Of a stretch of DNA of 64,000 bases, positions 1-64,000 are shown piece by piece. The stretch lies in the NCBI GenBank assembly GCA_900768465.1, contig CAAGCY010000014.1:83-64082 (forward strand), written 5' to 3'. Made by a program: the position numbers and the translations under genes. Positions within the stretch are counted from its first letter, which is position 1; every line of letters starts with the position of its first letter. The notes beneath the pieces are model-generated. The model searched no databases, was not told the origin of the DNA, and worked only from the letters and a program-made list of their open reading frames with translations. Source of the stretch: Alphaproteobacteria bacterium (lineage in GTDB: Bacteria > Pseudomonadota > Alphaproteobacteria > CAAGCB01 > CAG-977).

Positions 1-1888
1 CCGCCAAACACTTTGCCTTGAACGGCTTTGCCTGCACCGAACGATAGTCGATGCCCGCCGATTTCACCATGTCTTTGGTATATTTCGCCAGCGAATCAAT
101 CAGCTTTGTTTCAAGCGGTGTCGGTTTGTAGTAATCATCCGATTTTTGCGCGTTTGATGTGCGGAAAGCCAGCTGATCCACCATTTTCAGCAAAACTTCG
201 CCGCTGATTTCGGGTTGCTGCGGTTCGGCGGCTTTCGGTGCCTGTTTTACTTCGATTTTGGGGTCGGCGGTTTGTGGAACAGCCTGCCGCTCGGTTGTTT
301 TAGGAGCGGTCTGATTTTCAACGCTTTTTTCGGATTCAATCTTTTTCAACAAATCGTTCGCCATCGGATGGAAAAAGTTGCTGAAATCTTTTGCCAGTTT
401 TTCAGGTGATTTAGACGGGTCAAGAAGGATTACCCGTTCTTTTTTGAACGCAAAACCGTTTTTGCCGGCTTTGTCGTGAAACGCCAGCGTAATTTCCTGC
501 CCCGCCGCAGTCAGTTCTTCGATTTTTTTTCTGGCGTACGGGGATTCCATCACGATTGCCATCATTTTTTGCGCTTTCAGGGTGCGTTTTTTGACTTCCT
601 TTTCCCCGATTTCTTTTTTCGCTTTAGATTCTTCCGCTATACCGCGCTGGGCTTGAAACGGAATTTTCCCGGTGACCTTTCCGTCTTTGTCCGATGCGAC
701 GTACAAATCCGTTTTTCCGAAGCTGTGATACTGTTTCATCGCCCCCAGTTTAGAGGAGGGATTCAAAAAATTTTTCAGTTTTTGTTTTGCGGACAGCAGT
801 TTTGTTTTCGCTTTAAACATTAATCCCGCCAATCCGCCACGGGTTCTGTTGTCCGTTATGCCGTACGCCGTTCTGACCCACAGATTTTCCGGATTTTCCG
901 TCGTTTTTTCGCCGTTTTTCTTCAACTTTTCAGTCCAGCGGGTTATCGCGCGGGCGATTGTCGGCGTCACATAATTGAAATCGTACATGCGCAGAACGGA
1001 ATGAACTTTCATTTCTTTGATTTCGTCTACATCTTCTTTCCGCATACCGATGGTGTGGGCTTTGAACGCTTCAACATCGTTCAATTCTTTTCCATTCATA
1101 AATACAGTCGCCTGACTTTCGACTTTTCGGGCGAATGACTGAACGTTTCCGGTGAACCGTTCCGAAGAAAAGGCGTCTTCTTCCTTGACGTAGCCATGAT
1201 AGTGATCCGCGTAACATTTCGCCTTCGTATAACTGGACGCGTATCCTTTCATTCCCGCCAGAATGCAGTCCAATTCAGGCTTTCCTGCGTCCATCGCCGC
1301 GGCATAAGTTTTCAAACCGGGGCTATACCTCTTTACGGTGTCAAACGCTTTGGCGGCGTCTTTATTCCTGTCTTTCATTTCATACATATATTGATAGTTT
1401 GCCGTATCCGCCGCCGCTTCATACATGCGATCGTTTAAAATGGATTCGGATAGAGTAAGTCCCTGGCATTTCCATTCGTCCAAATCACCTTTGACATACT
1501 GATATTGATGCTGAAATTCATGGCAGAATATTCCCGCCGCCTCATAGCCCGTTCCGGATAAAGGGGTGATGGAAATAACCGCGCCGTTGCAATAACCGCC
1601 GCAATCCGTTTTGGCATGATTGCGAATCAGAAGCGGGCGTTTTTCCAACGGCAGGTCGCGGATTTTCTTTAATTGAGTCGGGCTTTCAATGACTTTGGAC
1701 AAGATTTCGCGCAGAGCTTCTTTGTCTTCTTTATCGCCCTTGACTGGAAAATAATCGTCTTTTCCGTCGCCGAAACGCAGAATTTCCTTTTCCGGATCGT
1801 TCGGATCTTTTTCGATTTTCACCGTTTGTGAACTGGAAACGATTTCTTTTTTCTTTCCGCCAAACAGCGATTGCAAAAACGAAGCCAT
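1..1888 (-). CDS. large hypothetical protein with HExxH metalloprotease-type motif (N-terminal >=629 codons; ORF continues past the left window edge)
   Basis: Own translation of the minus strand from ATG 1886-1888 (MASFLQSLFGGKKKEIVSS...) stays open to base 1. It is absent from the supplied ORF track because no stop lies in the window. CHEFQHQYQY is present, with HEFQH encoded at 1508-1522. Confidence 0.6.
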   Translation of the reverse strand, partial: MASFLQSLFGGKKKEIVSSSQTVKIEKDPNDPEKEILRFGDGKDDYFPVKGDKEDKEALREILSKVIESPTQLKKIRDLPLEKRPLLIRNHAKTDCGGYCNGAVISITPLSGTGYEAAGIFCHEFQHQYQYVKGDLDEWKCQGLTLSESILNDRMYEAAADTANYQYMYEMKDRNKDAAKAFDTVKRYSPGLKTYAAAMDAGKPELDCILAGMKGYASSYTKAKCYADHYHGYVKEEDAFSSERFTGNVQSFARKVESQATVFMNGKELNDVEAFKAHTIGMRKEDVDEIKEMKVHSVLRMYDFNYVTPTIARAITRWTEKLKKNGEKTTENPENLWVRTAYGITDNRTRGGLAGLMFKAKTKLLSAKQKLKNFLNPSSKLGAMKQYHSFGKTDLYVASDKDGKVTGKIPFQAQRGIAEESKAKKEIGEKEVKKRTLKAQKMMAIVMESPYARKKIEELTAAGQEITLAFHDKAGKNGFAFKKERVILLDPSKSPEKLAKDFSNFFHPMANDLLKKIESEKSVENQTAPKTTERQAVPQTADPKIEVKQAPKAAEPQQPEISGEVLLKMVDQLAFRTSNAQKSDDYYKPTPLETKLIDSLAKYTKDMVKSAGIDYRSVQAKPFKAKCLA

Positions 1889-1934
1889 GACATAGCCCTT
1901 TCTAAAGTTGTTAAGGACTATATTAGACAAAAAC

Positions 1935-2963
1935 TTACGGTTTTGCAAACAAATCCGCACCGTCCGAAACGGGCGGCTGAAGTCCCAGATGCTTGAACCC
2001 CAGTGCGGTCAGCATGCGTCCCCGCGCGGTTCTTTGGATAAAGCCCTGCTGCAGCAGATACGGTTCGATGACTTCCTCGATTGTATCGCGTTCTTCGGAC
2101 AAAGCGGCGGCAAGCGTGTCCGCCCCGACGGGACCGCCCGCGTATTTGTGCGCGATACAGCCCAAATACCGCCTGTCCATCATATCCAATCCCGATAAAT
2201 CGACATCCAAGCGTTTCAGCGCTTTGTCCGCCAGCGCCGCATCGATTTCCTTTTTGCCTTCAAACGCGGCAAAGTCGCGCACCCGCTTCAACAGCCGCCC
2301 CGCGACACGCGGCGTTCCGCGCGCCCGCTTGGCGATTTCGTGCGCGCCGTCCGCGGTAATCGCGACATTCAGCACGCCCGCGCCGCGCGTCACAATCTTT
2401 TCCAAATCGGCGGGTTCGTAAAAATCCAGCCGCAAAGGAATCCCGAAACGGTCGCGCAAAGGCTGCGTCAGCAATCCCGACCGCGTCGTCGCGCCAATCA
2501 GCGTAAACGGCTGCAAATCAATGCGCACCGACCGCGCCGCGGGTCCTTCGCCGATAATCAAGTCCAGCTGAAAATCCTCCATCGCGGAATAAAGGACTTC
2601 CTCTATCGCGGGGTTCAAGCGATGAATTTCATCAATAAAAAGGACGTCGTTCTTTTCCAGATTTGTCAAAATCGCCGCCAAATCGCCCGCTTTGGAAATC
2701 ATCGGCGCGGACGTGGCGCGAAAACCGACGCCCAACTCGTGCGCGACAATCTGCGCCAAAGTCGTCTTGCCCAACCCGGGAGGTCCGAAAAACAAAATAT
2801 GGTCAAGCGCTTCGCCGCGCGTCAACGCCGCCGTGACAAACACTTTCAGATTGTCGCAAACGTTCCGTTGCCCCGTAAAGTCCGCCAATGTCTGCGGGCG
2901 CAGTTTGACAAGATCGTCGTCGCCGTCGCGTTTGACGGGGGAAATGATTCTTTCTTCGGTCAT
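1935..2963 (-). CDS. ruvB: Holliday junction branch migration ATPase RuvB
   Basis: 342 aa; Walker [12 protein letters not shown], Walker [11 protein letters not shown]; 4-nt overlap with ruvA. Confidence 0.95.
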
Positions 2964-3571
2964 GGCGCAAATTCTTTCAAAGCGTCGCGAATCAAATCGC
3001 CGACCTGCGCCGATTCTCCGCGTTGTTTAAACGATTTGGCGACCGCCATCGCGGCATCCATGCGGGCATAGCCCAAATTTACCAAAGCCGACACGGCGTC
3101 CGACACGGCATTATTGCCGCCTTGGATGACTTCGCCCGACGGCGTGTCCGTCCCCGCCGCCGACACCATGCCGCCCGTCTTGCCTTTTAATTCCGTCGCA
3201 ATGCGGACGGCAAGCTTTGGTCCCACGCCGGGGGCGCGCGTTATCGTTTTGGAATCGCCCGACGCAATCGCCATGGACAGCTCCGTCGGACTCAGCACGG
3301 ACAAAATCGCCAAAGCGACTTTTGTCCCGACACCCTGCACGCCGCTTAACAGCAGATACCAGCTTTTTTCCACCGCGTCCGCAAAGCCGATAAGCCGTAT
3401 CGCGTCTTCGCGCACTTGGGTTTCAATCAGCAAAGACGCGGACTGCCCCGCCGCGGGCAGCTTTGCCAGCGTTTTGTTGGAACAGAACACGCGGTATCCC
3501 ACGCCGTTCACGTCCAAAATCAAAAACCCGTCCCCCGTCGAATCAAGGATTCCCCGCAGTTTGGCTATCAT
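2960..3571 (-). CDS. ruvA: Holliday junction DNA helicase subunit RuvA
   Basis: [28 protein letters not shown] is a typical RuvA N-terminus. Start moved to the internal ATG 3569-3571, which overlaps the ruvC stop (ATGA); the track ORF extends to 3631. Confidence 0.9.
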
Positions 3572-4086
3572 TTCATCAGCTCCGCCAGTGCGTTCAGGCG
3601 CGCCGCCGCGACGCGCATATAAGAATGACAAATCGCCGCCGCCAAAGCGTCCGCCGCGTCGGGACGCAGTTTGCCCGCCGCGGGAACAAGCGTATGCACC
3701 ATCATATCGACCTGATGTTTTTCGGCATGTCCCGCGCCGACGACGGCTTTTTTGATTTGGTTGGGCGTGTATTCGGAAACGGGAATGCCCGATTCCGCGG
3801 GGGCGAGCAGCACAACGCCGCGCGCCTGCCCCAATTTCAGCGTCGAAGTCGGATTTTTGTTGACGAACGTTTCTTCGATTGCCGCTTCGTTCGGGGCGAA
3901 TTCGGAAACAACCGCGCGAATTTTGGCGTGAAGCTCCGCCAACCGTTCCGCCAGCGACAAGCCGTCGGTCGAATCGGCAACGCCCGCCCCGACAAACGTC
4001 AGCCGCGAATCACAGCTGTCCAGAACAGCCCAACCCGTATGGCGCAAGCCGGGGTCAAGCCCCAAAATCCGCACGGTTTTTCCCAA
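3568..4086 (-). CDS. ruvC: crossover junction endodeoxyribonuclease RuvC
   Basis: 172 aa; ILGLDPGLRHTGWAV N-terminus with the catalytic Asp; ruvC-ruvA-ruvB order. Confidence 0.9.
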   Translation of the reverse strand: MGKTVRILGLDPGLRHTGWAVLDSCDSRLTFVGAGVADSTDGLSLAERLAELHAKIRAVVSEFAPNEAAIEETFVNKNPTSTLKLGQARGVVLLAPAESGIPVSEYTPNQIKKAVVGAGHAEKHQVDMMVHTLVPAAGKLRPDAADALAAAICHSYMRVAAARLNALAELMK

Positions 4087-4088
4087 AA

Positions 4089-4838
4089 TCAGTCTTCCAG
4101 TTTCGCCATGATTTCGTCGGAAACGGAAACGTTTGAGGCAACGCGCTGAACGTCTTCCTCGTCATTCAAGGTTTCTACGAAATCAAAGAATTTCTTGGCG
4201 ACATCGACATCGGTCAGTTCGGCTTCGACCAGCGGTTTCCAATCGAAACGGCAAACGGTCGGTGTGTCGAACTTGGCTTCCAGCGCTTCTCGAACCGCGC
4301 CCAAATCGTCGGGAGCGCACAAAATGCGGTGCGTTTCTTCGTCGGATTCGACATCGTCCGCGCCGGCTTCCAAAGCGGCTTCAAACATCGCGTCGGCTTC
4401 GGCGACAGAAGCGGGATATTCAATCAAGCCGACACGCTGGAAATTGAACGCGACGGAACCCGTTTCACCCATGACACAGCCCGCTTTGCCGAAAATCGAA
4501 CGGACGATGGGAGCGGTGCGCTTGGGATTGTCGGTCAACGCTTCAACGATGACGGCGACATTACCCGGACCGAATCCTTCGTAGCGGATTTCTTCGTAGT
4601 TTGCGGCATCGCCCGCGGCGGCTTTTTCAATCGCGCGTTTGATGTTGTCCTTGGGCATATTTTCGGCGCGCGCGGCGGCAATGGCGGCGCGCAAACGCGG
4701 GTTGTACGCGGGATCGGGCAGTCCCGATTTCGCGGCTACCGTGATTTCACGGCCCAGTTTGGAAAACGTGCGGGCGCGGATTTTGTCCTGCGCGCCTTTG
4801 CGGTGCATAATATTTTTAAATTGTGAATGACCAGACAT
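4089..4838 (-). CDS. yebC: YebC/PmpR family DNA-binding transcriptional regulator
   Basis: 249 aa; [32 protein letters not shown] is the canonical YebC N-terminus; directly upstream of ruvC as in many bacteria. Confidence 0.9.
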
Positions 4839-4893
4839 AACACTCCTCGGATCATTGAGGTTAAAACAAATTTCGACACCCTTTTACCACTTT

Positions 4894-5709
4894 TTAAAGC
4901 GGCGGTAAAGATTCCTGTAGGCGTCCGCCGTACCGAATCATATAAATTCTTTCAGCCAAGCCCGTTTTGTCGTTCGTATCGATTAAAACGCCGCAAACGG
5001 TCGCGTCGCCTTTGACGGGCTGGAATTTTTCGTTGCGCAAGCCTGTTACAAAGCGGCTGACGGGTTCTTTTTTATCCATGCCGATGACGGAATCGAAACA
5101 ACCGCACATTCCCGCGTCGGTCAGATACGCCGTGCCGTTCGGCAAAATCTGCGCGTCCGCCGTCGGAATATGCGTGTGCGACCCGACGACCAAGCTGACT
5201 TTGCCGTCGCAAAACTGCCCCAAAGCCATCTTTTCACTGGTCGCTTCGCCGTGAATATCGACAACCATCGCCTGCGCGTCGCGTCCCAGCTTCAGCCGTT
5301 CCGTCCAGTCGCCGACGGCTTTGAACGGATTGTCCGTCGCTTCCATGTAAACGCGCCCCTGAATATGCATAACGCCGACTTTGCGCCCGTCGGGCAAAGT
5401 GTAAAAGCCGCATCCCGCCCCCGGCGCGCCGTTCGGGAAATTGGCGGGACGCACCAAGCGCGGTTCTTCGTTCAGCAAAGGACGAATGTCGGGATGTTCC
5501 CAACCGTGATTGCCCGTCGTGATGACGTCCGCCCCCGCCGAAAACAAGTCGCGGCAAATCCCCGGAGTCAGTCCGAAGCCGTGAGCGGCGTTGTCGCCGT
5601 TGACGATAACGAAATCAACGCGGTATTTCCGCCTGAAATCGGGTAAAGTGTCAACAACCAGCTTTCTGCCGCTTTGACCGACGACATCGCCCAAAAACAA
5701 AATACGCAT
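4894..5709 (-). CDS. YmdB-like (TIGR00282-type) metallophosphoesterase
   Basis: 271 aa; MRILFLGDVVGQSGRK, VNGDNAAHGFG, TGNHGWEH, DIHGEATSEK metallophosphoesterase motifs. Confidence 0.8.
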   Translation of the reverse strand: MRILFLGDVVGQSGRKLVVDTLPDFRRKYRVDFVIVNGDNAAHGFGLTPGICRDLFSAGADVITTGNHGWEHPDIRPLLNEEPRLVRPANFPNGAPGAGCGFYTLPDGRKVGVMHIQGRVYMEATDNPFKAVGDWTERLKLGRDAQAMVVDIHGEATSEKMALGQFCDGKVSLVVGSHTHIPTADAQILPNGTAYLTDAGMCGCFDSVIGMDKKEPVSRFVTGLRNEKFQPVKGDATVCGVLIDTNDKTGLAERIYMIRYGGRLQESLPPL

Positions 5710-5713
5710 AAGT

Positions 5714-6289
5714 TCACTTAACCTTTATCAATTCGGATTCCGTTAAAATCCAGTCCATTTTTTCGTCGGTGTCCTCGACGGGAACTTCGTCGATTTCCTG
5801 CGCCGAAAAGCCCGTTCCGACAACGATGACTTCGGGATTTTTCGCCCGCAGTTCATGCACGGTTCTGTCATAAAAACCGCCGCCGTATCCCAGCCGTCCC
5901 CCCTGTCTGTCAAACGCCAGCAAAGGCAAAAACAGAACGTTCGGTTCGACGGTTTCATATTTTTCATCGGGCTGTTCCGTGCCGTAAAGCCCTTTGACCA
6001 GCTCGGCTTGAGGCGACCACAGGCGGAACAGCAGCGATTCGCGCTTGCCCGTCACAACGGGCAGACAGACGGGCGTTCCCTTATCATAAAACGCGTTCAT
6101 CAAAGGACGCAGATCCAGTTCGGTTTTCAAAGCCCAATACGCAGAAACAACGGGGCTTTGAGGCATCGGCAGCGAATCGGCGATTTGCGGCAAATCCCGC
6201 GCGGCGTATCGGGCGAAATCCGCCCCCAGTTCCGTCCGTTTGTGAACGGCGGCGTCGCGCAAACGATGCTTTAAAAAAGAATAGTCCAT
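5714..6289 (-). CDS. 5-formyltetrahydrofolate cyclo-ligase
   Basis: 191 aa from internal ATG 6287-6289; C-terminal LGYGGGFYDRT motif typical of the family. Confidence 0.8.
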   Translation of the reverse strand: MDYSFLKHRLRDAAVHKRTELGADFARYAARDLPQIADSLPMPQSPVVSAYWALKTELDLRPLMNAFYDKGTPVCLPVVTGKRESLLFRLWSPQAELVKGLYGTEQPDEKYETVEPNVLFLPLLAFDRQGGRLGYGGGFYDRTVHELRAKNPEVIVVGTGFSAQEIDEVPVEDTDEKMDWILTESELIKVK

Positions 6290-6313
6290 ACCCGAACCTT
6301 TGAAAAAAGACAA

Positions 6314-6496
6314 GGAAGACTGCTTTGACCGTGGAATCAACTCACGCGTCGCGTGGGCCGCTTGGAAAAGGTGGGAACCATGTACCGCCCCCGCTGAACT
6401 AACGAAAGCTCATTGGCTGACGGCAGAGACAGCTCCCTTGATTTTAAACGTTGGCCCCGAGTACCTGCGGGATCCTCACGCATCAAGAAGTCTTCC
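6314..6496 (-). ncRNA. ssrS: probable 6S RNA
   Basis: ORF-free gap between zapA and the cyclo-ligase gene reproduces the E. coli zapA-ssrS-ygfA synteny. On the minus strand, 5' GGAAGACU (6489-6496) and 3' AGUCUUCC (6314-6321) form a perfect 8-bp closing stem about 183 nt apart. Confidence 0.5.
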
Positions 6497-6506
6497 GCGC
6501 AACAGT

Positions 6507-6830
6507 TTACGCATTTTCAATCGTTTCGGCAAGGGCTGAAATCCGTTCAGCCGCTTTTTCCACCGTTTGGGCGGCATAATCCACAACTTCGGATGTAATC
6601 GCGCTTTCGCGTTCCAGCCGCGCGGCGGCGTCGCCGCGTTCGGACAAATCGCTTGCCAGCATCAGCGCGCCCATCACCAGCCCCATGTTTTCGGGCATCG
6701 GGCGGCGGCTGTTGAGCATCGTTACCTTGGTATCCAAAGCCTTTGCAAGAGTCTGCAGTTGAGCTTCCTGTCCGTCGGCGCACATCATCGTGTATTTGCG
6801 CCCGCCGATTGTCAGCGTTACTTCAGCCAT
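6507..6830 (-). CDS. zapA: cell division protein ZapA
   Basis: 107 aa; MAEVTLTIGGRKYTMMCADGQEAQLQTLAKALD is a ZapA-like N-terminus. Confidence 0.8.
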   Translation of the reverse strand: MAEVTLTIGGRKYTMMCADGQEAQLQTLAKALDTKVTMLNSRRPMPENMGLVMGALMLASDLSERGDAAARLERESAITSEVVDYAAQTVEKAAERISALAETIENA

Positions 6831-7458
6831 CGGATGAATCCCCCTTTAAAATACGCAGTTCCTCCAGCGTCGAATCCAGCCGTTCGGCAGCCTGCCGCGT
6901 CGTTTCCTTGATTTCGGCGAAAGCCGTCTGAATACCGTCGCGTTCGACGGCGATTCGCTCTTTTTCCGCCGCCAGCGCGTTTTTGTCGTTTTCCAGCTCG
7001 GCAACCAGTTTTTTCAGCGATTCGATTTGAGCTTTGGCGGCGGTCAGTTCGCCGTTGTCCGTCGATTCGCCCGCGCTTTGTTCCAAGCGGCGCAATTCGT
7101 TTTCGGCGTCGTCTTTAGCTTTAATCAAAGCGGGACGTTCCGCCGCCCAACCTTCGCGGAATTTTTTGAACTGCTCGCGTTCGCCCAACAGCTGATTCTT
7201 TTCGGCAATCAAGCGGTTGCGGGTCGCCGTCAGTTCGCCGATTTGCTCTTTCAGCTCGCCGTTTTCCGATTCGTTTTCCCGCGCCTGCTCCAGCTGTGCG
7301 GTCAGCGTTTCGACCTGTGCGAACAGTTCGCCGTTTTTAGCCCGCATGGCGGCGGATTCGGCACGTTCCCGCGCCAGTTTTTCCCCCGCCGCTTCCAGTT
7401 TCCGCGCCGCTTGCGCCAAATTTTCCAAAGCCGTTTGCAGCCGTTCGTTCAAGCTCAC
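6823..7458 (-). CDS. coiled-coil protein overlapping zapA (possible ZapA-associated division protein)
   Basis: 211 aa, almost entirely heptad-like E/L/A/K/Q-rich sequence; 8-nt overlap with the zapA start. Confidence 0.55.
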   Translation of the reverse strand: MSLNERLQTALENLAQAARKLEAAGEKLARERAESAAMRAKNGELFAQVETLTAQLEQARENESENGELKEQIGELTATRNRLIAEKNQLLGEREQFKKFREGWAAERPALIKAKDDAENELRRLEQSAGESTDNGELTAAKAQIESLKKLVAELENDKNALAAEKERIAVERDGIQTAFAEIKETTRQAAERLDSTLEELRILKGDSSDG

Positions 7459-7573
7459 CGTACTTCATCCCCGTTGTTGAAATTTGCCCTTAGATTAGGA
7501 TTTTGCCGCCCGTTGTGCAACGATTTATTGACGATTTGATGCGACAATCGCCCCCAAGCCAACGGAGGTTGTT

Positions 7574-8023
7574 ATGAAACAAGGACTTTTTCTGATTTGC
7601 CCGACAGGAACGGAAGCGGACGTTTTGAACAAAATCGCCCAAATCGATTCCGCCGACGCTTTTTTGTATGAAGGCACAAACGCCCTGCCCGAAATCAAAA
7701 ACGCCGTGCAAGCCAAAAATATCGCTTTCATCGTTGAAAACGATGCGGAGCTGGCTTTGAAACTGGGCGCGGACGGCGTGCAGGTTCCGTATGCGAAAGG
7801 GCTGAAAAACATCAAAGCGGCTTTGGGCGATTTGGCTTTGGGCGTTGTGTGCTCCACGCGCGACGAAGCGATGCGCGCGGGCGAAGCGGGGGCTGACTAT
7901 ATCGCTTTCGACGGCGAAAAAGCCGCGGAGCTCGCCCTATGGTGGATTGAACTGTTCACCGTGCCGTGCTTGTCCTTGGCCGCGCCTTGCGAACAGGCGG
8001 ATTTCAAGGTTGCGCGTTTATAA
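7574..8023 (+). CDS. thiamine phosphate synthase-like (TMP-TENI family) protein
   Basis: 149 aa; ...AFIVENDAELALKLGADGVQV...GVVCSTRDEAMRAGEAGADYIAF resembles ThiE/TenI barrels. Confidence 0.5.
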   Translation: MKQGLFLICPTGTEADVLNKIAQIDSADAFLYEGTNALPEIKNAVQAKNIAFIVENDAELALKLGADGVQVPYAKGLKNIKAALGDLALGVVCSTRDEAMRAGEAGADYIAFDGEKAAELALWWIELFTVPCLSLAAPCEQADFKVARL

Positions 8024-8414
8024 ACACGAACGTCTTGTTTAAAAAATACCCCAGCAGAGCGACGGGCAAAGTCAAAGCCGCCCCCGCGATATAGCGATTC
8101 GGCACGCCGCACAACTCAAACAGCCGAATGCCCGCGATATTGGTCAGCGCCAAGACAACATAAACGCCTATAAAACGGACAAACAGCCGCTTTTCAAACT
8201 GTTTGAACACAAACCGCCCGAACGAGTTGAAATTGAACACGACTCCGCACGCCGTCGCCAGAACAACGGCGGCGGGATACGGCACCCCCGCCCAAATCAG
8301 CGCGGCGTATGTGCCGTAATAGAAAACCGTGTTCACCCCGCCCGCGATTAAGAACAGAACGAAGCGTTCGCTCATTCCCGTCAAGCGGCAAACCGACCGC
8401 ATGATTTTTTTCAT
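8004..8414 (-). CDS. GtrA family membrane protein
   Basis: FVLFLIAGGVNTVFYYGTYAALIW...GVVFNFNSFGRFVF GtrA-like pattern. Start set at ATG 8412-8414, which overlaps the epmA stop (ATGA). Confidence 0.7.
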   Translation of the reverse strand: MKKIMRSVCRLTGMSERFVLFLIAGGVNTVFYYGTYAALIWAGVPYPAAVVLATACGVVFNFNSFGRFVFKQFEKRLFVRFIGVYVVLALTNIAGIRLFELCGVPNRYIAGAALTLPVALLGYFLNKTFVFINAQP

Positions 8415-9463
8415 GCGACGGGCGCCCACAAAACGTCTTCGATTCGGCTCGCCCCCGTAATCAGCATGACCAGACGGTCGATGCCGACGGCAATCCCCGC
8501 GGCGGGCGGCATGGCGGCAACGGCGGCAATGAAGTCTTCGTCAATCGGATAGCGTTCGCCGTACAGCTTTTCCTTTAAATCCATGTCGTGTTCAAAGCGT
8601 TCGCGCTGTTCTTTCGCGTCGGTCAGTTCGGAAAACGCGTTGGCAAGCTCGATGCCCGAAGCGTACACCTCGAAACGTTCCGCCAACCGTTCGTCGGACG
8701 GCTTGCGCCGCGACAAAGCCGCCATACACACGGGATAGTCGTACAAAATCGTCGGACGCCCGTCCAACCCCAAGTGCGGCTCGATTTTTTCGTAAGCGAT
8801 ACGGAAATAAATGTCGTCCCAGCGGTCGTCGGGCGACGTTTCAATGCCGATTTTTTTCGCCTGCTCCGCCAAAGGCGCGGGATTTGGCTCCAAAGTCGGT
8901 TCGTCGGGCAAAGTCGCCATCAAATCGAACCCCGCGTATTTCCGCACGGCTTCGGCGACCGAGATTTTTTCCCATTCGACGAACGGATCACATTCGACGC
9001 CGTCGCCTTTAAGCTTTTTGACCCCGCACGAATCGGCGCACGCACGCACCAGTTCGACGGTATCGTCCATCAGCGTCGTATAGTCGCAATTCGCCCGATA
9101 CCATTCCAACATGATGAATTCGGGGTGGTGGTGTTTGGAACGTTCTTCGTTGCGGAACACGCGCGCCATTTGAAAGATTCGGGGCAATCCCGCCGCCAGC
9201 AGCTTTTTCATCGTGAATTCGGGCGACGTGTGCAGATACATCGTGCGGTCGTCCTGCCCGAACGGCTCGACCAGCGCCGTTTGAAACGCTTTCAAGTGCG
9301 GTTCAAGCCCCGGAGAAATTTGCAAAATCGGGGTTTCGACTTCCAAAAAATCCCGCGAAATAAAAAATTGCCGCACGGCTTCGATGATTGCCGCGCGCCG
9401 TTTCAACAGCGGCAAACGGCGGACGTATTCGGCGGGATGCCAGAACGGAATTTGATTGACCAT
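8411..9463 (-). CDS. epmA: EF-P--(R)-beta-lysine ligase EpmA (GenX/PoxA, LysRS paralogue)
   Basis: 350 aa class II aaRS catalytic core without an anticodon-binding domain (FLEVETPILQ, FRNEERSKHHHPEFIMLEWY, GIAVGIDRLVM); divergent neighbour of efp. Confidence 0.85.
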   Translation of the reverse strand: MVNQIPFWHPAEYVRRLPLLKRRAAIIEAVRQFFISRDFLEVETPILQISPGLEPHLKAFQTALVEPFGQDDRTMYLHTSPEFTMKKLLAAGLPRIFQMARVFRNEERSKHHHPEFIMLEWYRANCDYTTLMDDTVELVRACADSCGVKKLKGDGVECDPFVEWEKISVAEAVRKYAGFDLMATLPDEPTLEPNPAPLAEQAKKIGIETSPDDRWDDIYFRIAYEKIEPHLGLDGRPTILYDYPVCMAALSRRKPSDERLAERFEVYASGIELANAFSELTDAKEQRERFEHDMDLKEKLYGERYPIDEDFIAAVAAMPPAAGIAVGIDRLVMLITGASRIEDVLWAPVA

Positions 9464-9570
9464 AAAAAAATTACTCCTTTTTGACGGCTGAGCTCTTGCT
9501 TTACAAAAGCCAATCTGTTATTTTTTGCTAAATTTTATCTTCTTTACTTCTGTATACAAGGAAAAAAGTC

Positions 9571-10134
9571 ATGAAAATGCAAGCTAACCAAATCCGTCCG
9601 GGTTGGGTCATCGAATACAACGGCAAACAATGTCTGGTCATCGGAATCGACTTGGTCATTCCGGGCAAAGGCAACGCCACGATTCAGGTCGAAATGCGCG
9701 ACGTCGCCACGGGCGTCAAAACCCAGCAGCGCTGGCGCACCGCCGACACCGTCGAAAAGCTGATGAGCGAAGACCACGACTGCACTTATCTGTATTCGGA
9801 CGGCAAGGACTTGACGTTCATGATGGTCGACACTTACGACCAGTTCACCGTGCCCAAAGAATTGCTGGGCGACCGCGCCGCTTATCTGCAGGACAATATG
9901 GAATGTGTCGTCCAGTTCATTGAAGGCCACCCCGTCAGCGTCGAAATTCCGGCGAAAGTCATCCAAACCGTCGTTGAAACCGAACCCGTGATTAAAGGGC
10001 AGACCGTTTCGTCGTCCTACAAACCCGCGGTTTTGGACAACGGTTTGCGCATCGGCGTTCCGCCGTTTGTTGCGACGGGCGACAAAATCGTCGTTTCCAC
10101 CATCGACAACACCTATGTCGAACGCGCCAAATAA
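9571..10134 (+). CDS. efp: translation elongation factor P
   Basis: 187 aa; IRPGWVIEYNGK...VIPGKGNATIQVEMRD loop with the modifiable Lys. Confidence 0.95.
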   Translation: MKMQANQIRPGWVIEYNGKQCLVIGIDLVIPGKGNATIQVEMRDVATGVKTQQRWRTADTVEKLMSEDHDCTYLYSDGKDLTFMMVDTYDQFTVPKELLGDRAAYLQDNMECVVQFIEGHPVSVEIPAKVIQTVVETEPVIKGQTVSSSYKPAVLDNGLRIGVPPFVATGDKIVVSTIDNTYVERAK

Positions 10135-10155
10135 TTAAGGAAAGAGGCTTTTTCG

Positions 10156-11241
10156 ATGCCTAAAACAACTATCAGACCGTCCGGTCCGATGATGCGCCGT
10201 TCCGGAGCGCGCAAAGCCGTTGCCGAAGAACGTTTTTCGGAACGCAAAGCGCAGGAACAAAACAGATTGGTCAAAGCCGACATCAAAAACCGAGCCATTG
10301 CCGCTTTGCAGCAACGGCAGGAGGAAATGGCGAAAGTCCGCGGAGAACAAAACGACGACCACCGCGAAAGAACAACGTTTATGAAACGAGATCCCGTCGT
10401 TGATTTCCGCGAATCCCGTCAGGACAAGTTCATTTCGTCACTGTCGGCGAACCTGAACGTCATGATTCAGGCGGTCAAGCGCGCGGGACGCGGCTTGATG
10501 CGCGATTTCGGCGAATTGGAAAACCTGCGCCTGTCGCAAAAAGGCGCGGCGGACTTTGTTTCCACAGCCGACACCAACTCTGAAAAAACGTTGCGCGAAT
10601 ATCTGCTGAAAGTCCGCCCCCGCTACGGATTTTTGCAGGAAGAAGGCGGCGAAATCAAAGGCGACGACACATCCCACCGCTGGATTATCGATCCGCTGGA
10701 CGGCACGATGAACTTTTTGCATGCCGTTCCGCATTTTGCGATTTCTTTGGCTTTGCAGGAAGATCAGGAAATCATCGCGGGCGTGATTTACAATCCCGCG
10801 ACGTCCGACTTGTTCTATGCCGAAAAGGGCAACGGCGCATGGATGCTGACCGCTTCGGGTTCCAGCCGCCTGCACGTTTCCACGCGCTCCGCTTTAAACG
10901 AATCCGTCGTTGTAACGGGCATTCCCCATTTGGGACACGGCAACGCGGAACGCTTTACGGCGCAGCTGATGCCGATGATGACCAAAACGGGCGGCGTTCG
11001 CCGCATGGGCGCCGCGTCGCTGGATTTGGCTTATGTCGCCGCGGGACGCTTCGAATGTTACTGGGAAGAAGACATCAAACCGTGGGACATCGCCGCCGGC
11101 ATGCTGATGGTGCGCGAAGCGGGCGGACGCGTCTGCACGACTTCGGGCGATGAAACGCCGAAAACGATTTTGACCGACGGAACGATTCTGGCGGCGAATT
11201 CTTTGCAGTACGAAGTCTTTAAAAATATGATTGTCAAATAA
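10156..11241 (+). CDS. inositol monophosphatase family protein (SuhB-like) with about 75-aa basic N-terminal extension
   Basis: WIIDPLDGTMNFLH and WDIAAGMLMVREAGG IMPase motifs. ATG 10156 has a good SD (GGAAAGAGG); an alternative start at ATG 10381 would give a canonical-length protein. Confidence 0.8.
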   Translation: MPKTTIRPSGPMMRRSGARKAVAEERFSERKAQEQNRLVKADIKNRAIAALQQRQEEMAKVRGEQNDDHRERTTFMKRDPVVDFRESRQDKFISSLSANLNVMIQAVKRAGRGLMRDFGELENLRLSQKGAADFVSTADTNSEKTLREYLLKVRPRYGFLQEEGGEIKGDDTSHRWIIDPLDGTMNFLHAVPHFAISLALQEDQEIIAGVIYNPATSDLFYAEKGNGAWMLTASGSSRLHVSTRSALNESVVVTGIPHLGHGNAERFTAQLMPMMTKTGGVRRMGAASLDLAYVAAGRFECYWEEDIKPWDIAAGMLMVREAGGRVCTTSGDETPKTILTDGTILAANSLQYEVFKNMIVK

Positions 11242-11252
11242 GGAGAAGTCTC

Positions 11253-12329
11253 ATTTCCAGCCGATTTGCACAATTCACCGCCGTATTCGCCGCAGTCAGC
11301 CTGTCGGCGGCGGCGGCTTTTGCTCAAATCACGCTGGATTTGGACGTCTTGACCGAAGACTTGACGGCGACGGCGCAGGAAAAGAAAAAAACGCAAAACG
11401 TTCCCCTGAATCCGCCGGCGGAACAAAAGCCCGCCCCCGCCAAGCCGCAAAAAACGAAACCCGCAAAAGCGAAAACCGTTCGCGCTCAAAAACCCGCCAA
11501 AGCGAAAAAAGCGAAAACGCCCGCAAAACCCGCCGTTAAACAACCCGCCAAACCCGTTGCAAAATACGAAGTAAAGGAAAACGGCAAAGGGGACGCGCAC
11601 GATAAACTGAAGCCGCGGGCGAATCCCGTTCCCGTCGTCAAAGTTCTGCCCGTCGCGCCCGTCAAAACGATACCCGCCGAGGAGCCGGAGGAAAAATCCG
11701 TCGCCGAAACGCAAACGCCCCCCGCGGAACCGATGTTGTCCAAGCATTTTCTGGCTCAACAGGAAAGCGAGGAGCGCGCTTCCCGCGAACGGGCGGCAAA
11801 AGTGCTGGAGGTTTTGAAGCAATCCCGACAGGAAGCCGCCGCGGAACAGCCGCCCGAACAAACGGCGGTGAAGAAAACGCCGTCCAAAACGGATGAAGCC
11901 GTCAAATGGTCGGTCTTCCCCGTTACCAAAAAAATGACGCCGAAAGAACGCTCCGCTTTTCTGGTCAAAGAAGTTCCCGACGATTCCGCCACCGCCAAAG
12001 CGGTTTTGAAAAACAAAGACTTGCGGACGATATTGGTTTTCCGCGACACCTCCATCGATTTGACGGATGAAATGCGGACGGAACTGAAAACGCTGGCGGC
12101 GGAAGCCGGCAAAACCAAAAACAGCCGCATCCTGCTGTTGTCCTACAGCCGTCCGTCCGCGCAAAGAATCGGCGGCGAACGGCAAACTTCCCTGCGCCGC
12201 GCCTTGGCGGTGCGTTCGGCGTTGGCGCGCGCCGGAATCAGCAGTCTGCGCATAGAAATCCGATCCCAAGCCGCCAAAGGTGCGGGCGAAAAACTGCCCG
12301 ACAGGGTTGATATTCTCGTCGACGGTTAA
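11253..12329 (+). CDS. secreted OmpA-like domain protein with Lys/Pro/Ala-rich repeat region; probable ATT start
   Basis: The frame is open from 11223 and encodes a signal peptide ISSRFAQFTAVFAAVSLSAAAAFA|Q upstream of the track's TTG (11340). ATT at 11253 lies 7 nt after AAGGAGAAG. C-terminus LRRALAVRSALARAGISSLRIEIRSQA is OmpA_C-like. Confidence 0.6.
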   Translation: MSSRFAQFTAVFAAVSLSAAAAFAQITLDLDVLTEDLTATAQEKKKTQNVPLNPPAEQKPAPAKPQKTKPAKAKTVRAQKPAKAKKAKTPAKPAVKQPAKPVAKYEVKENGKGDAHDKLKPRANPVPVVKVLPVAPVKTIPAEEPEEKSVAETQTPPAEPMLSKHFLAQQESEERASRERAAKVLEVLKQSRQEAAAEQPPEQTAVKKTPSKTDEAVKWSVFPVTKKMTPKERSAFLVKEVPDDSATAKAVLKNKDLRTILVFRDTSIDLTDEMRTELKTLAAEAGKTKNSRILLLSYSRPSAQRIGGERQTSLRRALAVRSALARAGISSLRIEIRSQAAKGAGEKLPDRVDILVDG

Positions 12330-12354
12330 TCCATTCGAACAAGGAGCTTTTCCC

Positions 12355-13347
12355 ATGAACTTTCAAAGTCGCTACATTGCGCGAATGATTTTGTTTCTGG
12401 CTTTGGTGTGCGTGGCGGGCGGACTGCTGTTTCCGTTCCTGAAGACGGCTTTTTTCACCAATCCCGTGCTGAACGGATTGATTGTTTTCGTATTGGCGGC
12501 GGGCATCGTTTTAAACTTCCGCTCCGTCTTTGTTTTGCGTAAAGAAATCAAGTGGATTAACACTTCCCCCCTGTCGCTGGACGACGCCGCCGTCGCGCCG
12601 TTGCGCCTGTTGTCGCCGCTGGCGTTGATTTTGAAAAACAACCGCGCCAAAGGCAACGCCGTCATTTCTCCGACAATTGCGCGGTCCGTCTTGGATTCCG
12701 TCGGCATGCGCATGGAGGAACTGCGCGACATTTCCCGTTATTTAATCGGGCTGTCCACTTTTTTGGGACTGCTGGGAACGTTTTGGGGACTGATGAGCAC
12801 CGTCGGCGCGGTCGGCGACGTGATTCGGTCGCTGAACGTGTCGGGCGAATCGGCGACGGACGCGTTCAACACGATTAAAACCAGCTTGGAAGCCCCTCTG
12901 TCGGGCATGGGAACGGCGTTTTCTTCGTCTTTGCTGGGATTGGCGGGCGCACTGGTCATGGGCTTTTTGGATTTGCAGGCGAACGGCGCGCAAAATCATT
13001 TTTACAACGGACTGGACGAACATCTGGCGACGTTGACCCGCTATGCGTCGGGCATCGGCAGCTCGGACGATTCGGTAACGTCGAACGCCGCTTATACCAA
13101 CGCTTTGCTGGAACAAATGGTTGAAAGCATGGCGGACATCCGCCGCCAGCTGCAAATCGGCGCGACCAAAGGACAGGAAAAAATCCAAAACGATATGGAT
13201 TTGTTGCGCTACATCAGCCGAATCGACCGCAGTGTCGGTCAGATTGACAAAAGCGCGGAAGCCCGTCAGGAAACGCTGTTGCGCGAACTGCGCGATTCGT
13301 TCCGTCTGCTGGTGCGCACCGTTTCGGGAACGGATAACAAGCTATGA
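12355..13347 (+). CDS. MotA/TolQ/ExbB proton-channel family protein
   Basis: 330 aa from ATG 12355 (SD AAGGAG); TM segments and FLGLLGTFWGLMSTVGAVG signature. Confidence 0.7.
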   Translation: MNFQSRYIARMILFLALVCVAGGLLFPFLKTAFFTNPVLNGLIVFVLAAGIVLNFRSVFVLRKEIKWINTSPLSLDDAAVAPLRLLSPLALILKNNRAKGNAVISPTIARSVLDSVGMRMEELRDISRYLIGLSTFLGLLGTFWGLMSTVGAVGDVIRSLNVSGESATDAFNTIKTSLEAPLSGMGTAFSSSLLGLAGALVMGFLDLQANGAQNHFYNGLDEHLATLTRYASGIGSSDDSVTSNAAYTNALLEQMVESMADIRRQLQIGATKGQEKIQNDMDLLRYISRIDRSVGQIDKSAEARQETLLRELRDSFRLLVRTVSGTDNKL

Positions 13348-14366
13348 CGGGACGCATTCGAAAGCACGCCGTTTACAATTTCTGGCCCGGCTTTGTCGAC
13401 GTGATGTCGAATTTGCTGATTGTCGTTTTGTTTTTTTTGTTGCTGTTCGTTGTTTCGCACTACTTTCTGGGGCGCAATCTGGACACCAAAAATACGGAAA
13501 TCGAGCTGCTGAATTCGCAGCTGACCGCATTGTCGGACGAATTGTCGAACGAACGCAAAAACTCGGCCGATTTGGGACGGCAACTGTCGGCGGCGCAATC
13601 GGATTACAAGGATTCTTTGGCGAAAATCGCGCTGATGACCCAAGACATCGAAGCGTTGGAACTGCGTAAAAAAGAATTGGAAAAAGCCGTCGCCGCCCAT
13701 AAATCCGCTTTTGAAAACGAACGCAAAATTTCCGACGACGCCAAAGCGCACATTGCCGCTTTGAACGCCAAAACCAAAAACCTGACCGACGAAATCGCGA
13801 AACTGAACGCGGCGCTGGGCGCGGCAGAGGAAAAAGCCAAAACCCAAAACGCTCAAATCGCCGATTTGGGCAAACGCTTGAACAAAGCTTTGGCGCAAAA
13901 GGCGTCCGAGCTGTCCTACTACCGTTCGGATTTTTTCGGGACTTTGCGCAAAGTGCTGGAAAACCGCGCCGACATCCGCGTCGAAGGCGACCGTTTCGTC
14001 TTTCAATCCGAACTGTTTTTCAAAAGCGGTTCCGCCGAATTGGAGGAACGCGGCAAAAAACAGCTGGATTTAATGGCAAAATCCGTCAAAGAGCTGTCCA
14101 AAAAAATCCCCGCGAAAGTGTCATGGGTGCTCAGGGTTGACGGTCATACGGACAACCTGCCCATTCACACCGAAAAATACGCGTCGAACTGGCATCTGTC
14201 GTCGGACAGGGCGATTGCCGTCGTTGATTATCTGATAAAAAAAGGCGTTCCCGCCAACCGTTTGGTCGCCGCGGGATTCGGCGCTCATCAGCCGATTGCA
14301 AAAGGCGACACCCCCGCCGCGCGCAGGAAAAACCGCCGTATCGAGTTTAAATTAACGGAAAGATAG
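13344..14366 (+). CDS. MotB/OmpA-like peptidoglycan-binding protein with long coiled-coil linker
   Basis: 340 aa; N-terminal TM FWPGFVDVMSNLLIVVLFFLLLF, coiled coil about residues 50-190, OmpA_C end VDGHTDNLPI...SNWHLSSDRAIAVVDYL...NRRIEFKL; 4-nt overlap with the MotA-like gene. Confidence 0.75.
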   Translation: MTGRIRKHAVYNFWPGFVDVMSNLLIVVLFFLLLFVVSHYFLGRNLDTKNTEIELLNSQLTALSDELSNERKNSADLGRQLSAAQSDYKDSLAKIALMTQDIEALELRKKELEKAVAAHKSAFENERKISDDAKAHIAALNAKTKNLTDEIAKLNAALGAAEEKAKTQNAQIADLGKRLNKALAQKASELSYYRSDFFGTLRKVLENRADIRVEGDRFVFQSELFFKSGSAELEERGKKQLDLMAKSVKELSKKIPAKVSWVLRVDGHTDNLPIHTEKYASNWHLSSDRAIAVVDYLIKKGVPANRLVAAGFGAHQPIAKGDTPAARRKNRRIEFKLTER

Positions 14367-14456
14367 CCTTTTTTGACTTTTTTGACGAAATGGCTTGAAA
14401 TCCCCGCGCGTTTAGAGTATAGAGAGTTCACTTATCTTACGGACTGGAGCAGAATT

Positions 14457-14681
14457 ATGAAAAAAGACATTCATCCGAATTACCACGAAATCACCGTGGT
14501 TATGACCGACGGAACCGAATTCAAAACCCGTTCCACAATGGGCAAAGAAGGCGATACCGTCCGCTTGGATATCGATCCGCTGTCGCATCCCGCGTGGACG
14601 GGCGTTTACCGCATGATCGACACGGGCGGTCAGTTGGCGAAATTCAACAAACGTTTCGCCGGCTTTACAGCCAAGAAATAA
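14457..14681 (+). CDS. rpmE: 50S ribosomal protein L31
   Basis: 74 aa [22 protein letters not shown]...; start at internal ATG 14457 with SD GGAG. Confidence 0.95.
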
Positions 14682-14696
14682 AAGATTTTCTTTTGA

Positions 14697-14730
14697 AACA
14701 GCGGCTTGCTTTCAAGCCGTTGTTTTTTTT
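14697..14730 (+). terminator. rho-independent terminator after rpmE
   Basis: ACAGCGGCTTG-CTTT-CAAGCCGTTGT stem followed by T8. Confidence 0.7.
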
Positions 14731-14782
14731 ATTGCCTTTTCACCGCCCGATTGACTATACTGAAGCCGATTTTTCAAAGGGG

Positions 14783-16705
14783 TTGACGGTGTCGGGTATT
14801 GTTAATTACGAAGTATACGCTTATCAAAACGGCAGCTGGGATTTAATCGGGCGGTATCCGTCCGAACGGCGCGCCGCCGCGATGGAGCACGCAAAATCCG
14901 TCGAATTTTCACAGCAAAAACCGACCAAAGTCGTCAAAGAAACTTACGATATGGACGCTCAGCTGTTCACCGAAGCCATGGTGTATTTGAGCGATTTGCC
15001 CAAACCGCCGCCGCGCGACAAATTTATCGGCAAAGCCGCTCCGCCCATACCGAAATACACGCAAAGCACGTCCAGAAAGCGGCGTCAATCGTTTACCGAA
15101 GCGTTTTTGCGGCTGGGCGGGGCTTTGATAGCCTCTTTGCTGGGATCGGGCGCGTTGTCCGCCGCGATTTTGCGGGCGATGGTGCTGGGTAATTTCGCCC
15201 CGACGGATATGCCGCAGCATTTTGCGCTGGGCTTGTTTGTTTTCTTCTTCCTGTTTCTGTCCATTCCGCTGGCGGTGCGCTGGGTTGACTGGAACGTCTT
15301 GATGGGCGTCGACGAAGAAGATGAATTGCTGCGCCGTCAGCCCAAAATGGAACAGGAAATTCGCGAAAAGGCGTTCAAACCCACCGAAACGCAGACCGAA
15401 AAAATCGAAAAAGTCGACGCTTTTTCGGCAGGAATCGTTCGTCTTTTATTCAACTGGTACGACCGGATTACGGGACGCAAGCCGTTGACCGAACAGGGGC
15501 AGGAACAGCCCGCCCCCGCCCCCGAAGAAGAAGCCGCCGACGTTCAAACGGAAACGCCGCCCGCTGCCGACGAATCGCCCGCCTCCGACGCCGAAACACC
15601 CGAAGACCCCGAATCCTCCGACGCCGCAGACGCCGAAGCCAAACCCGCCGACTCTTCCGCCGATGCGGAATTGCCCGACATTCCCGTATCGGAAAGCGTC
15701 CTGCCCCCCGCTTTAAACAAATACAATCTGCAATTAACCGCTTTTTTATCGCTGACGTTAAAAGTTTTGCAAAAACAAAACGCTCTGCTGAACACATACG
15801 CCCGTTTCGGCGTGGAGCTGTTTTTGGCGGGCGCGTGCGAATTTTTATGCACCAAAAACACGCTGACCAAAGACGACAACCGTCTGCTTTTGGCGTCTCA
15901 GCTGGAACTGATGGGACGGTCCAAACCGCTGGCGGATTTGTTTTACGACCGTTTGGACGAGTATATGCTGGAACCCACGTATTTGCCGATGATTGAAAAC
16001 GGCGAAAAAGCGATGGAGCTGTATACCGAAACGCCGAACTCGCCCGAACTGCTGTCCCTGTTGCAGGGGGCGTTGCAAAAATGGCTGAATCCCGACAAAA
16101 AAGAAACGCCTCAATCGGGCATCATCTCGATTATGTTTACGGACATCGTCGGATCGACGCAAATGACGCAGACCTATGGCGACAAGCTGGCGCAAGAGCT
16201 GGTTCACCGCCACAACACGATTGTGCGCCAAGCGCTGACCGCCTGCAACGGCGAAGAAATCAAACAAACGGGCGACGGCATTATGGCATCGTTTGTATGG
16301 GCGTCGAACGCTTTGGACGCGGCAATCGCGATTCAGCGCGCCGTTGACGACTACAACCGTCAATCTCCGACCGTTCCTTTGGATATTCGAATCGGACTGA
16401 ACGCGGGCGAACCGATTGTGGAAAACAACGATTTGTTCGGACTGACGGTTCAGCTGGCATCCAGAATATGCGGTCAAGCGGATAAAGACCAAATCTTCGT
16501 TTCCAGCGTCATCAAAGAACTGGCGGCGGGAAAGAACTATACTTTCAAAGACTTGGGACTGTTCGACCTGAAAGGAATCGACGACAAGCAACGCTTGTAC
16601 GAAGTCGTTTGGCAAAAGCCCAAAAAGAAACACACCCCTCCTCGGAAAGCCGAAGAACACGTCCCCGTCGAAAAGAATTTGGACGAAGTCTTGCCCGAAC
16701 TGTAA
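14783..16705 (+). CDS. membrane-anchored class III adenylate/guanylate cyclase
   Basis: C-terminal CYCc domain (ISIMFTDIVGSTQMT...GDGIMASF...IRIGLNAGEP). Start is probably TTG 14783 or GTG 14789, after the rpmE terminator. TM segments and an acidic Pro/Ala/Glu/Asp-rich linker are present. Confidence 0.8.
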   Translation: MTVSGIVNYEVYAYQNGSWDLIGRYPSERRAAAMEHAKSVEFSQQKPTKVVKETYDMDAQLFTEAMVYLSDLPKPPPRDKFIGKAAPPIPKYTQSTSRKRRQSFTEAFLRLGGALIASLLGSGALSAAILRAMVLGNFAPTDMPQHFALGLFVFFFLFLSIPLAVRWVDWNVLMGVDEEDELLRRQPKMEQEIREKAFKPTETQTEKIEKVDAFSAGIVRLLFNWYDRITGRKPLTEQGQEQPAPAPEEEAADVQTETPPAADESPASDAETPEDPESSDAADAEAKPADSSADAELPDIPVSESVLPPALNKYNLQLTAFLSLTLKVLQKQNALLNTYARFGVELFLAGACEFLCTKNTLTKDDNRLLLASQLELMGRSKPLADLFYDRLDEYMLEPTYLPMIENGEKAMELYTETPNSPELLSLLQGALQKWLNPDKKETPQSGIISIMFTDIVGSTQMTQTYGDKLAQELVHRHNTIVRQALTACNGEEIKQTGDGIMASFVWASNALDAAIAIQRAVDDYNRQSPTVPLDIRIGLNAGEPIVENNDLFGLTVQLASRICGQADKDQIFVSSVIKELAAGKNYTFKDLGLFDLKGIDDKQRLYEVVWQKPKKKHTPPRKAEEHVPVEKNLDEVLPEL

Positions 16706-16754
16706 AAATCGGCTATTCTGTTTATAGGGATTCACTCTAAGAAAGGAGTGCGTT

Positions 16755-17540
16755 ATGGCAAACGGTGTAGAATTAACCGCAACTTTGGCAAAGTCATGGT
16801 CGAAATCGTCGTCCGACGTTTACAACGACACGATTAAAACCGCGCGCGACATGGGCAATTTGCGCCTGAATTATTCGCGGCTGAATATGATTACCACGTT
16901 GTCCGAAAACGAAACCGAGGATTGGTTCAGCTTCAAATCCCTGTCCAAAGGAAAACTGCGCCTGTCCGCCATCAACGTATCCGCTTTGCAGGATAAAAAC
17001 AAAAACGTGTCGCAAAGCGACATTGACGACGCGGCTTCCGATTACGAACAGGCGACTTCGGATTTCAAAGCCAAGGGACTGCGCGTCGAGGTTTACACCA
17101 AACAGGGCTACCGCGATAAAATGATTGCCACAAACGACGATTCCAAATCCAAGGAATACGCCGCTTTCGAAAAAATGATGAAAGGCGAATTCGACGCGGG
17201 CAAAGGCACTTATTACATTCACGTCACCACGCAGGACGGCAAGCCCGTTAAAAAGGACACGCTGTATGCTCTGCAAGTGCAAATGGGCGATACTTACAAG
17301 CACGACTATGTCACCAAAGAAACCGCCGTTTCTCACAAAGGACTGTCCGAAGGGCAAATTCAGCAGAAAAAAAACGAGGAGCAAATGAATTCGTCGCTGA
17401 CGAACGCCACGACGAACAGTAGCATTCTGTCCGCGCAAGGGGCTTCCGATTTGCTGGCGGCGGGGTATACGAACATGGCGACAATCAACCGCGCATCGTC
17501 CGCCGGCACCGCCGCGCGCATTTTGAATTTGGTGACTTGA
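16755..17540 (+). CDS. hypothetical protein (possible PPC-like beta-sandwich domain)
   Basis: 261 aa; [18 protein letters not shown]...GTYYIHVTT pattern reminiscent of pre-peptidase C-terminal domains; no signal peptide seen. Confidence 0.4.
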
Positions 17541-19216
17541 CACCATTGAAAAAGCTTTTAACCCTTTTTCTGATTGTATTTTCGTTTTCGGCGCATGCCG
17601 CGGAACGGATTTTGTCCTACCGCGCCGACATAACCGTTCAGCCCGACGCGTCCCTGTTCGTTACGGAAAACATTACCGTCACCGTTGAAGGCGTCAACAT
17701 CCGCCGCGGCATTTACCGCGATTTACCCCGAAACAAAGGGGAACGCTATCACGTCGAATCCGTTTTCCGCAACGGCAATCCCGAACCTTTTTTCATCGAA
17801 AACAGCAGCGGCAATTTGCGCGTCAATACGGGAAACGACGATTTCATTCCGCGTGAAACAACGACGTTCACTCTGGTTTACCGCGTGCAAAACGCAGTTC
17901 GCTTTTTTGACAAATACGACGAAGTTTATTGGAATGTCACGGGCAACAACTGGGCGTTTCCGATTGACGAAGCGTCCGCGTCCGTCACTTTGCCCCGCGG
18001 CGCACGCGTCGTTCGCCAAGCGGGCTATATCGGCGGATACGGTTCGACGGAATCGGCGCGTTATTCCGATTTGCGCTTTTTCGCCCCCCGCCCTTTGCAA
18101 GCGGGCGAAGGATTGACCGTTGCCGTCGGTTTTGACAAAGGCGCGGTCAGCGTTTCCGCGTCGCCGCATCCGTTTAACGTTTGGGCGGCAATCGGCGTTT
18201 TGGGACTGTATTTTTTGCTGACGGGACTTGCCGTCAAGCGCTATCCGCCGTCCGATTCGATTATGCCGCGCTTTGACGGCATCACGGGTATGACCCCCGC
18301 CGAAGCGAACTTTGCGGCTTCTCTGGGCGCGAAAAAAGATAAAACCTTGGCTCTGGCTTTGCTGCAGGCAACCGTGTCGGGATACTGTTCGTTCGATCCG
18401 CAAAGTCCGAACACGCTGCTGAAAAACCGCGCCCCCAAAAACGACGAAGAACGGATTTTGGACAAGTTTCTCACGTTCCCTTTACACGTCGGACGTTTTT
18501 ACAATCCCCGCGCGACACAAGCCCAAAACGCGCTGAACAAGCTTTTGCGCGAAAAAACGCGCGATTGCTTTAAAACCAACAAAATCTTCACCGTCGGCGG
18601 TGCGCTGCTTGCAGCTTTTTTGCTGATTAAAGGCGCGTATGACGAACAAATGACGGATTTGCTGATTTATTTTGCATTTTACCTGCCGTTTTTCATTGTG
18701 GCTTCAACCATGGCGCTGCAAGGATTCAAAAACCGGAAATTCAGCTTTGCAACTGTGTTTATGGCGGTGTTTATCTCCTTTCATTTCGCGACGATGATGC
18801 TCGCCAAAACGAACGGCTTTCCGGCGATTGCCGCCTTTTACGCGGCGGCGGCGGCGACTGTTCCGATTTACGGCGCGTTGATAAAGCGCCTGACGGAAAA
18901 AGGACGCGATATCGCCGACCATATTCAAGGAATCAAACTGTTTCTGAAATCTTCCGCACAGGTTTCCGCCGAAAAAACGGAAAAGCTGATGCCTTACGCC
19001 GTTTTGCTGGATATGGAAAGCGAATGGAGCGACAAAATCAAAGCCATGTCGTCCGAAACAACGGCGGCGTATTGCCGGCACATTCCTTGTTGCGGATATG
19101 ACGGATTTGTCGCCGCTGTCGGCAGATCGACGACCGCGCCCGCCCGTTCAAGCGGCAGTGGCGGCGGCGGTTTTTCCGGCGGCGGTCATGGCGGCGGGGG
19201 CGGCGGCGGACGCTGA
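17537..19216 (+). CDS. DUF2207 domain-containing membrane protein
   Basis: 559 aa; signal peptide, N-terminal beta-rich ectodomain, multiple TM segments, C-terminal [21 protein letters not shown] tail typical of DUF2207. Confidence 0.7.
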
Positions 19217-19241
19217 TTTTTGATTTGAAAGGATTTTAAAA

Positions 19242-19985
19242 ATGCTTCAACCTCATATCCGTTTGGACGATTCTTTAAACATCAAATACGCTTTGCTGCC
19301 GGGGGATCCCGCGCGTTTGGATAAAATCGCGGCGTTTTTGACCGATGTCGAACAGCTGGCGTTCAACCGCGAATACCGCAGTTTGCGCGGGCGCTATCAC
19401 GGCACGGACGTTCTGGCGGTTTCGACGGGAATCGGGGGAAGCTCGGCATCCATTGCCGTCGAAGAACTGCACAAAATCGGCGTTGAAGCGATGATTCGCA
19501 TCGGTTCGTGCGGCGCCATGCAGACGGGCATCCGCATCGGCGATTTGATTATCGCGTGCGGCGCGGTGCGCGACGACGGCGCATCCCAAGCCTATGTCGA
19601 TTTGCGCTTTCCCGCCGTTCCCGACACAACTTTGCTGAACGCGTGCGTTAAAACCGCCGCGGAAAACGGCTTTGCGCACCATATCGGCATCGTCCACAGC
19701 CACGAAAGCTTTTACATCGACGACAACGCGGAACAACAGGCGTTCTGGTCGAAAAAAGGCGTACTGGGCGCGGACATGGAAACGGCGGCTTTGTTCACCG
19801 TCGGACGTCTGCGCGGCGTCAAAACGGCGTCGATTTTAAACAACGTCGTCGAATACGGCGGCAACACGGCGGATTCCATTGGCGGTTACGTTGACGGAGA
19901 ATCGCTGACTCAACAAGGCGAAAGGAACGAGATTCTAACCGCCTTGAATGCGTTTGAACGGCTCAACGCCACAGAAAATTCATAA
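19242..19985 (+). CDS. nucleoside phosphorylase (uridine phosphorylase-like, PNP_UDP_1 family)
   Basis: 247 aa; LPGDPARLDKIA, STGIGGSSASIAVEEL, RIGSCGA, GADMETAALF motifs. Confidence 0.8.
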   Translation: MLQPHIRLDDSLNIKYALLPGDPARLDKIAAFLTDVEQLAFNREYRSLRGRYHGTDVLAVSTGIGGSSASIAVEELHKIGVEAMIRIGSCGAMQTGIRIGDLIIACGAVRDDGASQAYVDLRFPAVPDTTLLNACVKTAAENGFAHHIGIVHSHESFYIDDNAEQQAFWSKKGVLGADMETAALFTVGRLRGVKTASILNNVVEYGGNTADSIGGYVDGESLTQQGERNEILTALNAFERLNATENS

Positions 19986-20715
19986 ACAAGGGGACTTGTT
20001 TTTCCCAATCGGCTTCGCAATGTCTGCCGCGCACCTGCCGATACATATACGGTTGCGCGCCTTTGGCGTACAAACGGTCGTTCATTGATTTGTTGCACGC
20101 CGCCATAATCGCTTTGCCGCGCGCGCTACGGCTTTCCATCGTTCCCCAGCTCAAATAAACTTTGGTATCGGGATTTATCGGACAGTCGTCGATTGCCTGC
20201 CGCAATTCCTTGCCGCAAAAGCTGATGGCGGATGACAGACACGCCGCTTTGGAATAAGTGCCGTTATAGCGGATAACCGCGTACAAAGACATCAGCCCGC
20301 CCATACTGCTGCCGCCGATGCCCGTCGCTTCCCTGTGCGCCCAAGTCCTGAAATTCGCATCAATGTAGGGCTTCAGTTCGTCAACCATCCAGCGCATGGT
20401 TTCGTCGCCCGTGCCGTCAATCGGACCGACGAACGAATCCCAATGATACGGACAAAATTCGATTAAGCGGTTGTTGCCGACGTGCGAACATTCCAAACCG
20501 ACGATGATGATTTTCTTGCCCCAAGAATCCAGAAAATCCTTCATCCCCCAGCTTTTTCCGTAAGTCGCATCGGAATCGTAAAACAAATTGTGTCCGTCGA
20601 ACATGTACATCACGGGATAGCGTTCGTCCGTTTTATCGTAATCGTCGGGCAAATAAATGTGAATCGTGCGGTCTTCGTTCGCGGGTGAAAAATAAAGCGG
20701 CTGTTTGATAATCAT
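19963..20715 (-). CDS. alpha/beta hydrolase, putative esterase family
   Basis: YPVMYMFDGHNLF and GIGGSSMGGLMSLY (nucleophile elbow). Start moved to ATG 20713-20715; the track ORF would run into the prophage end. Confidence 0.75.
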   Translation of the reverse strand: MIIKQPLYFSPANEDRTIHIYLPDDYDKTDERYPVMYMFDGHNLFYDSDATYGKSWGMKDFLDSWGKKIIIVGLECSHVGNNRLIEFCPYHWDSFVGPIDGTGDETMRWMVDELKPYIDANFRTWAHREATGIGGSSMGGLMSLYAVIRYNGTYSKAACLSSAISFCGKELRQAIDDCPINPDTKVYLSWGTMESRSARGKAIMAACNKSMNDRLYAKGAQPYMYRQVRGRHCEADWEKQVPLFMNFLWR

Positions 20716-20765
20716 GGGCAAAACTCCTGATTCCATAAATAACGCCGCACCGCCGAATTTCAAGT

Positions 20766-20770
20766 CCAAA
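20766..20770. repeat. 5-bp target-site duplication CCAAA (left copy)
   Basis: CCAAA immediately precedes the TG terminus; an identical pentamer follows the CA terminus at 57302-57306. Confidence 0.8.
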
Positions 20771-20875
20771 TGTTGCGCGACATTTATTTTTAGACTTTTT
20801 GACAATCATTTTTAGACCAGCGGATTGCCGATTTTAAAGGGTTCTTAAACCCGGATTTGACACTTATTTTTAGAC
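20771..20875. repeat. prophage end distal to the transposase (Mu attR-like) with three GACA-N3-ATTTTTAGAC sites
   Basis: Terminus TGTTGCGC, then copies at 20779-20795, 20801-20817 (22-bp spacing) and 20859-20875. Confidence 0.75.
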
Positions 20876-20898
20876 TCGGATTGAACAGTTTTTTCGAT

Positions 20899-20931
20899 GA
20901 AAAAGGGGCGGAGTTTCAACCGCCCTTTTTT
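20899..20931. terminator. bidirectional intrinsic terminator after the HEPN-like moron
   Basis: A-run, GGGGCGG-N8-CCGCCC, T6; reads as a stem plus U-run on both strands. Confidence 0.65.
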
Positions 20932-20979
20932 GCATCGTATAGCGCACAGACTATGATATGAGGCTTAATGCCCAAAATG

Positions 20980-21807
20980 CTATCCTGCAGTATTTTGTCG
21001 CATGGCATCAAATCTCTGCAAAAGCAATCTGGTTGTGATTAGGACTATTTGTATACGGAAACAGCAATCATTTTCGTCTGACAAGCCCGGATGACTTCCC
21101 TCTGGATGTAGCCTTGACATAAGAGCTTGAATAAATTGAGGTTGTTGCGATGAAGCATGCCATTCGTTTAAATAATCCAGCAAAAAAGGCGGCTCCATTT
21201 GTCCCAAAAAATCCCTTTTTTCTTTGGCACTTCTTTCAAGAGCGCAACCAAAAGAAACGGCTATGTCATTTAGAACACTCTCAAAGAAAGCTCTTAGTTG
21301 GCTATTTGACGCCGCCCAGTTTCCATTGTCATAATTTTCAAGTGCTTGTTTTAAATGACCTAATGCTGTTTGCATTTCAAATTTTTCAAGCAATAAAGAT
21401 ACTTCATCTTTTATATCACTATATGCGTTGCAAACGGTTGAGTCGGGAAAAAATCGTACAATCGAAAAGGCATCATCTTGTTCATTTTTAATTACTGAGA
21501 AGCCATCATAACATAGCCTACGCTTAAATTTTGAGATAAGCTTTTCATCAGTTCTATCAGAAATAGCATGAACTGCATCTATGACAATATCGTGCTTCAT
21601 TGCTTCAAGAGTTTCATCTTTTTGTTCAAAGACATTAGCGACAGGAAACAATCGTTGGAGAATCGCATTACCAACATCTTTTTTTGAATACGCGTTCTCT
21701 GTGTTCAACCCCAATTCAATAGCGTATCTTGTAAGGACTGATTTCGAACAGCTGTTTTCAATAATATCAAGAGCTGTTGAAACGCTTTTTTCACTAAAAG
21801 TTTCCAT
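20980..21807 (-). CDS. AT-rich moron: hypothetical protein with C-terminal HEPN/Abi_C-like Rx6H motif
   Basis: 275 aa from ATG 21805-21807 (SD GGAGGAG 6 nt upstream). C-terminal helical region ...GHLKQALENYDNGNWAASNSQLRAFFESVLNDIA...MSRLHPEGSHPG (R237..H244 in track numbering, 21091-21114). Visibly AT-rich. Confidence 0.45.
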   Translation of the reverse strand: METFSEKSVSTALDIIENSCSKSVLTRYAIELGLNTENAYSKKDVGNAILQRLFPVANVFEQKDETLEAMKHDIVIDAVHAISDRTDEKLISKFKRRLCYDGFSVIKNEQDDAFSIVRFFPDSTVCNAYSDIKDEVSLLLEKFEMQTALGHLKQALENYDNGNWAASNSQLRAFFESVLNDIAVSFGCALERSAKEKRDFLGQMEPPFLLDYLNEWHASSQQPQFIQALMSRLHPEGSHPGLSDENDCCFRIQIVLITTRLLLQRFDAMRQNTAG

Positions 21808-21822
21808 ATCAATCTCCTCCAA

Positions 21823-21865
21823 GAAAGCACGTGAAAATAATATAATTTCCGTGCTTTCCTGTAAA
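21823..21865 (-). promoter_or_regulatory. sigma70-like promoter with flanking operator palindrome for the HEPN-like moron
   Basis: Minus strand: -35 TTTACA (21860-21865), 17-bp spacer, -10 TATTAT (21837-21842). An 8-bp inverted repeat GTGCTTTC / GAAAGCAC (21851-21858 / 21823-21830) brackets the -10. Confidence 0.55.
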
Positions 21866-21876
21866 TTATTTTGTTG

Positions 21877-22689
21877 TCAGTTAGAGATAATCAGCTCCTT
21901 GGTATGTTTGGTTCCGTTGTTATTGATGCTGTAAGTCACGGGGACGGATTCGAGGGTGAAGTCTTTGAACAGGTCGCGGATTGGTTGGACGTCGTTTAAC
22001 GACAAGATAAACCGTCCTTTAATGCCTGTTAAACAATCGCGCAACCGCTCGAAGTCGGCGCGGGTGAACACGCCTTTGCCGTAGTCGGTTTCGTTGCCCC
22101 AATACGGCGGGTCGATGTAGAACAGCGTGCCTTTGCTGTCGTAGTGTTTGATGAACGTTTCAAAGTCTTGCCGTTCAATGGTCACGCTCGCCAGCCGTCC
22201 GCCGACAGCGCGGACGCGGTCTTCCATTTTCACGAAGTCAAACCGCGCCGGACGGTCGATGGATACGCCGAACGACTGCCCCGTCACTTTGCCGCCGAAG
22301 GCTTGGCTTTGCAGGTAAAGGAACCGCGCGGCGCGTTCGATGTCCGTCAGCGTTTCCGGCGGCGTTTTCAGCAGGCGTTCAAACTCTTGGCGACCGGCAA
22401 ACAGAAACTCCGTTTCTTTATATAGAGTGTCGGGATAGCGGCGGACAATCCGATACAGATTGACCAGTTCGCCGTTAATGTCGTTGATAACTTCGGCTTT
22501 CGGGATTTGTTTGCGCCGCAGAAAGATACCGCCCATGCCGACAAACGGTTCGGCGTAAATGGTGTGCGGGATTTGTTCGATTTTGTCGATGATCCGCTTT
22601 GACAAGCGGAACTTGCCCCCCAGATAGGGGGCAAGCGGTGCTACCCGTGCGGGGGACGCTACACGCGCGGTATCAGTTTGTTTTTTCAT
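21877..22689 (-). CDS. Dam-like (D12 class) N6-adenine DNA methyltransferase
   Basis: 270 aa; EPFVGMGGIFL (AdoMet motif) and FYIDPPYWG (DPPY catalytic motif). Confidence 0.85.
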   Translation of the reverse strand: MKKQTDTARVASPARVAPLAPYLGGKFRLSKRIIDKIEQIPHTIYAEPFVGMGGIFLRRKQIPKAEVINDINGELVNLYRIVRRYPDTLYKETEFLFAGRQEFERLLKTPPETLTDIERAARFLYLQSQAFGGKVTGQSFGVSIDRPARFDFVKMEDRVRAVGGRLASVTIERQDFETFIKHYDSKGTLFYIDPPYWGNETDYGKGVFTRADFERLRDCLTGIKGRFILSLNDVQPIRDLFKDFTLESVPVTYSINNNGTKHTKELIISN

Positions 22690-22852
22690 AAAGCTTCTCC
22701 TTTGATAAAGGAGGCTCTGGGCTTTCGTTGTTGTTGCGGTTCAAGACCGTGATGGTGTTCATCGCGCCGCATCGGGGACACTTGATTTCGACCGAAGCGG
22801 AGTTCGCTTTGAACAGTAATTTATTGCATTTCGGGCAACGTATTGACTCCAT
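22673..22852 (-). CDS. com: Com-like zinc-finger translational regulator
   Basis: 59 aa from ATG 22850-22852: MESIRCPKCNKLLFKANSASVEIKCPRCGAM closely parallels Mu Com (IRC-x-CNKLLFKA...EIRCPRC). 17-nt overlap with the methyltransferase start, as com overlaps mom in Mu. Confidence 0.8.
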   Translation of the reverse strand: MESIRCPKCNKLLFKANSASVEIKCPRCGAMNTITVLNRNNNESPEPPLSKEKLYEKTN

Positions 22853-22958
22853 TGTTGTTATTCCGTATATTCGCCCCGCTCGTCGATGAGTGCGGAGCAG
22901 TTGATCTGTGCGAGGTGCTTTCTCGCGGCTTCGGACGTGTCCGCGTCCGAGCCTCCGC

Positions 22959-23168
22959 TTATTTACATTGCAGAAAGACGACATTGTTTCTATCAACTTG
23001 CCTGATAGTTTCGGCAGTGTCGTTCTCATAATCCAAATAAACGGGTTCGTACACGTCGCAAAAGCTACCGCTTATAGACGGCGTGCAACTTGTCAACAGC
23101 ATCAGGATCGCGTAGAGTTTCCCGCGCTTTGCGAGCAGTTGACAGACTTTCGGTTTTAGATTGTTCAT
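22959..23168 (-). CDS. probable o-spanin (outer-membrane lipoprotein)
   Basis: 69 aa; lipobox LLTSC after a basic/hydrophobic leader; overlaps the i-spanin gene out of frame (23065-23168). Confidence 0.55.
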   Translation of the reverse strand: MNNLKPKVCQLLAKRGKLYAILMLLTSCTPSISGSFCDVYEPVYLDYENDTAETIRQVDRNNVVFLQCK

Positions 23169-23256
23169 GTTTCAATCTTTCGCGTAATTGACCGATTTTA
23201 TAGGTCAGCAAGGCAATAACTGCCCCGCTGACCGTTAAAATGACATATAGCGTCAT
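23065..23256 (-). CDS. probable i-spanin
   Basis: 63 aa; N-terminal TM MTLYVILTVSGAVIALLTY, then a charged helical region; follows the holin. Confidence 0.5.
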   Translation of the reverse strand: MTLYVILTVSGAVIALLTYKIGQLRERLKHEQSKTESLSTARKARETLRDPDAVDKLHAVYKR

Positions 23257-23459
23257 GTCGATTTCGCCCTGTATTTTGTATACAGGTTGCGCCCGATGAT
23301 GATCAGCCCCGACACGCCCGTAATCGCGGACGTGGCGTAACCGACAATCTCGGCTTGTTCCGTCGCGGTCACGTCAACGCCGACGGCTCCCGCAATCGAA
23401 GCCAGCACGCACACGATCGCCGTGATCAATGTCGGGCTGAGAACGGTTTTCTTTTCCAT
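23253..23459 (-). CDS. probable holin
   Basis: 68 aa from ATG 23457-23459 (SD GAGGAG); two TM segments and a basic C-terminus; between the endolysin and spanins. Confidence 0.55.
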   Translation of the reverse strand: MEKKTVLSPTLITAIVCVLASIAGAVGVDVTATEQAEIVGYATSAITGVSGLIIIGRNLYTKYRAKST

Positions 23460-23463
23460 GATT

Positions 23464-23868
23464 TTACTCCTCAACAAGTTCGCAATGCGGACGATCCCAA
23501 GGTATGGCGTTCGCCACCTTTATCCCCAGTTCGTCGGCGCATCGCCGTTCCAACGCGGCGAGTTCGTCCCACAAAGGGGACTTGTCGTCCCATTCCCCCG
23601 CCGCGTTTAAGGGAACGGGATACGGCACGCGGTCATAAGCCCGCGCCGGATTCGCGTTGTGTTTGGAATACGGATACTTGACCTTCGACCGTCCCGCCGC
23701 GAAAGCCGCGTTCTGCTCGGCTTCTCCGCGATGTCCGCAAATAATCGCAAAGTCCATGACCTGCTTTTCCAGCATCAGCACAGCCAAAGCCCGCAGGCGC
23801 GGGTCAAGTTCGTTCAAGCACTTCAAGCTGTTTTTTGAAAAGGCGTAGCTCACGGCGTTTCGCTCCAT
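23464..23868 (-). CDS. endolysin, peptidase M15 (VanY/L-Ala-D-Glu peptidase-like)
   Basis: 134 aa; CGHRGEAEQN ... SKH ... DRPHCEL zinc-ligand pattern of M15 peptidases. Confidence 0.7.
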   Translation of the reverse strand: MERNAVSYAFSKNSLKCLNELDPRLRALAVLMLEKQVMDFAIICGHRGEAEQNAAFAAGRSKVKYPYSKHNANPARAYDRVPYPVPLNAAGEWDDKSPLWDELAALERRCADELGIKVANAIPWDRPHCELVEE

Positions 23869-24302
23869 TCCTCAAAGAACAAGATGCTTGCCGTCCACCA
23901 GTTTTCCGCCGTCGTGAAGTCGCGCAGATATTGGGTGTAGCGCAACAAAGCCTTGAACGTTTCCGCGTCGTCGGTCGTATCAAAGCCCGCTTCGGTCTGG
24001 TTGCGATAGCGGTCGATTCTGTCCTGCGACGCCCGCATCATCGCGTCCCGTTCGGCACGCTTTCGGGCTTGCAGTTCCGCGACCGTCGGTTCGGGAACGG
24101 GCGCGGGTTCAACGACGACGGGCGCGGGTTTTTCGCCGATGACAAAGTACCGCATCAGCCTGCCGTTCACCGTTTTGCGCGCCGCGATGTCCTCCGCGAA
24201 CGCCGCGCCGTGTTCCGCCGCCCATCTGCGCGCGGCTTCAAAGTTCAAGTCCCGCGTGCAGTCCTCGTATTCGATTGTTTGGTTAAAGTTATATTCAGTC
24301 AT
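23850..24302 (-). CDS. tail fibre assembly chaperone-like protein
   Basis: 150 aa from ATG 24300-24302 (SD GAGGAG). C-terminal ...ETFKALLRYTQYLRDFTTAENWW resembles phage tail-fibre assembly proteins. The longer track ORF (to 24854) is an Arg/Gly shadow frame. Confidence 0.5.
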   Translation of the reverse strand: MTEYNFNQTIEYEDCTRDLNFEAARRWAAEHGAAFAEDIAARKTVNGRLMRYFVIGEKPAPVVVEPAPVPEPTVAELQARKRAERDAMMRASQDRIDRYRNQTEAGFDTTDDAETFKALLRYTQYLRDFTTAENWWTASILFFEEWSETP

Positions 24303-24307
24303 GTTTT

Positions 24308-24967
24308 TTACTCCTCTGCCATGGAAATCGTGATGTAGCCGTCGCCGGTGTTGAATCCCTGCGTGTGTTTGACGTTCGTGCATAGTTCCGGATCGGTGTA
24401 GGACGACCCGCCGCCTCCGCCGGCCGCACACGTTCCGACCTTGTTGATCAAGCCGGCTTGTCCCGCGCCCCCGCCGTACCAGCCGGCACCGCCGTGACCG
24501 CCCAATGCGGCACCGCCGAATCCGAAAGTGCCGTTGACGCTTCCGCCCGACGTTTGATTGCCGCCCGTGCCGCCTGCAAAATAAGCGGAAGCGGCACTCG
24601 CGCCGACCAGATCGCCGCCGTCGGCTCCCGCGGAAACTGCCACGCCCGAGGTGCCGTTGCCGCCGGCCCCCGCGACAATCAGACGACTGTTCAAATCCTC
24701 CGGATCCGTGCGAACATCCGACGCGTTGTAAGCGGCGCCCACTTTGCCGACGACCAGATGCAGCACTTGCCCCGGCGTCACGCTCAGAACACATCGGACG
24801 CGCCCGCCTTTTCCTGCTGCGCTGGCGGACGGCTTGCCCGATGCCGCGACGCAATCAACGGCAATTTTGCGTATCCCCGCCGGAACGACCCACGTCCCGT
24901 TTTCCGTAAAGGTCACGGGGTCAAACTTGCGCGTGTACACCAGCGTCGCCCCCTTGTAGATCTGCAA
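24308..24967 (-). CDS. glycine-rich tail fibre/receptor-binding-like protein, paralogue 2
   Basis: 219 aa from TTG 24965-24967; QIYKGATLVYTRK N-terminus shared with paralogue 1; long GGxGG-rich C-terminal domain. Confidence 0.6.
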   Translation of the reverse strand: MQIYKGATLVYTRKFDPVTFTENGTWVVPAGIRKIAVDCVAASGKPSASAAGKGGRVRCVLSVTPGQVLHLVVGKVGAAYNASDVRTDPEDLNSRLIVAGAGGNGTSGVAVSAGADGGDLVGASAASAYFAGGTGGNQTSGGSVNGTFGFGGAALGGHGGAGWYGGGAGQAGLINKVGTCAAGGGGGSSYTDPELCTNVKHTQGFNTGDGYITISMAEE

Positions 24968-24969
24968 TA

Positions 24970-24979
24970 CCCCCCCCCC
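24970..24979 (-). repeat. homopolymeric G10 tract (C10 on the plus strand) 2 nt upstream of the fibre-paralogue start
   Basis: Read directly: ...CGTC GGGGGGGGGG TA TTG CAG ATC... on the minus strand. Confidence 0.9.
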
Positions 24980-25032
24980 GACGGTTGATTGTATCTATAA
25001 GCATATTTCCCTTATAAAGTGTCATTCTCGTT

Positions 25033-25764
25033 TCACTCCACTGCTTTCAAATACGTGTATTCGATATAAACACACCCGACGACGCCCGCATGGATCGTTC
25101 CGTCATAGGCTTCCTGCCAGCCGCCTGCGCCGTACCCCGTTGTTTTATCGTCCCAAGCACTGGGTGTCGGAGCGAACACGTTGTTTGCATTGTATGGAGC
25201 GGCATAACCGCTTTTGTTCAAATTGTTTCCGCCGGTCGCCGTTCCTGCGGCGGCGGCGTGTCCATTGTTATACCAGCCGCCCATTCCGCCTTTTCCGCCC
25301 GTCGCGCTCATGGCGATTCCATCTCCTGTAATAGTTGATGTTCCGCCGTCCCCGCCGTTTCTGCCGCCGCTGGAATTGGGACCGCCGGATACCGCTCCTC
25401 CGCCCGCTGTTCCGCTTGCTCCAATAGTGCATGTCAATGCTTTTCCGCGCAGGTTTTTGGCTACTTGTCCTGTAAAGACGCTTCGACATACAGCACCGCT
25501 CGCACCCGCGCGTCCTTGCCATTTATTCCCGTGATAAAAAGTAGATGTCGCGCCTCCGCCTCCGGCTCCAACAGCGACAACCGTTAAAGACAGCAGTTCG
25601 GCAGGCAAAGCGAACGAAAACGTCCCCGCCGTATTGAACAGCTTGCTGGCACTCGTTTGAACTTTGCGGGTATAAACCAGCGTCGAACCCTTGTAAGCCC
25701 GCTTCACCCGCGCCGAACCCCGATAAACCGAACCTTGCTTTTGACTTCCTTTGTGTGCCGTCAT
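25033..25764 (-). CDS. glycine-rich tail fibre/receptor-binding-like protein, paralogue 1
   Basis: 243 aa; ...SVYRGSARVKRAYKGSTLVYTRK..., VVAVGAGGGGA, GGKGGMGGWYNNG glycine-rich domain. Confidence 0.6.
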   Translation of the reverse strand: MTAHKGSQKQGSVYRGSARVKRAYKGSTLVYTRKVQTSASKLFNTAGTFSFALPAELLSLTVVAVGAGGGGATSTFYHGNKWQGRAGASGAVCRSVFTGQVAKNLRGKALTCTIGASGTAGGGAVSGGPNSSGGRNGGDGGTSTITGDGIAMSATGGKGGMGGWYNNGHAAAAGTATGGNNLNKSGYAAPYNANNVFAPTPSAWDDKTTGYGAGGWQEAYDGTIHAGVVGCVYIEYTYLKAVE

Positions 25765-25776
25765 TGTCGCCGATCC

Positions 25777-26085
25777 TTATTCTGGAATGAAGTAGTACAC
25801 GTCCGGGTCGGGCGACGCGGGCAATGCCGACACCACTTGAAACATCGCTTTCGGCGCAAGCGGCGTTACCGCGTCCCCGATGTTCTTCGCTATCGCCTGC
25901 GCCAGCTGACCGCCGTCCTCGCCCGACGGAACCAACCCCGCCGCAACTATCGCCGCTACTATCTCCCTCTGCGGCATCTCAATAGCGGCGGCAGGCGGAA
26001 TAGAGCCGGGCTCGCCCGTTTCAAGGTTGAAGTCTTTATATCCCGCGTTCGGATCTGTTTCGTTACAGGGTTTTTCGTATTTCAT
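25777..26085 (-). CDS. short tail fibre N-terminal-like protein
   Basis: 102 aa; GEPGSIPPAAAIEMPQREIVAAIVAAGLVPSGEDGGQLAQAI resembles the conserved N-terminal motif of P2/Mu-type tail fibres. Confidence 0.5.
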   Translation of the reverse strand: MKYEKPCNETDPNAGYKDFNLETGEPGSIPPAAAIEMPQREIVAAIVAAGLVPSGEDGGQLAQAIAKNIGDAVTPLAPKAMFQVVSALPASPDPDVYYFIPE

Positions 26086-26666
26086 GCGTCCTCCAAAATC
26101 TGATACAAAATGCGCGTGTGCGATTGTTTCATACGGTCAAGCGTGCACATCAAATCGTCGCCATAGACTGTTTTTTCTTCCGTTTGCCCTTGTTCGTTCA
26201 CAAAAGTCGTCGTACGCGGATAAAAGGAAACCTTTAAGCACAAACGGCAGCGTTCCCCGTTGTTCAGCGCGTCTTTGCCCAATCGGGACTTGCCGCACAC
26301 AAAGGGCTGAAACGATGTGACGTAACCGACGTAGCCCAAATCCTTTATGACCTGTTCGTATGCGGATTTTCCCTGTCCGCTTCCCATATTCATGCGGGAT
26401 TGAACGGCTTTCCGGCGTTCTTCGGGCAACGTGTTGACGCCGAAAGAACACACGTCGGGCAAACCGTAGTCCGTTTCCCATTCGTCCAAGCTGAGTTCCG
26501 TCGCCGTCGAAATGTCCGATTCGCGCAAAACCCGTTCGTAAAACAGGTGAACCTGATTGAAAGCATCGGCGACGACGGTGCTCAGACGGTACAGCACGCC
26601 GTCCGATTTTTGTTCCCACAGCCGCCCTTTCGGAAGCAGGGCGTAAAGCTGGTTTAAATAATTCAT
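26082..26666 (-). CDS. Mu gp48-like baseplate/tail protein (DUF2313-like)
   Basis: 194 aa; MNYLNQLYALLPKGRLWEQ...LDEWETDYGLP pattern. Confidence 0.75.
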   Translation of the reverse strand: MNYLNQLYALLPKGRLWEQKSDGVLYRLSTVVADAFNQVHLFYERVLRESDISTATELSLDEWETDYGLPDVCSFGVNTLPEERRKAVQSRMNMGSGQGKSAYEQVIKDLGYVGYVTSFQPFVCGKSRLGKDALNNGERCRLCLKVSFYPRTTTFVNEQGQTEEKTVYGDDLMCTLDRMKQSHTRILYQILEDA

Positions 26667-27724
26667 TCCCCGCTGCTCCCGTATGTAATGGTTCCCAAAA
26701 CCGCCAGTTCGGACGATGTCGTGTGAATATCGGCTGTCGGAGCGGTCAAAACGTGGTCTTCGGTCACGGTGATCACAGCGTTTCTGACGGCATTCAGTTT
26801 CAAAACCTTGCCCGGTTCGGCGGTCAGGAACAAATCTTCCAAGTTGGAACGGATGCCCGCTTTCGTGTCGTCATCGTTCGGATTTAAATCGTTGATGACA
26901 AAGTCAACCGTTTTCGCCGTCGGAGCCATAACATAAACTTCCTCGACCGTTGCCGGAACTTTCGACATGATGTAATCACTAACGGCTTTGAGTTCGTTTT
27001 CATCGGGCAAAATGCCGCCTGATTTGTTGTCCATGACGAAACGGACGACGACCGTTCCCAACCCCATGGCGTTCGGATAACACCACGCACGGGTGACGCC
27101 CGACACTTCTTTTGCCCATGCGACGTAATCGGAATCCGCACCGCCCAACGGCGGGTTTTGCACAAAAGATTTCAGCCGCGCACGCAAATCTTCAATGTCT
27201 TCAATGTCGTATCCGCCGGAAATGCCGCTGTCCGCCACGGTGACGGTCACGGAAACTCCGACGATTGCCGAAGTCATCGACAGAATGGAACCGCTTTCGG
27301 CGTTACCGGAATTTCCCGTGTTGGCGGCTTTGACGGAAACGACCGCGCGCCCGTCGGCAATCACGCCCGACGATGTCGTGTTGTAAATGACGCCGTCCGC
27401 CCGTTTGATTTCCGTGCCGTTCGGTATGGATACGCCGTTTGTTCCCGTAAATACGACGTTCCCCGCCGCAAAGCTCGCTTCTTTTCTGCTTTTGCCGCGA
27501 TTTTTGGCGTGGCGTTCCAGATTTTCCGCGTCCGCCGTGTCGATAAAGATTTGGCGGAATATCCATTCCCCGAACTGATACAGCCCGTAGGTTGTCATGG
27601 ATACGACCTTGGCAAAAACGGTCAGAAAAGAACGGGACAGCAGGCTGGCATCGGGGAATTTCGCCCGAATGTTCGCTTTGTTCTGCTCCAGCAGTTCTTC
27701 GTAGCTCGGAATGTTAAATGCCAT
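26663..27724 (-). CDS. baseplate J-like protein (Mu gp47-like)
   Basis: 353 aa; position and length match; 4-nt overlaps on both sides. Confidence 0.75.
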   Translation of the reverse strand: MAFNIPSYEELLEQNKANIRAKFPDASLLSRSFLTVFAKVVSMTTYGLYQFGEWIFRQIFIDTADAENLERHAKNRGKSRKEASFAAGNVVFTGTNGVSIPNGTEIKRADGVIYNTTSSGVIADGRAVVSVKAANTGNSGNAESGSILSMTSAIVGVSVTVTVADSGISGGYDIEDIEDLRARLKSFVQNPPLGGADSDYVAWAKEVSGVTRAWCYPNAMGLGTVVVRFVMDNKSGGILPDENELKAVSDYIMSKVPATVEEVYVMAPTAKTVDFVINDLNPNDDDTKAGIRSNLEDLFLTAEPGKVLKLNAVRNAVITVTEDHVLTAPTADIHTTSSELAVLGTITYGSSGE

Positions 27725-28103
27725 CGGTGTTCCTCCATAAAAAATCGTAGCTGGCGGTTCCGTCGGGCTTTTTCAATTCAATCGACAGCAACAGCCGCCC
27801 GTGCGCGTCGTATTCCGCCGATGCGGACACTTTCTTGCAAATCTGTTCGTCAACCAGCCAAGACAGTGCGTTTTCGGCGTATTCCCGCGCTTTTTTCAAC
27901 GTGTCCGCAGACCGCTTGGCGTTTTTCAGCGTCCAGAGCTTTGAACCGATTTCACCGCCCCACCAGCCGCGTTGATTCGAGTCGCGGGCATCGGAAAACA
28001 AAGAAATCAAGACCGCTGTTTTCAGCCCGCCGTCGGCTTCGATTCCGCCGTTTGCGTACAGCAAATCGCCCGTTTTTTCCGTGATTTCAAAAGCCGCGTC
28101 CAT
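27714..28103 (-). CDS. phage GP46 family baseplate protein (Mu gp46-like)
   Basis: 129 aa; DGGLKTAVLISLFSDARDSNQRGWWG...GSKLW pattern. Confidence 0.75.
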   Translation of the reverse strand: MDAAFEITEKTGDLLYANGGIEADGGLKTAVLISLFSDARDSNQRGWWGGEIGSKLWTLKNAKRSADTLKKAREYAENALSWLVDEQICKKVSASAEYDAHGRLLLSIELKKPDGTASYDFLWRNTDGI

Positions 28104-28679
28104 TTATCCCTCCATCGGTTCCAACGGCGGGGAAGTCGGCGCGCCCGCGTTGCCAGTGTGCGTGTGACCGTTGTAGGTTGAACGGATTGCCGTCAAATTG
28201 CCCGTCTTGTCCGCGACTTCGCCTTTGCCCGTGATGTTTCCGGCGACTTCAAGCGTTTGAGCGACCTTGACCGCGCCGTTCAAGTCGATTTCGGCGGCAT
28301 TGATGACGAACTTTGACGTTTTGACGGCGATTTCATGCCCGCGCTTCAATCGGATTTCGTCGCCCTCGTCGGTGTAAAGCGCGACTTCGCCAGCCTGCAA
28401 TCCTTTCAACCGGAACTTTCTGCTTTCCGCGGAAATGACAATGCCGTTCGACCGATCCCCGCCGACAAACAAAACCGTCGCCACGGAACCGACCGGAGGA
28501 ACGGAAGTCAAGCCGTAGTTCTGCGCCCGTTCAATACCGCTTTTCAGTTCCCCGTCCAGCAAAGCCGCTTGGCAGACCTGAACGGCGGCGTCATCGGCGA
28601 CGGCTTTCAAAACGCCGCGTCCGACCATCAGTAAAACACGGGATTTAATGTTTGTTAAAAGCCTGTTTAAAGCGTCCAT
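28104..28679 (-). CDS. baseplate assembly protein V / spike (Mu gp45-like)
   Basis: 191 aa from internal ATG 28677-28679 (MDALNRLLTNIKSRV...); V-like OB-fold region and C-terminal GHTHTG. Confidence 0.7.
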   Translation of the reverse strand: MDALNRLLTNIKSRVLLMVGRGVLKAVADDAAVQVCQAALLDGELKSGIERAQNYGLTSVPPVGSVATVLFVGGDRSNGIVISAESRKFRLKGLQAGEVALYTDEGDEIRLKRGHEIAVKTSKFVINAAEIDLNGAVKVAQTLEVAGNITGKGEVADKTGNLTAIRSTYNGHTHTGNAGAPTSPPLEPMEG

Positions 28680-28689
28680 TCGTCCCTCC

Positions 28690-29742
28690 TTACTTGATTT
28701 CAATCGCGTCGGGCGGCAACAGACCGCTTTCGTCTTTGGACTTTTGAACGACGGGCAAACGTTTGTAGGCGTCGGGACTGACAAGGGTCAGCTTTGTTTT
28801 CGCACCCGCTTTGTCCAACGAAAAAAAGACCTGCTTGATCAGCAGTTTCGCGTCAACGCCCCAGCGCGGGATTGAAACGCGGGAAAGCGTGTTTTTGCGC
28901 CACAAAACGCCGTCGCTTTGCGTCCACCCCTGAACCGTGATATTGATGCCCGCGCAACAGCCTGAACGGACGCAAGCTTCCCATGCCGCCATATCGCTGA
29001 CGGACACGCCCGCTTCGGCGTTTTGAACGACTTGCAGCAAGGGACGGTAGCGTTTGACGTTCAAATCCCGCGACGTTCCCGTAGCGTTTGCGCTTTCCTG
29101 CGTGTCGTCGATCAGCGACGTTTGATTTTTGACCGTGTAATCCGAAAAGCGGCTCGACCAGTCGGCGGAAAATGCGGCTTCCAGTATGTTTTCGCCGTAA
29201 ATCAAGCTTTCCGCCGTTCCGTTCAATCCCGCCCGCGTCAGCACCAAGTTGCCCGCTTCGTCCGATGTCGCCAAAACGGCGCGCGCCTTGGCGGCTCTGT
29301 CCAAAGCGTCGAACACGCTTTCCCCCGGCTGGATTTTAAAGGATTTAAACGCTTCGCCCGTGTCGCCGACCTGATTGACGACCTTGATTTTAAACGGGGC
29401 GCACAGCTTGAGCGCGATTTCGCACAGCGTCAGATTGAACCATTCGTCCGGTTCCGCCATAACGGAACATTCCGCCAGATCCACGGTTTTGTCCGCGCCG
29501 CCCAAAGTCAAACCGCAATCGTCCGCCGACAAATTCGCCGCTGTTCTGCCGATGTAGCCGGAACAAACGGTTTGATTTTCCAGTTTCAAAACAGCCGAAG
29601 CACCGGGGTAAATCATAATGTCGCCCGCTTGTTCGGCGGAAACGGCGAATTCGCCCGCAATCGCGTCAATCGCGCCGACGGCTTGAAGTGCCGTCCAGCC
29701 CTTGTAAATCATACCGTCCACTGTCAGCGACGCGCCGATCAT
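28690..29742 (-). CDS. late control D / Mu gp44-like baseplate hub protein
   Basis: 350 aa; position between the gp43-like and V-like genes. Confidence 0.65.
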   Translation of the reverse strand: MIGASLTVDGMIYKGWTALQAVGAIDAIAGEFAVSAEQAGDIMIYPGASAVLKLENQTVCSGYIGRTAANLSADDCGLTLGGADKTVDLAECSVMAEPDEWFNLTLCEIALKLCAPFKIKVVNQVGDTGEAFKSFKIQPGESVFDALDRAAKARAVLATSDEAGNLVLTRAGLNGTAESLIYGENILEAAFSADWSSRFSDYTVKNQTSLIDDTQESANATGTSRDLNVKRYRPLLQVVQNAEAGVSVSDMAAWEACVRSGCCAGINITVQGWTQSDGVLWRKNTLSRVSIPRWGVDAKLLIKQVFFSLDKAGAKTKLTLVSPDAYKRLPVVQKSKDESGLLPPDAIEIK

Positions 29743-30956
29743 ACCAACACCTCCAGCTTTGTTTTCGCGGGAACGAACAACGGGTTTTTGATTTTGTTGC
29801 GAACGACGATTTCGTCGGCTTTGGCGTAATCGCCGTACAGTTCGTAAGCGATGACGCAGGCGGGCAGAACGCTGTCCGTTTTGTAATGCGACACCTTTTT
29901 CAAATCCGCCGATTGTTCCGTAACCGCCTCGACGACCGTCTTTTGCAAATTCAGCAAGGCCTGCGACAACGCGATGTTTTTGGTGGACACGATTTCCGTT
30001 TCCAAAACGTCCGCCAGTTCGTCGCGCAGGGAAACGGCTTCGTCATAACTGTCGAAATCGATATTCGGAACGGTCTGAACGGCGGCGACGACAGCCGTCT
30101 GGCGAATGACGGCGGACAACGCCGTTTCGTTTTGGTCAATCTGCCGTTTCAATTTCGCGGCGACGTTTTTCTTGGTCTTTGACGACCCGAAGTCGTAGAA
30201 AAAGCGGCGTTGGGCAATCAGTTTCGATTTGTCGGACAGGCTGGGGAATTTGAACAAATCCAGCAGATTTTGCTGAAACCCCGCGCCGCCCGCCAACGCT
30301 TTCAGCGGATTATCCGAAAACGCGTCAATCACGGCGTTCCATTCAGCGACGGAATTATACAGCTCCGCCGTTCCTTCCTGAAACTCTTTGACTCCGGCGG
30401 CGACATCGGAAACGGGTTCAAGAACCGTTTTCATCAGCGCGTTCAACTTTGTGGTGCTCAGATCCGCCAAAGACGCGGGCAGTCCCGCCAAGTCGAATTT
30501 ATCCGCAAACTCCGCCGCCGACAAAATCGACGCTTTGTCCGCCGCTTCGGAAAGCTTTCCCAAAAAATCCGTCGTGATGAAAAGCCCGTCTTCAAACTCG
30601 GCGCGAATGAATCGCATGGTGATTTGCGCGTACCCGCCGTCGTCCTTGACGCGGACGACGGTATAGCCGTCCGGAACGACCGTGGACGTTTTGTGCCGAT
30701 ACGGGTGAACCAGCGCGCCCGAACCGCTTTCGTTCAGCGCGTCTTCCAGCTGTTCCAGATTTTTTGCGTAATCCCCCAGCAAAAAGCCCGTTACCGTATA
30801 GATTTCGTCCTTTTTGCCCAAATCCTGAACCGTGCCGATGTCGCGACCGGGGAATTCGTTATGCACGATTCTGCGCCCGAATTCGTCTTCGATTTTTTCG
30901 ACAAAGAACGGTACACCTTTGAACGACGCTTCGCTTAAATCGTCTTTCCACCCCAT
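29739..30956 (-). CDS. DNA circularization protein N-like (Mu gp43-like)
   Basis: 405 aa; MGWKDDLSEASFKGVPFFVEKIEDEFGRRIVHNEFPGRD matches the DNA_circ_N type N-terminus. Confidence 0.8.
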   Translation of the reverse strand: MGWKDDLSEASFKGVPFFVEKIEDEFGRRIVHNEFPGRDIGTVQDLGKKDEIYTVTGFLLGDYAKNLEQLEDALNESGSGALVHPYRHKTSTVVPDGYTVVRVKDDGGYAQITMRFIRAEFEDGLFITTDFLGKLSEAADKASILSAAEFADKFDLAGLPASLADLSTTKLNALMKTVLEPVSDVAAGVKEFQEGTAELYNSVAEWNAVIDAFSDNPLKALAGGAGFQQNLLDLFKFPSLSDKSKLIAQRRFFYDFGSSKTKKNVAAKLKRQIDQNETALSAVIRQTAVVAAVQTVPNIDFDSYDEAVSLRDELADVLETEIVSTKNIALSQALLNLQKTVVEAVTEQSADLKKVSHYKTDSVLPACVIAYELYGDYAKADEIVVRNKIKNPLFVPAKTKLEVLV

Positions 30957-30957
30957 G

Positions 30958-32457
30958 TCACACCCCCGCCAAAGTTCTGGTCAGCCCGATTTCCGTTCTG
31001 TCGGCATCGGAATTGACCACGTTCAGCCGCGTTCCGGACGGCAGATTTTCACCGCGAATGACGACCTCCGTCCGCAAAGTTTTATCCTCCCGTCTGACCG
31101 GAGCTTGCGGCGCGGGCGAAACAACGGCGGAATCGTCAAACAGGACGGGACGGCGCATCGGCGTTTCGGAAACGGTTTTCACGGCATCGTCCGGCGCATC
31201 GTTTTCGCTCTTTTCCCGTTTGCCGAAGATTTTTTCCAGCAGCCACCCCGTGCCGCTTTCGATAATTGAAGCGATTTTCAACGACCAGTCGGCGATTTTC
31301 TTCAACGCCACACCCGCCGCGAACAGAATGACGACGAACTGTCCGATCGGATTGGTCAGCAAAACCAGCCCGAACGCCGCCAAAGCCTTGACCAATACGC
31401 CCAAAGAAACCAGCAGCGCGCCGGACATAACCCCCGCCAGCATCAGCAAGGCGTTTTTAAACCCGCCGACAAAGCCGACCGCGGTTTGCACAAAGTCCGC
31501 AAAACCTTTCAACGCGTCCCACGCGTCGGCGACCGCCGATTTCGCGGTGTTGAATCCGTTTATAAACGCTTGCCCCGTTTTTTGCGCCCATTGCTGCAAA
31601 GTGCCGTCGTCCGCCATCGCGTCAACCTTGTCCAGCAAAGCGGAAAGCTCCGTTTTCAGCCAAGAAAACACACCGCTTTCCATGACCATTTTTGCAAACC
31701 GCGTCCATTGGTCGGACAGATTGGACACCATGCCCGACCACGTTTGCGACAGTCCGTCCATCGCGCCCGTATAGCCTTTGCGGTTGAAAACCTCGTACAC
31801 CATTTTTTCCATGGCTTCCATGTTGCGGACATCGGCGTAAAGCGTGACTTTCTGTTTATCCTTGTCAAAAAAGGTATAGGTCATCTTGCGCCCGATCAGT
31901 TTGTAAATGCCGCCGATTGCCGTCCGCAGCTGTTCAAACTGTCCCGACTTGGCTTTTCCGACGGCATCAACCAGCTGCATCAGCGGCTTGCCGGAAGCCG
32001 CCGCCGCGTCGCCGATGGACAGCAGACTGCCGTTCATCGGATCAATTCCCGACGAAACCAGATTTTTATAGGCCTCCGTGACTTCACTCAGCTCGTAGGG
32101 TGTTTTGACGGCAAAATCGGAAATCCAGTCCATGGCTTTTTGGGCGCGTTCCGACGACCCTTCCAGCGTTGTCAAAACCGTTTCCATATCCTCGAATGTC
32201 GCCGCCACGTCCAAAAAGTTCCGCTTGAACCCCCAAGCCAGCCCCGTGCCGACGACCGTCGTTTTCACCGCCAGACCGCTTAACGCCGACAGCGCGGTTG
32301 AAAACGACGATTTCAAGTCTTTGAAAGAAGAAGACAAGCCCGAAAAACCGTCTTTGAAGCCCGCAACCATTCGGCGCAGAGCGGACGACAGTCTTGACAG
32401 ACCGCCGCTCATCGCGTCAAACAGCTTGACTTTTAAACTGAGTTCCTCTTTTGCCAT
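30958..32457 (-). CDS. tail tape measure protein
   Basis: 499 aa from ATG 32455-32457; helical, Ala/Gly-rich hydrophobic central segment; follows the chaperone pair. Confidence 0.7.
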   Translation of the reverse strand: MAKEELSLKVKLFDAMSGGLSRLSSALRRMVAGFKDGFSGLSSSFKDLKSSFSTALSALSGLAVKTTVVGTGLAWGFKRNFLDVAATFEDMETVLTTLEGSSERAQKAMDWISDFAVKTPYELSEVTEAYKNLVSSGIDPMNGSLLSIGDAAAASGKPLMQLVDAVGKAKSGQFEQLRTAIGGIYKLIGRKMTYTFFDKDKQKVTLYADVRNMEAMEKMVYEVFNRKGYTGAMDGLSQTWSGMVSNLSDQWTRFAKMVMESGVFSWLKTELSALLDKVDAMADDGTLQQWAQKTGQAFINGFNTAKSAVADAWDALKGFADFVQTAVGFVGGFKNALLMLAGVMSGALLVSLGVLVKALAAFGLVLLTNPIGQFVVILFAAGVALKKIADWSLKIASIIESGTGWLLEKIFGKREKSENDAPDDAVKTVSETPMRRPVLFDDSAVVSPAPQAPVRREDKTLRTEVVIRGENLPSGTRLNVVNSDADRTEIGLTRTLAGV

Positions 32458-32851
32458 TGTTCTTCTTCTTTCAATCGCTCTTGCGCCATTTTCACCCAAT
32501 ACGCCAAATCATCGGCGTTCATCGCCATCACTCGGTCGATATCGATGTAAAAGGGGTATCCGGCAAGCAGTCTGACGGCGCGTTCCCAATCTGCGGGGAA
32601 GGACTGATAAAATTTGAAATAATCTTATAGACCTCCGTCATATCGGCGACGTCCATGCGTTCCAGCTTCGCCTTTTCCGTTCCCGTCGTCCGGCTTGCCA
32701 ATGTCAGCATATCGTCAAATGACACTTCAACGTTGCGTTTCAGTTCAATCCCGCGGAAATCGCCAGCCGTCGGACGGCGCACGGTCAATTCCGTGACGGT
32801 TTCATGTTCTCCCCACGCAATCGGGGTTTTAAGGGTGTATTTAACGACCAT
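32433..32851 (-). CDS. tail assembly chaperone, predicted -1 frameshift fusion product
   Basis: The -1 frame is open from just upstream of the slippery site to TAA at 32433-32435 (...YQSFPADWERAVRLLAGYPFYIDIDRVMAMNADDLAYWVKMAQERLKEEEQWQKRNSV) and overlaps the tape measure start. Confidence 0.55.
32528..32851 (-). CDS. tail assembly chaperone (zero-frame product)
   Basis: 107 aa, between the tube and tape measure genes. Confidence 0.65.
   Translation of the reverse strand: MVVKYTLKTPIAWGEHETVTELTVRRPTAGDFRGIELKRNVEVSFDDMLTLASRTTGTEKAKLERMDVADMTEVYKIISNFISPSPQIGNAPSDCLPDTPFTSISTE
32609..32615 (-). promoter_or_regulatory. -1 programmed frameshift slippery heptamer A_AAT_TTT
   Basis: Zero-frame codons are tcA AAT TTT (S-N-F), a canonical X_XXY_YYZ arrangement. 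Confidence 0.55.
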
Positions 32852-33216
32852 TAAACAATCTCCTCCGCATCTGTTCCCGTGAATTTGACGGGGACGGTTC
32901 CCTCTTCGCAGGCGACCGTTCCTTCCCCGCTGTAAAAGGCGTTTTTAAGGGAAATCGTCTTGCCGTTTTTCAACGACAGCGTGACGGTTTTGTTTTTCAT
33001 CTGAACCAAAGCGGCGATGTCCAGCTCTTCGCTGTCTTGAATTTCACCCTCGATATAGGGTTCTTGCGCCGTTTCCTTGTACCCGATGACTTTCAGATTC
33101 GCCCCGAAAATCGGTTCGCGCTTCGGGTGTCCCAAGTTGTACGACCATTGCCCTTTGGCTTCCATCAAACCGCCGTCGGTCTTGACCTCGATGGCTCCGG
33201 CTACTCTTAACGTCAT
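32851..33216 (-). CDS. tail tube protein
   Basis: 121 aa directly after the sheath gene. Confidence 0.65.
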   Translation of the reverse strand: MTLRVAGAIEVKTDGGLMEAKGQWSYNLGHPKREPIFGANLKVIGYKETAQEPYIEGEIQDSEELDIAALVQMKNKTVTLSLKNGKTISLKNAFYSGEGTVACEEGTVPVKFTGTDAEEIV

Positions 33217-33225
33217 GTTTCCTCC

Positions 33226-34680
33226 TTATCGTACAAAAGCGATTTGCGTGGCGACCACGTCCAGCTTGTTCATCAAATCGGGCGGCAGCAGAACGTCCAG
33301 ACGGTTGCGGTTGGACGCGTTGCGCTCGACTTTCAAATTCTTTTTGAAATCATCGAAGTTTTCGACCAGCCCGTTTTCGGCATGGGTTTTGAACCACACG
33401 ACGGCTTCGGCTTTCATGGTCGCGGGGGTCATCACTTTCGCCCCCGTCGCGCCGTCGTCGCCCAGCTTCCAGTTCTGGTATTTGCGGGCGATGTAGTTGC
33501 GCCAGTCGTAACGCAAATACCCCAGCAACAGCGGAACATTCACGTCTTGATACGCGGTGTCCGCCGCGCCCGCCGAGTTTGTCTTGTAGGTCGTAATCGC
33601 CTGTTCAATGACCGCCGTTCCGTCAACGGATCGGGTGAAAGTGGAAATACCGTCGTGCAACAGCAGATTTCTTTCCTCGTCCGTGAACTGTTCTTCCGCC
33701 GATCCGGTCATGATGCCGTTCAAGGCGTAGCGGAACGGCGCGGCGGGGTCGTTTGACGCATACAGCGCGACCGTCGCCATGTAAGAGGCCGCAACGGCGT
33801 ACAGCGGACTTTTCAACCCGTGCGCGTTCAGAAGCGTAAGGTGCTTGTCGTTCAAAGCGGCGCCCTTTTCCCCCAGCGCGGACAATTCCCCGCCGAGTGC
33901 GCCGAATGCCACTCCCTCAATCGCGCGCAAAGCTGACCAGCGGCTTTCCAGCTCCGTTTTCAAAGCGGAAAGATTCGCCGCGTCCGTGTACGGCGTTGCG
34001 ATAAAATTATAATGCGCGTCCCCGATGGCGGCGATAACGTCGCCGATATCGGGATTTGTCGCACCGCCCGTCAAATCCGTAACCGCCACGGTCAAACCCG
34101 CGGGCAGGGTTTCCCCGTCGTAATGGTTCAGGTGAACGGGCATATTGCCGCATTCGCCCTTGTGCTTGGCGGTCAACGTGACAACACCCGCTTCGCACGC
34201 CGCCGTGACGGGCAGTTCCCCGTCGGCGGAAACAGCCGCCGCCAACGCCTGCGCGATGTCCGTCGCCGCGTTGGATTTCGACACGCCGACGGGAACGCGG
34301 TAATCTCCGACATACAGACAAAGCGTCCCGCTTTCGCCCGCCGTTCCGGTAATCGTGATCGTCGCCGTCGCGGCAGAACCCGATGCGGCATCGTCAACGG
34401 CTATGGCGTACAAATCCGTCACCTTGTTGGCGTTTTTAACGTCGCCGATCATGCGCGCCAGCATGGAGCCTTTGCCGAACAAAGCCCGTCCCTGTTCAAC
34501 CGAAGTAACGCGCTTTGCCGTCAAAGCGGGCGCGGAACCGTCGGACAGTTTCTGACCGACAACCAGCATTTTCATCGGCTGGACGCTTGCCCCCGAAACC
34601 GCGTTGTCCGAATTGAATTCGCACCAGACAAACGGCACCAGCCAGTTGTTCGGGATTTGAGCAAAAGAAATGTCGCCCAT
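33226..34680 (-). CDS. contractile tail sheath protein
   Basis: 484 aa; size, position and sheath-like N-terminus (FAQIPNNWLVPFVWCEF). Confidence 0.8.
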   Translation of the reverse strand: MGDISFAQIPNNWLVPFVWCEFNSDNAVSGASVQPMKMLVVGQKLSDGSAPALTAKRVTSVEQGRALFGKGSMLARMIGDVKNANKVTDLYAIAVDDAASGSAATATITITGTAGESGTLCLYVGDYRVPVGVSKSNAATDIAQALAAAVSADGELPVTAACEAGVVTLTAKHKGECGNMPVHLNHYDGETLPAGLTVAVTDLTGGATNPDIGDVIAAIGDAHYNFIATPYTDAANLSALKTELESRWSALRAIEGVAFGALGGELSALGEKGAALNDKHLTLLNAHGLKSPLYAVAASYMATVALYASNDPAAPFRYALNGIMTGSAEEQFTDEERNLLLHDGISTFTRSVDGTAVIEQAITTYKTNSAGAADTAYQDVNVPLLLGYLRYDWRNYIARKYQNWKLGDDGATGAKVMTPATMKAEAVVWFKTHAENGLVENFDDFKKNLKVERNASNRNRLDVLLPPDLMNKLDVVATQIAFVR

Positions 34681-34842
34681 TTATTTTCCTTTCTTTTCCG
34701 TAATGATTTCGACTTCGCCGGACGCGGCTCTGCGCCGCCAGTAAGTCGTCAATTCAACCGAAACGCCGTTTTCGGGAATCGGTGTTTTCGTCGCCGGATC
34801 AAGCACGCGCTTTTTCCCGACAGGTTTAATCTTCACCCGCAT
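34681..34842 (-). CDS. DUF2635-like small protein (Mu gp38-like); not in the ORF track
   Basis: 53 aa MRVKIKPVGKKRVLDPATKTPIPENGVSVELTTYWRRRAASGEVEIITEKKGK; SD GGGAGG 6 nt upstream; its stop abuts the sheath ATG. Confidence 0.6.
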   Translation of the reverse strand: MRVKIKPVGKKRVLDPATKTPIPENGVSVELTTYWRRRAASGEVEIITEKKGK

Positions 34843-35377
34843 CTGTTCCTCCCAATTCAATAATGTCCTCGGCGGTCAATCCCGCTTCGTAATCCGTTTT
34901 GCACGTCAGCCAATCCGCCAAATCAAAGTCCGGATCGGATTCAATATCGGCATAAGACACCGTCTGCATCGTCAGTTCCGCCGCGTGGCACAAAATCCCG
35001 CAAAACATAACGGGTTGACTGGATACGACCTGAACAAACCCCGTATCGTCCGCCGATTTCAGCGGCGACGTTCTGAACGTCCGCCTGATCGCGTCGATTT
35101 TCGCGTCGAACAGGATTTCCGATGCCGCCGCGTCGGTCAGCCCCATAAATCCCGTGATTTTCCAGTCCTGCCAAACTTTGGTCTTTTGCGCCGACAAAGC
35201 TTCTTCACGCACGGCGGCGCGATGCACGAACCAGCCGCACAGTTCTTTGCCTTTCATATAGAAATCCCGCAAAGCGTCGGGGGCTTTGGCATAGCGTTCA
35301 AACGGCTGCACCTTGCCGATGTCGGGGATTTCCGATATTTTTCTGACGATTTCGTTTCTGATTTCCTGCGTGTTCAT
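34826..35377 (-). CDS. hypothetical head-tail joining/tail completion protein
   Basis: 183 aa; called on position only. Confidence 0.4.
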   Translation of the reverse strand: MNTQEIRNEIVRKISEIPDIGKVQPFERYAKAPDALRDFYMKGKELCGWFVHRAAVREEALSAQKTKVWQDWKITGFMGLTDAAASEILFDAKIDAIRRTFRTSPLKSADDTGFVQVVSSQPVMFCGILCHAAELTMQTVSYADIESDPDFDLADWLTCKTDYEAGLTAEDIIELGGTDAGED

Positions 35378-35886
35378 TGTTTTGCCGCCTTTTTAATTTC
35401 CCGCGCCACCTGTTCCGGAACGACGCTTAAAATACGTTCGACCTGCGTTTTGTTCGCCGCAAAAGCTTTGGCGAACATTCGCGCTCCTTTCGTGCCGCGC
35501 GCCTTGATTTTCCAAGCAATAGAGCGGGCGACGGGGTCAACGGAAACAATCGGCAGTCCCAGTTTTTTCAAAACCCATTGCTTAATCGGTTCCAGCGGCG
35601 GATAGTGCGGCTTCGTTCCCAATTCGACGCAAACGGCGTAATCCAGCGGCGACGACACGACACCCACCAGCCCGTCAAAGCTTGAACGGTACGGCTGTTG
35701 CGCCGTAATGCTGTCGCGCAGCAGTCCCGACACCCCGAACGGCGTGCGTTCCTTGACTTCGCGTTCCAGCAAAGCCGTCGCTTTCATCAAAGCGCGAACG
35801 CCGACCTTTTCGACGATTTCCGGCGCGGACTTGAACGCTTTGGTCAGTTCGACCGCTCCGTCGATTTCATAAACGGGTTCAGTCAT
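35374..35886 (-). CDS. HK97 gp10-like head-tail component
   Basis: About 170 aa; ...EREVKERTPFGVSGLLRDSI...YAVCVELGTKPH pattern. Confidence 0.55.
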   Translation of the reverse strand: MTEPVYEIDGAVELTKAFKSAPEIVEKVGVRALMKATALLEREVKERTPFGVSGLLRDSITAQQPYRSSFDGLVGVVSSPLDYAVCVELGTKPHYPPLEPIKQWVLKKLGLPIVSVDPVARSIAWKIKARGTKGARMFAKAFAANKTQVERILSVVPEQVAREIKKAAKQ

Positions 35887-36535
35887 CGTTTCGCCTCCTG
35901 TTGACAATGCCCATGCGTCCGCTGGTTCCCGAACGCTTCACGACGACCGTCGTTCCCGCCGCCGCGTTTCTTTTGTCGTCCAGTCCCATGTGGTCGCGGT
36001 AAAATTTGCGGCAAGCCGCCGCCTGCGCGTGGTAGTTGTTCGCTTTTGAACCGTGTTCCACGCTGTCCGATGAAATCGTCGAATTGACGGAGCCCGCGTA
36101 TCCCGCCGCCATGCCGTCCAGCAGGAACGCCGCCGCCCAGTTCGCAACGGCTTCGCGGTCGGCGGGCGGAACGGTGTCCTCTGTTTCGGTTGCGACGTGC
36201 CGCTGTGTGAACCAAACCGTCAAAACGTCGCCCGTGTGCACGTCGCCGCTCAAAAGAATCTTTTCCCCCGAAAGCGACGGCACTGTTTCAAAAGGAACCC
36301 TTTTGCCGCATTCCGTTTTGATTTCCAAAACGCGGGAAAAATCCTTTTGCCAGCCGTCGGGCATTGAAAGCAAAGCCGAGCCGTCAAACTCGACCGTTTC
36401 GCACGCCGCGCGCGGTCTGTCGGACGAATAGCGGAAAAGGGCAAGCTCTATGGCGGCGGCGCGGTCTTCCGGTGAAAACCGCCCGTCGGCGTCAATCGCC
36501 AAAATATCCGTCAATTTCTGAATATCAGCCAACAT
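35879..36535 (-). CDS. hypothetical virion protein
   Basis: 218 aa, between the capsid and connector genes. Confidence 0.4.
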   Translation of the reverse strand: MLADIQKLTDILAIDADGRFSPEDRAAAIELALFRYSSDRPRAACETVEFDGSALLSMPDGWQKDFSRVLEIKTECGKRVPFETVPSLSGEKILLSGDVHTGDVLTVWFTQRHVATETEDTVPPADREAVANWAAAFLLDGMAAGYAGSVNSTISSDSVEHGSKANNYHAQAAACRKFYRDHMGLDDKRNAAAGTTVVVKRSGTSGRMGIVNRRRNDD

Positions 36536-36555
36536 CAGCTTGCCCTTTCACCGTT

Positions 36556-38448
36556 TTAGCCGTCCGAACCACCCGTCGGCGGGTTTTGCGCCGGCGTGAC
36601 AATCGAACCCTGAAACGCGCGGTAATCGATAATCGCGCCGCCGTAGATGTGACGGATTTTGTAGGTGATCTGGTCATTCGTGAACACGCTGCCCGCCGTC
36701 GGGTTGTCCTGAATGAACAGCTCCGGTTCTTCGTTGCCGTCCAAAAATCCGATTTCCAATCCCGTGATGTCGGCGGGGTCGGCTGCCAGATACCAATCGT
36801 CTGCATCGGTCGCAAACCAGATCGGAACGATTTCAGGTTTGACCGTCTGGACGTACTGCGGGTCGTTGTTCGTGTTTCTGACAAACAGGTTGTAAGCCGA
36901 TTCCTCCAATTCCGGCGGCACCAGCAAAAACGCGGGCGGAATGGACAGCACTTCGTTTGATCCCGCTTCCGTCTGTTTCATCATCGCCAGACGGCGCGCC
37001 GTAAAGCTGGCGGCGGTCAACGCTTCCGTCCCCAAGTTGCCGTGGTCGGCATGGAACAGCGTTTTCGTGTCCCCCAGCGTCGGGTTGGAAACAATCAGGT
37101 TAAACGCGAACTTTGACAGCGTTCTTTTCGCCGCGCGCGCCAGTTTAACCGGAATCTGACGGATAGCCCCGACATCGTCGTTTTTAATCATTTCCAGCGT
37201 AATCTTTTCCAATCCGCCGCGTTTCGCCGCAGAATACTTCGCGACATCGTCAGTCGGGTTGGTGACCGCCGTGTAAGCCGCCGCTTCGTTCACCGTCGGC
37301 AAATCGCCGTAGCCGCCCATGCGGACGCGTTTCTGTTCGCGGAAATCAGCCACGGGAACGATGTTCGCGAACTTGCGCCATGCGTCCAAAGCCGTCCGGT
37401 TGTTGTATTCTTTGACCATTCGGCGGGTGATCGCGTCGCCCAGCACGTTGCCGAACGATGCCGAAGTCAACGCTTCGGTGAAGTTTTCGACGCGTCCCGA
37501 CACCTTGCCGTCGCCCGTCAGCTCAATGTAGGCTTCTTTGAACGACAAGGCCTGTTTGTGGTCTTTGTGCGTTTCGTCAAAGAAAGCGTCCAAGCGTTCG
37601 GCGGCTTTTTCCCCGTGGTCTTTGGTCACGGCGGTGCGTCCCGTCCCCAAGTCCGAAACCGTGGCTTCGGTGAATTTCGCCAAATAGTCCAGTTCGTCCT
37701 TGATGGCGTTTTCAACGTCGGATTCCTTGAAATCCGCCAAAGCTTCAAACTGCTTTTTCAGCCGCGTTTTCGCCATTTCCGGCAAAGAGCTGGCGGCAAT
37801 CGCCGCTTTGGCGTTCGCGCGCGCTTCAACCATTCTGATTTTATTGTCGATGTCCGCCGCCGAAACCGTCGGCGCGGGCGTGGAAACAGACGCGGTCTGT
37901 TCTGCCGTTTTTTCCTTGTCACTCATTGTTTGTCCTTCGTTGTTGATGGCTTCGATAAAGTCGATGATGCCGCCGTTCGCCCCCGGTTCGACGATTAAAT
38001 CGACCGATTTGACGGCGGAGATTTTGCAGGCTTCGCGCACCGTTTGACCGTTGATCCGCGTTGTTTTCGCCGTCGCCGACGCATCAATCGAAAAACCGAA
38101 CAGGTCGGTCATTTTGTTGTCGAACGCTTCGCGCAGTTTGACGGCAATCGCGCCGTTCGGCTCAATCAGTTCAAAATCGGCTTGGATTTCCTCCGCTCCT
38201 TCGACAAAGCGGGGATTGCTCAGCCGCCCGATCAGGTTGCGGAAATCTTTGCCTTTACCCTGAATGTGCTCCTCGTCGGAACGCACCAGAACCCGCGCCC
38301 CGTCAAACAGCGGAGCCGCTTCACGCAAAGCCGCGGGGGAATAGTAGTTGCCGTTTTTGGATACGCCCGCGGAAATAACGCGGATTTTAAAGCGTTTTGC
38401 ACCTTTTTCCGTCACGTCCGCCGCTTCCAAAAAATGGGATTTGTTCAT
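36556..38448 (-). CDS. fused prohead protease / scaffold / major capsid protein
   Basis: 630 aa single ORF. N-terminal about 170 aa is protease-like (RVISAGVSKNGNYYSPAALREAAPLFDGARVLVRSDEEH), the centre is an Ala/Glu/Lys-rich helical linker, and the C-terminal about 330 aa is capsid-like. Confidence 0.6.
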   Translation of the reverse strand: MNKSHFLEAADVTEKGAKRFKIRVISAGVSKNGNYYSPAALREAAPLFDGARVLVRSDEEHIQGKGKDFRNLIGRLSNPRFVEGAEEIQADFELIEPNGAIAVKLREAFDNKMTDLFGFSIDASATAKTTRINGQTVREACKISAVKSVDLIVEPGANGGIIDFIEAINNEGQTMSDKEKTAEQTASVSTPAPTVSAADIDNKIRMVEARANAKAAIAASSLPEMAKTRLKKQFEALADFKESDVENAIKDELDYLAKFTEATVSDLGTGRTAVTKDHGEKAAERLDAFFDETHKDHKQALSFKEAYIELTGDGKVSGRVENFTEALTSASFGNVLGDAITRRMVKEYNNRTALDAWRKFANIVPVADFREQKRVRMGGYGDLPTVNEAAAYTAVTNPTDDVAKYSAAKRGGLEKITLEMIKNDDVGAIRQIPVKLARAAKRTLSKFAFNLIVSNPTLGDTKTLFHADHGNLGTEALTAASFTARRLAMMKQTEAGSNEVLSIPPAFLLVPPELEESAYNLFVRNTNNDPQYVQTVKPEIVPIWFATDADDWYLAADPADITGLEIGFLDGNEEPELFIQDNPTAGSVFTNDQITYKIRHIYGGAIIDYRAFQGSIVTPAQNPPTGGSDG

Positions 38449-38458
38449 GACGCGCCCC

Positions 38459-38668
38459 TTATTTGTTCAAGGTGTGCTTGCGGCCGTCGCCGGTCACGAC
38501 GACGACGCGGTCGCCAAAATCCGCAAAAGACAGAACGTCCCGTTCGGAAACGCCTTTGCGTCCGACGATTTCGACTTTTCTGTCCCGTAGCAGTTTCAGA
38601 ACGCCCGCCTTGTCAATGCCGACAGGCTTTTCTTCGGTTTTCGGATCTTCGTTTTTCTTGTCCGCCAT
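38459..38668 (-). CDS. small hypothetical protein, first gene after the late box
   Basis: 69 aa from ATG 38666-38668 with SD TAAGGAG. Confidence 0.45.
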   Translation of the reverse strand: MADKKNEDPKTEEKPVGIDKAGVLKLLRDRKVEIVGRKGVSERDVLSFADFGDRVVVVTGDGRKHTLNK

Positions 38669-38728
38669 GATGGTCTCCTTAAAAGTTCTTGCATTTCGCA
38701 ACCGATAAGGACACCATAAGGCATTCGG

Positions 38729-38763
38729 GAATCGTTCAGAATTGTGTCATTTGTCAGGGGGGA
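38729..38763 (-). promoter_or_regulatory. 35-bp repeated box (copy 1), candidate activator-dependent late promoter for the capsid/tail operon
   Basis: Minus strand TCCCCCCTGACAAATGACACAATTCTGAACGATTC. 20-mer identity 19/20 with copy 2. Downstream -10-like TATGGT at 38713-38718, 17 bp after TTCTGA. Confidence 0.45.
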
Positions 38764-38805
38764 AAGCTTTTATTCCCCTTTTTTAATTCACAGGGAATAC
38801 GGAAC

Positions 38806-39210
38806 ATGAGTGAAGCGTGGATTGCATTTACAGGTGTTATTGTTGGGTCTGCTATATCAGCAGGATTCACTTGGTTTATTGAATGGCGCAAATCAAAGAG
38901 CGAGGAACGCATCAGATTAAAACAAGAAGGGGAGGAAGCTTTCCGCCAAATTATTCAAATCTTTTTTTCAAAAGAAGATGTGTTCTTTAAATTCTTTTCG
39001 ATACAGCCTTTATTGCCGAAAACCGCCTCTCAGCATATTTTGGATGAGAATAAAAAAATATTAGATAATTTTTTCAATCGTAACCAAGACCTTCTGGCTA
39101 AAAGGATCAATATGTCCCCAAAACAGACGAACATAACATCAGATTTTGCCTTAGAAGATGTCATCATTCCCTTGTTTAAAGAATTGGTATATGACAAACA
39201 TCAACGTTAA
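38806..39210 (+). CDS. AT-rich opposite-strand moron: hypothetical membrane-anchored protein
   Basis: 134 aa from ATG 38806; N-terminal TM WIAFTGVIVGSAISAGFTWFI. It is the only plus-strand gene inside the structural region and is visibly AT-rich. Confidence 0.5.
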   Translation: MSEAWIAFTGVIVGSAISAGFTWFIEWRKSKSEERIRLKQEGEEAFRQIIQIFFSKEDVFFKFFSIQPLLPKTASQHILDENKKILDNFFNRNQDLLAKRINMSPKQTNITSDFALEDVIIPLFKELVYDKHQR

Positions 39211-39309
39211 ACGGGGGTTAAACGGGTCTGTGCGCATTTTGGCGGCAAAAAGCAAACCTCGTCCGTCCTTAAACCCAACCGCGCACACACGGGCTTTAAA
39301 ATCGGTTTT

Positions 39310-39429
39310 TCATTTCGCGATGAAACTCAGCACCAAAAACAACGCCGCCACGGCGGGCATATAGGCGTTTTTCCAGACCAGCAACAGCGGGACGCTTAAC
39401 GCCAGAACGGCAATCCAGTCGTGCGTCAT
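39310..39429 (-). CDS. small hydrophobic peptide (39 aa); not in the ORF track
   Basis: MTHDWIAVLALSVPLLLVWKNAYMPAVAALFLVLSFIAK; its ATG overlaps the upstream stop (TGATG). Confidence 0.4.
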   Translation of the reverse strand: MTHDWIAVLALSVPLLLVWKNAYMPAVAALFLVLSFIAK

Positions 39430-39578
39430 CACGGTTTCCTTTTCAGCAAATCATACAGGCAGTAACCGACTGTTCCCAAAACGGCGACCGGCAGGAATAT
39501 CAGCCCGATCACGAACGGCACGCACAAAAACGCCAATATCATGCCAAGCGCAACCATCGTTTCCAGCAAATCCTTCAT
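39429..39578 (-). CDS. small hydrophobic peptide (49 aa); not in the ORF track
   Basis: MKDLLETMVALGMILAFLCVPFVIGLIFLPVAVLGTVGYCLYDLLKRKP; ATGA overlap with the upstream gene. Confidence 0.4.
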   Translation of the reverse strand: MKDLLETMVALGMILAFLCVPFVIGLIFLPVAVLGTVGYCLYDLLKRKP

Positions 39579-39832
39579 TCTTTCCCCCTTCCGTTCAAGG
39601 CGTTACGAGCCCACGTTCCAAATTCCTGTTCGTCCACGCCATAGCCGTTGTCGAATACTTCCCAAACCTTGCCGTCCACAACGGAAAAATGATGTTCAGG
39701 AGCGGCGTATTTTTCCAACGCTTTACGCAAGCGGACGTTTTCTTCCGAAAGGCGATATGCTCTCGCGCACAGTTTTGCCGTCGCTCTCAAATCTCGTTTG
39801 AACCGCTTAAATTTTTCTTCGGTTTCGGTCAT
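39575..39832 (-). CDS. hypothetical small protein (85 aa)
   Basis: ATGA overlap with the upstream gene; helical N-terminus. Confidence 0.45.
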   Translation of the reverse strand: MTETEEKFKRFKRDLRATAKLCARAYRLSEENVRLRKALEKYAAPEHHFSVVDGKVWEVFDNGYGVDEQEFGTWARNALNGRGKE

Positions 39833-40074
39833 TTATCCCTCTCGATCACCGACCACAAACGAAGACCGGCGGGACGTTTCTGGTCGTCGTCAATGCCGAA
39901 AATACGCCAGTCGCTCCGCATAATGTTGCAGATGTTCATACTGTCCAGCGGTTCAAAACCGTTGTGCGTCAGTTCGCAAATTTGGTCGTCAATCATGCAC
40001 AAAGGGTCGGAACGACCGTCGAATATGACGGCTTCACCGGAACGCATCGCCGCCAGAGCCTCTTCAAAAAACAT
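39829..40074 (-). CDS. DUF2829-like (Tad2-like) small protein
   Basis: 81 aa from ATG 40072-40074. N-terminus MFFEEALAAMRSGEAV and C-proximal NIMRSDWRIFG resemble the DUF2829 pattern M-F-x-EAL-x-A-[ML]K-x-G ... D-[IL]-x-A-x-DW-x-I. Confidence 0.4.
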   Translation of the reverse strand: MFFEEALAAMRSGEAVIFDGRSDPLCMIDDQICELTHNGFEPLDSMNICNIMRSDWRIFGIDDDQKRPAGLRLWSVIERDK

Positions 40075-40075
40075 C

Positions 40076-40270
40076 TTATTTTTTCCCGTCGAAAATAGGT
40101 TTGAAGGCAAAATAGCCGATAAGCATGACGACATAACTTTCCAAAGAGATTACCAGTCGAAACGCCCTTATTCCCCAGTTTTCCAAGGCGTACAGCTCCC
40201 AAAAGCTTGATGAAAAGAAAATGGTGTATGCGACCATAGACCAGAATAAAAAACACAACATATTTTTCAT
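40076..40270 (-). CDS. small two-TM membrane protein (64 aa)
   Basis: MKNMLCFLFWSMVAYTIFFSS...VVMLIGYFAF; ATGA overlap with the upstream gene. Confidence 0.45.
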   Translation of the reverse strand: MKNMLCFLFWSMVAYTIFFSSSFWELYALENWGIRAFRLVISLESYVVMLIGYFAFKPIFDGKK

Positions 40271-40512
40271 TTTGTATCCCCCGTATTTTTGCGATATTCC
40301 AACGCCTGATCGCACTGAAACACGATTTCGTCCCAGTCGGCGCAAAAACCGTGTTCGCTCACTTCTTGGCGGATTGCCTGCAAAGCGGCGGAACACCTGT
40401 CTATTTTTTCACGGTAAAAGTTCACCGTTTCGACAGGCAGGATTTCGTAGCGTTTCTTGGGCGAAGCGATGACAAGGCAACGGTTAAACGGCAGTTTGAT
40501 TTTCATAACCAT
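40267..40512 (-). CDS. hypothetical small protein (81 aa), first gene of the accessory cluster
   Basis: Start at ATG 40510-40512 (or 40504-40506), preceded by AGAAAGAG and a 143-bp AT-rich spacer. Confidence 0.45.
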   Translation of the reverse strand: MVMKIKLPFNRCLVIASPKKRYEILPVETVNFYREKIDRCSAALQAIRQEVSEHGFCADWDEIVFQCDQALEYRKNTGDTK

Positions 40513-40655
40513 TCTCTTTCTTGCTTTTCTTTCAAGGAAAACGTATAATTGTATTATTGAAGAAAGGGCTTGCTTGGAAAGGAAGTCGGATAACAACCAG
40601 CCTCTTGCAAAAGAGTCGATGTAGCGGAGAGTAGCGCACCCGCCTTGCCCTTTCT

Positions 40656-42005
40656 TCACTTTTCTTTGAGTATTTCATACGCGTTTTCATTCCTGAGATT
40701 TTGCTCTTCCATTTTCCCTGCCGTTACAATCCAGTTGCGGGATTGGGCGTTTTTGGCGTTGTCTTCCTTGCGTTGCAGGTTCACGGCGACTTTGTCATAC
40801 AGCCCGTCGGGGCGTTTAAACGCGTAAATCAGCTCGTTTTTGTTTTTGGAACGCAGCACAACGTCGGCATTAGTCAATCGGTCGGGCAGATGTTTGATTG
40901 TGTTCAAATCGATCTGTTGCCCGCGCGCCTGTTTGACGGCGCGGGACAGGTGGATCAGCTGTTTGTCCGTAATGGAAATGTCCGCGCTGAACGGTTCAAT
41001 CCCGCGCACTTTCAACGCCTGCAAGATTCCCGCGTCGATAACGCCGACGGTTTTGGACGTGCCGTCCGGACGCACGCCGTCCGCCCGGCTCAATATTTTT
41101 TCCGCCCAGTTGGCGTACTCTTCGCGCCGGACATCTTGCACAATGCGCTTTTCGTTGCTTTTGTTCAGTTCGTCGGCGGTAAAAGGAACGTCGGCAGGGT
41201 GTTCGACTTCCCAATCGTCCATATAGGGCAAACAAACGCACCCGCAGTTGATTGTTTCCGCGGCGGGGGCGGTCGGGTCGCGGGGATACATCATTTTGAC
41301 CCCGCCGACCGTAAAGGGTTCGTCCGCATCAACCACTTGCCCGTCCGCCATATCGTGCGTCAGCCGGCTGTGAATCTTGCCCGATCGCCGCCATTGCTTT
41401 TTCATTTTCAATCCGGTTTCCCGCGCCTGCATCAGGCGTTCCTGCGTGGCGACCGAAAAGGCGCGCCCCAGTTCCGTGTTGACGATGCGGTACGCCCGCG
41501 CCCGCCCGTTGGTGTCCAAGTGCGCCGCGATTTCCCGCGCCGCCTGAAACGGATTTTGAGCCCCGATCAGGCAAAGTCCCATTTGTTCGCTGATTTTCTT
41601 TTTCGCTTGTTCCCCGATATCCGCCAAACGGTCGGTCATAAAGGAGCGCATCGCTTTGATTTGTTCCGTGTCCGCCCGCTGCACATGCGCGTTTAAATCA
41701 AATTTAAACATCGCTTTAACGGGTTCGTCAACCAAAGCCGCGCCCGTTTCAACCGCTTTGTCAAACCCGACGATTCCGACGGAACGCAAATCCGATTTCA
41801 GTTCTTCGGCGACACGTTCAATGTCCTTTTGCACGTTGGTCAACGCCCACATCTGATAATCGGACGGCGCGATCGCCAGACGGCTGCGGATTTCCTCTTT
41901 GGCTTTTTTCAAGAAAGCGTCAATGTCGGCGCGGGTTTGCCGCACGTCGGCGACAAAGCGTTTAAACTGCGCTTTCTTTTCCCGTTCAAACGGATTGTTC
42001 GTCAT
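40656..42005 (-). CDS. Mu F-like (SPP1 gp7 family) head morphogenesis protein
   Basis: 449 aa; ...RARAYRIVNTELGRAFSVAT...WRRSGKIHSRLTHDMADGQVV...INCGCVCLP is the Phage_Mu_F-type core. Confidence 0.8.
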   Translation of the reverse strand: MTNNPFEREKKAQFKRFVADVRQTRADIDAFLKKAKEEIRSRLAIAPSDYQMWALTNVQKDIERVAEELKSDLRSVGIVGFDKAVETGAALVDEPVKAMFKFDLNAHVQRADTEQIKAMRSFMTDRLADIGEQAKKKISEQMGLCLIGAQNPFQAAREIAAHLDTNGRARAYRIVNTELGRAFSVATQERLMQARETGLKMKKQWRRSGKIHSRLTHDMADGQVVDADEPFTVGGVKMMYPRDPTAPAAETINCGCVCLPYMDDWEVEHPADVPFTADELNKSNEKRIVQDVRREEYANWAEKILSRADGVRPDGTSKTVGVIDAGILQALKVRGIEPFSADISITDKQLIHLSRAVKQARGQQIDLNTIKHLPDRLTNADVVLRSKNKNELIYAFKRPDGLYDKVAVNLQRKEDNAKNAQSRNWIVTAGKMEEQNLRNENAYEILKEK

Positions 42006-43356
42006 ACAAGTCTTCTCCGCTTTGTTCTTTGGCGATTTTGCGGGCGCGTTCCAATTCGTCCGCCGGATCGATTTCTATGCCGATGCGGTTCAGCATGGCG
42101 GCGACGGTCGCAATCGCCGTTTCTTCGGTCATCATGCCTTTTTCAACGGCGATGCCGACGGCGACGACGGTTTGCTGCAACGCCGCCGCATAAACGGACG
42201 TGTCGCGGTGCGTCAATTCGGGGAACTGGGCGGCGGGACGGTAATCCCGCAAATCCGACGGAACGGAGCCGATTTTTTCCATACGGCTGTAAATCGCGTA
42301 AAAACAAACGGTTTCAAGGATATGTTTCCACGTCGTCTGACGGAACTTAAACGTTTTGAACGTCGGTTCGCCCATTTCGCCCGCCGTTGAACGGTTGACG
42401 TCGCCGCCTCCGCCGTACCAATGTTCGGGCAAAGTCGCCCCGCCCATGATGTGATTGCGGACGGTTCGGGCGTTTTCCGCGCCGTTCGCCGCCTGCAAAT
42501 CCGGCGTGACCGCGTTCCACGTTTCCCCGTCGTTATGCACCCGAACACCGCCGGAATCGGGAACTTCGATTTCCGCGGCGCGTTTGCGGACGGTTTCTTC
42601 GGTCGCGCCGTGCAATGTCACGTCCCAAATGAACGCCCGCAAAGCGTCCCAACGTTCCACTTCGCCGAACAACGCCTTGTCGTACAAATCCAGCCAGTCC
42701 ATAGTCGGCAACAAGTCCGACAGCCCGCGCGAAGACGAAGACAAGGCGTTGACGTTGAAATAAAAACAGTCGCCGTCCGTGTAGCTTTCGCGCAGTTTTT
42801 GCGCTTCTTCGCCGAAAAAGCTTTCGTCGCCCGGAACGATGATGCGGTATTTTTTGGCTTTGCGCTTTTTGCCCAAAGCTTTGGTCACCACGCCGATCGG
42901 CTGTTCCGTGTTGTCCGGATCGGTCACTATTTCTTTAATCAGCCCCGGATCGAGATACCCCAGACGCACCGCCCCGTTTGTCGGATTTTTGAACACGGGC
43001 CAGCATTGTTCCCCGAACAGGGAAAGCTCCCGCACTTTCTTGGGCAGTTTGATGTCCATCTGGTTGATCGGGTCGTTCCAAAACTCGTCCAGCCATTGTT
43101 TGGCGTCCTCGTTCTGAACGCTCATCGTCACGCCCTCCGCCAGCAGATAGACCAGCGGCAGTTCAATGATGCGGTTCGCCAGCGGATTGCTTTTCCACAG
43201 AAAAACCGCCAGTTCCTGCATTCTTTCCTGCGTCAGTGAAGACAGCGAACGGTCTTTGTCGCCCGTCAGTTTGGTAAATCCCTCTTCTTCGACGGAAACG
43301 GTCGCTCCCGCCGATTCAACGAACTTTTCGGGTTGTTTCTTTTTAAATCCAAACAC
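41986..43356 (-). CDS. portal protein (Mu gp29-like, DUF935-like)
   Basis: 456 aa, between the terminase large subunit and the F-like gene; 14- and 20-nt overlaps. Confidence 0.8.
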   Translation of the reverse strand: MFGFKKKQPEKFVESAGATVSVEEEGFTKLTGDKDRSLSSLTQERMQELAVFLWKSNPLANRIIELPLVYLLAEGVTMSVQNEDAKQWLDEFWNDPINQMDIKLPKKVRELSLFGEQCWPVFKNPTNGAVRLGYLDPGLIKEIVTDPDNTEQPIGVVTKALGKKRKAKKYRIIVPGDESFFGEEAQKLRESYTDGDCFYFNVNALSSSSRGLSDLLPTMDWLDLYDKALFGEVERWDALRAFIWDVTLHGATEETVRKRAAEIEVPDSGGVRVHNDGETWNAVTPDLQAANGAENARTVRNHIMGGATLPEHWYGGGGDVNRSTAGEMGEPTFKTFKFRQTTWKHILETVCFYAIYSRMEKIGSVPSDLRDYRPAAQFPELTHRDTSVYAAALQQTVVAVGIAVEKGMMTEETAIATVAAMLNRIGIEIDPADELERARKIAKEQSGEDLYDEQSV

Positions 43357-44821
43357 GTTTGAAACTCCTTTCAGGCTTGTTCAAGCTTGCGCCCGCCGGA
43401 GGTTCGCCCTCCGTCCGCGCCGCCGCCCAAGCCAGCACGCCTGCGACCGCGCTGTCGCCGTGGCGGTATTTGCCGTCGGAACCCTTGACGCGCTTGTCGC
43501 TCATGGACGGAACGCCTTTGTTCAAAACGACCAAGCGGTGGTCGGCGATGATGTCCTCACTGACGGGAACCGCGATGGTACGGTCTTCATAGGCGCGTTT
43601 GTATTTCGGGAACCATTCCCCGTACCATTTGGGCGAAGCCATGACGCATTCGACACGGGCGGAACCGTAATGTTGCAACGCCGCTTCGGCATGGCTTTGC
43701 CCGTTGCCCCGCGCATCGAATTTCGCATGATGAAACAACGGCAGGGAATCCATAACGGCGAACAAAATCTGTTGCTGAACGTCAAACGGAATTGACCGCA
43801 ATTCCAAAACAAACGCCGTTTTCCACAGGGTCGGATTATCCTCTTGCAGCACCCAGATCACGGACAAGTCGCCGTCGCGTCCGAAATCCTGTCCCAGCAC
43901 CGTGCGTTTATCCGTCGGCAGAGAATCAATCACGGGGCGCAAATTTTCCGCCAGCCAGTCGCTTGTTTTTTCCGACCGCCGTTCGTCCAAAACAAAATCG
44001 GCGGGCTGCGTGTAACGCAAAACGGGCGAGCTCTTGTCCTGACAGTTTTCAATGATGATGCGCGAAAAATACCCGCCGGAACCCCGCGACGGCACGCAGT
44101 CCAGTTCCTCGGCGGCGGAATCGCCGTAAAAAGCGCGAATCCCGTCAACCCACGCGATTTCCTTTTCCGCCGTCCATTCTTCGCCCTTGGTAAAGCAAAT
44201 CCGCTTGAACAGCCCGTCGCGCACGGCTTCGTCAAACGAACAATGCAGCAGTTTATAGGGCAGATTTCCCTTTTTGATGTCCTCGCACAGCGTGTTGAAC
44301 GGGTTTTCCGCTCCGTCGTGAGTCGAGATGATCACGACTTTGCCGCCCCAGATCAGCAGAGCGAAAGCGGCTTTCATCACTTCGGGCAAATCGTCGTGGA
44401 ACGCCGCCTCGTCAATAACGACCAGCCCCTGCATACCGCGCAGGGAACGCGGAACGGACGGCAAAGCCAGCACTTTAAACCCGCTGGCGAACTCGATTCT
44501 GAAAGCCTTGATGCTCTTTTCGGGGCGGGTGTCGTCCTCAAACACGGTGTCCTGAATATTGGCGGCGACCTTTAAAATCTGTTTTGAAAAGTCGGCAACA
44601 TAGTCGATGAACTCCCGCGCCATTTCCAAGTTATAGCCCAGATAAAGCACGTCTTGACCGCCCGCAGACCGTTCGGCGGACGCGATCAGCGACGCGATTC
44701 CGCCCATCGCCCACGAATATCCCGTCCGGCGCGATTTTTCGACCACGGTCACGGGGTTGTCGTAAACGCTTTGCATCAGCTGCTTTTGATACGGCAAAAA
44801 TACGGGAGGCGTTTCGGGCAT
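43343..44821 (-). CDS. terminase large subunit (Mu gp28-like)
   Basis: 492 aa; ATPase-like GYSWAMGGIASL.../VVIDEAAFH and a C-terminal nuclease half. Confidence 0.85.
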   Translation of the reverse strand: MPETPPVFLPYQKQLMQSVYDNPVTVVEKSRRTGYSWAMGGIASLIASAERSAGGQDVLYLGYNLEMAREFIDYVADFSKQILKVAANIQDTVFEDDTRPEKSIKAFRIEFASGFKVLALPSVPRSLRGMQGLVVIDEAAFHDDLPEVMKAAFALLIWGGKVVIISTHDGAENPFNTLCEDIKKGNLPYKLLHCSFDEAVRDGLFKRICFTKGEEWTAEKEIAWVDGIRAFYGDSAAEELDCVPSRGSGGYFSRIIIENCQDKSSPVLRYTQPADFVLDERRSEKTSDWLAENLRPVIDSLPTDKRTVLGQDFGRDGDLSVIWVLQEDNPTLWKTAFVLELRSIPFDVQQQILFAVMDSLPLFHHAKFDARGNGQSHAEAALQHYGSARVECVMASPKWYGEWFPKYKRAYEDRTIAVPVSEDIIADHRLVVLNKGVPSMSDKRVKGSDGKYRHGDSAVAGVLAWAAARTEGEPPAGASLNKPERSFKRVWI

Positions 44822-45370
44822 TTATTCCTCCAATCCGAAAACGCCACGCTTCATCGCGTCCAGCACTTCTTTGGACAATCCGTTCTTTTTGCCTGTCGCA
44901 ACCACGGCTTTGACCGCGTCCTGCTTGGCTTGCTCCGCGGCTTCCTTGCGAATACGTAGTTCCATGTCCGCCGACATTTTGTTCGCGCTGGACAGTTCCT
45001 TGATTGCTTTCGCCATAAACATCAAATCGGCGGGTTCGACGGTCGGCTCTTCGTCTGATACGCGCGGCAGCAGGACGTTGAAAATCACCGTCCGCAACAT
45101 TTCTGTAATCTGCCGCCCGACCTCATCGTTTTTGAAATCCCCCAGCTCTTTAGCAAAAGCCGTCGAGATTTCACGCGCCTCGCGCATTTTGCGGGACACG
45201 TCCTCAAACCGCTGCGAATAACGCCCGACGGCGGAACGCGACACGGTCACGCCCAGTTTTTGCAAGTGCACCACAATCTCGTCAATCGTTGTCCGACCGT
45301 CGGACAGCAGGCGGTCGATTTCCGTTTTAATCGGCGGCGGCAACTGTTTAATGCTGGATTTACGCGGCAT
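44822..45370 (-). CDS. Mu gp27-like small terminase/DNA-binding protein (DUF3486-like)
   Basis: 182 aa; MPRKSSIKQLPPPIKTEIDRLLSDGRTTIDEIVVHLQKLGVTVSRSAVGRY. Confidence 0.7.
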   Translation of the reverse strand: MPRKSSIKQLPPPIKTEIDRLLSDGRTTIDEIVVHLQKLGVTVSRSAVGRYSQRFEDVSRKMREAREISTAFAKELGDFKNDEVGRQITEMLRTVIFNVLLPRVSDEEPTVEPADLMFMAKAIKELSSANKMSADMELRIRKEAAEQAKQDAVKAVVATGKKNGLSKEVLDAMKRGVFGLEE

Positions 45371-45380
45371 TGAAGACTCC

Positions 45381-45674
45381 TTAAACGGGACGCGGACGCT
45401 TGACGCCCGGAACGCGGGCGCGCCCTTCCGCCACGTCCAAGCCGCGACCTGTCAATTTGACGACCGTAACCGTGCGGTAATGTTCGATTTCGACCAATCC
45501 CTGTTCGGCAAGCCAGCTGACTTCCGTTTCCAGTTTGTCCCGCGAAATGTCCAATCCGATCGCCGTCAGTCCGTCCTGCAAAATCGACGTGTTTTGCGTG
45601 TAGTCGTTGTCGTCCCTTAAAAATTTCAAAACAGCCAAACGCTGATTTTCCGTAATCAACTGCTGATATTCCAT
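45381..45674 (-). CDS. hypothetical protein (possible winged-helix)
   Basis: 97 aa, late operon. Confidence 0.4.
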   Translation of the reverse strand: MEYQQLITENQRLAVLKFLRDDNDYTQNTSILQDGLTAIGLDISRDKLETEVSWLAEQGLVEIEHYRTVTVVKLTGRGLDVAEGRARVPGVKRPRPV

Positions 45675-45988
45675 TACTTGCGCCCTCCGTTCAGCAGATA
45701 TTCCTCTTGCCGCTGCAAAATGGCTTCCGTGCGCGTTAAAACGCTGTCAATGCGTTTCATTTCGCCCGTCAGCCGCTCCACTTGAATGCTGATTTTGTGA
45801 ATGTCCTCTTTGCTGGCGACGCTTTTGTAGCCCTGTTCCAAAACGTCCAGCCGCTTTTCGATTTTGTTCAGATCGTCTTTCAGCGCGTAGGTCTTCGCCG
45901 CCGTGAACTTCACCCAGCCGAAGAAAAATCCCGCCACGCCGACGATAACGCCCCAGTATTCCGTGATTAAACCGATAAAACCCGCCAT
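45674..45988 (-). CDS. membrane/coiled-coil protein (DUF2730-like)
   Basis: 104 aa from ATG 45986-45988; TM GVIVGVAGFFFGW, then a coiled coil. Confidence 0.4.
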   Translation of the reverse strand: MAGFIGLITEYWGVIVGVAGFFFGWVKFTAAKTYALKDDLNKIEKRLDVLEQGYKSVASKEDIHKISIQVERLTGEMKRIDSVLTRTEAILQRQEEYLLNGGRK

Positions 45989-46188
45989 CAGACGCGCTCC
46001 CGTTCCGACTGGCAATCAACGCACAGACGGCACCCCGGAACCGCCTGACGGCGGGCGAGAGGAATCGGCGCACCGCATTCGGCGCAAAATTTCAATGATG
46101 TGTCAACACGAACCGATTTCAGACGCTCCGTCGCTTCGGCGTTCAACGATTCCTGTTCGGCTTGCGCCATGTCCGCAAAGTCAGCCAT
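45988..46188 (-). CDS. TraR/DksA family zinc-finger protein
   Basis: 66 aa; CAECGAPIP...CRLCVDCQ four-Cys finger; SD CAGGAGGAAG. Confidence 0.7.
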   Translation of the reverse strand: MADFADMAQAEQESLNAEATERLKSVRVDTSLKFCAECGAPIPLARRQAVPGCRLCVDCQSERERV

Positions 46189-46210
46189 TCTTCCTCCTGT
46201 TCAAACAACA

Positions 46211-46240
46211 TAAAAAAAGAATGGCAGAATCTGCCATTCT
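46211..46240 (-). terminator. intrinsic terminator downstream of the GHKL moron
   Basis: Perfect 10-bp stem AGAATGGCAG-ATT-CTGCCATTCT followed by T7 on the minus strand. Confidence 0.7.
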
Positions 46241-46268
46241 TCAAAATCGTGCCATTTGTCAGGGGGGA
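46234..46268 (-). promoter_or_regulatory. 35-bp repeated box (copy 2), candidate activator-dependent late promoter for the first late operon
   Basis: Minus strand TCCCCCCTGACAAATGGCACGATTTTGAAGAATGG; same register as copy 1 (TTTTGA, 17 bp, CATTCT). Confidence 0.45.
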
Positions 46269-46276
46269 TAACAAAC

Positions 46277-48190
46277 TTATTGTTTGATTTTTCCTCTCAT
46301 AATATCAAGGAATAGTTTGTTTCGTTTTTCCGCTTCCAATGCAACTGCTCCGGAATCGATAAAATACACATGGGCGTTTATTTCATTAAAATATCTGTAA
46401 AAAATCTTATATGCGCCCTCTGTTGAAAAAAGGCACCTAAAATCACTTGTTTTTAATCTATATGCCAATTTTTCATCAATTTTTGTTATAGCATATCCCC
46501 AAATGGTGTCTATTTCATTGAAATTTTCTCTAACTATTCCTAAATTCTCTGTAATTTCCCAAATAGCTTTTGCTTTTTCAGAATCGTCCGCATAGTTCCC
46601 CTTAAATTCTACAACAACAGCATCTTTTTGATTTAAATCATCATGAGAAAAGAATAGTGTCAGGTCTGGTCTATCTTTCGGTCTAAAAACATTTTCTTTT
46701 TGGGATTTTTCACAAATTTCTTTTATTGTTTTATCGCTTGCTATATAAAAACAACTCATAAATTTATCGTCTAATATCCATAGGTTATGGCTGTACGGAA
46801 CTGATTCATCATTGTTTTTTGAAATCGTTTCTCTCATAGGCATAAAAAGCGTGTGCATATGCTTTTCAAGCTTATTTTCGTCCGCAACACAATCCTTTAA
46901 ACCTTGAATAATTTGCTGTCTAAAAGCAAAGTATTCCGCCAATTCTCGTGCAGATAAATCCGTTATTTCGGAAACAACTTTGTTATATTCAGTGTCATCT
47001 ATATCTGCTTTTTTTAATATCTCAGAAAAACGGTCTTTTGCGCTTTTTTTATCATCTTTAAAAGCTTTTTCCGCATTTTTGATGATGTCGTTTGCAGGAA
47101 CAAAGGTGTTTTCCTGTTCATTTATGTATTTACTCAGATAAGGATATTCTTCTAAACACTTTCCTACAACATCTTTTTCTGTTTGTTCTAAAACTGGATA
47201 TTTTTGAAAGATAATCGGCGTAGCTTCACCTTTTACGGAAGAACAAATTGCATCTAATGTAATCGGTGAGTTCAAATCTTCTTCTTTTGAAAAATCAAAT
47301 TCATTTCGTTCTGGATTACAATGTTTATCCAAATAAGAAGATGTTAAAAACATAAAAACTTCTTCATTTGCTGGGATGCGAACTGCAAATCCAAAATTTT
47401 TAACAGCTCTATTGTCGGCGCACAAATACCCTTTGAATTCGCCCTTAGTTGCCGGATTAAAAGAATAATACAAATCAAAATCCGCATCAAATTTTTGTGT
47501 TTTTGATACGATTTTAAACTTTTTTTCTTCAAAGTCTGGAACGGACAATGGCGATAAAACACGGATATTATCTCCCTCTTGAATTTTAATTAGAAAATTT
47601 TTTCCCTCTTTTTTCATAAAAAATAGTTTTGATAAAATTTCGGCTTTCAATACCTCAGCAACATTAGCTACATCGGCATTAGAACGTTTATCGATTTTTT
47701 TTGTGTAATAATCGTCAGTTACAGATGAAAAAGTGATTTTTGTCCCTGTCGCCAATGCACCATCTTTTTCATCTTTTTTAATATCTTCCACTTTGAAATC
47801 AGGCTTGAATACAAAAGAAAGTTTTTTATCTTTTGTAAAACTTTCAATTGATATGTTTTGAAATACTTTCAACCATGTTAAACGTCCAACCCCTTTGCAA
47901 CCGATATTTTTCTTGTATGATGATAAATATGTATCAAATGATTTTAGATTTTCTTCTGTAAAACCATCGCCATTGTCTTCAATTACAAATCCATCTATTT
48001 TTTTTACGACTTCTTTTTCTGTCGTTCCATTTTCACCCTTCAGCTGAAGTGCTGGCACAATGGAAGGGAGTAATGTAACTGTTATCTCTGTTGCATTAGC
48101 TTCCAATGAGTTGCAAACCGCTTCAATTAGCGGCTGAAGAAACTTAACAGGTTTCAAACTCTTAACAGCGGCAGACAAGTTGACTTGCAT
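46277..48190 (-). CDS. AT-rich moron: GHKL (Bergerat-fold) ATPase with C-terminal PD-(D/E)xK-like nuclease motif
   Basis: 637 aa. N-box EAVCNSLEAN, G1 IEDNGDGF, G2 GCKGVGRL in the first about 105 aa; DRPDLTLF...VVVEFKG (D509-x18-E528-x-K530) near the C-terminus. Strongly AT-rich relative to its flanks. Confidence 0.6.
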   Translation of the reverse strand: MQVNLSAAVKSLKPVKFLQPLIEAVCNSLEANATEITVTLLPSIVPALQLKGENGTTEKEVVKKIDGFVIEDNGDGFTEENLKSFDTYLSSYKKNIGCKGVGRLTWLKVFQNISIESFTKDKKLSFVFKPDFKVEDIKKDEKDGALATGTKITFSSVTDDYYTKKIDKRSNADVANVAEVLKAEILSKLFFMKKEGKNFLIKIQEGDNIRVLSPLSVPDFEEKKFKIVSKTQKFDADFDLYYSFNPATKGEFKGYLCADNRAVKNFGFAVRIPANEEVFMFLTSSYLDKHCNPERNEFDFSKEEDLNSPITLDAICSSVKGEATPIIFQKYPVLEQTEKDVVGKCLEEYPYLSKYINEQENTFVPANDIIKNAEKAFKDDKKSAKDRFSEILKKADIDDTEYNKVVSEITDLSARELAEYFAFRQQIIQGLKDCVADENKLEKHMHTLFMPMRETISKNNDESVPYSHNLWILDDKFMSCFYIASDKTIKEICEKSQKENVFRPKDRPDLTLFFSHDDLNQKDAVVVEFKGNYADDSEKAKAIWEITENLGIVRENFNEIDTIWGYAITKIDEKLAYRLKTSDFRCLFSTEGAYKIFYRYFNEINAHVYFIDSGAVALEAEKRNKLFLDIMRGKIKQ

Positions 48191-48257
48191 AGGATTGTCC
48201 TTTCCAAAGGGGAGTTTATCTTAGAAAAAAAAATCCTGTTTGTATAGCCCCAATTGC

Positions 48258-48650
48258 TTAAAACAATTCACCTTGTTCCGTAATGCTTTTGTTTCCGGCG
48301 GTTTCGCCAGATTTGTGGCGGCGGACAGTGCGTATCGTAACGCCCGCCAGACGGGCGGCTTTGGCGGCGGAATGACCGTCTTTGATGGCTTGGCGGATAA
48401 TTCGCCAGACACGCCCACGGTTGCCGCCGAACGGGCCCAAAGGAATCTCGATTTCGTTGCCGCCGAACTGTTTGGCGATTTTAACGGCATCGTCCATGCC
48501 GATGGCAGCGCACAGCCAATGTTCGGGCTTCAAGTTGCGCGGCTGGGGGATATAAGCGACCGAACCGCCTTTGACCGCCGCGATTTTCACGGCGGCGGCA
48601 AAGCCCGCGATTTCCTCAAATTCCCCCAGAACTCCGGTCAACTGCGCCAT
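48258..48650 (-). CDS. mor: Mor family transcriptional activator
   Basis: 130 aa; C-terminal HTH ...AAKAARLAGVTIRTVRRH; follows gemA as in Mu. Confidence 0.75.
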   Translation of the reverse strand: MAQLTGVLGEFEEIAGFAAAVKIAAVKGGSVAYIPQPRNLKPEHWLCAAIGMDDAVKIAKQFGGNEIEIPLGPFGGNRGRVWRIIRQAIKDGHSAAKAARLAGVTIRTVRRHKSGETAGNKSITEQGELF

Positions 48651-48651
48651 C

Positions 48652-49068
48652 TCAGCCCTCGATTCTTTTGAGCCATTGTTTCAGAATTTCAATGATTTTG
48701 ATTTGCTGATCGGGCAAGAGCCATTCGGTCGCGTCCACGCCCGTGTATTTTTTGCAAAACGCGTCCAGCGCGGTTTTGTCGGCGGACTGCACCGCGCCCG
48801 CCGCCTGCAATTCGCCCCACAGGGCGTAGATTTTCTTGACCGCGCTCTGTTTGGTCTGCCGGAACGCCTTTTTGCGCGGGGATTTGAAGCCCAACGCCTT
48901 AAATTCGTTCAGCAGAGCGACCAGTTGCGCGGGGCGGCATTTCGCCGCGCTGTCCTTGCCCGTTATGCGGCGGACGATGTCGCGGTACATATCGTCGTCC
49001 AAGCCCAGTTGCGCTTTGGCGATGTGGATTTTTGCAAGCAAAGGATTCTTGTTCGCGGGCATAGACAT
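48652..49068 (-). CDS. gemA: GemA-like regulatory protein (Mu gp16, DUF1018-like)
   Basis: 138 aa; LLAKIHIAKAQLGLDDDMYRDIV...LVALLNEFKALGF. Confidence 0.75.
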   Translation of the reverse strand: MSMPANKNPLLAKIHIAKAQLGLDDDMYRDIVRRITGKDSAAKCRPAQLVALLNEFKALGFKSPRKKAFRQTKQSAVKKIYALWGELQAAGAVQSADKTALDAFCKKYTGVDATEWLLPDQQIKIIEILKQWLKRIEG

Positions 49069-49073
49069 CTCCT

Positions 49074-49256
49074 TTAAAACAGGGTGGGTTCGGATTTTTC
49101 GTTCAGCGTGTTCAGAACGGCAACCATTGCGGCCAATTCGTCATCGGCTTGCTTTTGCGTCATCTTTCCCTTTTGCACAAGGTTGGGATATGTACGTTTC
49201 CGCAGAGTGATTTCCCGTTCAACGCACTTGATCTGCACCGTCATCGACACCGTCAT
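49074..49256 (-). CDS. hypothetical early protein
   Basis: 60 aa ORF in the early operon; overlaps its neighbour by 4 nt. Confidence 0.35.
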   Translation of the reverse strand: MTVSMTVQIKCVEREITLRKRTYPNLVQKGKMTQKQADDELAAMVAVLNTLNEKSEPTLF

Positions 49257-49774
49257 TTCGCACCGCCTTTCATGGCGTTGTAGTAGTCCTCGGCTGTTTT
49301 ATAAACGCCGTACAAAGGCATTTCTTTCTGTTCGCCGCTGATGTCGAAAAACTCCATCAAAGCTGATAAAAACGCTTCCAATTTCGGAGCTCTGCAAACG
49401 GTTTCGACAAACGTGTGCGCTTTCGGACTGTAATGATAATAATTTTTCCGCAGATGCTCTTCCGCGTCGCTTTCCGTCAGAAACAACCCGCGCCGGAAGC
49501 TTTTTGTCTCCTTAAAGCCGTAAACGATGTCCGGCAGACTTTCAAACTCTTCCAAGCTTATCTTTTCGTATTCTTTGCGGTAATCGAGGTAGCTCAACAT
49601 CGTCCCGTCATCAGGCTGATACAGGTACGGATCGCCGGAACGGTCGGGAACAAACTCGGTATAATAGTCCATGATCGTAAAATAAATCGGAGCGCGGTTG
49701 CCTCTGCGATACTGTGTTCGGTATTCCGTCAAAAATTCTTTGATGATTTTCAGATTTTGCACATCATCAGCCAT
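49253..49774 (-). CDS. hypothetical early protein
   Basis: 173 aa from ATG 49772-49774 with strong SD GAGGAGG. Confidence 0.45.
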   Translation of the reverse strand: MADDVQNLKIIKEFLTEYRTQYRRGNRAPIYFTIMDYYTEFVPDRSGDPYLYQPDDGTMLSYLDYRKEYEKISLEEFESLPDIVYGFKETKSFRRGLFLTESDAEEHLRKNYYHYSPKAHTFVETVCRAPKLEAFLSALMEFFDISGEQKEMPLYGVYKTAEDYYNAMKGGAK

Positions 49775-49838
49775 AAGAACCTCCTCTTTTTGGTTTATCG
49801 CTTGGGCGGGACGCGCCGCCCAAGACATAAGCCAAAAA

Positions 49839-50093
49839 TCACGCCTGACCGACGGCTTGGCAAAAGGCTTTCAGCTGTTCCGCCGTTTCAAAATGCCATC
49901 TCCACCCGCCATAGACGGTGGAAAAGCGGTCGTCGAAACTGCCGTTTTCGCGGTCGTACCAGCTGTTTTCCGTTTCAAAGTCGTCAAACGGATAAAAGCA
50001 CGTCCGAAAGCACCCGATTTTCGCGGCGTCCGGCGCGGTCAGTCCGTTTTTCAGCATTTTGTCCGCCAGTTTTTTGATTTCTTCTTTTGCCAT
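49839..50093 (-). CDS. hypothetical early protein
   Basis: 84 aa from ATG 50091-50093. Confidence 0.35.
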   Translation of the reverse strand: MAKEEIKKLADKMLKNGLTAPDAAKIGCFRTCFYPFDDFETENSWYDRENGSFDDRFSTVYGGWRWHFETAEQLKAFCQAVGQA

Positions 50094-50374
50094 TTCACCC
50101 GTTCTCCAAGTTTGATGTCCCAAACGTCAGCAAGACGCAAATCGTTCGGAATGTTGTGTTCGCGCGTCAAAGCGTCGATTTTGAAAATCATCACTTCCGC
50201 GCCTTTGCCGTACGCGCGGCGCAACGCGACGTGCGTATAACGCTTGCCCGTCAGCCGTTTGTTCCAATACTCCCGCGCTTCGCGGTATTCGTGCGTTTTG
50301 CGTCCGCTCTTGATTTCGTCGAACCAATGTTCCGTCAAAATCAAAAACAAAACGCGGTCGGTCGCTTTGTCCAT
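50051..50374 (-). CDS. ASCH-like domain protein
   Basis: 107 aa; LTEHWFDEIKSGRKTHEYRE pattern. Confidence 0.4.
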   Translation of the reverse strand: MDKATDRVLFLILTEHWFDEIKSGRKTHEYREAREYWNKRLTGKRYTHVALRRAYGKGAEVMIFKIDALTREHNIPNDLRLADVWDIKLGERVKWQKKKSKNWRTKC

Positions 50375-50440
50375 GGTTTGCTCCTTTCGATTTTCCTTGT
50401 GTCCGGGGCGGCGGAAAACCGCCCCGCCCATAAAGAAAAT

Positions 50441-50596
50441 TCAGTCCAGTCCCGCTTTGGCGCGCAGTTCCTCGGTAGTCTGAACGACTTTGTCAACCGC
50501 CGCTTTGTGGGCATGATCAACATAGACCGAATACCCCATCACGCCGAACCACCCGCAAATCGCAAGAAGCGTCAATGCATCAATCGCTTTTTTCAT
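50441..50596 (-). CDS. small membrane protein (51 aa); not in the ORF track
   Basis: MKKAIDALTLLAICGWFGVMGYSVYV...; SD AAGGGGG 5 nt upstream. Confidence 0.4.
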   Translation of the reverse strand: MKKAIDALTLLAICGWFGVMGYSVYVDHAHKAAVDKVVQTTEELRAKAGLD

Positions 50597-50605
50597 GCCG
50601 CCCCC

Positions 50606-51238
50606 TTACGCTTTCGCCAAATCGACCGTGACCGCCTGCCATTGCTGTTCCGGCGTGTCGCGTTTGTAAAAGCGGTAATACAGTTTGGAACCGTCCACGC
50701 GAATGCTGTCCGTAATCGCTTGCATCGCGGTCTGCCACTTTTCCTCTTGAATGTCCAAGCGGCGCAGTCCCAGCAAAGCCGAACGGTTGATTTTGCCCTC
50801 TTTGTCCACTTGAAACGCGTTGTTGACAAGGACGCGAATCTTGTCGTTCGCGCCGTCCGACCATTCGTTGATGCACTCGTCGATCAAGCCCTTTGCCGTC
50901 TGCAATTCCGCGCCGAAGACGATGTTTTCGGAAATCGCGACCTTGACCATTTTCGTGCCGGCATAGTTCTGAAACGTCATATTGCCTTTGTTGCCGCCGC
51001 GTTTCAGTCCGTACTTTTCGTCGATTAGGGACAAAAACGAAGAAACGTCGTCGCCCGTGTGTCCTTTGAAACGCCCGATTTGCGCGTTCAACGCCTCGGC
51101 GTACCCGATGATTTTTTCGACCATCTGGTCTTCCAGTTTTTCTTCGGGACGCACCAGATTGTCGGGGACAAGGTAGCCTTTCGCGTTCTTGTAATACCCC
51201 GCGGGGATTGCCGTGTTGTTTTCCGTGATTTCACTCAT
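50606..51238 (-). CDS. DUF3164-like Mu-type early protein
   Basis: 210 aa from ATG 51236-51238; MSEITENNTAIPAGYYKNAKGYLVP... pattern seen in Mu-like prophages. Confidence 0.55.
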   Translation of the reverse strand: MSEITENNTAIPAGYYKNAKGYLVPDNLVRPEEKLEDQMVEKIIGYAEALNAQIGRFKGHTGDDVSSFLSLIDEKYGLKRGGNKGNMTFQNYAGTKMVKVAISENIVFGAELQTAKGLIDECINEWSDGANDKIRVLVNNAFQVDKEGKINRSALLGLRRLDIQEEKWQTAMQAITDSIRVDGSKLYYRFYKRDTPEQQWQAVTVDLAKA

Positions 51239-51313
51239 TTGTTTTTCCTTTCGTTCAAGTGGTTGAAACGCTCCCGTGCGGGACGTTTGTGGGTCAGTAA
51301 AAAAAGCCAATAT

Positions 51314-51607
51314 CTAAGCTGCTGTCGGATCATCGTCATTGTCGTTGTCCTGTTTGATTGCCGTCCCCGGCACAACGCCCAGATGGCGCAAGCGAACGGC
51401 AATGGCGACTGTTTCTTTGGAAACTCCGGCTTTTTGTGCCAAAGCGTCCTCTAAAACGGCGACTTCGTTTTTGATGCGGATCAGTTTTTTGATTTCCCGA
51501 TCCATAATTGACGGCGGGATTTGACCGACGGGTTCCTGTCCGTATTCGCGGGTCAAAGCCGAAACCACGCCGAAAATCTGCTGGGATAAAGCGGTATTCA
51601 ACTGCAT
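51314..51607 (-). CDS. hypothetical early protein
   Basis: 97 aa from ATG 51605-51607. Confidence 0.35.
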   Translation of the reverse strand: MQLNTALSQQIFGVVSALTREYGQEPVGQIPPSIMDREIKKLIRIKNEVAVLEDALAQKAGVSKETVAIAVRLRHLGVVPGTAIKQDNDNDDDPTAA

Positions 51608-51608
51608 T

Positions 51609-51926
51609 TCAATCTCCTGTTTTAAAGTGGGGGCAACCATTGCGGCAAGCTTTGTAAAGCGCGATGCGTTGCGGGTTGACGGCTGAAAATTTCATGCGCC
51701 GGTAGCTGACGCATTTATCAACGGACATTTCGCCCATAACGGGACAAATCAGGGACGCGTTTAAAAAACAGCCTTTAAACTTGCGTTCAACGGTCTTTAA
51801 ATCGCCCGCGTATTTGCCCTTTAAAACCAAGCTGATTGTTGCAGCGGAATAGCCCAGTTCTTTGGCGACCTTGGCTTGCGACGACTTGGCGCATTTGGCT
51901 TTCAAAGCATCAATCCAATCAGTCAT
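51609..51926 (-). CDS. HTH DNA-binding early protein
   Basis: 105 aa; SQAKVAKELGYSAATISLVLKGKY HTH plus Cys-rich C-terminal part. Confidence 0.5.
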   Translation of the reverse strand: MTDWIDALKAKCAKSSQAKVAKELGYSAATISLVLKGKYAGDLKTVERKFKGCFLNASLICPVMGEMSVDKCVSYRRMKFSAVNPQRIALYKACRNGCPHFKTGD

Positions 51927-52506
51927 CTTTCGCCTCCTGCTGCCAAACGATGCGCTGCAAGTTCGGGTCGAACACGGTTTTCAGACGTTGAATCATCGGC
52001 GCGCGCGGTCCCGTAAAGCGGGCAGCGATAAACGCGTAGCGTCCTTTGTCCACCCGCCGCAAATATCCCGCGTGGCACAGCGCGATCACATAGGTTTTGA
52101 CCGTCCACATAGCCAACGGAGTTTCTTCCGTCGATGCCGCCGCCACCAAATCCAGATAGCTGAAATCACGCAGCATACGCATCGCCCGCCACATCTGCTG
52201 CGTCCCGTTTCCCGACGTTGACAGCTCCCCTTGGGGATTGACGTTCGGGGCGTTCACACCGACATCTTTGGACAATTTGAAAACCGTCGGCGTTTTTGTA
52301 TTGCCTTCCGACGCTTTGATGACGTATCCGCCTTTGACGAGGGCACGGAGGTATGTTCTGAGCGTTTCCCGCTTCAAATCGCAGAAACTGTTCGCCAGAC
52401 CCGTCAATGTAAATCCGTCCTTGTGGGCGCGAATAGCCTCCCACATCGCTTGGCGACCGCTGGGATTTTTGGCTTTCATGCGCAAGTGTATCGGTTTGTT
52501 CGCCAT
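51919..52506 (-). CDS. hypothetical early protein (two winged-helix-like repeats)
   Basis: 195 aa from ATG 52504-52506, overlapping the B stop (ATGA). Confidence 0.4.
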   Translation of the reverse strand: MANKPIHLRMKAKNPSGRQAMWEAIRAHKDGFTLTGLANSFCDLKRETLRTYLRALVKGGYVIKASEGNTKTPTVFKLSKDVGVNAPNVNPQGELSTSGNGTQQMWRAMRMLRDFSYLDLVAAASTEETPLAMWTVKTYVIALCHAGYLRRVDKGRYAFIAARFTGPRAPMIQRLKTVFDPNLQRIVWQQEAKDD

Positions 52507-53249
52507 CACAGCCCCGCTTTCCGCGCCATCGGCGGCACGCCCGTGAAGAAATCGCGCTGATAATCGCCCGCGCAAACCGATTTCAAACCCTTTGTCACCG
52601 CAAATTCGCGCACGCGGTCAAGGTTGACGCAGACGCGGCGCACGGAACCCGCGCTTTCTTTCAGGATTTTTTCGCACAAGTCCTGTTCGACGGCGATACC
52701 GTTCGCATAAAGCTTCGTCAAATGCTTGACGTCTTCTATCGAAGCGGGCTGCGCCGCCACCCAATCCAGCATACGCCCGTGGACACGTTCCCATTTTTGC
52801 AGCTTGGCGGGCATGGCTTCTTCGCCGATTAAAATGATTGTGGCCTGCGAACTTTCATAGATGTCGCGCACGACCTCAACCATGCGTTTTTGAACCAGAT
52901 AATCGGCTTCGTCGATGATCAGCGGACGCTGGGACAGCGACAGCTCTTCGCCGATCTGATCCATCATGTCGGGAATCGTATAGGCGGGCTGAATGCCCAT
53001 TTCACCCAGAATGGACGTGCAGAGCTTTTTCGGCGTCCATACGCTTTTGACTTGGACGTGATAAGCTTTGTGCTTGTTCGCCGCATAAATCGCCGCGAAC
53101 GTCTTGCCGTATCCGGAAAAACCGTAAAAAGTCGCCATGCCGGGCAGACCGTAATCGCGGTTTTTGACCCGATACACCAGTTCGTTCAGCAACGCGACGT
53201 TGCGCAGCGGAGCGATTGTGTTCTTGACAGTATCATTCATTCGTGTCAT
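52506..53249 (-). CDS. MuB-like AAA+ DNA transposition ATPase
   Basis: 247 aa; Walker A GFSGYGKT, Walker B LIIDEADYL; follows the transposase. Confidence 0.85.
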   Translation of the reverse strand: MTRMNDTVKNTIAPLRNVALLNELVYRVKNRDYGLPGMATFYGFSGYGKTFAAIYAANKHKAYHVQVKSVWTPKKLCTSILGEMGIQPAYTIPDMMDQIGEELSLSQRPLIIDEADYLVQKRMVEVVRDIYESSQATIILIGEEAMPAKLQKWERVHGRMLDWVAAQPASIEDVKHLTKLYANGIAVEQDLCEKILKESAGSVRRVCVNLDRVREFAVTKGLKSVCAGDYQRDFFTGVPPMARKAGL

Positions 53250-53299
53250 TCTCCTTTTGTTTTGTTATGGGCGGTTTCCTTTGACGGAAGCCGCTTTTT

Positions 53300-55369
53300 T
53301 CATGCCGTCATGGCGGCTTCCATTCCGAAATCCTGCGCGAAGTCCATTCGTTGAATGTATTCAGGGGATTCGGAGTATTGGGCGAACCAGCGACGGTCTT
53401 CGGCGGAAATGCTTTCCCCTTTTTCGATTTTGTCGCGAATATCGACGGCTTTGCGGAACCTCGCCGCGGGCGTGTCAATATCGGCGGCGGGCGCAGCGTT
53501 CTGCTCCGCCTCAAACTCTTTTAAAAACGCTTCGTTTTTGGACGCTTCCTCTTCGGTCATGGGCGCAGCGGACGGCGCGGGCAAATAACGCCGCCCCATT
53601 TCCTCCAGCACTTCCTGCTGCTGTTCGCCCAATCGGGCAAGCCGTCCCTGCGCCCTTTGCTGACGTTTCTTTTCGTCATAGGCGACGGGCATAAAGGCGC
53701 GCTTGTTTTCTTCAAATCTGGCGACGCAAATCAAACGCCCCGGCAAAGTGCCGTCCCATTCGCGCACCCAAACTTTCGACGCGTCGTGAATGTCAAACCC
53801 GACGGAAACCTCTTCGTCGTGGTAGTGCGCCAGCAAAGGCGAACCGTACACGTTATTGAACAAGCTGACCAAACAGCGGGAGCATTTGCGAACCACATAC
53901 GGACGCGACAAATCGTTCACCTCCGCAGGTGTCAGAACATCGGGGCGGTAATCGGGAAAATCGGGATTTCCGGCTTCCCACGCTTCGTTCGGCGTCATGT
54001 GCCGCTTCTTTCCCGTTTCCGCATCGACAATGACGGGCAGAAAAGAATGCGGGTGGTCGTTGTAAGCGGCGAAACACCGTTCGCAATACGCGATAAAGCC
54101 TTGCCAATCGGGCAATAAGCGGCTTCTCCCGTCCTGTTTGACCTCGCGCCGATTGATGTGGAAAACCTTTTGCTTGGCTTCCGGATCCATCGGCTTGCCC
54201 ATGTATGTCGGCAACATTTTCGCCGCCTTGACCCAAATCGTCTGGTGCAGACGTTCAATCACGCCGCGCGCTTGGGAATTGTAGGCGATGCTGTTCTTTT
54301 TCGTGATGCCCAGACGGGCGCAAAACATATCGACCGTCGTGTTGTTAAACCCGTTTCCGTTGTCAACGTAGAAAACATCGGGAACGCCGTTGGTCGTCAC
54401 CGCGTGTATCAAGCTGTCCATGACGGACGCGGTCGATTCGACGATGTTCAGACTGAACCCGACGGCTTTGCGGGTATATACGTCAATAATTGTCGTAACT
54501 TCAGGGCGGAAAGGCTTGCCGTGGATCGGGTGCGCGATTTCGGCGTCGAACGTGTGTCCGTCGGCGCAATAAATCGCGCCGGGCCACAAATGCGACACGT
54601 CGCGGGAAACGTAAGCGCGGAAAGCCTTTCCCTCGCGCGCCCCGACGCGTCCCTTGTTCGCCAGCAGTTTGCCGATTTTTTCAAGGTAAAACTTCGCCTG
54701 TCTGTAACTGGGGGCAAGCGCGGGCATATTTTCCTGCATCATTTCAACGCAAGAGCTTAAAGACGGTTTTTGCGGGCGAAAATACAATCGGGCAAAAGCA
54801 TCAAACCATGCCGGAGCAACAACCTGTTCGTCCTTGGCGGGGACGGGTGTCAAGCCTTTCAATCCCGCCGTATCGCGCATTTTGTACCAGTTGAACAGGC
54901 TGGCGCGGGACAGTTTTACGGCTCCGCCCGTCTTGGCGTTCGCCTTGCGAATCAATTCAGCAAAAGACGGTTCCAGCGTTCCGTTTTTCAAACCGTTTAA
55001 CACGGCTTTAATCGCGTTGTTTTTTCCGCACGTCGCCGCCAGATTGTCAATCGCCGCCAAAACCGCGGCTCTGGCTTCCGCCGTTTCCCGCTGCCATGAC
55101 TTGGCTTCGGACAAATCGGCGTCGTCGGGACGCTCAATCACTTCTTTCGACCGCCGTTCCGGCACGTTCGACAAAGAACGGCGCGCCAGCTCTTCTTTCG
55201 CTCGGACGGGCAAAGAAGCGATATTGTATTCCTTGCCCCCGCCGCGTCCCGAACGGGGACGCGATTGCCAGTTTTCACGTTTTGCTTTATCAATGATACA
55301 GATTTTTGTTGTAGGAAGCGTGGGCAGTTTCATTTCTGCCAATTCTTGTGCCGAGAACCATTCTTTCAT
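53300..55369 (-). CDS. Mu-type DDE transposase (MuA-like)
   Basis: 689 aa; N-terminal MKEWFSAQELAEM...GGGKEYNIASLP Mu-type DNA-binding domain; DDE triad candidates CADGHTFD, YVDNGNGF, GVIERLH. Confidence 0.9.
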   Translation of the reverse strand: MKEWFSAQELAEMKLPTLPTTKICIIDKAKRENWQSRPRSGRGGGKEYNIASLPVRAKEELARRSLSNVPERRSKEVIERPDDADLSEAKSWQRETAEARAAVLAAIDNLAATCGKNNAIKAVLNGLKNGTLEPSFAELIRKANAKTGGAVKLSRASLFNWYKMRDTAGLKGLTPVPAKDEQVVAPAWFDAFARLYFRPQKPSLSSCVEMMQENMPALAPSYRQAKFYLEKIGKLLANKGRVGAREGKAFRAYVSRDVSHLWPGAIYCADGHTFDAEIAHPIHGKPFRPEVTTIIDVYTRKAVGFSLNIVESTASVMDSLIHAVTTNGVPDVFYVDNGNGFNNTTVDMFCARLGITKKNSIAYNSQARGVIERLHQTIWVKAAKMLPTYMGKPMDPEAKQKVFHINRREVKQDGRSRLLPDWQGFIAYCERCFAAYNDHPHSFLPVIVDAETGKKRHMTPNEAWEAGNPDFPDYRPDVLTPAEVNDLSRPYVVRKCSRCLVSLFNNVYGSPLLAHYHDEEVSVGFDIHDASKVWVREWDGTLPGRLICVARFEENKRAFMPVAYDEKKRQQRAQGRLARLGEQQQEVLEEMGRRYLPAPSAAPMTEEEASKNEAFLKEFEAEQNAAPAADIDTPAARFRKAVDIRDKIEKGESISAEDRRWFAQYSESPEYIQRMDFAQDFGMEAAMTA

Positions 55370-55830
55370 GACCGCCTCCGGATTTTGACAGGCGCGACTG
55401 TGTTCAATGTTTTTTGATACTTTTTCAGCTCTTCAATCTGTTGCGCGACGCGCCCGCGTTCGGCAAGCAAAGCTTCGTCGCCAAACAGCACGGTGAAACC
55501 TTCGTCTTTTAACAGCTCGTCCCACACCCGCGGCGTTTCAGCCACGCGAACCAAAACGATAAATCTGTAAAGGGTGATTTGATGGTCGGTGTTCGCTTCG
55601 CTGGAATAATTGTCCAGCATCGCTTTTGAAAAACTCGGACAATTCATGGCTTCCGCCATTTCTACGGCGATTTGCTCTCTTGTTTTGTGGCTTTCTTTTA
55701 AAATCAAAGAAACCAGACGCTTGATTTTGCCGCTCAAATCAACGGTCGCCGAAACAACCGCAGGACTGCGGACGGGATAAAACCGTTCAAACAAATCAAG
55801 CGTTTCCGTATCTTTGAATTTCTTTGACAT
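55366..55830 (-). CDS. hypothetical early protein between ner and the transposase
   Basis: 154 aa; 4-nt overlap with the A start. Confidence 0.4.
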   Translation of the reverse strand: MSKKFKDTETLDLFERFYPVRSPAVVSATVDLSGKIKRLVSLILKESHKTREQIAVEMAEAMNCPSFSKAMLDNYSSEANTDHQITLYRFIVLVRVAETPRVWDELLKDEGFTVLFGDEALLAERGRVAQQIEELKKYQKTLNTVAPVKIRRRS

Positions 55831-55834
55831 CGCT

Positions 55835-56146
55835 TTAACCTTTATCGGCGTTTACCATGACTTTGTCGCAAAAAGCATTGGCAGAAGAATCAAAAACAAT
55901 GTCTTCCGCTTCATACGGAAAAATGCCAAACCAACCGAGGCATTTTTTAGTCGAATCAAAAACGTTGATGCCGATTTCTTCATCACCGCCGTCAATCGCA
56001 GCGATAATTTCATCAACATCACTGCTTTTTATGACCAGTTCCTCCGTATCCATGACTTTAAAAACAACGTCTGGAACGGCTTTTTTGCATGACACGAGAA
56101 GATTTCTGATTGTTTTTTCGTTTTTTTCCGAAATGTATTCAGCCAT
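55835..56146 (-). CDS. hypothetical early protein
   Basis: 103 aa acidic protein. Confidence 0.4.
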   Translation of the reverse strand: MAEYISEKNEKTIRNLLVSCKKAVPDVVFKVMDTEELVIKSSDVDEIIAAIDGGDEEIGINVFDSTKKCLGWFGIFPYEAEDIVFDSSANAFCDKVMVNADKG

Positions 56147-56177
56147 GTTTCCTCCTTTTGCGACAAAAAATGTTTGT

Positions 56178-56459
56178 TTAAGCGGCTTTGCTTTTTTGAC
56201 GTTGCCGAAAGATTCGAATTCCCGTATATTTAGAGAGTCGGGAACTTTTACGGCTTCCGTCGGCGTTAAAGCGATGCGGCCACAATTTTTGAACTGGAAT
56301 GTCCAAAAATTCGGCGATGACTTTTTCGGCGGCGGGAAATGGAGTGGTTAAAGCTTTTGAACAGGCGCGGCTGGACAGCCCCGCTTTTAATGAAAGACTT
56401 TTTAAGGTCATGCCTTTACGCAGGATCATGCACTTAATTCTGACTGCTCTGACATCCAT
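56178..56459 (-). CDS. ner: Ner-like DNA-binding regulator
   Basis: 93 aa from ATG 56457-56459; ...RKGMTLKSLSLKAGLSSRACSKALTTPFPAAEKVIAEFLDIPVQKLWPHRF parallels the Mu Ner/Nlp family. Confidence 0.75.
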   Translation of the reverse strand: MDVRAVRIKCMILRKGMTLKSLSLKAGLSSRACSKALTTPFPAAEKVIAEFLDIPVQKLWPHRFNADGSRKSSRLSKYTGIRIFRQRQKSKAA

Positions 56460-56658
56460 GATTGTTCTTGACCTCTCTGGTTGAACCGACCCTGTCCGGT
56501 CGGTTTTTTCTGGGGTGTTAAATTCAACTTGTAGAATGAACATAGGACAACAAATTGGATTTGTAAAGTCTAAAATTTGCCTTACAGTTTTGTTTGTTGC
56601 CTTTTCATAGGATTGACTGTGATTTTTTCAATAAAATCAAATCGTTGAAAGAAGTGTA
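56460..56658. promoter_or_regulatory. divergent early control region (repressor / ner)
   Basis: Minus-strand promoter candidate -35 TTTACA (56562-56567), 17 bp, -10 TATGTT (56539-56544); 8-bp palindrome AACCGACC-N6-GGTCGGTT (56484-56505); GTCTAAAATT (56568-56577) resembles the end repeats. Confidence 0.45.
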
Positions 56659-57111
56659 ATGCTTGACGAAAAAACTGTTGAAAACCTTACGGTTACGGAA
56701 AAGAACCGCAAGGCTATGGCTTCCAGATGGCGTGATTTGTGGATTCGTTCAGATTTGAGCCAAGACGAATTCGCAAAAAGTTTAGAAGTTGCCCCATCAA
56801 CGTTTAAAAATTGGATTTCAGGCCGAAGCTGCCCGACCATTGATACGCTTTTGTACATCTGCGAAAAACATGATGTATCGTTTTATTGGCTTGCGACAGG
56901 GACGGAGTCCCCTGAGAAAACGTCAGGAAAGCCGGATAAAAAGGAATTGTTGCACGCCATTGAAACCGTTGAAGAAACTCTTTCTTCGGCGAAAAAAAAC
57001 ATTGAACCCTTGAAAAAAGCGGAATTGATTTTAGCCATTTACGACCTTTTCACGTCCGAAAGCAAACCTTCGCCTGCTCAGATCGTCGGCATTCTTTCAA
57101 AAATTATATAA
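56659..57111 (+). CDS. XRE-family HTH repressor (functional analogue of Mu c)
   Basis: 150 aa; SQDEFAKSLEVAPSTFKNWISGRSCPTIDTLLYICEKHDVSFYWLATG. Transcribed toward the phage end, divergent from ner. Confidence 0.75.
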   Translation: MLDEKTVENLTVTEKNRKAMASRWRDLWIRSDLSQDEFAKSLEVAPSTFKNWISGRSCPTIDTLLYICEKHDVSFYWLATGTESPEKTSGKPDKKELLHAIETVEETLSSAKKNIEPLKKAELILAIYDLFTSESKPSPAQIVGILSKII

Positions 57112-57141
57112 TTTTATCACTTTGGACGCTTTCATGCGCCA

Positions 57142-57301
57142 GTCTAAAAATAACTGTCAAAAAAGCGGATTGAGTCTAAAAAGCCCAATCCGCCATTTTT
57201 TTAATCGGTCTTTAAAATCCCTTTGAATCCGCCGTTATCCCGCTATATCCCCGTAAATCCCACTATATCCCGCTTGGTCTAAATATAAGTGTCAAGTCAC
57301 A
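57142..57301. repeat. prophage end proximal to the transposase (Mu attL-like) with GTCTAAA[A/T]AT-N3-TGTC sites
   Basis: Full copies at 57277-57293 (8 nt from the CA terminus, mirroring the other end) and 57142-57158; half-site GTCTAAAAAG at 57174-57183. Confidence 0.7.
57217..57270. repeat. six ATCC motifs phased at exactly 10 bp
   Basis: ATCC starts at 57217, 57227, 57237, 57247, 57257 and 57267. The next 10-bp step (57277) is the GTCT of the terminal end repeat. Confidence 0.85.
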
Positions 57302-57306
57302 CCAAA
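57302..57306. repeat. 5-bp target-site duplication CCAAA (right copy)
   Basis: Immediately follows the ...GTCACA terminus. Confidence 0.8.
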
Positions 57307-57374
57307 GCGTGCGATTTGACATTTTGTGTTGATAACAAAGCCGTCGAAGCGCAAAGAATCGAAAAAATCCGGCA

Positions 57375-57401
57375 ACAAAAAAAGCCCCGATAAACGGAGC
57401 T
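57375..57401 (-). terminator. intrinsic terminator after tRNA-Thr
   Basis: AGCTCCG-TTTAT-CGGGGCT followed by T7 on the minus strand. Confidence 0.55.
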
Positions 57402-57408
57402 TTTTTAA

Positions 57409-57484
<76 letters not shown>

Positions 57485-57632
57485 ACGACAAGGTTCTTTA
57501 TAACGTATTTTATAAAAACTGCAAGCGTTTTTTTTCGGACTGCGTAAAAAATTCAAAAAACACCCCTCTTGACTTTTTGTCGTTTTTGTCCAATAATTGA
57601 GTGTGTAGTAAGGAAAGAGGGGGAATTGTAAA

Positions 57633-58199
57633 ATGTCGTTGGAATCATTTTTAAACAAACCCGTTGACGTTTATCCGTCCGGAAAAACGCCCCGCGACCA
57701 TGGATTGAAAGTGTCCCGATACGGCAAACAGCTTGCCGCGATGACAACCGTCGCCGCCGCCGCCGTTGTGCTGATGGCGTCCTGCGGCGATAAATCCTAT
57801 ACTCAAATGAACGCGCTAAAAAGCAAAGTTTCCTTGACGGAACAGCGCGACATCAAACAATCCTATGACGAAGCTTTGCTGTGGAAAATCGATTCGCTCC
57901 ATTGGGACGAAGGAAGGGATTTGCAATCCGCCATTTCCGAAGCCGTGCGTTCCATGCAGACGAATCTGCCCGCCGATACGGCGCAATGGACGCCGCGGGA
58001 CTATGTTCTGTCCGACCACGCGCAACAGCGCTATAACGAGGCTCTGCCGACCGCCATCAACATAGGCTCGCTGAAAATGAATCGCATCAACAAACATTTC
58101 CGCGACGATTTGCGCGACGACATCGCCAAAGTCAACGATGCCAAAGACAAAGAATACGCGGCGCAAGCGGCGGCGCAGGCAAAGGCTTTTTCCCGCTGA
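57633..58199 (+). CDS. probable lipoprotein (start uncertain)
   Basis: 188 aa; lipobox VVLMASCG. ATG 57633 has SD GAGGGGG; the internal ATG 57741 would give a canonical signal peptide. Confidence 0.5.
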   Translation: MSLESFLNKPVDVYPSGKTPRDHGLKVSRYGKQLAAMTTVAAAAVVLMASCGDKSYTQMNALKSKVSLTEQRDIKQSYDEALLWKIDSLHWDEGRDLQSAISEAVRSMQTNLPADTAQWTPRDYVLSDHAQQRYNEALPTAINIGSLKMNRINKHFRDDLRDDIAKVNDAKDKEYAAQAAAQAKAFSR

Positions 58200-58201
58200 A
58201 A

Positions 58202-59278
58202 TCAGCGCACGGCGTCGATAATTCCGCCGCCCGCGACCAAATCGTCGTCATACAGAACAACGGACTGTCCGGGGGCGATGCCGCGTTGAGTCAATTCAAA
58301 ATCGACTTTGATTTCCGATTCGGACAAAGGCGTTGCCAAAACGGGCGTTGCGGGTTGCGACGAACGGATTTTTGCTGTAAACCGACGCGGTTCCGTTATC
58401 GGCGTCACCCCCGACCAGTTGACGTTCGACGCCGTCAAGGTGTGGCGGACGTTTTCGTCTTCAAATCCGACGATGACATTGTTTTTTTCAACGTCAAAGC
58501 CCAAAACGTACAGCGGTTTTTCGGCGGCGATGCCCAATCCTTTGCGCTGACCGACGGTATAGTTCCAAATGCCTTGATGCGTTCCCAGCACTTTGCCGTC
58601 TTTGGTAATAAAATTTCCCGCTTTGGGCTGAGTTTGCAAAATATCGTTGATGTCGCCGCTGTAAAAATCCTGACTGTCGGGTTTGTCCCCAACTTCCAGT
58701 CCGATTTCGCGCGCGATTTGACGGATTTCCGCTTTCGTTTTATCTCCTAAGGGCAACAGGATTTTTGCCAGCTGACTTTGTTCCAAACGATACAAAAAAT
58801 AAGATTGGTCTTTTTTGGCATCGGCGCCTTTCAGCAGCTGCCAGCGGTTTAAAGCCCCGTCAAAGCGCAGGCGCGCGTAATGCCCCGTCGCGAATTTGTC
58901 GAAATCCAATCCGTGTTCGCGGGCGGCTTGGGGCAAAGCTTTGAATTTGATTTTGGCGTTGCACCACACGCACGGATTCGGCGTTCTGCCCGACAGATAT
59001 TCCTGTTTGAAATTTTCCAGCACGGTTTTTTTGTAAACATCGGAACAATCCAGCGTGTAATAAGGAATATCCAGCCGTTCGCATACGGCGCGGGCGGCTT
59101 CGACGTCTTGTTCTTCGTGCGGACCGAAACACGCGTCGGCGGTTGCCGATCCGTGAAAAGCCCGCCCTTTTTCCCATATCGACATTGTCGCGCCGATGAC
59201 TTCGTGTCCCGCTTTTTTCAGCAAATACGCCGCGACCGAAGAATCGACCCCTCCGCTCATTCCGACCAAAACTTTCAT
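58202..59278 (-). CDS. mnmA: tRNA 2-thiouridine(34) synthase MnmA
   Basis: 358 aa from ATG 59276-59278; MKVLVGMSGGVDSSVAA PP-loop, CNAKIKF. Confidence 0.9.
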   Translation of the reverse strand: MKVLVGMSGGVDSSVAAYLLKKAGHEVIGATMSIWEKGRAFHGSATADACFGPHEEQDVEAARAVCERLDIPYYTLDCSDVYKKTVLENFKQEYLSGRTPNPCVWCNAKIKFKALPQAAREHGLDFDKFATGHYARLRFDGALNRWQLLKGADAKKDQSYFLYRLEQSQLAKILLPLGDKTKAEIRQIAREIGLEVGDKPDSQDFYSGDINDILQTQPKAGNFITKDGKVLGTHQGIWNYTVGQRKGLGIAAEKPLYVLGFDVEKNNVIVGFEDENVRHTLTASNVNWSGVTPITEPRRFTAKIRSSQPATPVLATPLSESEIKVDFELTQRGIAPGQSVVLYDDDLVAGGGIIDAVR

Positions 59279-59309
59279 CGCTGTATCCTTTTTTTTGAGT
59301 GTATCCGCT

Positions 59310-60146
59310 TCAAATTTTCTTTTGCCGCGCCGCTTCGACCGTGTTTTCCAACAGCATCGCAATGGTCATGGGACCTACGCCTTTGGGAACGGGGGTTATG
59401 GCGGCGCATTTGTCGAAACACGCGTCAAAATCCACGTCGCCGCACAATTTGCCGTCTTCCAATCGATTGATGCCGACATCAATCACGATGGCGCCGTCTT
59501 TAATCCAATCGGCTTTGACGGTCTTCGGCTTGCCGATTGCCGCAACGACAATATCGGCGGAACGGCACAAAGCGGGCAAGTCCCGTGTTTTGGAATGAGC
59601 CGTCGTTACCGTGCAGTTCGCGTTCAGCAACAGCTGAGCCATAGGCTTGCCCACAATGACGGAACGCCCGATGACAACGGCGCGAAGCCCCGTCAAATCC
59701 TGTTTGGCAAGGCGTATCAGCCGCATACAGCCCTTTGGCGTGCAGGCGACGGGCGCGGGTTCGCCGATAAGCAGCTTGCCCAAATTCAAAGGGTGAAAGC
59801 CGTCAACATCCTTGGCGGGATTGATGGTTTGCAGAATTTCTTGTTCGTTCAAAGGCGCGGGCAACGGCATTTGCACCAAAATCCCGTCCACCGTTTCATC
59901 GGCGTTCAGCTGTTCGATTAAAGCCGTCAATTCCTCCTGCGTCGCGCTGTCCAAGCGGTAAACCAGAGATTCGACACCGACTTCGGCGGCGGCTTTTTCC
60001 TTGTTGCGGACGTAAATCGCGGACGCGGGATTGTCGCCGACCAAAATGACGGTAAGCTTCGGCGCGCGCGGCATCGCTTTGACCCGTTCCGCCAGTTCCG
60101 CGCGGCATTGTTTTGCCAGTTCAAACCCGTTCAACAGCAAAGTCAT
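59310..60146 (-). CDS. folD: bifunctional methylenetetrahydrofolate dehydrogenase/cyclohydrolase FolD
   Basis: 278 aa; GDNPASAIYVRNK, VIGRSVIVGKPMA, PVPKGVGPMT. Confidence 0.9.
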   Translation of the reverse strand: MTLLLNGFELAKQCRAELAERVKAMPRAPKLTVILVGDNPASAIYVRNKEKAAAEVGVESLVYRLDSATQEELTALIEQLNADETVDGILVQMPLPAPLNEQEILQTINPAKDVDGFHPLNLGKLLIGEPAPVACTPKGCMRLIRLAKQDLTGLRAVVIGRSVIVGKPMAQLLLNANCTVTTAHSKTRDLPALCRSADIVVAAIGKPKTVKADWIKDGAIVIDVGINRLEDGKLCGDVDFDACFDKCAAITPVPKGVGPMTIAMLLENTVEAARQKKI

Positions 60147-60466
60147 GACAGTTCCTCCAGTTTTTGGATGATTGTTTCGGCGTCGCCTTCTATCAGCAGC
60201 GTTTTCGCCCTGTCCGTCGCACCCGCAATCAAGCTTATCGCACTTTTGGCGATTTTCAGCTGTTTGGCAAGCGTTTTTATCAAAGCTTCGTTTGCTTTGC
60301 CGTCAACGGGCGGCGCGTTGACCGCGATTTTCAGCCGCTCCGAACCGTCGGGATCGGTATAAACGCCCTCGACGCCTTCGCGTTTGGCTTTGGGCGACAA
60401 GCGGACGAACAGCTTGACGCCGCTGGCGGCGGGCGCGAAAAATTTACAGCGATTGGGCAAAGACAT
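60143..60466 (-). CDS. DUF167 (YggU-like) protein
   Basis: 107 aa from ATG 60464-60466; ...LKIAVNAPPVDGKANEALIKTLAK. Confidence 0.75.
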   Translation of the reverse strand: MSLPNRCKFFAPAASGVKLFVRLSPKAKREGVEGVYTDPDGSERLKIAVNAPPVDGKANEALIKTLAKQLKIAKSAISLIAGATDRAKTLLIEGDAETIIQKLEELS

Positions 60467-60761
60467 ACAGCATCCGCGGAATAAACTGCGCCGCAAAATA
60501 CAACACAAACAACGCCAGCAAAGACGATACGTCCACCATGCCGACGGGGGAAACAAAGCGGCGGAAGAAGTTGAAATACCAGTCCGTCAAGGAATGAATC
60601 ACATCCGAAATCACGCGCACGATTTTGTTGTAGGTGTTGACAATGCCGAACGCTTCCAGCCAGCTTAAAACAATCGCGGCGAAAACCACTTTGATATACA
60701 AATCGAACACAATAATCATCACGGGAATCAAAGACAGCAGGAATTGTTGCAAAACAGCCAT
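60444..60761 (-). CDS. YggT family membrane protein
   Basis: 105 aa; hydrophobic, upstream of DUF167 as in many bacteria. Confidence 0.75.
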   Translation of the reverse strand: MAVLQQFLLSLIPVMIIVFDLYIKVVFAAIVLSWLEAFGIVNTYNKIVRVISDVIHSLTDWYFNFFRRFVSPVGMVDVSSLLALFVLYFAAQFIPRMLYVFAQSL

Positions 60762-61595
60762 TTACATATTCTCCAAAGCGGTTGCCATCGCGCAAAAATC
60801 GTTGACGGAAAGTTCTTCCGCGCGGGCGGTTGACGGAACATTCGCGGCGTCGCACAACGCTTGCGCGTCACCCAAACATTTCAAAGACGACCTTAACATT
60901 TTTCGCCGCTGATTGAAAGCGGCGGCCGTTACCTTTTCCAGCAAATCCCCGCGCGCGGGGGCGAGCGGTTTTTCCCGCGGCTTCAAATACACGATTGCGG
61001 ACGTGACTTTCGGCGGCGGCGTAAAGCACGACGGCGGAACGGTAAACAAAATTTGCGCTTCGCACAGCCATTGCGTCAATATCGACAATCTGCCGTAATC
61101 GGCTGTGCGGGGCTTGGCAACCAGCCGTTCCGCCACTTCCTTTTGAAACATCAGCGTAAAGCCCGCAAAATCCCGCGCGCGTTTCAGCCAGCCCGTCAAC
61201 AGCAGCGTGCCGACGTTATACGGCAAATTCGATATGACGACACGCGGGGCATTCCCCAACGCCGCCGCGTCAACCGTCAAAGCGTCCGTGTTCATCACGG
61301 TCATGCGGTCGGGAAAAGCGGCTTGGATTTGTTCCAAAATCGGCATACAGCGTTCGTCTTTTTCGATGACGGTCAGCCGTTTTGCGCCGTTTTCCAAAAT
61401 CGCGCGGGTCAATCCCCCCGGACCGGGACCGACTTCTATCACCGTGCCGTTGTCAAAAGCGTCCGCATTGCGCGATTTGGCGGCGCGGACAATCTTGTCC
61501 AGCAGATTGGTATCCAAAATAAAGTTCTGCCCCAGCGTTTTTTTCGCAAACAAGCCGTTTTGGGCGATGACTTCCCTGAGAGGCGGTAAAATCAT
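60762..61595 (-). CDS. rsmA: 16S rRNA (adenine1518/1519-N6)-dimethyltransferase RsmA/KsgA
   Basis: 277 aa; KKTLGQNFILD, VIEVGPGPGGLT, VISNLPYNVG. Confidence 0.9.
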   Translation of the reverse strand: MILPPLREVIAQNGLFAKKTLGQNFILDTNLLDKIVRAAKSRNADAFDNGTVIEVGPGPGGLTRAILENGAKRLTVIEKDERCMPILEQIQAAFPDRMTVMNTDALTVDAAALGNAPRVVISNLPYNVGTLLLTGWLKRARDFAGFTLMFQKEVAERLVAKPRTADYGRLSILTQWLCEAQILFTVPPSCFTPPPKVTSAIVYLKPREKPLAPARGDLLEKVTAAAFNQRRKMLRSSLKCLGDAQALCDAANVPSTARAEELSVNDFCAMATALENM

Positions 61596-62800
61596 TGACG
61601 AATCTCCGTTACGGCTTCGCGGCGCAGTTCGCGCATACGGCGCGCGGCGGCGGTTTCCAGCGCCTGCGTTTCCAGTCGGGCTTTAATCGCTTCCTTGGAC
61701 GGCAAAGGCGACAGCTTTTCAAACGCGCACGGCATTAAAATCAATTCCCCGCCGTCGATTTTTATCGGCGCGGTCGGATGCTGCAAAGGCGTTTTTTGAA
61801 CGGCGGCGGCAATCGGCGGCGGCAGTTCGGACAGCGGCACCGTCCCCAATCTGACGCGCGGCGTCGTGTCCAGCCGTTCGCTCAATCCCGCGAATTGATT
61901 GCAAGCCCCCTTTGTCAGCGTCAATTCGCGCAAAACCTGCGCGCGTTTTTGAAAACCGTCGGGCAAGAACAACTGCACCAAACGCACGGCATCCTGTTCT
62001 TTCATTTGTTCGGGGGAACGCACGGCGCGCAAAGCCAAAATCAAGTATGCCCCCTTGACGCGAACGGGAGAACTCAACTGTCCCGCCTGCATCAGCTCCA
62101 ATTCTTCGCGCGCGGCATCGTCCAAAGCCGATTCTGCAACCCAGCCGATAAAGCCGCCCTGCGCCGCCGAAGGAGATTGCGAAAATTTTGAAGCCAAGTC
62201 TTCAAAGTTCGCTCCGTCGCGCATTTGCATAATCAGCTGCATCGCCCGACCGTAAACGGCGCCGTCGTCTTCATCCGCCGCGACGGGCAGCCTGATTTCC
62301 GACAGCAGGTATTGCTTTTCCTTTGTTTGAGCGGTCAGCTCCGCCAATTTGGCGGCGATTTCCGCTTCCGTCGGTTCACTGCGCCGTCCCGCGGATTTGC
62401 GAATCGCGCGGACAAACAGCAAATCGCTTTCGACCTGTTCCGCCAGCACGTCGGCGGACAGCCCTTTGACTGCCATTTTCTTTTGCACCGTGTCGAAGTC
62501 CAACCCGTTTTGCTTCAGCGCTTCTTTCAAAGCCTGCCCGACCTCGGCTTTGGAAACGGTTACTTCCAGACGGGCGGCTTCCTGCCGTTTCAGCCGTTCG
62601 TCCACCATTTGATTCAGCAGCTTGTCGCGGATGTCGCGGCTTGCCGTGTCAATGCCGTTCGTAATGCTCAACAGCTTCAGCCGCTGTTCAAAATCGCGCT
62701 TGGTAATGATGTCTTCGTTGACTTGCGCCAATATCTGCGTTTGCGCGCAGACGGGAACAATCGGAAACATCATCAAAAAAAACAGCAACACCAGCCGCAC
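61592..62800 (-). CDS. SurA-like periplasmic chaperone / peptidyl-prolyl isomerase
   Basis: 402 aa with a signal peptide, between lptD and rsmA (conserved lptD-surA-(pdxA)-rsmA arrangement; pdxA absent here). Confidence 0.65.
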   Translation of the reverse strand: MRLVLLFFLMMFPIVPVCAQTQILAQVNEDIITKRDFEQRLKLLSITNGIDTASRDIRDKLLNQMVDERLKRQEAARLEVTVSKAEVGQALKEALKQNGLDFDTVQKKMAVKGLSADVLAEQVESDLLFVRAIRKSAGRRSEPTEAEIAAKLAELTAQTKEKQYLLSEIRLPVAADEDDGAVYGRAMQLIMQMRDGANFEDLASKFSQSPSAAQGGFIGWVAESALDDAAREELELMQAGQLSSPVRVKGAYLILALRAVRSPEQMKEQDAVRLVQLFLPDGFQKRAQVLRELTLTKGACNQFAGLSERLDTTPRVRLGTVPLSELPPPIAAAVQKTPLQHPTAPIKIDGGELILMPCAFEKLSPLPSKEAIKARLETQALETAAARRMRELRREAVTEIRQ

Positions 62801-62814
62801 GAAAGTACTCCCCT

Positions 62815-64000
62815 TTACAGGTTGAATATGCCAAACGGTTTGAATTCCAACCCCAATTTGAACGATACGCCGTTTTGATAGTCGCGGTCGTATGTGTATT
62901 CTTTTTCAATGCCCGTTTCTATCGCGAAACATTCGTCCTCGTAGCGCGCATATCCGCCCGTTTCCAAAACACCGCCGCCATCGGACAGATTGACGCGCTG
63001 ATAGAACTTGACACTCCAGTACCGCGTCAGATGCGATGTCAAAGTATAAGTGATTTCTTCGCGCGTGTCGTAATCGGAATAAGAAGACAAACGGCTTTTC
63101 AAATACATGTACGACACGTCCGCCCTCAGCAAAGCGTTGCCGACACCCAAAGACAGACTGCTGCGGTTCAGGGCGTACGTTTTCCGGTCCATACGGAAAG
63201 CGTAGCTTAAGTTCAGGAAAGAATTCGGATACAGGGCGATGCGTCCGACCAAATCGGACGTTCTGTCGTACAGTCCCGAATCGACGGGAAATTCTTCGCG
63301 GTTTGAAAAACGGTAGCTTTGCCCGATTAACGCCGAAACGTGTCCGCCGTTTTTGCCGTACGCGCTCCACTGTATACCGTAATTGACGCGCGATCCCGCT
63401 TCGTAGCGATCGTACCCGACAAAGCGTTTTTCGCTGAACAGGTTTGTGTCGTCAAAGTCCAAATCGTTGCTGTCTTCGTTCGGAATTTTATCCGACGGCT
63501 GCGTGTTCGGCGCGACAACGCCCATCACTACGGGTTCCAGAATTTGCGTTACGCGTTCGCCGACGCTGACGAACGGATACGACACTTTCAACGACGCTTG
63601 CGGATGAAAAGACGCGACCTCCCCGTCAAACGTCCGCCGTCTGCCGTCCTTGACATAAGTGTAATCCTTTACTTTGTACCCGTTGACCAAAGCCGTCGCG
63701 TCAAAGCTGTATGCCGCGCCCCAGTCGGCGATTCCCGGCAAATGGTATCCGCCTTCCAGCGACAAGCGCGAACTGTCGTCGCCGATTTTGCGGGTCAAAA
63801 CGGCGGAAGACGCGCCGACGCTCCAGTACCCGCCGAAATCCGCGTCCGTGTTTTGAGCAAACGTCATTAACGGAAAAGCCCGCGGCACGGTGTCGTCGTT
63901 GACGTTTGCGCGCATATTGCGGTAGTACGCTCCGCCCGCGTAAAAATAAACATCCGAAGTCAGCGCTTCGAATCCGGCATCCGACGTCAGCCACGGCGCA
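62815..64000 (-). CDS. lptD: LPS-assembly protein LptD, C-terminal part (gene continues past the right window edge)
   Basis: Beta-barrel-like alternating pattern ending ...FKLGLEFKPFGIFNL. The frame stays open beyond the track's internal Met at 63915. Confidence 0.75.
   Translation of the reverse strand, partial: APWLTSDAGFEALTSDVYFYAGGAYYRNMRANVNDDTVPRAFPLMTFAQNTDADFGGYWSVGASSAVLTRKIGDDSSRLSLEGGYHLPGIADWGAAYSFDATALVNGYKVKDYTYVKDGRRRTFDGEVASFHPQASLKVSYPFVSVGERVTQILEPVVMGVVAPNTQPSDKIPNEDSNDLDFDDTNLFSEKRFVGYDRYEAGSRVNYGIQWSAYGKNGGHVSALIGQSYRFSNREEFPVDSGLYDRTSDLVGRIALYPNSFLNLSYAFRMDRKTYALNRSSLSLGVGNALLRADVSYMYLKSRLSSYSDYDTREEITYTLTSHLTRYWSVKFYQRVNLSDGGGVLETGGYARYEDECFAIETGIEKEYTYDRDYQNGVSFKLGLEFKPFGIFNL

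Follow-up and report, generated by a model that had tools for sequence, protein, structure and literature searches.

The window that we analysed, a stretch of 64,000 nt from an alphaproteobacterial contig, contains at 20771-57301 a transposable prophage of the Mu type, with genes for MuA and MuB, inverted terminal transposase-binding repeats ending in CA, and a 5-bp target-site duplication that can be read directly from the sequence (Table 1). The binding repeat occurs five times in the window against 0.08 expected; three copies lie at the right end of the prophage and the remaining two, in inverted orientation, inside 57142-57293. Comparison of four independent insertions placed the prophage end at 20771, where homology with loci L001, L042 and L243 stops exactly, and four different flanking sequences were seen, in line with random insertion. 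At this right end, between the last backbone gene, dam, and the terminal repeats, lies the gene studied here, which encodes a protein, called X below, of an unannotated two-domain family.

Table 1. Features at the right end of the Mu-like prophage (window coordinates; residue numbers refer to the 275-aa protein)
Feature	Position	Strand	Evidence or remark
Target-site duplication CCAAA	20766-20770, repeated at 57302-57306		read directly from the sequence
Prophage right end, terminal ...GCGCAACA and three transposase-binding repeats GTCTAAAAATRANTGTC	20771-20875	-	repeats at 20779-20795, 20801-20817 and 20859-20875
Bidirectional intrinsic terminator AAAAAAGGGCGG-loop-CCGCCCCTTTTT	20899-20931		GGGCGG-8 nt-CCGCCC, A and T runs on both sides
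CDS of the cargo protein X (275 aa)	20980-21807	-	ATG start
C-terminal domain, residues 122-275	20983-21444	-	all-helical, HEPN-like, conserved half of the family
Invariant R251	21055-21057	-	12 residues after H239
R232-LHPEGS-H239, HEPN-type R-x6-H motif	21091-21114	-	
N-terminal domain, residues 1-121	21445-21807	-	five helices and a beta-hairpin, fast-evolving
Shine-Dalgarno sequence GGAGGAG	21814-21820	-	6 nt before the ATG at 21807
Inverted repeat CAGGAAAGCACG-18 nt-CGTGCTTTCTTG, enclosing the -10 element	21820-21861		arms 21820-21831 and 21850-21861
Sigma70-like promoter TTTACA-17 bp-TATTAT (predicted)	21837-21865	-	10/12 matches; TTTACA 21865-21860, TATTAT 21842-21837
D12-class Dam methyltransferase, last backbone gene before the cargo slot	21877-22689	-	PF02086, 3e-29
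Com-like zinc-ribbon ORF, overlapping the dam start	22673-23029	-	PF10122, 6e-10, residues 62-93

The mechanical ORF begins with a TTG at 21822 and would give 280 aa; the homologues begin at the Met encoded by the ATG at 21807, and we use the resulting 275-aa protein throughout. The gene ends 209 bp inside the prophage right end and sits in a block (about 20600-22000) in which the GC content drops to 35-41%, against 52-59% in both flanks; the Rfam collection matched nothing in 20600-22100. An earlier note on this DNA, made without database searches, had thus correctly described a 275-aa ORF with a strong Shine-Dalgarno sequence, in an AT-rich block, downstream of com-dam and just inside the end repeats. 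The residue pair that it singled out as R237/H244 has the right DNA coordinates but follows the numbering of the 280-aa ORF, and is R232/H239 in the protein as we delimit it. The near-consensus sigma70 promoter that it proposed is likewise borne out, and is conserved as TTTACT-17 bp-TATCAT before the allele of locus L041, whose protein is 67% identical.

The gene is present in five of the six sister prophages having the same Dam protein. In the sixth (L246), a CAP12/Pycsar-type TIR gene (PF10137, 6e-28) occupies the same place; homology with this variant breaks at the dam stop codon, and L246 retains the last 13 nt or so of the cargo ORF. Foreign composition and variable presence among syntenic phages are both found, and the gene is accessory cargo of an exchangeable kind, lodged in the interval from dam to the prophage right end. 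In its composition, its predicted own promoter, its genome-end position after the last backbone gene and the alternative TIR cargo of a sister phage, it resembles the morons and defence hotspots known from prophages (P2-like, Mu-like and lambdoid ends). It differs from them in that its terminator is not carried by the cassette. A bidirectional terminator is indeed present, as had been noted, with a folding energy of -21.3 kcal/mol (z -5.1) on one strand and -24.8 kcal/mol (z -6.3) on the other, but in L246, where the cargo gene is missing, it directly follows the dam stop codon, and after the 67% allele in L041 it is missing. The terminator is therefore an element of the phage backbone, and the unit, whose promoter is predicted and conserved, is not fully self-contained as had been described.

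Protein X belongs to a family of 1023 representatives at 50% identity (E<=1e-3), nearly all of 255-295 aa, which is found in at least 223 species representatives from Proteobacteria, Verrucomicrobia, Acidobacteria and Planctomycetes. No model of Pfam (including Abi_C and the HEPN_* families), NCBIfam, PADLOC or PHROG recognises the protein, PADLOC-DB v2 gave no family at E<=10 for the window protein and none at E<=0.001 for an operon-embedded relative, and sequence and profile searches of the PDB returned noise only; the noise-level matches in the scans were to Coat_F, ornithine cyclodeaminase and ArgR (E 0.26). One relative (P0015) carries the UniProt label 'Abortive infection protein-like C-terminal domain-containing protein', which could not be reproduced with current Pfam. 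The two domains evolve very differently, mean identity to the window protein being 43% in the C-terminal domain and 19% in the N-terminal domain, as would be expected if a variable sensor were fused to a conserved effector. The AF2 model (pLDDT 89.5 for the whole protein, 90.9 for the C-terminal domain) makes the C-terminal domain entirely helical, including an insert at residues 186-224 that contains a helix. The N-terminal domain shows no similarity to that of the Abi_C proteins compared, and its only Pfam match was a weak one to EAD7 in a single member, in keeping with the earlier remark that the first 150 residues or so are unrecognisable.

The C-terminal domain had been suggested to carry the Rx4-6H motif of HEPN proteins in a context resembling Abi_C-type abortive-infection proteins. 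Part of this holds. In the model, the helix of residues 225-232 ends at R232, a loop spans 233-244 and the last helix 245-274, so that R232-x6-H239 lies where the helix ends and the loop leading to the last helix begins, the very location of the HEPN motif (PMC3710099). The motif His is found in 148 of 148 sequences, and G237, G241, L242 and S243 are invariant with it. The Arg, in contrast, is found in 102 of the 148 (69%), Met replacing it in 44, and family members read with Met have a Lys at the preceding position; HEPN families that keep the His without the Arg are known, namely c2405 and Parep1/8 (PMC3710099). Nor is the residue following the Arg a polar one: position 233 is Leu in 135 sequences and Met in 13, and the N, D or H that would be looked for there is absent, while H234, one position further on, is nearly invariant. 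Another helix carries N168-x3-R172, which is invariant, and E176 (139/148); hhalign aligns it to ARTLLETVCK of Abi_C. It is not a literal E-x3-[KR], the form that the second conserved acidic residue of HEPN domains typically takes in an N-terminal helix.

As a member of Abi_C in the Pfam sense, X fails: PF14355 matched none of 53 family members at E<=1, and none of five members or the window protein at E<=10, whereas control Abi_C proteins from IMG/VR scored 1e-22 to 1e-26 (78-91 bits). Against the Abi_C signature LRNxxGDAHG ... RHA, the window protein reads SRLHPEGSHPG ... FRI, and only the spacing R-x6-H-x11-R is common to the two. That spacing is identical in X and in verified Abi_C proteins, where an invariant Arg follows the His just as R251 follows H239 (H215 to R227), and a helix motif D[WP]xxAxxxxRT[FL]xE[ST] is also shared. 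When 148 family C-terminal domains were aligned by hhalign with 56 Abi_C domains, a diverse set collected from IMG/VR and metagenomes with the help of a DNA pattern (IMG/VR had no match to the exact SadR motif), 132 columns aligned collinearly with a score of 23.9 (P=0.0038, probability 8.8%); reversing one side gave 14.2, and the real score was reached in 1 of 200 block shuffles. Earlier runs with shallow alignments against eight near-identical Abi_C proteins were null. The collinear profile similarity to Abi_C is weak, and suggestive without amounting to proof.

Taken more broadly, the comparison with Abi_C/AbiJ proteins (PF14355; AbiJ of L. lactis, SadR of S. aureus) brings out likenesses in length (about 250-290 aa), in the combination of a variable N-terminal with a conserved helical C-terminal domain, in the R-x6-H that ends the penultimate helix, the invariant Arg 12 residues after the His and the RT[LF]xE[ST] helix motif, and in an occurrence either stand-alone on mobile elements or in operons with RM genes. 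The differences lie in the motif itself, where the family has [RM]LHPEGSHPGLS instead of RNxxGDAHG, with a variable Arg and a following Leu, and in the additional invariant residues H151, W164, N168 and E215 (H234 being nearly so). In a Foldseek search of the PDB with the C-terminal domain, HEPN proteins ranked first, led by 1ufb (probability 1.00, E 0.08, TM 0.50/0.59) and followed by 1o3u, 2hsb, 1wol, 2q00, HepT (7bxo), sacsin (3o10), AbiA (8oz7) and Csm6, but no match reached E<=1e-3, TM-scores were 0.5-0.6, and other four-helix bundles appeared further down the list. On our reading the C-terminal domain, whose best structural matches are weak, would be a helical bundle of the HEPN type and a distant relative of the Abi_C/AbiJ domain. 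A Fic-like reading of the HP..G motif was rejected because neither Pfam nor Foldseek supports it.

The usual home of the family is a restriction-modification-like operon of the YeeA/MmeI type. In 57 of 80 genome loci an MmeI/YeeA-like methyltransferase gene lies upstream, directly adjacent in 47 of them and then usually with a 4-bp overlap; a DEAD/ResIII helicase follows downstream in 53 loci, 41 of which also have a T5orf172/GIY-YIG gene. The closest non-prophage relatives of X (P0007 and P0011) are found inside such operons. An MmeI-like partner is missing from about 23 of the 80 genome loci, and likewise beside the plasmid copies and the one in the prophage; other copies adjoin PD-T7-5, a gene of the Lit family or one associated with HEPN/Toprim, or are carried by a conjugative element. 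The neighbours are those of the YeeA(DnmA)-YeeB-YeeC triad (Morgan et al. 2009; Nye et al. 2020): a methyltransferase of the MmeI family in which all five MmeI Pfam domains are present, a helicase about 682 aa long, and the T5orf172/GIY-YIG protein. As described, that triad has no fourth gene, and the family represents an unreported insert between yeeA and yeeB. Unrelated proteins, namely RhuM/PDC-S05, Schlafen-AlbA_2, NucS_C-like and PDDEXK_4 proteins, are found in the same inter-gene slot, which they mark as one for cargo. MANTIS/Gao_RL was considered as the identity of the surrounding operon and rejected because its components (AAA+ ATPase, DUF3870, PLD-helicase) differ. The window itself contains no gene of the yeeA, yeeB or yeeC type.

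The explanation that we favour, and hold to be somewhat better than an even bet, is that X is swappable prophage cargo, a HEPN-type effector with a sensing N-terminal domain that originated in an RM operon; as to function, an anti-phage effector of the HEPN type is most likely. The invariant H239 lies in the loop that follows a short helix, and around it are the conserved basic or polar residues R232, H234, R251, R172, N168 and H151. The N-terminal domain may keep the C-terminal domain inactive until a cue of infection is sensed, whereupon the HEPN-like domain, probably as a dimer, would cut RNA and so abort or stall the infection of the lysogen by another phage. RNase activity, a defence phenotype, N-terminal sensing and expression in the lysogen are what we infer for X, and the mechanism is proposed on the model of AbiJ/SadR and PrrC, which work in this way. 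It counts against this reading that the gene has no antitoxin-like partner beside it, and in its favour that Abi_C proteins serve alone as defensive RNases, as SadR does (PMC13590631). As for its origin, the family is in most genomes a guest lodged between the genes for an MmeI/YeeA-like methyltransferase and a YeeB-like helicase in a Type I-like RM operon, and the prophage copy would be a stand-alone derivative that acquired a sigma70 promoter of its own, together with the conserved palindrome.

A related possibility, which we regard as tentative and give distinctly less than an even chance, is that the family is a hitherto unrecognised fourth component of the YeeA/YeeB/YeeC (MmeI-like) class of Type I-like RM systems, a PrrC-like HEPN guard that would fire when a phage disables the system, and that phages and plasmids have repeatedly captured it as a free-standing, promoter-equipped gene for superinfection exclusion. 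PrrC/RloC anticodon nucleases are embedded in Type I RM operons (EcoprrI). Like the relatives of X, they are encoded by a HEPN-type gene between modification/specificity and motor/nuclease genes, and the concept of a HEPN gene within an RM operon is known (PMC3710099). Unlike PrrC/RloC, X has no ABC-ATPase N-terminal domain, the host operon of its relatives is of the MmeI/YeeA type rather than Type Ic, and the window copy is solo, without an RM partner; latency through binding to the RM enzyme finds no support.

We think it unlikely that the family is instead a non-catalytic accessory or regulatory subunit of YeeA/YeeB/YeeC-type RM-like systems, the prophage copy modulating a host system of that type, or the phage Dam next to it, to the benefit of the phage rather than serving as a suicide effector. 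Such a subunit could act as an adaptor between the MmeI-like methyltransferase/specificity subunit and the helicase-nuclease, or as a tuner of methylation. The 4-bp overlap with the MmeI-like gene in the 47 loci, with the helicase next, fits a stoichiometric subunit; in the prophage, the gene comes straight after one for a DNA methyltransferase; 30% of the members can dispense with the classic HEPN arginine; and methylation-based systems include small essential co-factors without a recognised fold, MtsB in MANTIS being an example. However, the YeeABC triad of B. subtilis and the set of Morgan et al. do without such a gene, the methyltransferase-helicase slot is shared with unrelated guests, about 23 of the 80 genome loci as well as the plasmid and prophage copies lack the MmeI-like partner, and Dam is a D12-class enzyme unrelated to MmeI.

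Quite improbable, in our view, is a C-terminal domain that is a metal-dependent or other non-HEPN enzyme acting on a substrate other than RNA, with H151, H239, E215 and H234 as its centre in a four-helix bundle. Metal-type use of His/His/Glu in a four-helix bundle is known from DinB-like proteins. The strict invariants H151, N168, R172, E215, H239 and R251 are not the canonical R-N/D/H...H, the HEPN fold matches are weak, and a few family members faintly match the helical-bundle families Coat_F and TipAS. Yet Foldseek returned no DinB-like or metalloenzyme bundle and was dominated by HEPN proteins, the motif matches Abi_C in position and spacing, and the profile similarity to Abi_C is collinear.

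The region upstream of the gene raises the question of whether X might be an autoregulated transcription factor, its N-terminal domain binding its own palindrome and its C-terminal domain sensing a ligand or partner, as MtlR is a regulator with a HEPN fold; this we consider very improbable. The inverted repeat bracketing the -10 element, which had been described as a perfect 8-bp one, is there, but its arms GAAAGCACG/CGTGCTTTC pair perfectly over 9 bp, or over 12 bp with one mismatch. They are identical in the 67% allele of L041, in which the spacer carries substitutions and differs by 1 nt. When the 69-nt intergenic region was shuffled 20000 times, an inverted repeat that pairs perfectly over 9 bp or more arose in 151 cases, a promoter with at least 10/12 matches in 401, and the two together in 3; the combination of promoter and palindrome is statistically unusual as well as conserved. 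Judging by its sequence, the palindrome could be an operator for some factor or an RNA hairpin in read-through transcripts, both of which we only propose. That it overlaps the -10 element and occurs only once in the prophage, that a helix and then a beta-hairpin close the N-terminal domain, and that the family profile faintly matches the winged-helix region of ArgR (E 0.26) would suit an autoregulator. The ArgR match is not significant, however, conservation is concentrated in the C-terminal domain rather than in the putative DNA-binding part, and most family members, overlapping as they do with the gene upstream, lack a separate promoter. The autoregulation envisaged in the earlier note finds no support among the other stand-alone members, only one of 26 having an upstream palindrome against 0.7 expected, and the palindrome was rejected as a family-wide autoregulatory site. 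An operator for the phage repressor was also rejected, since the rest of the prophage, its early region included, has no further paired copy.

Finally, the notion that Mu-like phages ordinarily carry this gene as a conserved late or accessory one that serves their own cycle, to which the late-gene strand, the place directly after com-dam and the presence in most close sister prophages might have pointed, is effectively refuted by the absence of any homologue in 50,697 deposited phage genomes and of any match in a BFVD fold search, by a composition foreign to the phage, by the TIR gene found instead in a sister prophage, and by relatives in chromosomal RM operons and on plasmids. The AT-rich gene at the extreme end of the prophage is cargo, as had been proposed from the sequence alone.

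HEPN effectors on prophages and in RM operons are well known, and in kind the finding contains nothing unexpected. If our preferred reading of X as a HEPN-type cargo effector is true, it would give a name and a testable function to a family of about 1000 clusters that has no Pfam, NCBIfam or PADLOC model, and it would widen the sequence range of HEPN/AbiJ-like proteins to include a family in which the His is invariant and the classic Arg optional. It would also mean that operons of the YeeABC type have a cargo slot that holds either this family or RhuM, Schlafen and nuclease-like genes, and that the junction between dam and the right end in this group of Mu-like phages from human gut metagenomes is a hotspot for defence cargo, filled by X or by a TIR gene.

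The 275-aa cargo gene is the last gene of a prophage, 209 bp from its end. The repeat GTCTAAAAATRANTGTC occurs in three copies at 20779-20875 on the minus strand and two at 57142-57293 on the plus strand, against 0.08 matches expected, and the DNA between these end repeats encodes not only the Mu transposase but also a MuB-like AAA protein, a CI-type repressor and a Ner-like protein. When the prophage end was aligned with four other copies, homology was seen to stop exactly at 20771 (...GCGCAACA), with flanking DNA that differs each time, and CCAAA, a 5-bp target duplication, adjoins both ends (20766-20771 and 57301-57306). The repeats, the Mu genes, the mapped ends and the duplication identify the element as a Mu-like transposable prophage of 36.5 kb, and the occurrence in metagenomes of at least four different flanks at one end is as expected for transposition. 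With 427 Dam and 204 MuA members in the clusters formed at 90% identity, the phage group is common. Close copies of the prophage were found in several samples named as metagenomes (ZEEV15, STRA21, VALL22) and in one Hadza-Nepal fibre sample (loci L001-L004 and L243-L248), and none among species-representative genomes. Elsewhere in the prophage, the stretch 24300-25000 (minus strand) is very GC-rich (64-68%) and encodes glycine-rich ORFs overlapped by numerous alternative ones; their syntenic counterparts in sister prophages match ALK_LTK_GRD/Gly_rich_2 and sit among tail and baseplate genes.

Features of the cargo locus and of the surrounding prophage (window positions)
Feature	Position	Strand	Remarks
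GC-rich hairpin with A and T runs at its sides	20899-20931	both	strong folding, z -5.1 and -6.3
275-aa ORF	ATG 21807 to stop 20980-20982	-	
Shine-Dalgarno GGAGGAG	6 nt before ATG of 275-aa ORF		
Inverted repeat	21820-21831 and 21850-21861		9 bp perfect, or 12 bp with one mismatch
Sigma70-like promoter TTTACA-17 bp-TATTAT	21865-21837	-	10/12 matches
dam, D12 methyltransferase	21877-22689	-	PF02086, 3e-29
Com-like zinc-ribbon ORF	22673-23029	-	upstream of dam
Mu transposase	53300-55369		between end repeats
Other prophage end	57301		

The ORF, promoter, Shine-Dalgarno, AT-rich block and hairpin described in the earlier note are all present in the sequence, GC content being 35-41% across about 20600-22000 compared with 52-59% in both flanks. 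The spacer between the dam stop codon and the ORF measures 69 nt; when it was shuffled 20,000 times, a palindrome at least as good arose in 151 cases, a promoter at least as good in 401, and the two together in three. Further upstream, the Com-like ORF is 118 aa long as listed, its Com zinc ribbon is restricted to residues 62-93, and its true start is probably an internal Met; its 17-nt overlap with the start of dam resembles the com-mom translational coupling of Mu. Antisense inside the cargo gene, at 21306-21335 on the plus strand, there is a promoter-like site (TTGACG-18 bp-CATAAT, extended TG, 10/12 matches), which may be a source of antisense RNA or simply an artefact of the AT-rich sequence; the region holds eight promoter-like sites where 3.5 are expected.

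That the gene is cargo, rather than an ordinary Mu-like phage gene, was borne out: tblastn found no relative of its product in 50,697 phage records, and its slot in the prophage can be taken by a TIR effector gene instead. A fold search of BFVD with the 275-aa protein likewise gave no match. The gene is present in five of the six prophages encoding the same Dam protein; in the slot of the sister prophage L246 (4813-5743, equivalent to window 20771-21876) there is instead a reverse-oriented gene for a 225-aa CAP12/Pycsar-type TIR protein (PF10137, 6e-28). Homology between the window and L246 ends at the dam stop codon, dam in L246 is followed directly by the same terminator sequence as in the window, and beside the end repeats a remnant of the replaced ORF survives, its final ~13 nt. 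The terminator position and this remnant thus indicate cassette replacement, and on such sequence comparisons the slot between dam and the prophage end appears to be a cargo hotspot. At L041, which carries a 67%-identical allele also located behind a dam-like gene, the promoter is kept (TTTACT-17 bp-TATCAT) and both palindrome arms are identical to those of the window, the spacers otherwise differing by substitutions and one inserted base; the GC-rich terminator is absent. The proposed self-contained unit therefore stands only in part: promoter and palindrome move together with the gene, whereas the terminator belongs to the phage backbone.

The palindrome is real and conserved. No second copy exists in the prophage, and since the solo relatives of the gene carry no palindromes upstream, the suggested autoregulation at this site is not favored. 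As a hairpin in read-through transcripts from dam, it would fold at -21 kcal/mol according to computed folding. The start site predicted ~7 nt past the -10 element coincides with the beginning of the downstream arm, so that the upstream arm would be missing from transcripts that begin at the gene's own promoter.

The protein belongs to a sizeable family, of which we found no description in the literature or in curated models, nor of its insertion into YeeABC-type operons. A word-indexed search retrieved 60 relatives when queried with the single sequence and 844 when queried with a profile. Exhaustive searching with HMMER among 1.84 billion cluster representatives gave 1023 hits at E<=1e-3, of which 597 also pass E<=1e-10 and 215 pass E<=1e-30; almost all are 255-295 aa long and match end to end. 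There was no match to the family in NCBIfam, PADLOC or PHROGs, and the only Pfam domain in the relatives was a weak match to EAD7 (effector-associated domain 7; 5.9e-5) in the N-terminal domain of one of 53 members (P0017); should this match be genuine, the N-terminal domain might serve as a death-like EAD-class adaptor instead of a sensor. Mean identity to the window protein is 43% in the C-terminal and 19% in the N-terminal half. Across 148 sequences H151, W164, N168, R172, L201, E215, G237, H239, G241, L242, S243 and R251 are invariant, and H234 is kept in 146. The AF2 model (pLDDT 89.5 overall, 90.9 for residues 122-275) has an N-terminal domain of five helices and a beta-hairpin and an all-helical C-terminal domain. 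Sequence and model together show a two-domain protein whose N-terminal domain diversifies and whose helical C-terminal domain is conserved and fits a HEPN fold.

The earlier assignment to HEPN/Abi_C-like proteins is supported in part. Foldseek searches of PDB with the C-terminal domain ranked HEPN proteins first, 1ufb (probability 1.00, E 0.08, TM 0.50/0.59) being followed by 1o3u, HepT, 2hsb, 1wol, 2q00, sacsin HEPN, AbiA and Csm6; no match reached E<=1e-3, so the fold call, while consistent, is weak. The R-x6-H motif lies where it had been placed on the DNA, but the residue numbers R237/H244 follow a 280-aa TTG-started ORF and correspond to R232/H239 of the 275-aa protein. In the model of the latter, R232 closes a helix, H239 falls in the loop behind it, and residue 245 opens the last helix, an arrangement that fits the place of the motif in HEPN proteins (PMC3710099). 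Against a canonical HEPN motif, position 232 is Arg in 102 of 148 sequences and Met in 44, and position 233, typically polar in HEPN, is Leu; HEPN families keeping the His without the Arg have been documented (PMC3710099). For the Abi_C comparison, a reference set was collected by scanning IMG/VR and metagenomes with a back-translated LRNxxGDAHG pattern, three of its proteins being confirmed by Pfam (PF14355, 1e-22 to 1e-26). Aligned with hhalign, 148 family domains and 56 Abi_C domains scored 23.9 (P=0.0038) over 132 collinear columns, compared with 14.2 when one profile was reversed and a mean of 14.9 (sd 2.5) for block shuffles, of which 1/200 reached the real score. Common to both are a helix motif, D[WP]xxAxxxxRT[FL]xE[ST], and the spacing R-x6-H-x11-R (R208/H215/R227 in Abi_C, R232/H239/R251 here). 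Nevertheless, the Pfam Abi_C model never matched a family member. One relative, P0015 (Acetobacter conturbans WP_173571219.1), bears the UniProt name 'Abortive infection protein-like C-terminal domain-containing protein', behind which no match to current Pfam-A exists at E<=10. We read the C-terminal domain as a divergent HEPN-type domain that falls outside PF14355 and is probably distantly related to Abi_C.

The family is strongly associated with defence genes and mobile elements. Scanning one genome per species placed relatives in 223 species representatives, and among the best 80 loci, with neighbours called by a simple ORF caller and BLASTP, an MmeI-family gene lies upstream in 57 (directly adjacent in 47, mostly with a 4-bp overlap), a DEAD/ResIII helicase of ~682 aa downstream in 53, and both in 50, a T5orf172/GIY-YIG gene also following the helicase in 41. 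Pfam and PADLOC confirmed these neighbours (all five MmeI domains; REase_MTase_IIG, 3e-273), and the nearest non-prophage relatives (36% identity to the window protein) are in such operons, as is relative P0020. The neighbours match the triad of YeeA-type MmeI homologues flanked by helicase YeeB and GIY-YIG protein YeeC, proposed as a Type I-like restriction-modification system (Morgan et al. 2009, PMC2731913); in B. subtilis, YeeA is DnmA, for which transformation assays detected no restriction (PMC7261158). The family gene is an extra insert between the yeeA-like and yeeB-like genes. As this gap sometimes holds unrelated RhuM/PDC-S05, Schlafen-AlbA_2/HATPase_c_4, NucS_C-like or PDDEXK_4 genes (L164-L242, L007, L249, L250), it behaves as a cargo slot. 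The MmeI-like proteins have a conserved N-terminal segment, ATDG-x3-eAEd, without the Lys of the PD-(D/E)xK motif, and may be of a nuclease-less YeeA type. Other members reside on one conjugative element, one small primase-bearing element and, annotated 'hypothetical', on 34 plasmids, with neighbours including a Lit-family gene, PD-T7-5 and a HEPN/Toprim-associated gene.

By analogy, the N-terminal domain would sense an infection cue, whereupon the C-terminal domain would act as an H239-centred RNase, aborting or stalling infection. SadR, an Abi_C protein requiring R225, N226 and H232, works in this manner (PMC13590631). The window gene would thereby resemble AbiJ and SadR as a stand-alone HEPN effector, and its relatives PrrC in its Type I operon, as an effector embedded in a restriction-modification operon. 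Such a function would be unsurprising in principle.

Follow-up and report, generated by a model that had tools for sequence, protein, structure and literature searches.

A mosaic small-gene cassette between the MuF-like and capsid genes of Mu-like prophages from gut Alphaproteobacteria, with a candidate role in counter-defence

In the Mu-like Pseudomonas phages, gene G and the protease/scaffold gene enclose the anti-CRISPR region (PMC3993853). This acr-aca region of the JBD30, D3112 and DMS3 group occupies a constant place among the head genes, immediately upstream of the protease/scaffold gene, and holds small unrelated genes in combinations that vary between related phages, with conserved morphogenesis genes on either side (PMC3993853). 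The locus described here shares these features. Other hotspots of moron, defence or anti-defence genes, e.g., the P2/P4 hotspots and the anti-Gabija locus of SPbeta-like phages, likewise carry variable cargo of lower GC content between conserved core genes, and exchange it through recombination in the conserved flanks. A further point of comparison is Tad2 (DUF2829, PF11195; SPO1 gp34.65, HgmTad2, ModTad2), i.e., Thoeris anti-defence 2, an anti-immunity "sponge". One DUF2829 protein has in the past been described as an anti-CRISPR, AcrIIA7; the matter is discussed in bioRxiv 10.1101/2023.05.01.538930, where the Tad2 authors hold that DUF2829 proteins are anti-Thoeris and not anti-CRISPR proteins.

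We analysed a stretch of 64,000 nt (the window) from a gut Alphaproteobacterium, in which a slot of this kind is found; it belongs to Mu-like prophages of uncultured human-gut Alphaproteobacteria. The original prediction had compared its position to the anti-CRISPR locus of the Pseudomonas Mu-like phages, and this positional analogy is correct (PMC3993853). The slot and its flanks, in the direction of the phage late strand, from which the cassette is read, contain the following features:

40656..42005, minus strand: MuF-like head morphogenesis gene (PF04233, 35.3 bits; phrog_2468, E = 8e-35)
40556..40660, minus strand: structured RNA-like element of ~100 nt, straight after and overlapping the MuF stop codon
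40507..40555, minus strand: AT-rich leader, 27.5% GC, with the motif AAAAGCAAGA (40528-40519) and the o1 ribosome-binding site
40267..40506, minus strand: o1, first gene of the cassette, 79 aa, soluble, with conserved cysteines
40076..40270, minus strand: o2, 64 aa, with two hydrophobic segments
39829..40074, minus strand: o3, 81 aa, acidic, by profile evidence a small and divergent member of the Tad2-like (DUF2829) superfamily
39575..39832, minus strand: o4, 85 aa, with a long helix at the N-terminus and a conserved domain of ~55 aa at the C-terminus
39429..39578, minus strand: o5, membrane microprotein of 49 aa
39310..39429, minus strand: o6, hydrophobic microprotein of 39 aa, nearly invariant
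39197..39309, minus strand: conserved 3′ non-coding end of the cassette, 90-94% identical in a second Mu-like lineage (lineage B, see below)
38806..39210, plus strand: distal sub-slot ORF with variable cargo, here 134 aa, 35.8% GC, with an N-terminal transmembrane segment
38459-38668, minus strand: 69-aa gene, conserved in all lineage-A relatives
36556-38448, minus strand: protease-scaffold-major capsid fusion of 630 aa (Phage_capsid_4, E = 2.6e-45)

The fusion protein also matches head maturation protease and major head PHROGs, and is conserved in all lineage-A relatives. The array had been placed between the MuF gene and the capsid operon. The MuF gene is indeed its neighbour, but the array does not touch the capsid gene: a conserved segment of 113 nt, the opposite-strand ORF 38806-39210 and the 69-aa gene lie between them. 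The GC content of the whole slot is 45.6%, versus 55-56% in the flanking head genes.

The six minus-strand ORFs encode 79 or 81 (o1), 64, 81, 85, 49 and 39 aa. When the ORFs and their junctions were re-derived, the predicted coupled arrangement was recovered throughout. Every junction is an ATGA or TGATG overlap or a 1-nt gap: ATGA at o1/o2 (40270-40267), o3/o4 (39832-39829) and o4/o5 (39578-39575), TGATG at o5/o6 (39431-39427), and a gap of 1 nt at 40075 between o2 and o3. Each of the six ORFs is called in public data, where the clusters at 90% identity have 35-221 members, and comparison to homologous copies revealed purifying selection on all of them, with pN/pS ranging from 0.01 to 0.35 (o1 0.27, o2 0.35, o3 0.19, o4 0.32, o5 0.13, o6 0.01). 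Because of these clusters and this selection, o1-o6 stand beyond chance as real, translationally coupled protein genes. For o1, the ORF is present as predicted, but the 81-aa form, which begins at the alternative ATG 40512, is not favoured. Most cluster members have 79 aa and the homology to lineage B begins at 40506, for which reason ATG 40506 is most likely the start.

Three products are short and hydrophobic, in agreement with the prediction (GRAVY 0.73 for o2, 1.39 for o5 and 1.43 for o6). For o1, o2, o5 and o6 no match was obtained in Pfam, PHROGs, NCBIfam or PADLOC, and a PDB sequence search with o1 was empty or meaningless. Searches of Pfam and PHROGs gave no structural match for any of the six, in line with the earlier statement that none resembles a virion protein, and neither an HTH nor any other domain was detected in o1-o6 by Pfam and NCBIfam searches.

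The slot between the MuF and capsid genes is hypervariable among relatives. Most or all of the six genes are missing from close relatives in which MuF is 79-83% and the capsid protein 86-87% identical. All six are absent from L004 and L021, which still have a small TM peptide at the slot, and o1 is the only one that L005 and L006 kept; o4 is missing from L039, L042 and L045. At the position of o2, L037, L038 and L039 have a Cys-rich soluble protein of 61-65 aa, which in L038 and L039 has 65 aa. Copies of o1 with 72-77% identity occur in L005, L006 and L022, and o1 is also present in lineage B. The original prediction had named an unvarying slot as an observation that would speak against it; the slot varies, between conserved flanks. 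The expected hypervariable content applies to the slot but not to o5 and o6, which are near-invariant.

The region 40506-39197 of the window is shared with the second Mu-like lineage B at 90-96% nucleotide identity. The flanking head genes of lineage B (MuF, protease, capsid) are unrelated and no similarity was seen in the flanks. The two Mu-like lineages, whose structural genes are unrelated, exchanged the whole cassette en bloc; its genes were reshuffled singly at their junctions, and it is dispensable for the virion. It is well supported that o1-o6 make up an accessory ("moron") cassette that is mobile and mosaic, and they are unlikely to be part of the particle. Compared to the moron hotspots mentioned above, the locus differs in having two adjoining compartments, a same-strand array of microgenes and a cargo of a single gene or a TA pair that is usually on the opposite strand, and in having an array that recurs in lineages whose structural genes are not related. 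No isolated phage was matched by megablast with the 8.5-kb head region, and in IMG/VR a single partial relative was found.

The prediction had considered the members of the cluster to be without known family, which is not correct for o3. One of its cluster-mates carries the name DUF2829. A profile search with the o3 family reached relatives of 63-93 aa, and matched P0130, P0134 and P0139 at E = 3e-6 to 3e-4. PF11195 was matched by 15 of 19 o3 relatives, and these same three proteins exceeded its gathering cut-off of 25 bits over the full model (26.2, 25.8 and 25.1 bits, respectively). o3 alone had no Pfam match at E ≤ 1, and its close relatives reached PF11195 with E values of only ~0.1-0.17. 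When the o3 profile was searched against the PDB, the four best matches outside of chance matches to repeat and kinase proteins were all Tad2 (8v3e, 9eib, 8kbi, 8sme). A 70% identical copy of o3 is present in the same slot of the unrelated Mu-like phage L008, among other small genes; tblastn with o3 and with P0139 against isolated phages gave no match. By this transitive profile evidence, o3 is a divergent, stripped-down relative of the Tad2-like/DUF2829 proteins.

o3 is similar in size to Tad2, and shares the N-terminal helix motif M-x-F-E/G-E-A-L-x-x-M/L-+-x-G as well as the C-terminal motif N/D-I-x-x-x-D-W-x-I. In its predicted topology, a helix precedes antiparallel strands, which would be compatible with Tad2. 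An AF2 model (pLDDT 65.7; ~80 over residues 1-54) has helices at 3-11 and 45-53 and strands at 25-42, and agrees with the published description of the Tad2 fold. Foldseek with this model against the PDB gave no match with E < 1 and did not recover Tad2, and hhalign of o3 profiles to SPO1 Tad2 aligned only the N-terminal helix (first 18-21 residues, probability 17-33%). o3 differs from Tad2 by a central region that is ~25 residues shorter, by the lack of the GWN motif (W25, N26) and of W73, and by an additional C-terminal tail (residues 55-81) that is disordered and basic. In the alignment to SPO1 Tad2 the residues contacting gcADPR are not conserved: W25, N26, W73 and D79 correspond to R21, S22, no equivalent and N50 in o3. 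Since these key contacts are not kept, the ligand of o3 is probably unlike that of SPO1 Tad2.

The C-terminal domain of o4 is joined to differing N-termini in relatives, including Lar_restr_allev zinc ribbons. These ribbons score 35-48 bits against a cut-off of 28.6, and the sister alleles that carry them (PF14354) are P0149, P0150, P0154 and P0159. Like Lar of the Rac prophage (PF14354), the sister alleles have a genuine zinc ribbon, which precedes the same C-terminal domain, whereas in o4 a plain helix stands at this place. o4 itself has no PF14354 match and no Lar-type CxxC...CxxC zinc ribbon. Fusions of o4 and o5 also occur (P0146, P0147 and a 134-aa gene in L044). A PDB sequence search with o4 was empty or meaningless, and Foldseek of its AF2 model gave no match with E < 1. 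Guilt by domain fusion suggests a link between o4 and Lar, and the fusion of the C-terminal domain to Lar ribbons or to o5 suggests action at the inner membrane together with o5 and o6.

On balance, we consider the six genes to be a mobile accessory cassette in a hotspot between the MuF and protease/capsid genes, which probably serves counter-defence or host manipulation. The proposal that the cluster is a counter-defence candidate gains from the links of o3 to Tad2-like/DUF2829 proteins and of o4 to Lar, from the defence-like or toxin-antitoxin-like cargo that relatives carry in the adjoining sub-slot, and from the position, which matches that of the Acr region of the Pseudomonas Mu-like phages (PMC3993853). 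The DUF2829 link aside, no likeness to known Acr proteins was seen in the Pfam, NCBIfam and PDB searches. In the mechanism we propose, o3 would act as a small oligomeric binder that soaks up an immune signalling nucleotide (a sponge), or would antagonise immunity in another way, as other DUF2829 proteins do. The C-terminal domain of o4 would bind a partner, and o4 would work at the inner membrane with o5 and o6, the putative membrane core.

o5 and o6 were found together in 10 of 10 contexts compared, in both lineages. The identical o6 sequence occurs in 747 indexed blocks of the sequence collection, and the differences among o6 copies are 45 synonymous versus 2 non-synonymous ones. o5 and o6 are the constant, near-invariant membrane core of the cassette. 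Such near-invariance is unusual for arms-race genes.

A constant, strongly conserved pair would fit a cassette for lysogenic conversion or superinfection exclusion, an alternative that we regard as possible, if rather unlikely. Here the prophage would make o2, o5 and o6 to alter the host envelope, o4 perhaps being anchored through o5. The products would block the entry of other phages or, as small hydrophobic toxin-like peptides, stabilise the prophage, and o3 and o4 would be incidental passengers. Half of the products (3/6) are hydrophobic microproteins, the cassette-less phages L004 and L021 retain a small TM peptide at the slot, and the defence-like or TA-like cargo of the neighbouring sub-slot benefits the lysogen, all of which is consistent with this view. 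It is countered by the position of the genes on the strand of the late operon, right behind MuF and with no demonstrable independent promoter, by the missing likeness to known Sie, Imm and type I toxin families, and by the family link of o3, which favours anti-defence.

MuF-family proteins are often associated with cargo that the capsid delivers, and the six genes lie inside the head-gene block, on the late strand and translationally coupled. That they encode auxiliary head-assembly proteins or internal virion proteins that are injected is nevertheless very improbable, given that close relatives with similar MuF and capsid proteins do without most or all of them, that the MuF, protease and capsid genes of the two lineages sharing the cassette are unrelated, that three products are membrane peptides, and that structural PHROG or Pfam matches are lacking.

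Upstream of o1, the predicted inverted repeat is present but comprises 12 bp rather than 9 bp (40558-40569 / 40647-40658), and overlaps the MuF stop codon. It forms the outer stem P1 of the RNA element, which further contains the hairpins P2 and P3 and a conserved 3′ region including AUCCGACUUCC. RNAalifold predicted 28 base pairs, and compensatory changes were present in 14 of these. Changes on both sides were seen for 15 pairs, versus 7.4 ± 1.7 in shuffles (0 of 500 reached 15), and for 2-5 pairs in slid controls. The conserved G-U pairs are compatible with the phage-sense strand only. A covariance model detected the element once in each lineage-A phage, except for L006 with two copies, and nowhere else in the window. 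Pattern scans of DNA for the RNA core yielded mostly chance matches, and L011-L017, L019, L023-L026, L029, L030 and L032-L036 were discarded after inspection. In Rfam there was no match at E ≤ 1 over 2.6 kb, and over 201 nt a single meaningless hit (E = 8.8); ARAGORN detected no tRNA or tmRNA. A tRNA-like identity (ARAGORN) and that of a known ribozyme or riboswitch (Rfam) were rejected on these results, an intrinsic terminator was rejected because P1 has no trailing U-tract, and a reading of the inverted repeat as an operator or promoter feature was rejected because it is a covarying stem of an RNA structure. The element, which is linked to the 3′ end of the MuF gene, apparently represents a covarying RNA motif that has not been described so far.

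The spacer upstream of o1 had been described as AT-rich. This applies to its last 51 nt (27.5% GC) but not to the 101 nt between the arms of the repeat (51.5% GC). The leader motif AAAAGCAAGA at 40528-40519 reads AAAATCAAGA in relatives, and in lineages A and B as well as in the L008-type phage AAAATCAAGA precedes the gene with which the slot begins; at most loci it occurs only once. One promoter-like match was found in the leader, and such matches were no commoner than expected by chance. In the lineage of the window, the RNA element and the AAAATCAAGA leader precede the cassette and probably set its expression, which would be by control of processing, stability or translation rather than by operator action. 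Two features mark the conserved 3′ end of the cassette: a long, imperfect hairpin and a tandem CCCGTTTAAC, which forms the motif ACGCGCACAGACCCGTTTAAC-CCCCGTTTAAC. The tandem motif is retained in L004 and L006 although o2-o6 are missing there, and in both phages a clear terminator hairpin lies just upstream of ACGCGCACAGACCCGTTTAAC-CCCCGTTTAAC. Since this segment folds no better than shuffled sequences (z = -0.07), we do not claim it as a structured RNA.

Fixed position and variable content of small genes, as in acr-aca operons, were both found at this locus. Differences from the acr-aca region are that the upstream neighbour is MuF (F) and not a G homologue, that three members are membrane microproteins and a conserved o5-o6 core is present, that a structured RNA takes the place of the expected promoter/operator, that a second sub-slot with defence-like cargo on the opposite strand adjoins the array, and that the hosts are gut Alphaproteobacteria. 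The array contains no aca regulator gene and no known Acr family: the genes at its 3′ end, where aca would be expected, encode the two membrane microproteins. A promoter of its own with Aca-type inverted-repeat operators was not found either, the sole inverted repeat being the RNA stem. It is highly unlikely that the cluster is an anti-CRISPR operon of the JBD30 type, with acr genes, an Aca repressor and a promoter under Aca control. The same type of slot and the same mix-and-match of small genes (PMC3993853) would fit such an operon, as would the report of DUF2829 as AcrIIA7 and the title of PDB entry 8kbi ("Inhibitor of Type II CRISPR-Cas system"). Yet no HTH or Aca-like gene is present in the array, and the inverted repeat covaries as an RNA stem instead of being conserved in sequence like an operator. 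PDB sequence searches with o1, o4 and the o3 family matched Tad2 (with the o3 family) but no solved Acr protein, and the Tad2 authors regard DUF2829 as anti-Thoeris (bioRxiv 10.1101/2023.05.01.538930).

Control of lysis by o2, o5 and o6 as holin, antiholin or spanin-like proteins would suit their small size, their one or two hydrophobic segments and their charged C-termini but is hardly plausible, as a complete lysis cassette lies ~16 kb away at 22959-23868, with an endolysin gene (23464-23868; phrog_465, E = 1.9e-21), nested spanin-like genes and a holin-like gene whose 74-aa product has two TM segments, the array is missing from close relatives, and no lysis PHROG was matched.

If the cassette serves counter-defence, as we favour, the principle of an anti-defence slot in the head module would be widened from Pseudomonas Mu-like phages to uncultured human-gut Alphaproteobacteria, and the position of the slot could be a handle for mining gut viromes for new counter-defence genes. 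Candidates would be a minimal Tad2-like subfamily of 60-80 aa without the canonical gcADPR contacts and possibly with a new ligand, a small domain that swaps among Lar-type zinc ribbons, a coiled helix and a membrane anchor, and the exceptionally conserved pair of 39-aa and 49-aa membrane microproteins. A further yield is the covarying RNA at the 3′ end of MuF, apparently a motif not yet described. More speculatively, and in our view doubtful, the locus could be a two-compartment platform for exchange, bounded by conserved non-coding signals, i.e., the RNA element and AAAATCAAGA at the 5′ side and the tandem CCCGTTTAAC at the 3′ side, in which o5 and o6, with the o4 domain docked on o5, form a new membrane counter-defence, o3 is a sponge and the RNA a riboregulator. 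In that case, o5 and o6 might neutralise membrane-disrupting effectors of cyclic-nucleotide immune systems, o3 would be a minimal Tad2-like sponge with new ligand specificity alongside them, and the RNA element would represent a new class of phage riboregulator that times anti-defence expression.

In the ORFs of the host flank, a PADLOC scan detected no Thoeris and no CBASS; its sole matches were weak cyclase-domain matches in a 703-aa protein at 14594-16705. In the distal sub-slot, L004 and L005 carry a DUF5677 protein, L006 a SocA/Panacea antitoxin and a TM protein, and L038 a 335-aa protein. The cargo of relatives at this place is defence-like or toxin-antitoxin-like.

The six small minus-strand ORFs of the slot, o1 to o6, and all junctions between them are located exactly where the original prediction had placed them, and six coupled ORFs are confirmed as an observation. 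Each of the six was found in a collection of 15 billion proteins, in 90%-identity clusters of 35–221 members, and the exact 39-aa sequence of o6 was indexed in 747 blocks of this collection. pN/pS values, based on 8–12 distinct homologous nucleotide copies, were 0.27 for o1, 0.35 for o2, 0.19 for o3, 0.32 for o4, 0.13 for o5 and 0.01 for o6. The protein clusters, the many exact copies of o6 and the low pN/pS values demonstrate that o1 to o6 are real genes. Three products had been described as hydrophobic, and o2, o5 and o6 are indeed strongly hydrophobic. The o1 ORF stands, with its start probably at 40506 (79 aa). Further elements intervene between o6 and the capsid gene.

Features of the Mu-like prophage and of the slot between its MuF and capsid genes
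Early region: putative MuA-like ORF of 689 aa
Early region, following the MuA-like ORF: ORF in the MuB position of Mu-like phages
Packaging/head block: Gp27 (PF11985) gene
Packaging/head block: gene of 492 aa in the terminase position; for the counterpart in relatives, Terminase_6N matches only weakly
Packaging/head block: 456-aa gene in the portal position
40656-42005, minus strand: MuF gene
40556-40660, minus strand: structured RNA element with stems P1 to P3
40267-40506, minus strand: o1
40076-40270, minus strand: o2
39829-40074, minus strand: o3
39575-39832, minus strand: o4
39429-39578, minus strand: o5
39310-39429, minus strand: o6
38806-39210, plus strand: 134-aa TM protein, 35.8% GC
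After MuF in the head block: conserved 69-aa gene
36556-38448, minus strand: protease-scaffold-capsid fusion, 630 aa
22959-23868, minus strand: endolysin (134 aa) and 2-TM holin-like protein (74 aa)
22959-23868, minus strand: TM and coiled-coil i-spanin-like protein (63 aa) and embedded lipoprotein o-spanin-like protein (69 aa)

The prophage occupies roughly 22.9 to 56 kb on the minus strand; tail genes follow the head genes, and the lysis cassette and an orphan methyltransferase are found at the far end. Its close relatives were found on contigs from MAGs of uncultured human-gut Alphaproteobacteria, and no similar sequence was present among 50,697 isolated phage genomes. A MAG with the label Limosilactobacillus gorillae contains a near-identical copy of the prophage region (L003, CAVCSV010000037.1), probably as a binning contaminant. 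In one ORF, protease- and scaffold-like parts are fused N-terminally to the major capsid protein.

In order to assess the slot, its content was compared among related loci (L handles). Phages that share their MuF and capsid type with the window (lineage A) and have 93–97% MuF identity contain all or most of the six genes; o4 is absent from L045, and in L038 a Cys-rich 65-aa gene takes the place of o2. In the group with 79–83% MuF identity, none of the six is present in L004 and L021, which have a different tiny TM peptide there, L005 and L006 have only o1, and L022 has o1, o2, o3, o5 and o6 at 72–95% identity and lacks o4. Exact look-up of the o6 protein led to a second Mu-like lineage (lineage B), in which the slot is occupied by the same cassette. 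Its head genes code for a PBECR2-containing MuF (413 aa), a scaffold, a gpT capsid and, as a separate gene, a Mu-like protease. By blastn, window positions 40506-39197 are common to lineage B at 90–96% identity, but similarity at the nucleotide level does not extend to the structural genes on either side. Within lineage B, L037, L041 and L043 contain a 110-aa gene, a 61-aa gene, o5 and o6; L039 contains o1, o3, o5 and o6, with a Cys-rich 65-aa gene in the position of o2; L042 contains o1, o2, o3, o5 and o6; and L044 has an o4-o5 fusion. Protease, scaffold and capsid are three separate genes in lineage B.

Breakpoints coincide with gene junctions, as seen for o4, which is absent from 39841 to 39580. 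In a third Mu-like phage, the unrelated L008, the MuF-to-protease slot holds an o3 of 70% identity together with a YopX protein and other small genes. The part that is constant everywhere consists of o5, o6 and 113 nt (39580-39197). The 3′ end of the cassette (39197-39309, minus strand) has a conserved motif with tandem CCCGTTTAAC that is kept in both lineages and retained even by relatives without o2 to o6. The segment is not predicted to fold better than shuffled sequence and may be an anchor for recombination or a site for protein binding. The slot varies among relatives, and none of the refuting conditions named in the original prediction was observed. Considering the variable content and the sharing between lineages A and B, the cassette is virion-dispensable, modular and horizontally exchanged, and we regard it with high confidence as an accessory cassette.

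o3 had no direct family match in Pfam or PHROGs, and one of its cluster-mates carries the depositor label DUF2829. A word-indexed search recovered only relatives of at least 69% identity, while an exhaustive profile search reached short proteins of 63–93 aa that share the motif M-x-F-E-x-A-L-x-A-M-R-E-G-K...N-I-x-A-E-D-W-E-I-V. PF11195 (Tad2-like) was matched by 15 of 19 short relatives, three of which pass the 25-bit gathering cut-off and span the whole model. Against PDB, the o3-family profile found the Tad2 chains 8v3e (E = 0.0029), 9eib (ModTad2, E = 0.003), 8kbi and 8sme. This is good transitive evidence that o3 would belong to the Tad2-like superfamily, but the counter-evidence is substantial: hhalign aligned only the N-terminal helix of o3 with SPO1 gp34.65, and Foldseek with the o3 AF2 model, which is of moderate quality, did not recover Tad2. 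SPO1 Tad2 contacts gcADPR mainly through W25, N26, W73 and D79 (bioRxiv 10.1101/2023.05.01.538930); in o3, R21, S22 and N50 replace W25, N26 and D79, and W73 has no equivalent. The profile links, together with the lost contacts and the short alignment, therefore describe o3 as a stripped-down, divergent DUF2829 protein, and within the cluster it is a new minimal branch of the superfamily. o3 may act as a binder or sponge; gcADPR cannot be assumed to be its ligand. A mini-Tad2-like protein (P0123), 41% identical (39% by blastp), is encoded on a short metagenomic contig (L010, 1-2110) within a run of small overlapping genes, including one for a Cys-rich 57-aa protein, which looks like another small-gene accessory array.

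For o4, AF2 gave a confident helix (residues 3–43), then a beta-hairpin and a second, short helix, and Foldseek found no fold match. Among alleles, the C-terminal domain (about 55 residues) hardly varies and the N-terminus is swapped. Several alleles carry a Lar_restr_allev zinc ribbon (35–48 bits versus a cut-off of 28.6), which by association ties the C-terminal domain to restriction alleviation. Other alleles are fused in frame to o5 (P0146 and P0147, 71 member sequences, and L044); these fusions link the domain physically to the o5 membrane anchor. No relatives of known function were found for o1, o2, o5 and o6 in Pfam, PHROGs, NCBIfam and PADLOC, nor for o1 among PDB sequences. A role of o5-o6 as lysis genes was rejected, with endolysin, 2-TM holin-like and nested spanin-like genes at 22959-23868. 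This complete lysis cassette is located at the prophage end, not before the terminase genes.

The inverted repeat noted upstream of o1 exists, but its arms are 12 bp long and it overlaps the MuF stop codon. It forms P1, one of several stems in an element of about 100 nt. The AT-rich spacer described there is AT-rich only in its last 51 nt. The RNAalifold consensus from seven distinct lineage-A variants has 28 pairs, 14 with compensatory changes. In an explicit count 92% of cells pair, and 15 pairs are changed on both sides, versus 7.4 ± 1.7 in shuffles (0 of 500 reach 15) and 2–5 in slid controls. Covarying pairs make up 8 of 10 in P1 and 6 of 7 in P3, and the conserved G-U pairs fit the phage-sense strand only. 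L003 and L005 have a sequence-divergent variant with unchanged architecture and CCGACUU loop motif. Rfam 15 contained no match, and no tRNA was found in the element.

A covariance model detected exactly one element per lineage-A phage, directly next to the MuF stop codon in every case. The exception is L006, with a duplicated remnant MuF 3′ end and two elements; the rest of the window and lineage B gave no hit. In L006 (9443-9692), a second, 41%-identical MuF C-terminus remnant is followed by a second diverged element and a lineage-B-type leader; this is a visible recombination scar. The RNA therefore travels with the MuF 3′ end, and it is MuF flank rather than mobile cassette because homology to lineage B starts at 40506. 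The AT-rich leader 3′ of the element carries AAAATCAAGA (in the window AAAAGCAAGA), a motif that precedes the first slot gene in both lineages and in L008 and in most cases has no other copy in the locus. A promoter consensus scan of the leader gave chance level. The element may influence processing, stability or translation of the cassette transcript, the weakest step of our argument; it is an apparently undescribed motif from an uncultured gut lineage.

By function and position, the cluster comes closest to the acr region of Pseudomonas Mu-like phages, a set of mix-and-match small genes between gene G and the protease/scaffold gene (PMC3993853). However, three defining features of this region fail for the cluster: the aca gene, the operator/promoter and homology to Acr proteins. 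An Acr-type locus in the strict sense is thus very improbable, while a role specifically in counter-defence is somewhat favoured. The cluster is best filed as a variant of phage accessory/anti-defence hotspots. Nothing about it is categorically surprising, but its small proteins are new, come from an uncultured gut lineage and form a clean set for testing.

The cassette is separated from the conserved 69-aa gene by a second compartment of variable content, whose genes usually run on the opposite strand and have lower GC. In the window it holds the 134-aa TM protein, in L004 (9710-10540) and L005 a DUF5677 protein, in L006 (10249-11104) a SocA/Panacea antitoxin with a TM protein, and in L038 (4235-5242) an unannotated 335-aa protein. 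This cargo looks like prophage-borne defence or toxin-antitoxin genes beside a candidate anti-defence array. ORF-finder versions of these genes all have a spurious common N-terminus (MHFATDKDTIRH...), caused by a TTG in the conserved flank.

Between the early and packaging genes, a 637-aa HATPase_c_3 protein (33.9 bits; 46277-48190, minus strand) without a PADLOC match may be another moron or defence candidate. In the host part, a 703-aa protein (14594-16705, plus strand) matches Pycsar cyclase models weakly (best E = 1e-6, cyclase domain only) and probably has a generic nucleotide cyclase domain. The orphan type II-like DNA methyltransferase (21877-22689, minus strand; PADLOC MTase_II, E = 3.6e-58; phrog_56) adjoins the lysis cassette in a Mom-like position and likely has an anti-restriction function by self-methylation.

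Follow-up and report, generated by a model that had tools for sequence, protein, structure and literature searches.

A prophage-carried member of the VcSduA/paraMORC3 family of GHKL ATPase-nucleases as a candidate defence gene in an alphaproteobacterium

What does a solitary AT-rich gene encode when it lies between the middle regulator and the late genes of a Mu-like prophage, and whom does it serve, the phage or the lysogen? This question is raised by an open reading frame in a 64,000-nucleotide stretch of an alphaproteobacterial contig (CAAGCY010000014.1), which we refer to as the window. A preliminary description of the locus had read the product as a GHKL ATPase fused to a PD-(D/E)xK-like motif and had proposed it as a candidate prophage-borne defence protein. 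Here we consider where the gene sits, how its product is built, which proteins it is related to, and which of several functions it is most likely to perform.

An AT-rich moron in one Mu-like prophage lineage

The gene (46277..48190, minus strand) begins with ATG and encodes a predicted single-polypeptide GHKL ATPase-nuclease of 637 aa. Its extent agrees with the preliminary description, as do the positions given there for the key residues: N27 (48110-48112), D72 (47975-47977), the glycines G97 to G102 in GCKGVGR, D509 (46664-46666), E528 (46607-46609), and K530 (46601-46603). The composition of the gene sets it apart from its surroundings, with 32% GC compared to approximately 55% in the flanks. 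Specifically, 500-bp windows range from 0.30 to 0.35 GC within the gene and from 0.53 to 0.58 on both sides of it, which bears out the description of a block of about one-third GC, and GC3 is 0.245 in the gene vs 0.69 in the terminase gene. The figure of about 57% GC that had been offered for phage and host is slightly high, given 52.8% for the whole window and 53.8% for its host-like parts. Counts of DUS and USS uptake sequences offered no pointer to the host.

The neighboring genes agree with the proposed position between mor and the late genes. Directly upstream is the middle regulator mor (48258..48650, minus strand; Pfam Mor, 27.1 bits with a gathering score of 24.9), and the first gene past the terminator encodes a TraR/DksA-type zinc finger (45988..46188, minus strand; Pfam zf-dskA_traR, E=7.8e-14). 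GemA, DUF2730, and Mu gp27 are among the further Pfam matches nearby. The same slot is occupied by the gene in prophage copies that are 99%, 94%, and 75% identical, and in every copy its GC content is 0.31-0.32. Eleven more distant Mu-like contigs (L094-L104) are without the gene, and no phage genome was matched by megablast with the 9-kb region.

The transcription signals around the gene are consistent with a degree of autonomy. An intrinsic terminator, GAAGAATGGCAG-ATT-CTGCCATTCTT followed by a T run, was found downstream of the gene by a terminator scan (46207..46242, minus strand, 12 pairs). Its 12-bp stem (46242..46216, minus strand) and T run are kept in three diverged prophage copies (L001, L106, and L105, the last at 75% identity), in keeping with the earlier claim that the gene has a terminator of its own. 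Upstream, the 67-bp spacer between mor and the gene holds a putative weak promoter, TATACA-17 bp-TAAGAT (48218..48246, minus strand), and a ribosome binding site, AAAGGA (48198-48203). With a score of 8 of 12, the promoter-like element falls short of the 9 of 12 required by the scan, and no sigma-70-type promoter upstream of the gene reaches that threshold. Nevertheless, the 75% identical copy retains both hexamers and their 17-bp spacing despite a differing spacer sequence. From these signals, the gene appears to form its own transcription unit, and the combination of a putative promoter-like element with a conserved terminator means that it could be expressed from a repressed prophage. Taken together, the atypical composition, the absence from related phages, and the conserved terminator identify the gene as an AT-rich moron of one Mu-like prophage lineage.

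Architecture of the encoded protein

In the predicted full-length structure (AlphaFold, AF2; pLDDT 88.5), the protein is organized in four parts: a GHKL ATPase, an S5-type transducer, a helical arm, and a PD-(D/E)xK domain. The first of these is a Bergerat-fold domain spanning residues ~1-165 (47696..48190, minus strand), and it is recognized by Pfam, profiles, conservation, and structural comparison alike. Pfam HATPase_c_3 matches residues 21-143 (E=3.9e-8; 33.9 bits, above the gathering score of 25) and also matches 73 of 74 family members. The GHKL motifs are E23xxxN27 (I), D72xGxG76 (II), G97xxG100xG102-R103 (III), and T150 (IV). Across 91 homologous sequences, conservation is complete or reaches at least 90% at E23/N27, D72/G74/G76, G97/G100/G102, and T150. 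The invariant positions include E23, N27, D72, G74, G100, G102, and R103 at the N-terminal end, along with E442, H446, D474, D509, E528, and K530 toward the C terminus. Because these residues are invariant in an alignment with a mean column identity of only 30%, the motifs are not chance matches. A search of PDB sequences with the single protein found nothing significant, and the family profile matched only the N termini of MutL and PMS2. At the level of structure, the whole model matched Hsp90, GyrB, ParE, and MORC4 in Foldseek with E values from 1e-9 to 5e-11 and a probability of 1.0. The Pfam score, the invariant motifs, and these structural matches all favor the GHKL assignment made in the preliminary description.

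That description had found nothing recognizable in the roughly 400 aa between the two motif regions. This stretch is better described as a predicted S5-type transducer followed by a long helical arm, an arrangement known from GyrB, MutL, MORC, and Hsp90. The transducer, or middle domain, covers residues ~170-300 (47291..47683, minus strand, with approximate boundaries), contains invariant R261 and R295, and is modeled as a beta-rich region with pLDDT above 90. Foldseek alignments to the ATPase modules of GyrB-43K, ParE, and MORC4 run for approximately 400 columns and thus beyond the GHKL domain, although query coordinates were not given; furthermore, positions 184-270 of the family profile align weakly to the MutL transducer. 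The helical arm (residues ~305-436; 46883..47278, minus strand) connects the ATPase module to the nuclease with five long helices, assigned by DSSP in the AF2 model to residues 312-330, 332-348, 350-358, 366-393, and 399-436 at pLDDT values of ~85-95. The arm has no independent family match. By analogy with the published dimer model of VcSduA (PMC12137116), it may serve as a clamp or a linker.

The C-terminal part (residues 437-637; 46280..46882, minus strand) is predicted from the model and from profiles to be a PD-(D/E)xK nuclease domain of a divergent Shedu (DUF4263-like) type. Its motif residues are E442/H446, N469xW471, D474-D475, P508-D509, and E528xK530, and the isolated domain was modeled with a pLDDT of 88 and a pTM of 0.85 as an alpha-beta-beta-beta-alpha-beta core. 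When the isolated domain was compared with the PDB in Foldseek, there was no match at E<=1e-3 and no Shedu structure among the top 50. The weak matches were enriched for PD-(D/E)xK enzymes, including the arenavirus endonuclease, Can2, BamHI, and NucS, with TM scores of ~0.3. Because none of the nuclease-domain matches was significant, structure was left out of the assignment to a subfamily. That a nuclease is fused to the ATPase, as had been suggested, is instead argued by the invariance of E442, D509, E528, and K530, by the modeled core, and by profile homology to the clade of VcSduA.

Other GHKL proteins offer partial parallels. The window protein shares the Bergerat ATPase and transducer fold with MutL, GyrB-43K, MORC, and Hsp90, and in MutL the GHKL module is likewise coupled to an endonuclease. 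However, the window protein is without the C-terminal dimerization and endonuclease domain of MutL, without a Toprim domain, and without MORC-specific elements, and its predicted nuclease fold is PD-(D/E)xK, unlike that of MutL. A Foldseek search of viral structures brought up nothing beyond generic GHKL proteins (rIIA, topoisomerase subunits, and Hsp90). A role like that of rIIA was rejected, since rIIA is without a nuclease domain.

Relationship to VcSduA and the Shedu and paraMORC3 families

The closest point of reference with a demonstrated function is VcSduA (A1552VC_00276, AWB73059.1) from the WASA lineage of Vibrio cholerae (Adams et al., Nat Microbiol 2025; PMC12137116). VcSduA protects more than 10,000-fold against Bas01, and protection is abolished by E27A or K557A; it is active on its own once moved into Escherichia coli, and it protects at every multiplicity of infection (MOI) tested, which its authors read as direct restriction (PMC12137116). 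According to Adams et al., VcSduA-like proteins had been annotated as paraMORC3 (PMC12137116). Proteins of this architecture were described first as paraMORC3 (Iyer 2008, PMC2292703) and then as type I-D "GHKL" Shedu (Gu 2023). The paper that the preliminary description cited for MORC/paraMORC-type ATPases linked to nucleases is the one that defined paraMORC3. The single-polypeptide form is therefore not unexplored, and, now classed as type I-D Shedu, it has been shown to act in defence.

Several comparisons connect the window protein to VcSduA, for which residues 1-399 were used (supplement of 10.1101/2024.11.23.624991). The family HMM matched this segment in one stretch (221 bits, E=1.4e-63, profile positions 2-366), and BLASTP with the window protein gave 25% identity (E=7e-21). 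The remainder of the protein was reached through a Vibrio fluvialis relative (L091:7995-10013) that is 62.5% identical to VcSduA and whose BLASTP alignment with the window protein (E=1e-35) covers 99% of its length, including NLWLxD, PDL, and VVE(F/I)K. This relative was rejected as VcSduA itself on account of its identity level and of its numbering, K556 vs K557. Between the C-terminal profiles of the window family and of the Vibrio clade to which VcSduA belongs, hhalign returned a probability of 100% (E=1.1e-45, 189 columns). The counterparts of the invariant E23 and K530 are E27 and K556 among the Vibrio-clade proteins and E27 and K557 in VcSduA. In addition, some proteins in the table of VcSduA matches by Adams et al., including ones from Porphyromonas gingivalis W83 and Ca. 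Campylobacter infans, match the window family HMM with E values between 1e-17 and 1e-50. On these sequence comparisons, the window protein is shown to be homologous from end to end to VcSduA-type proteins, and it can be regarded as a well-supported example of a known defence type: a divergent (~25% identity), phage-carried member.

The connection to canonical Shedu nucleases is more distant. The Vibrio-clade C terminus aligns with a 117-sequence DUF4263 profile at an hhalign probability of 91.6% (E=8e-7). For the nuclease of the window family, the direct comparison falls to ~62% (E=7e-5, with reversed controls at E ~0.2), so that the window sub-clade is farther from DUF4263 than the Vibrio clade is and its link to DUF4263 is transitive, by way of the Vibrio-clade profiles. 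Even so, in the direct comparison the D, the ExK, and an upstream N-x-(W/F)-(I/L)-L are in register over ~150 columns. Standard models recover little of this. Pfam SduA_C (PF14082) matched none of 74 family members, the SduA model of PADLOC matched one of the 74 (E=0.0034), and PADLOC v2, which misses the family, gave no match for the window protein. An NCBIfam scan yielded only a weak sacsin ATP-binding match, and PHROG 6203, a group of unknown function, matches only the N terminus of the window protein.

Comparison with the named systems places the protein more precisely. Like VcSduA, it is a single polypeptide (637 aa vs 673) with the order GHKL, transducer, helical region, and PD-(D/E)xK, encoded by a standalone gene on a mobile element; it differs in sequence, in being ~36 aa shorter, and in its vehicle, a Mu-like prophage rather than the VSP-II island. 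With paraMORC3 as described (PMC2292703) it shares a GHKL+S5 module and a C-terminal RE-fold domain with E-D-ExK motifs, along with a sporadic occurrence across Proteobacteria and Bacteroidetes that is marked by lateral mobility and includes members in R-M operons as well as standalone ones, whereas the window family is wider and extends to Bacillota, Elusimicrobiota, Verrucomicrobiota, and Gastranaerophilales. Canonical SduA (Bacillus cereus, 8TI8/8TI9; E. coli, 8PS4) has in common with it the PD-(D/E)xK core and the strategy of a single-gene nuclease defence. Its N terminus, however, is a PF21407-type domain instead of a GHKL ATPase, and it forms a tetramer, whereas the published modeling of VcSduA (PMC12137116) suggests that the window protein is probably a dimer.

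Possible roles in the lysogen and in the phage

The likely product of the gene, which the prophage carries as a moron, is a standalone anti-phage nuclease from the VcSduA/paraMORC3/type I-D (GHKL) Shedu family. This agrees with the candidate defence role put forward in the preliminary description, and it rests on homology to the experimentally validated VcSduA, from which we infer the activity of the window copy. The company kept by its relatives is consistent with such a role. The profile yields 4,507 hits, and clustering at 50% identity divides the family into at least 1,678 groups. Relatives are found in defence islands, frequently next to DNA methyltransferases. Their neighborhoods include SIR2 with type I R-M, CBASS, Shedu with type I R-M, and type III R-M, as well as D12, C5, and HsdM methyltransferases. 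Relatives are also found near serine recombinases, and one adjoins the integrase of a Riemerella phage. A mechanism can be drawn from published models and from other GHKL proteins, in which a dimeric clamp is central. By analogy with VcSduA and with GHKL clamps such as MutL, GyrB, and MORC, the N-terminal domains would dimerize into a clamp on binding ATP, and transducer and helical arms together may form a DNA-engaging cavity. ATP turnover would then license cleavage of incoming phage DNA by the pair of nuclease domains. The lysogen would thereby be shielded from superinfecting phages without being killed, since VcSduA does not act by abortive infection.

Alternatively, the protein could be the restriction half of a split R-M system, cutting DNA that is without specific N6-adenine methylation while a prophage D12 enzyme or a host methylase protects the lysogen. 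We regard this as unlikely, though it is the strongest of the competing explanations, and the placement of paraMORCs in R-M systems has a precedent in Iyer et al. 2008 (PMC2292703). In ~10 Campylobacterota loci, a D12-class N6A methyltransferase directly follows the homologue on the same strand, and the Helicobacter homologue lies inside type III operons of the form mod-X-rhuM-res. Methylases of the C5 and HsdM types are found repeatedly near relatives, and methyltransferases are the commonest PADLOC matches among relatives' neighbors, although methylase counts are upper bounds because an iterative N6_N4 methylase search drifted onto saccharopine dehydrogenases. Furthermore, the prophage itself encodes a D12-class N6-adenine DNA methyltransferase (21877..22689, minus strand; Pfam MethyltransfD12, E=3.1e-29; PADLOC MTase_II, E=3.6e-58), which lies in the "mom" position after com (22673-23029; Pfam Zn_ribbon_Com, E=6e-10). 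Yet this gene, besides which the window has no methyltransferase, lies 24 kb away from the nuclease gene, in a slot that is standard for Mu-like phages, and a phmmer comparison with the partner methylases of Campylobacterota gave no match at E<=1. An AT-rich ORF beside it had no PADLOC, Pfam, or PDB match. The adjacent methyltransferase of classical R-M systems is present in the Campylobacterota and Helicobacter sub-clades, but the window gene has mor and traR as its neighbors. Among the 28 closest relatives (at least 33% identity), 18 have no methylase within three genes, and elsewhere its class and position vary. VcSduA, moreover, needs no partner in E. coli. A functional link between the D12 methyltransferase and the window nuclease is speculative. 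The tight linkages to D12 methyltransferases and to type III R-M in other genomes do suggest that clades may vary in how they discriminate self from non-self and hence in their mode of action. There is a slim chance that the family includes GHKL-driven restriction enzymes that read self by methylation, and that the nuclease and the com-controlled D12 enzyme form a split, phage-borne R-M system here. If so, such a system would keep competitors out and at the same time mark the DNA of the phage itself.

It is less probable still that the gene belongs to the phage's own lytic programme, in DNA processing, in the exclusion of competitors during lytic growth only, or in countering host systems, with transcription from the mor operon. 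The gene shares a strand with mor, and with no promoter at the scan threshold in the 67 bp between them it might be transcribed only along with mor in lytic growth, in which case the terminator could be that of the middle operon. Other GHKL proteins are known from phages, among them rIIA and topoisomerase subunits. Against this, the related Mu-like phages are without the gene, its composition is foreign, and most family members are chromosomal or plasmid borne, in defence or R-M islands. A free nuclease would also be hazardous to a phage whose replication proceeds by transposition into host DNA. Least probable of all, an abortive-infection or addiction toxin that, once triggered, breaks down host DNA indiscriminately, killing the infected cell, would be in line with proposals for some Shedu variants, such as PD-T4-8 (Gu et al. 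preprint), and with a nuclease that is without an evident sequence-specificity module, but it is at odds with the direct restriction attributed to VcSduA across MOIs and with the absence of a conserved antitoxin-like partner beside the window gene or its closest relatives.

Defence of the lysogen by a standalone nuclease of the VcSduA type is not a new kind of system. Anti-phage defence by GHKL-nucleases is already established and will come as no surprise to the specialist; what is new is a divergent copy that is carried by a phage. With our analysis the GHKL-Shedu/paraMORC3 family, which has one validated member so far, gains an example carried by a phage, a Mu-like transposable prophage. The analysis also draws attention to a gap in annotation, in that a large family is labeled only as "ATP-binding protein." Because Pfam SduA_C and PADLOC v2 both miss the family, surveys of defence islands undercount it. 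More generally, the existence of both standalone and methyltransferase-linked copies makes this family a good system for learning what lets a GHKL clamp govern a nuclease and what keeps self-DNA from being cut.

The cargo gene in its Mu-like prophage

The GHKL-nuclease gene (46277-48190, minus strand; 637 aa) is phage cargo. Its GC content is 0.30 to 0.35 against 0.53 to 0.58 on both flanks, and its third-position GC is 0.245, versus 0.69 in the nearby terminase gene. The preliminary description had set this AT-rich block in surroundings of about 57% GC; the low GC of the gene was upheld, while the whole window is slightly under that figure (52.8%). Upstream of the gene lie GemA and Mor, and downstream TraR/DksA, DUF2730, Mu gp27 and terminase, neighbors that confirm a Mu-like prophage. 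MuA and MuB transposition genes are found farther upstream in a 99%-identical metagenomic copy. The slot between mor and traR is the same in prophage copies that are 99%, 94%, and 75% identical, the gene has a GC of 0.31 to 0.32 in every copy, and 11 more distantly related Mu-like viral contigs lack it, all of which bears out the initial proposal of phage cargo.

Terminator detection recovered the strong terminator that had been proposed downstream of the gene, as a computed hairpin with a 12-bp stem (46242..46216) followed by a T run, and this terminator is kept in all prophage copies. Upstream, the hexamers and spacing of a TATACA-17 bp-TAAGAT element are retained in the 75% copy despite a different spacer sequence. 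Because this putative element scores under the promoter-scan threshold, expression of the gene in the lysogen can be called no more than plausible. In one close prophage copy (L106), the cargo gene has 92.4% nucleotide identity to that of the window, compared with 97.5% for the flanking mor and 98.5% for traR, which could reflect faster evolution or allele exchange of a defense gene.

Two other ORFs are AT-rich (both GC 0.37). The first (20980-21822, minus strand; 280 aa), directly downstream of a methyltransferase gene at the prophage/host boundary, had no Pfam, PADLOC, or PDB matches and could be another moron or an unrecognized restriction or defense gene. The second (38689-39210, plus strand; 173 aa) lies on the opposite strand within the late-gene block, with no Pfam match and a faint PADLOC match to PDC-S67 (E=0.007). 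At the equivalent place in another prophage copy (L001), the gene call is for 150 aa on the other strand.

Domain architecture of the protein

Our results reveal a four-part architecture with intact ATPase and nuclease sites. Pfam HATPase_c_3 covers residues 21-143 above its gathering score, and a homolog search returned 139 proteins, nearly all full length (590-670 aa), whose best naming is "ATP-binding protein." When 91 of these were aligned (mean column identity, 30%), the GHKL residues E23, N27, D72, G74, G100, G102, and R103 proved invariant, as did E442, H446, D474, D509, E528, and K530 toward the C terminus. Since it is invariant across 91 homologs, the D-x18-E-x-K pattern is a conserved active site, not a chance arrangement. 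Every motif coordinate in the preliminary description was exact on re-check.

An AlphaFold2 model built from the same 91-homolog alignment was confident (pLDDT 88.5). With its N-terminal region, Foldseek retrieved the ATPase modules of Hsp90, GyrB-43K, ParE, and MORC4 (E 1e-9 to 5e-11) in alignments spanning approximately 400 columns, which, along with the Pfam match and the invariant motif residues, substantiates the GHKL (Bergerat) ATPase. In addition, the family profile matches MutL and PMS2, with a second, weak stretch falling on the MutL transducer. From the model, Foldseek, and the MutL alignment, we assign the middle 400 or so residues, which had at first matched nothing recognized, to a predicted S5-type transducer (approximately residues 170-300) and five-helix arm (approximately 305-436). 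When modeled separately, residues 437-637 formed a confident alpha/beta domain (pTM 0.85) whose PDB neighbors were weak (best E ~0.03, TM ~0.3) and mostly PD-(D/E)xK nucleases. The fused PD-(D/E)xK nuclease suspected from the motif is thus supported by the invariant D509, E528, and K530, by this domain model, and by a profile match to the C terminus of the VcSduA clade.

Relationship to VcSduA and Shedu

The GHKL-nuclease is already known, both as an architecture and as a defense protein. In paraMORC3 proteins, a GHKL and S5 module is joined by an additional RE-fold domain at the C terminus, which carries E-D-ExK motifs; these proteins are described as laterally mobile, with some members in R-M operons and others standalone (Iyer, Abhiman and Aravind 2008, PMC2292703). 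Type I-D Shedu takes in GHKL-fused nucleases (Gu et al. 2023 preprint). Finally, VcSduA, from pandemic V. cholerae, confers resistance to Drexlerviridae on E. coli and to phage X29 on V. cholerae, a protection that is abolished by E27A or K557A and accompanied by no sign of abortive infection (Adams et al. 2025, PMC12137116).

We compared the window family with the first ~400 residues of VcSduA (673 aa), taken from the supplement of the Adams preprint, which also gives the authors' table of 543 VcSduA hits. Over these residues, the family HMM matched VcSduA in one stretch (221 bits, E=1.4e-63), and the window protein is homologous to VcSduA (BLASTP E=7e-21), yet with an identity of only 25%. 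Several proteins in the authors' table, including those of P. gingivalis W83, Ca. Campylobacter infans, Aliarcobacter cibarius, and N. weaveri, scored E 1e-17 to 1e-50 on the same HMM. Furthermore, a 672-aa "ATP-binding protein" from a V. fluvialis IncC plasmid, 62.5% identical to VcSduA, aligns end to end with the window protein (BLASTP E=1e-35); the motifs they have in common include NLWLxD, PDL, and VVE(F/I)K. In the V. fluvialis protein, E27 and E554xK556 are the key residues.

For the nuclease domain, we used hhalign with a DUF4263 profile of 117 sequences built from confirmed Shedu proteins. The C terminus of the window family matched DUF4263 at 62.5% (E=7e-5), with the catalytic Asp and ExK motif in register, versus ~0.3% (E ~0.2) for reversed-sequence controls. 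The C terminus of the VcSduA/Vibrio clade matched DUF4263 at 91.6% (E=8e-7) and that of the window family at 100% (E=1.1e-45). These HMM, BLASTP, and hhalign results place the window protein in the VcSduA/paraMORC3 family as a divergent member, and its nuclease domain appears to be a remote relative of the Shedu domain, linked transitively. The suggestion of a candidate defense protein thereby gains support at the sequence level, through demonstrated homology to the validated VcSduA. A PADLOC v2 search, which had been recommended at the outset, gave no match to the window protein; Pfam SduA_C matched none of 74 family members and PADLOC SduA only one (E=0.0034). Taken together, the system is best described as a divergent, prophage-borne addition to a known and recently validated kind of defense.

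Neighborhoods, methylation, and reach of the family

Relatives of the gene are surrounded by defense islands and mobile elements. One has a SIR2 protein on one side and a type I R-M system on the other, the Vibrio plasmid homolog comes after a type I R-M system and a canonical Shedu gene (V. fluvialis IncC plasmid, L091 6619-10013; SduA_C E=1.3e-25), an Acinetobacter homolog adjoins CBASS, and a Ti plasmid homolog is near PIN and TIR genes. Others adjoin serine recombinases and a Z1/Dcm system. In Neisseria yangbaofengii, the homolog is a lone insertion (L005 8001-9869) between pheS and pheT, a spacer where R-M systems are known to insert in this genus. A 674-aa homolog in Riemerella phage vB_RanS_PJN03 (ON245412.1; L010 2485-4509) adjoins the integrase of that phage; it is labeled "N-acetylmuramoyl-L-alanine amidase," probably in error, as no amidase domain was found by Pfam. 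On the Vibrio plasmid, the canonical Shedu gene overlaps the start of the VcSduA-type gene by 4 bp, and both are downstream of hsdR-AAA-hsdM-hsdS, placing two Shedu-type nucleases in one operon-like array. Elsewhere, a 620-aa protein of DUF4379 treble-clef zinc-finger repeats follows the homolog after a 2-bp gap (L002/L003 9908-11770), and an Acinetobacter DUF3800 protein (L092 7956-9137) overlaps it downstream.

The main alternative casts the window protein as the restriction half of a system that relies on methylation. Among the neighbors of homologs, clustered over 80 loci, methyltransferases are the commonest PADLOC matches. In about 10 Campylobacterota loci (L040, L044, L046, L061, L064-L068, L078), a D12 N6-adenine methyltransferase is the next gene downstream, on the same strand after a gap of ~20-40 bp, and the pair looks like a two-gene R-M-style module. 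In Helicobacter, homologs lie inside type III mod-X-rhuM-res operons, with a RhuM-family gene between mod (N6_N4_Mtase) and res (ResIII helicase; L050, L051, L052, L055, L071), and C5 and HsdM methylases also recur. However, among the window protein's 28 closest relatives, 18 have no methylase within three genes. The window prophage does carry a D12-class N6-adenine methyltransferase (21877-22689, minus strand; PADLOC type II MTase models, E=3.6e-58), after a com zinc-ribbon gene (22673-23029, minus strand) at the prophage far end. Yet its gene is 24 kb from the GHKL-nuclease gene, in the slot that mom usually takes in Mu-like phages, and the enzyme has no relationship to the partner methylases of Campylobacterota; moreover, VcSduA acts alone. 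In the standalone defense protein that we favor, ATP would drive N-terminal dimerization into a clamp, the transducer and helical arms would engage DNA, and ATP-gated cutting of foreign DNA would protect the lysogen.

The family extends well beyond this prophage. A profile search of 1.84 billion cluster representatives (50% identity clusters) returned 4,507 at E<=1e-3 and 1,678 at E<=1e-30, and a motif scan placed the family in at least 439 species genomes from many phyla, where identity to the window protein never exceeded 40%. The main value of our finding lies partly in the annotation gap around this family: Pfam SduA_C and PADLOC-DB v2.0.0 both miss it, and its 1,678 or more clusters carry the sole label "ATP-binding protein." The other part of that value is the mix of standalone and methylase-linked forms within one family, through which control of the nuclease could be studied.
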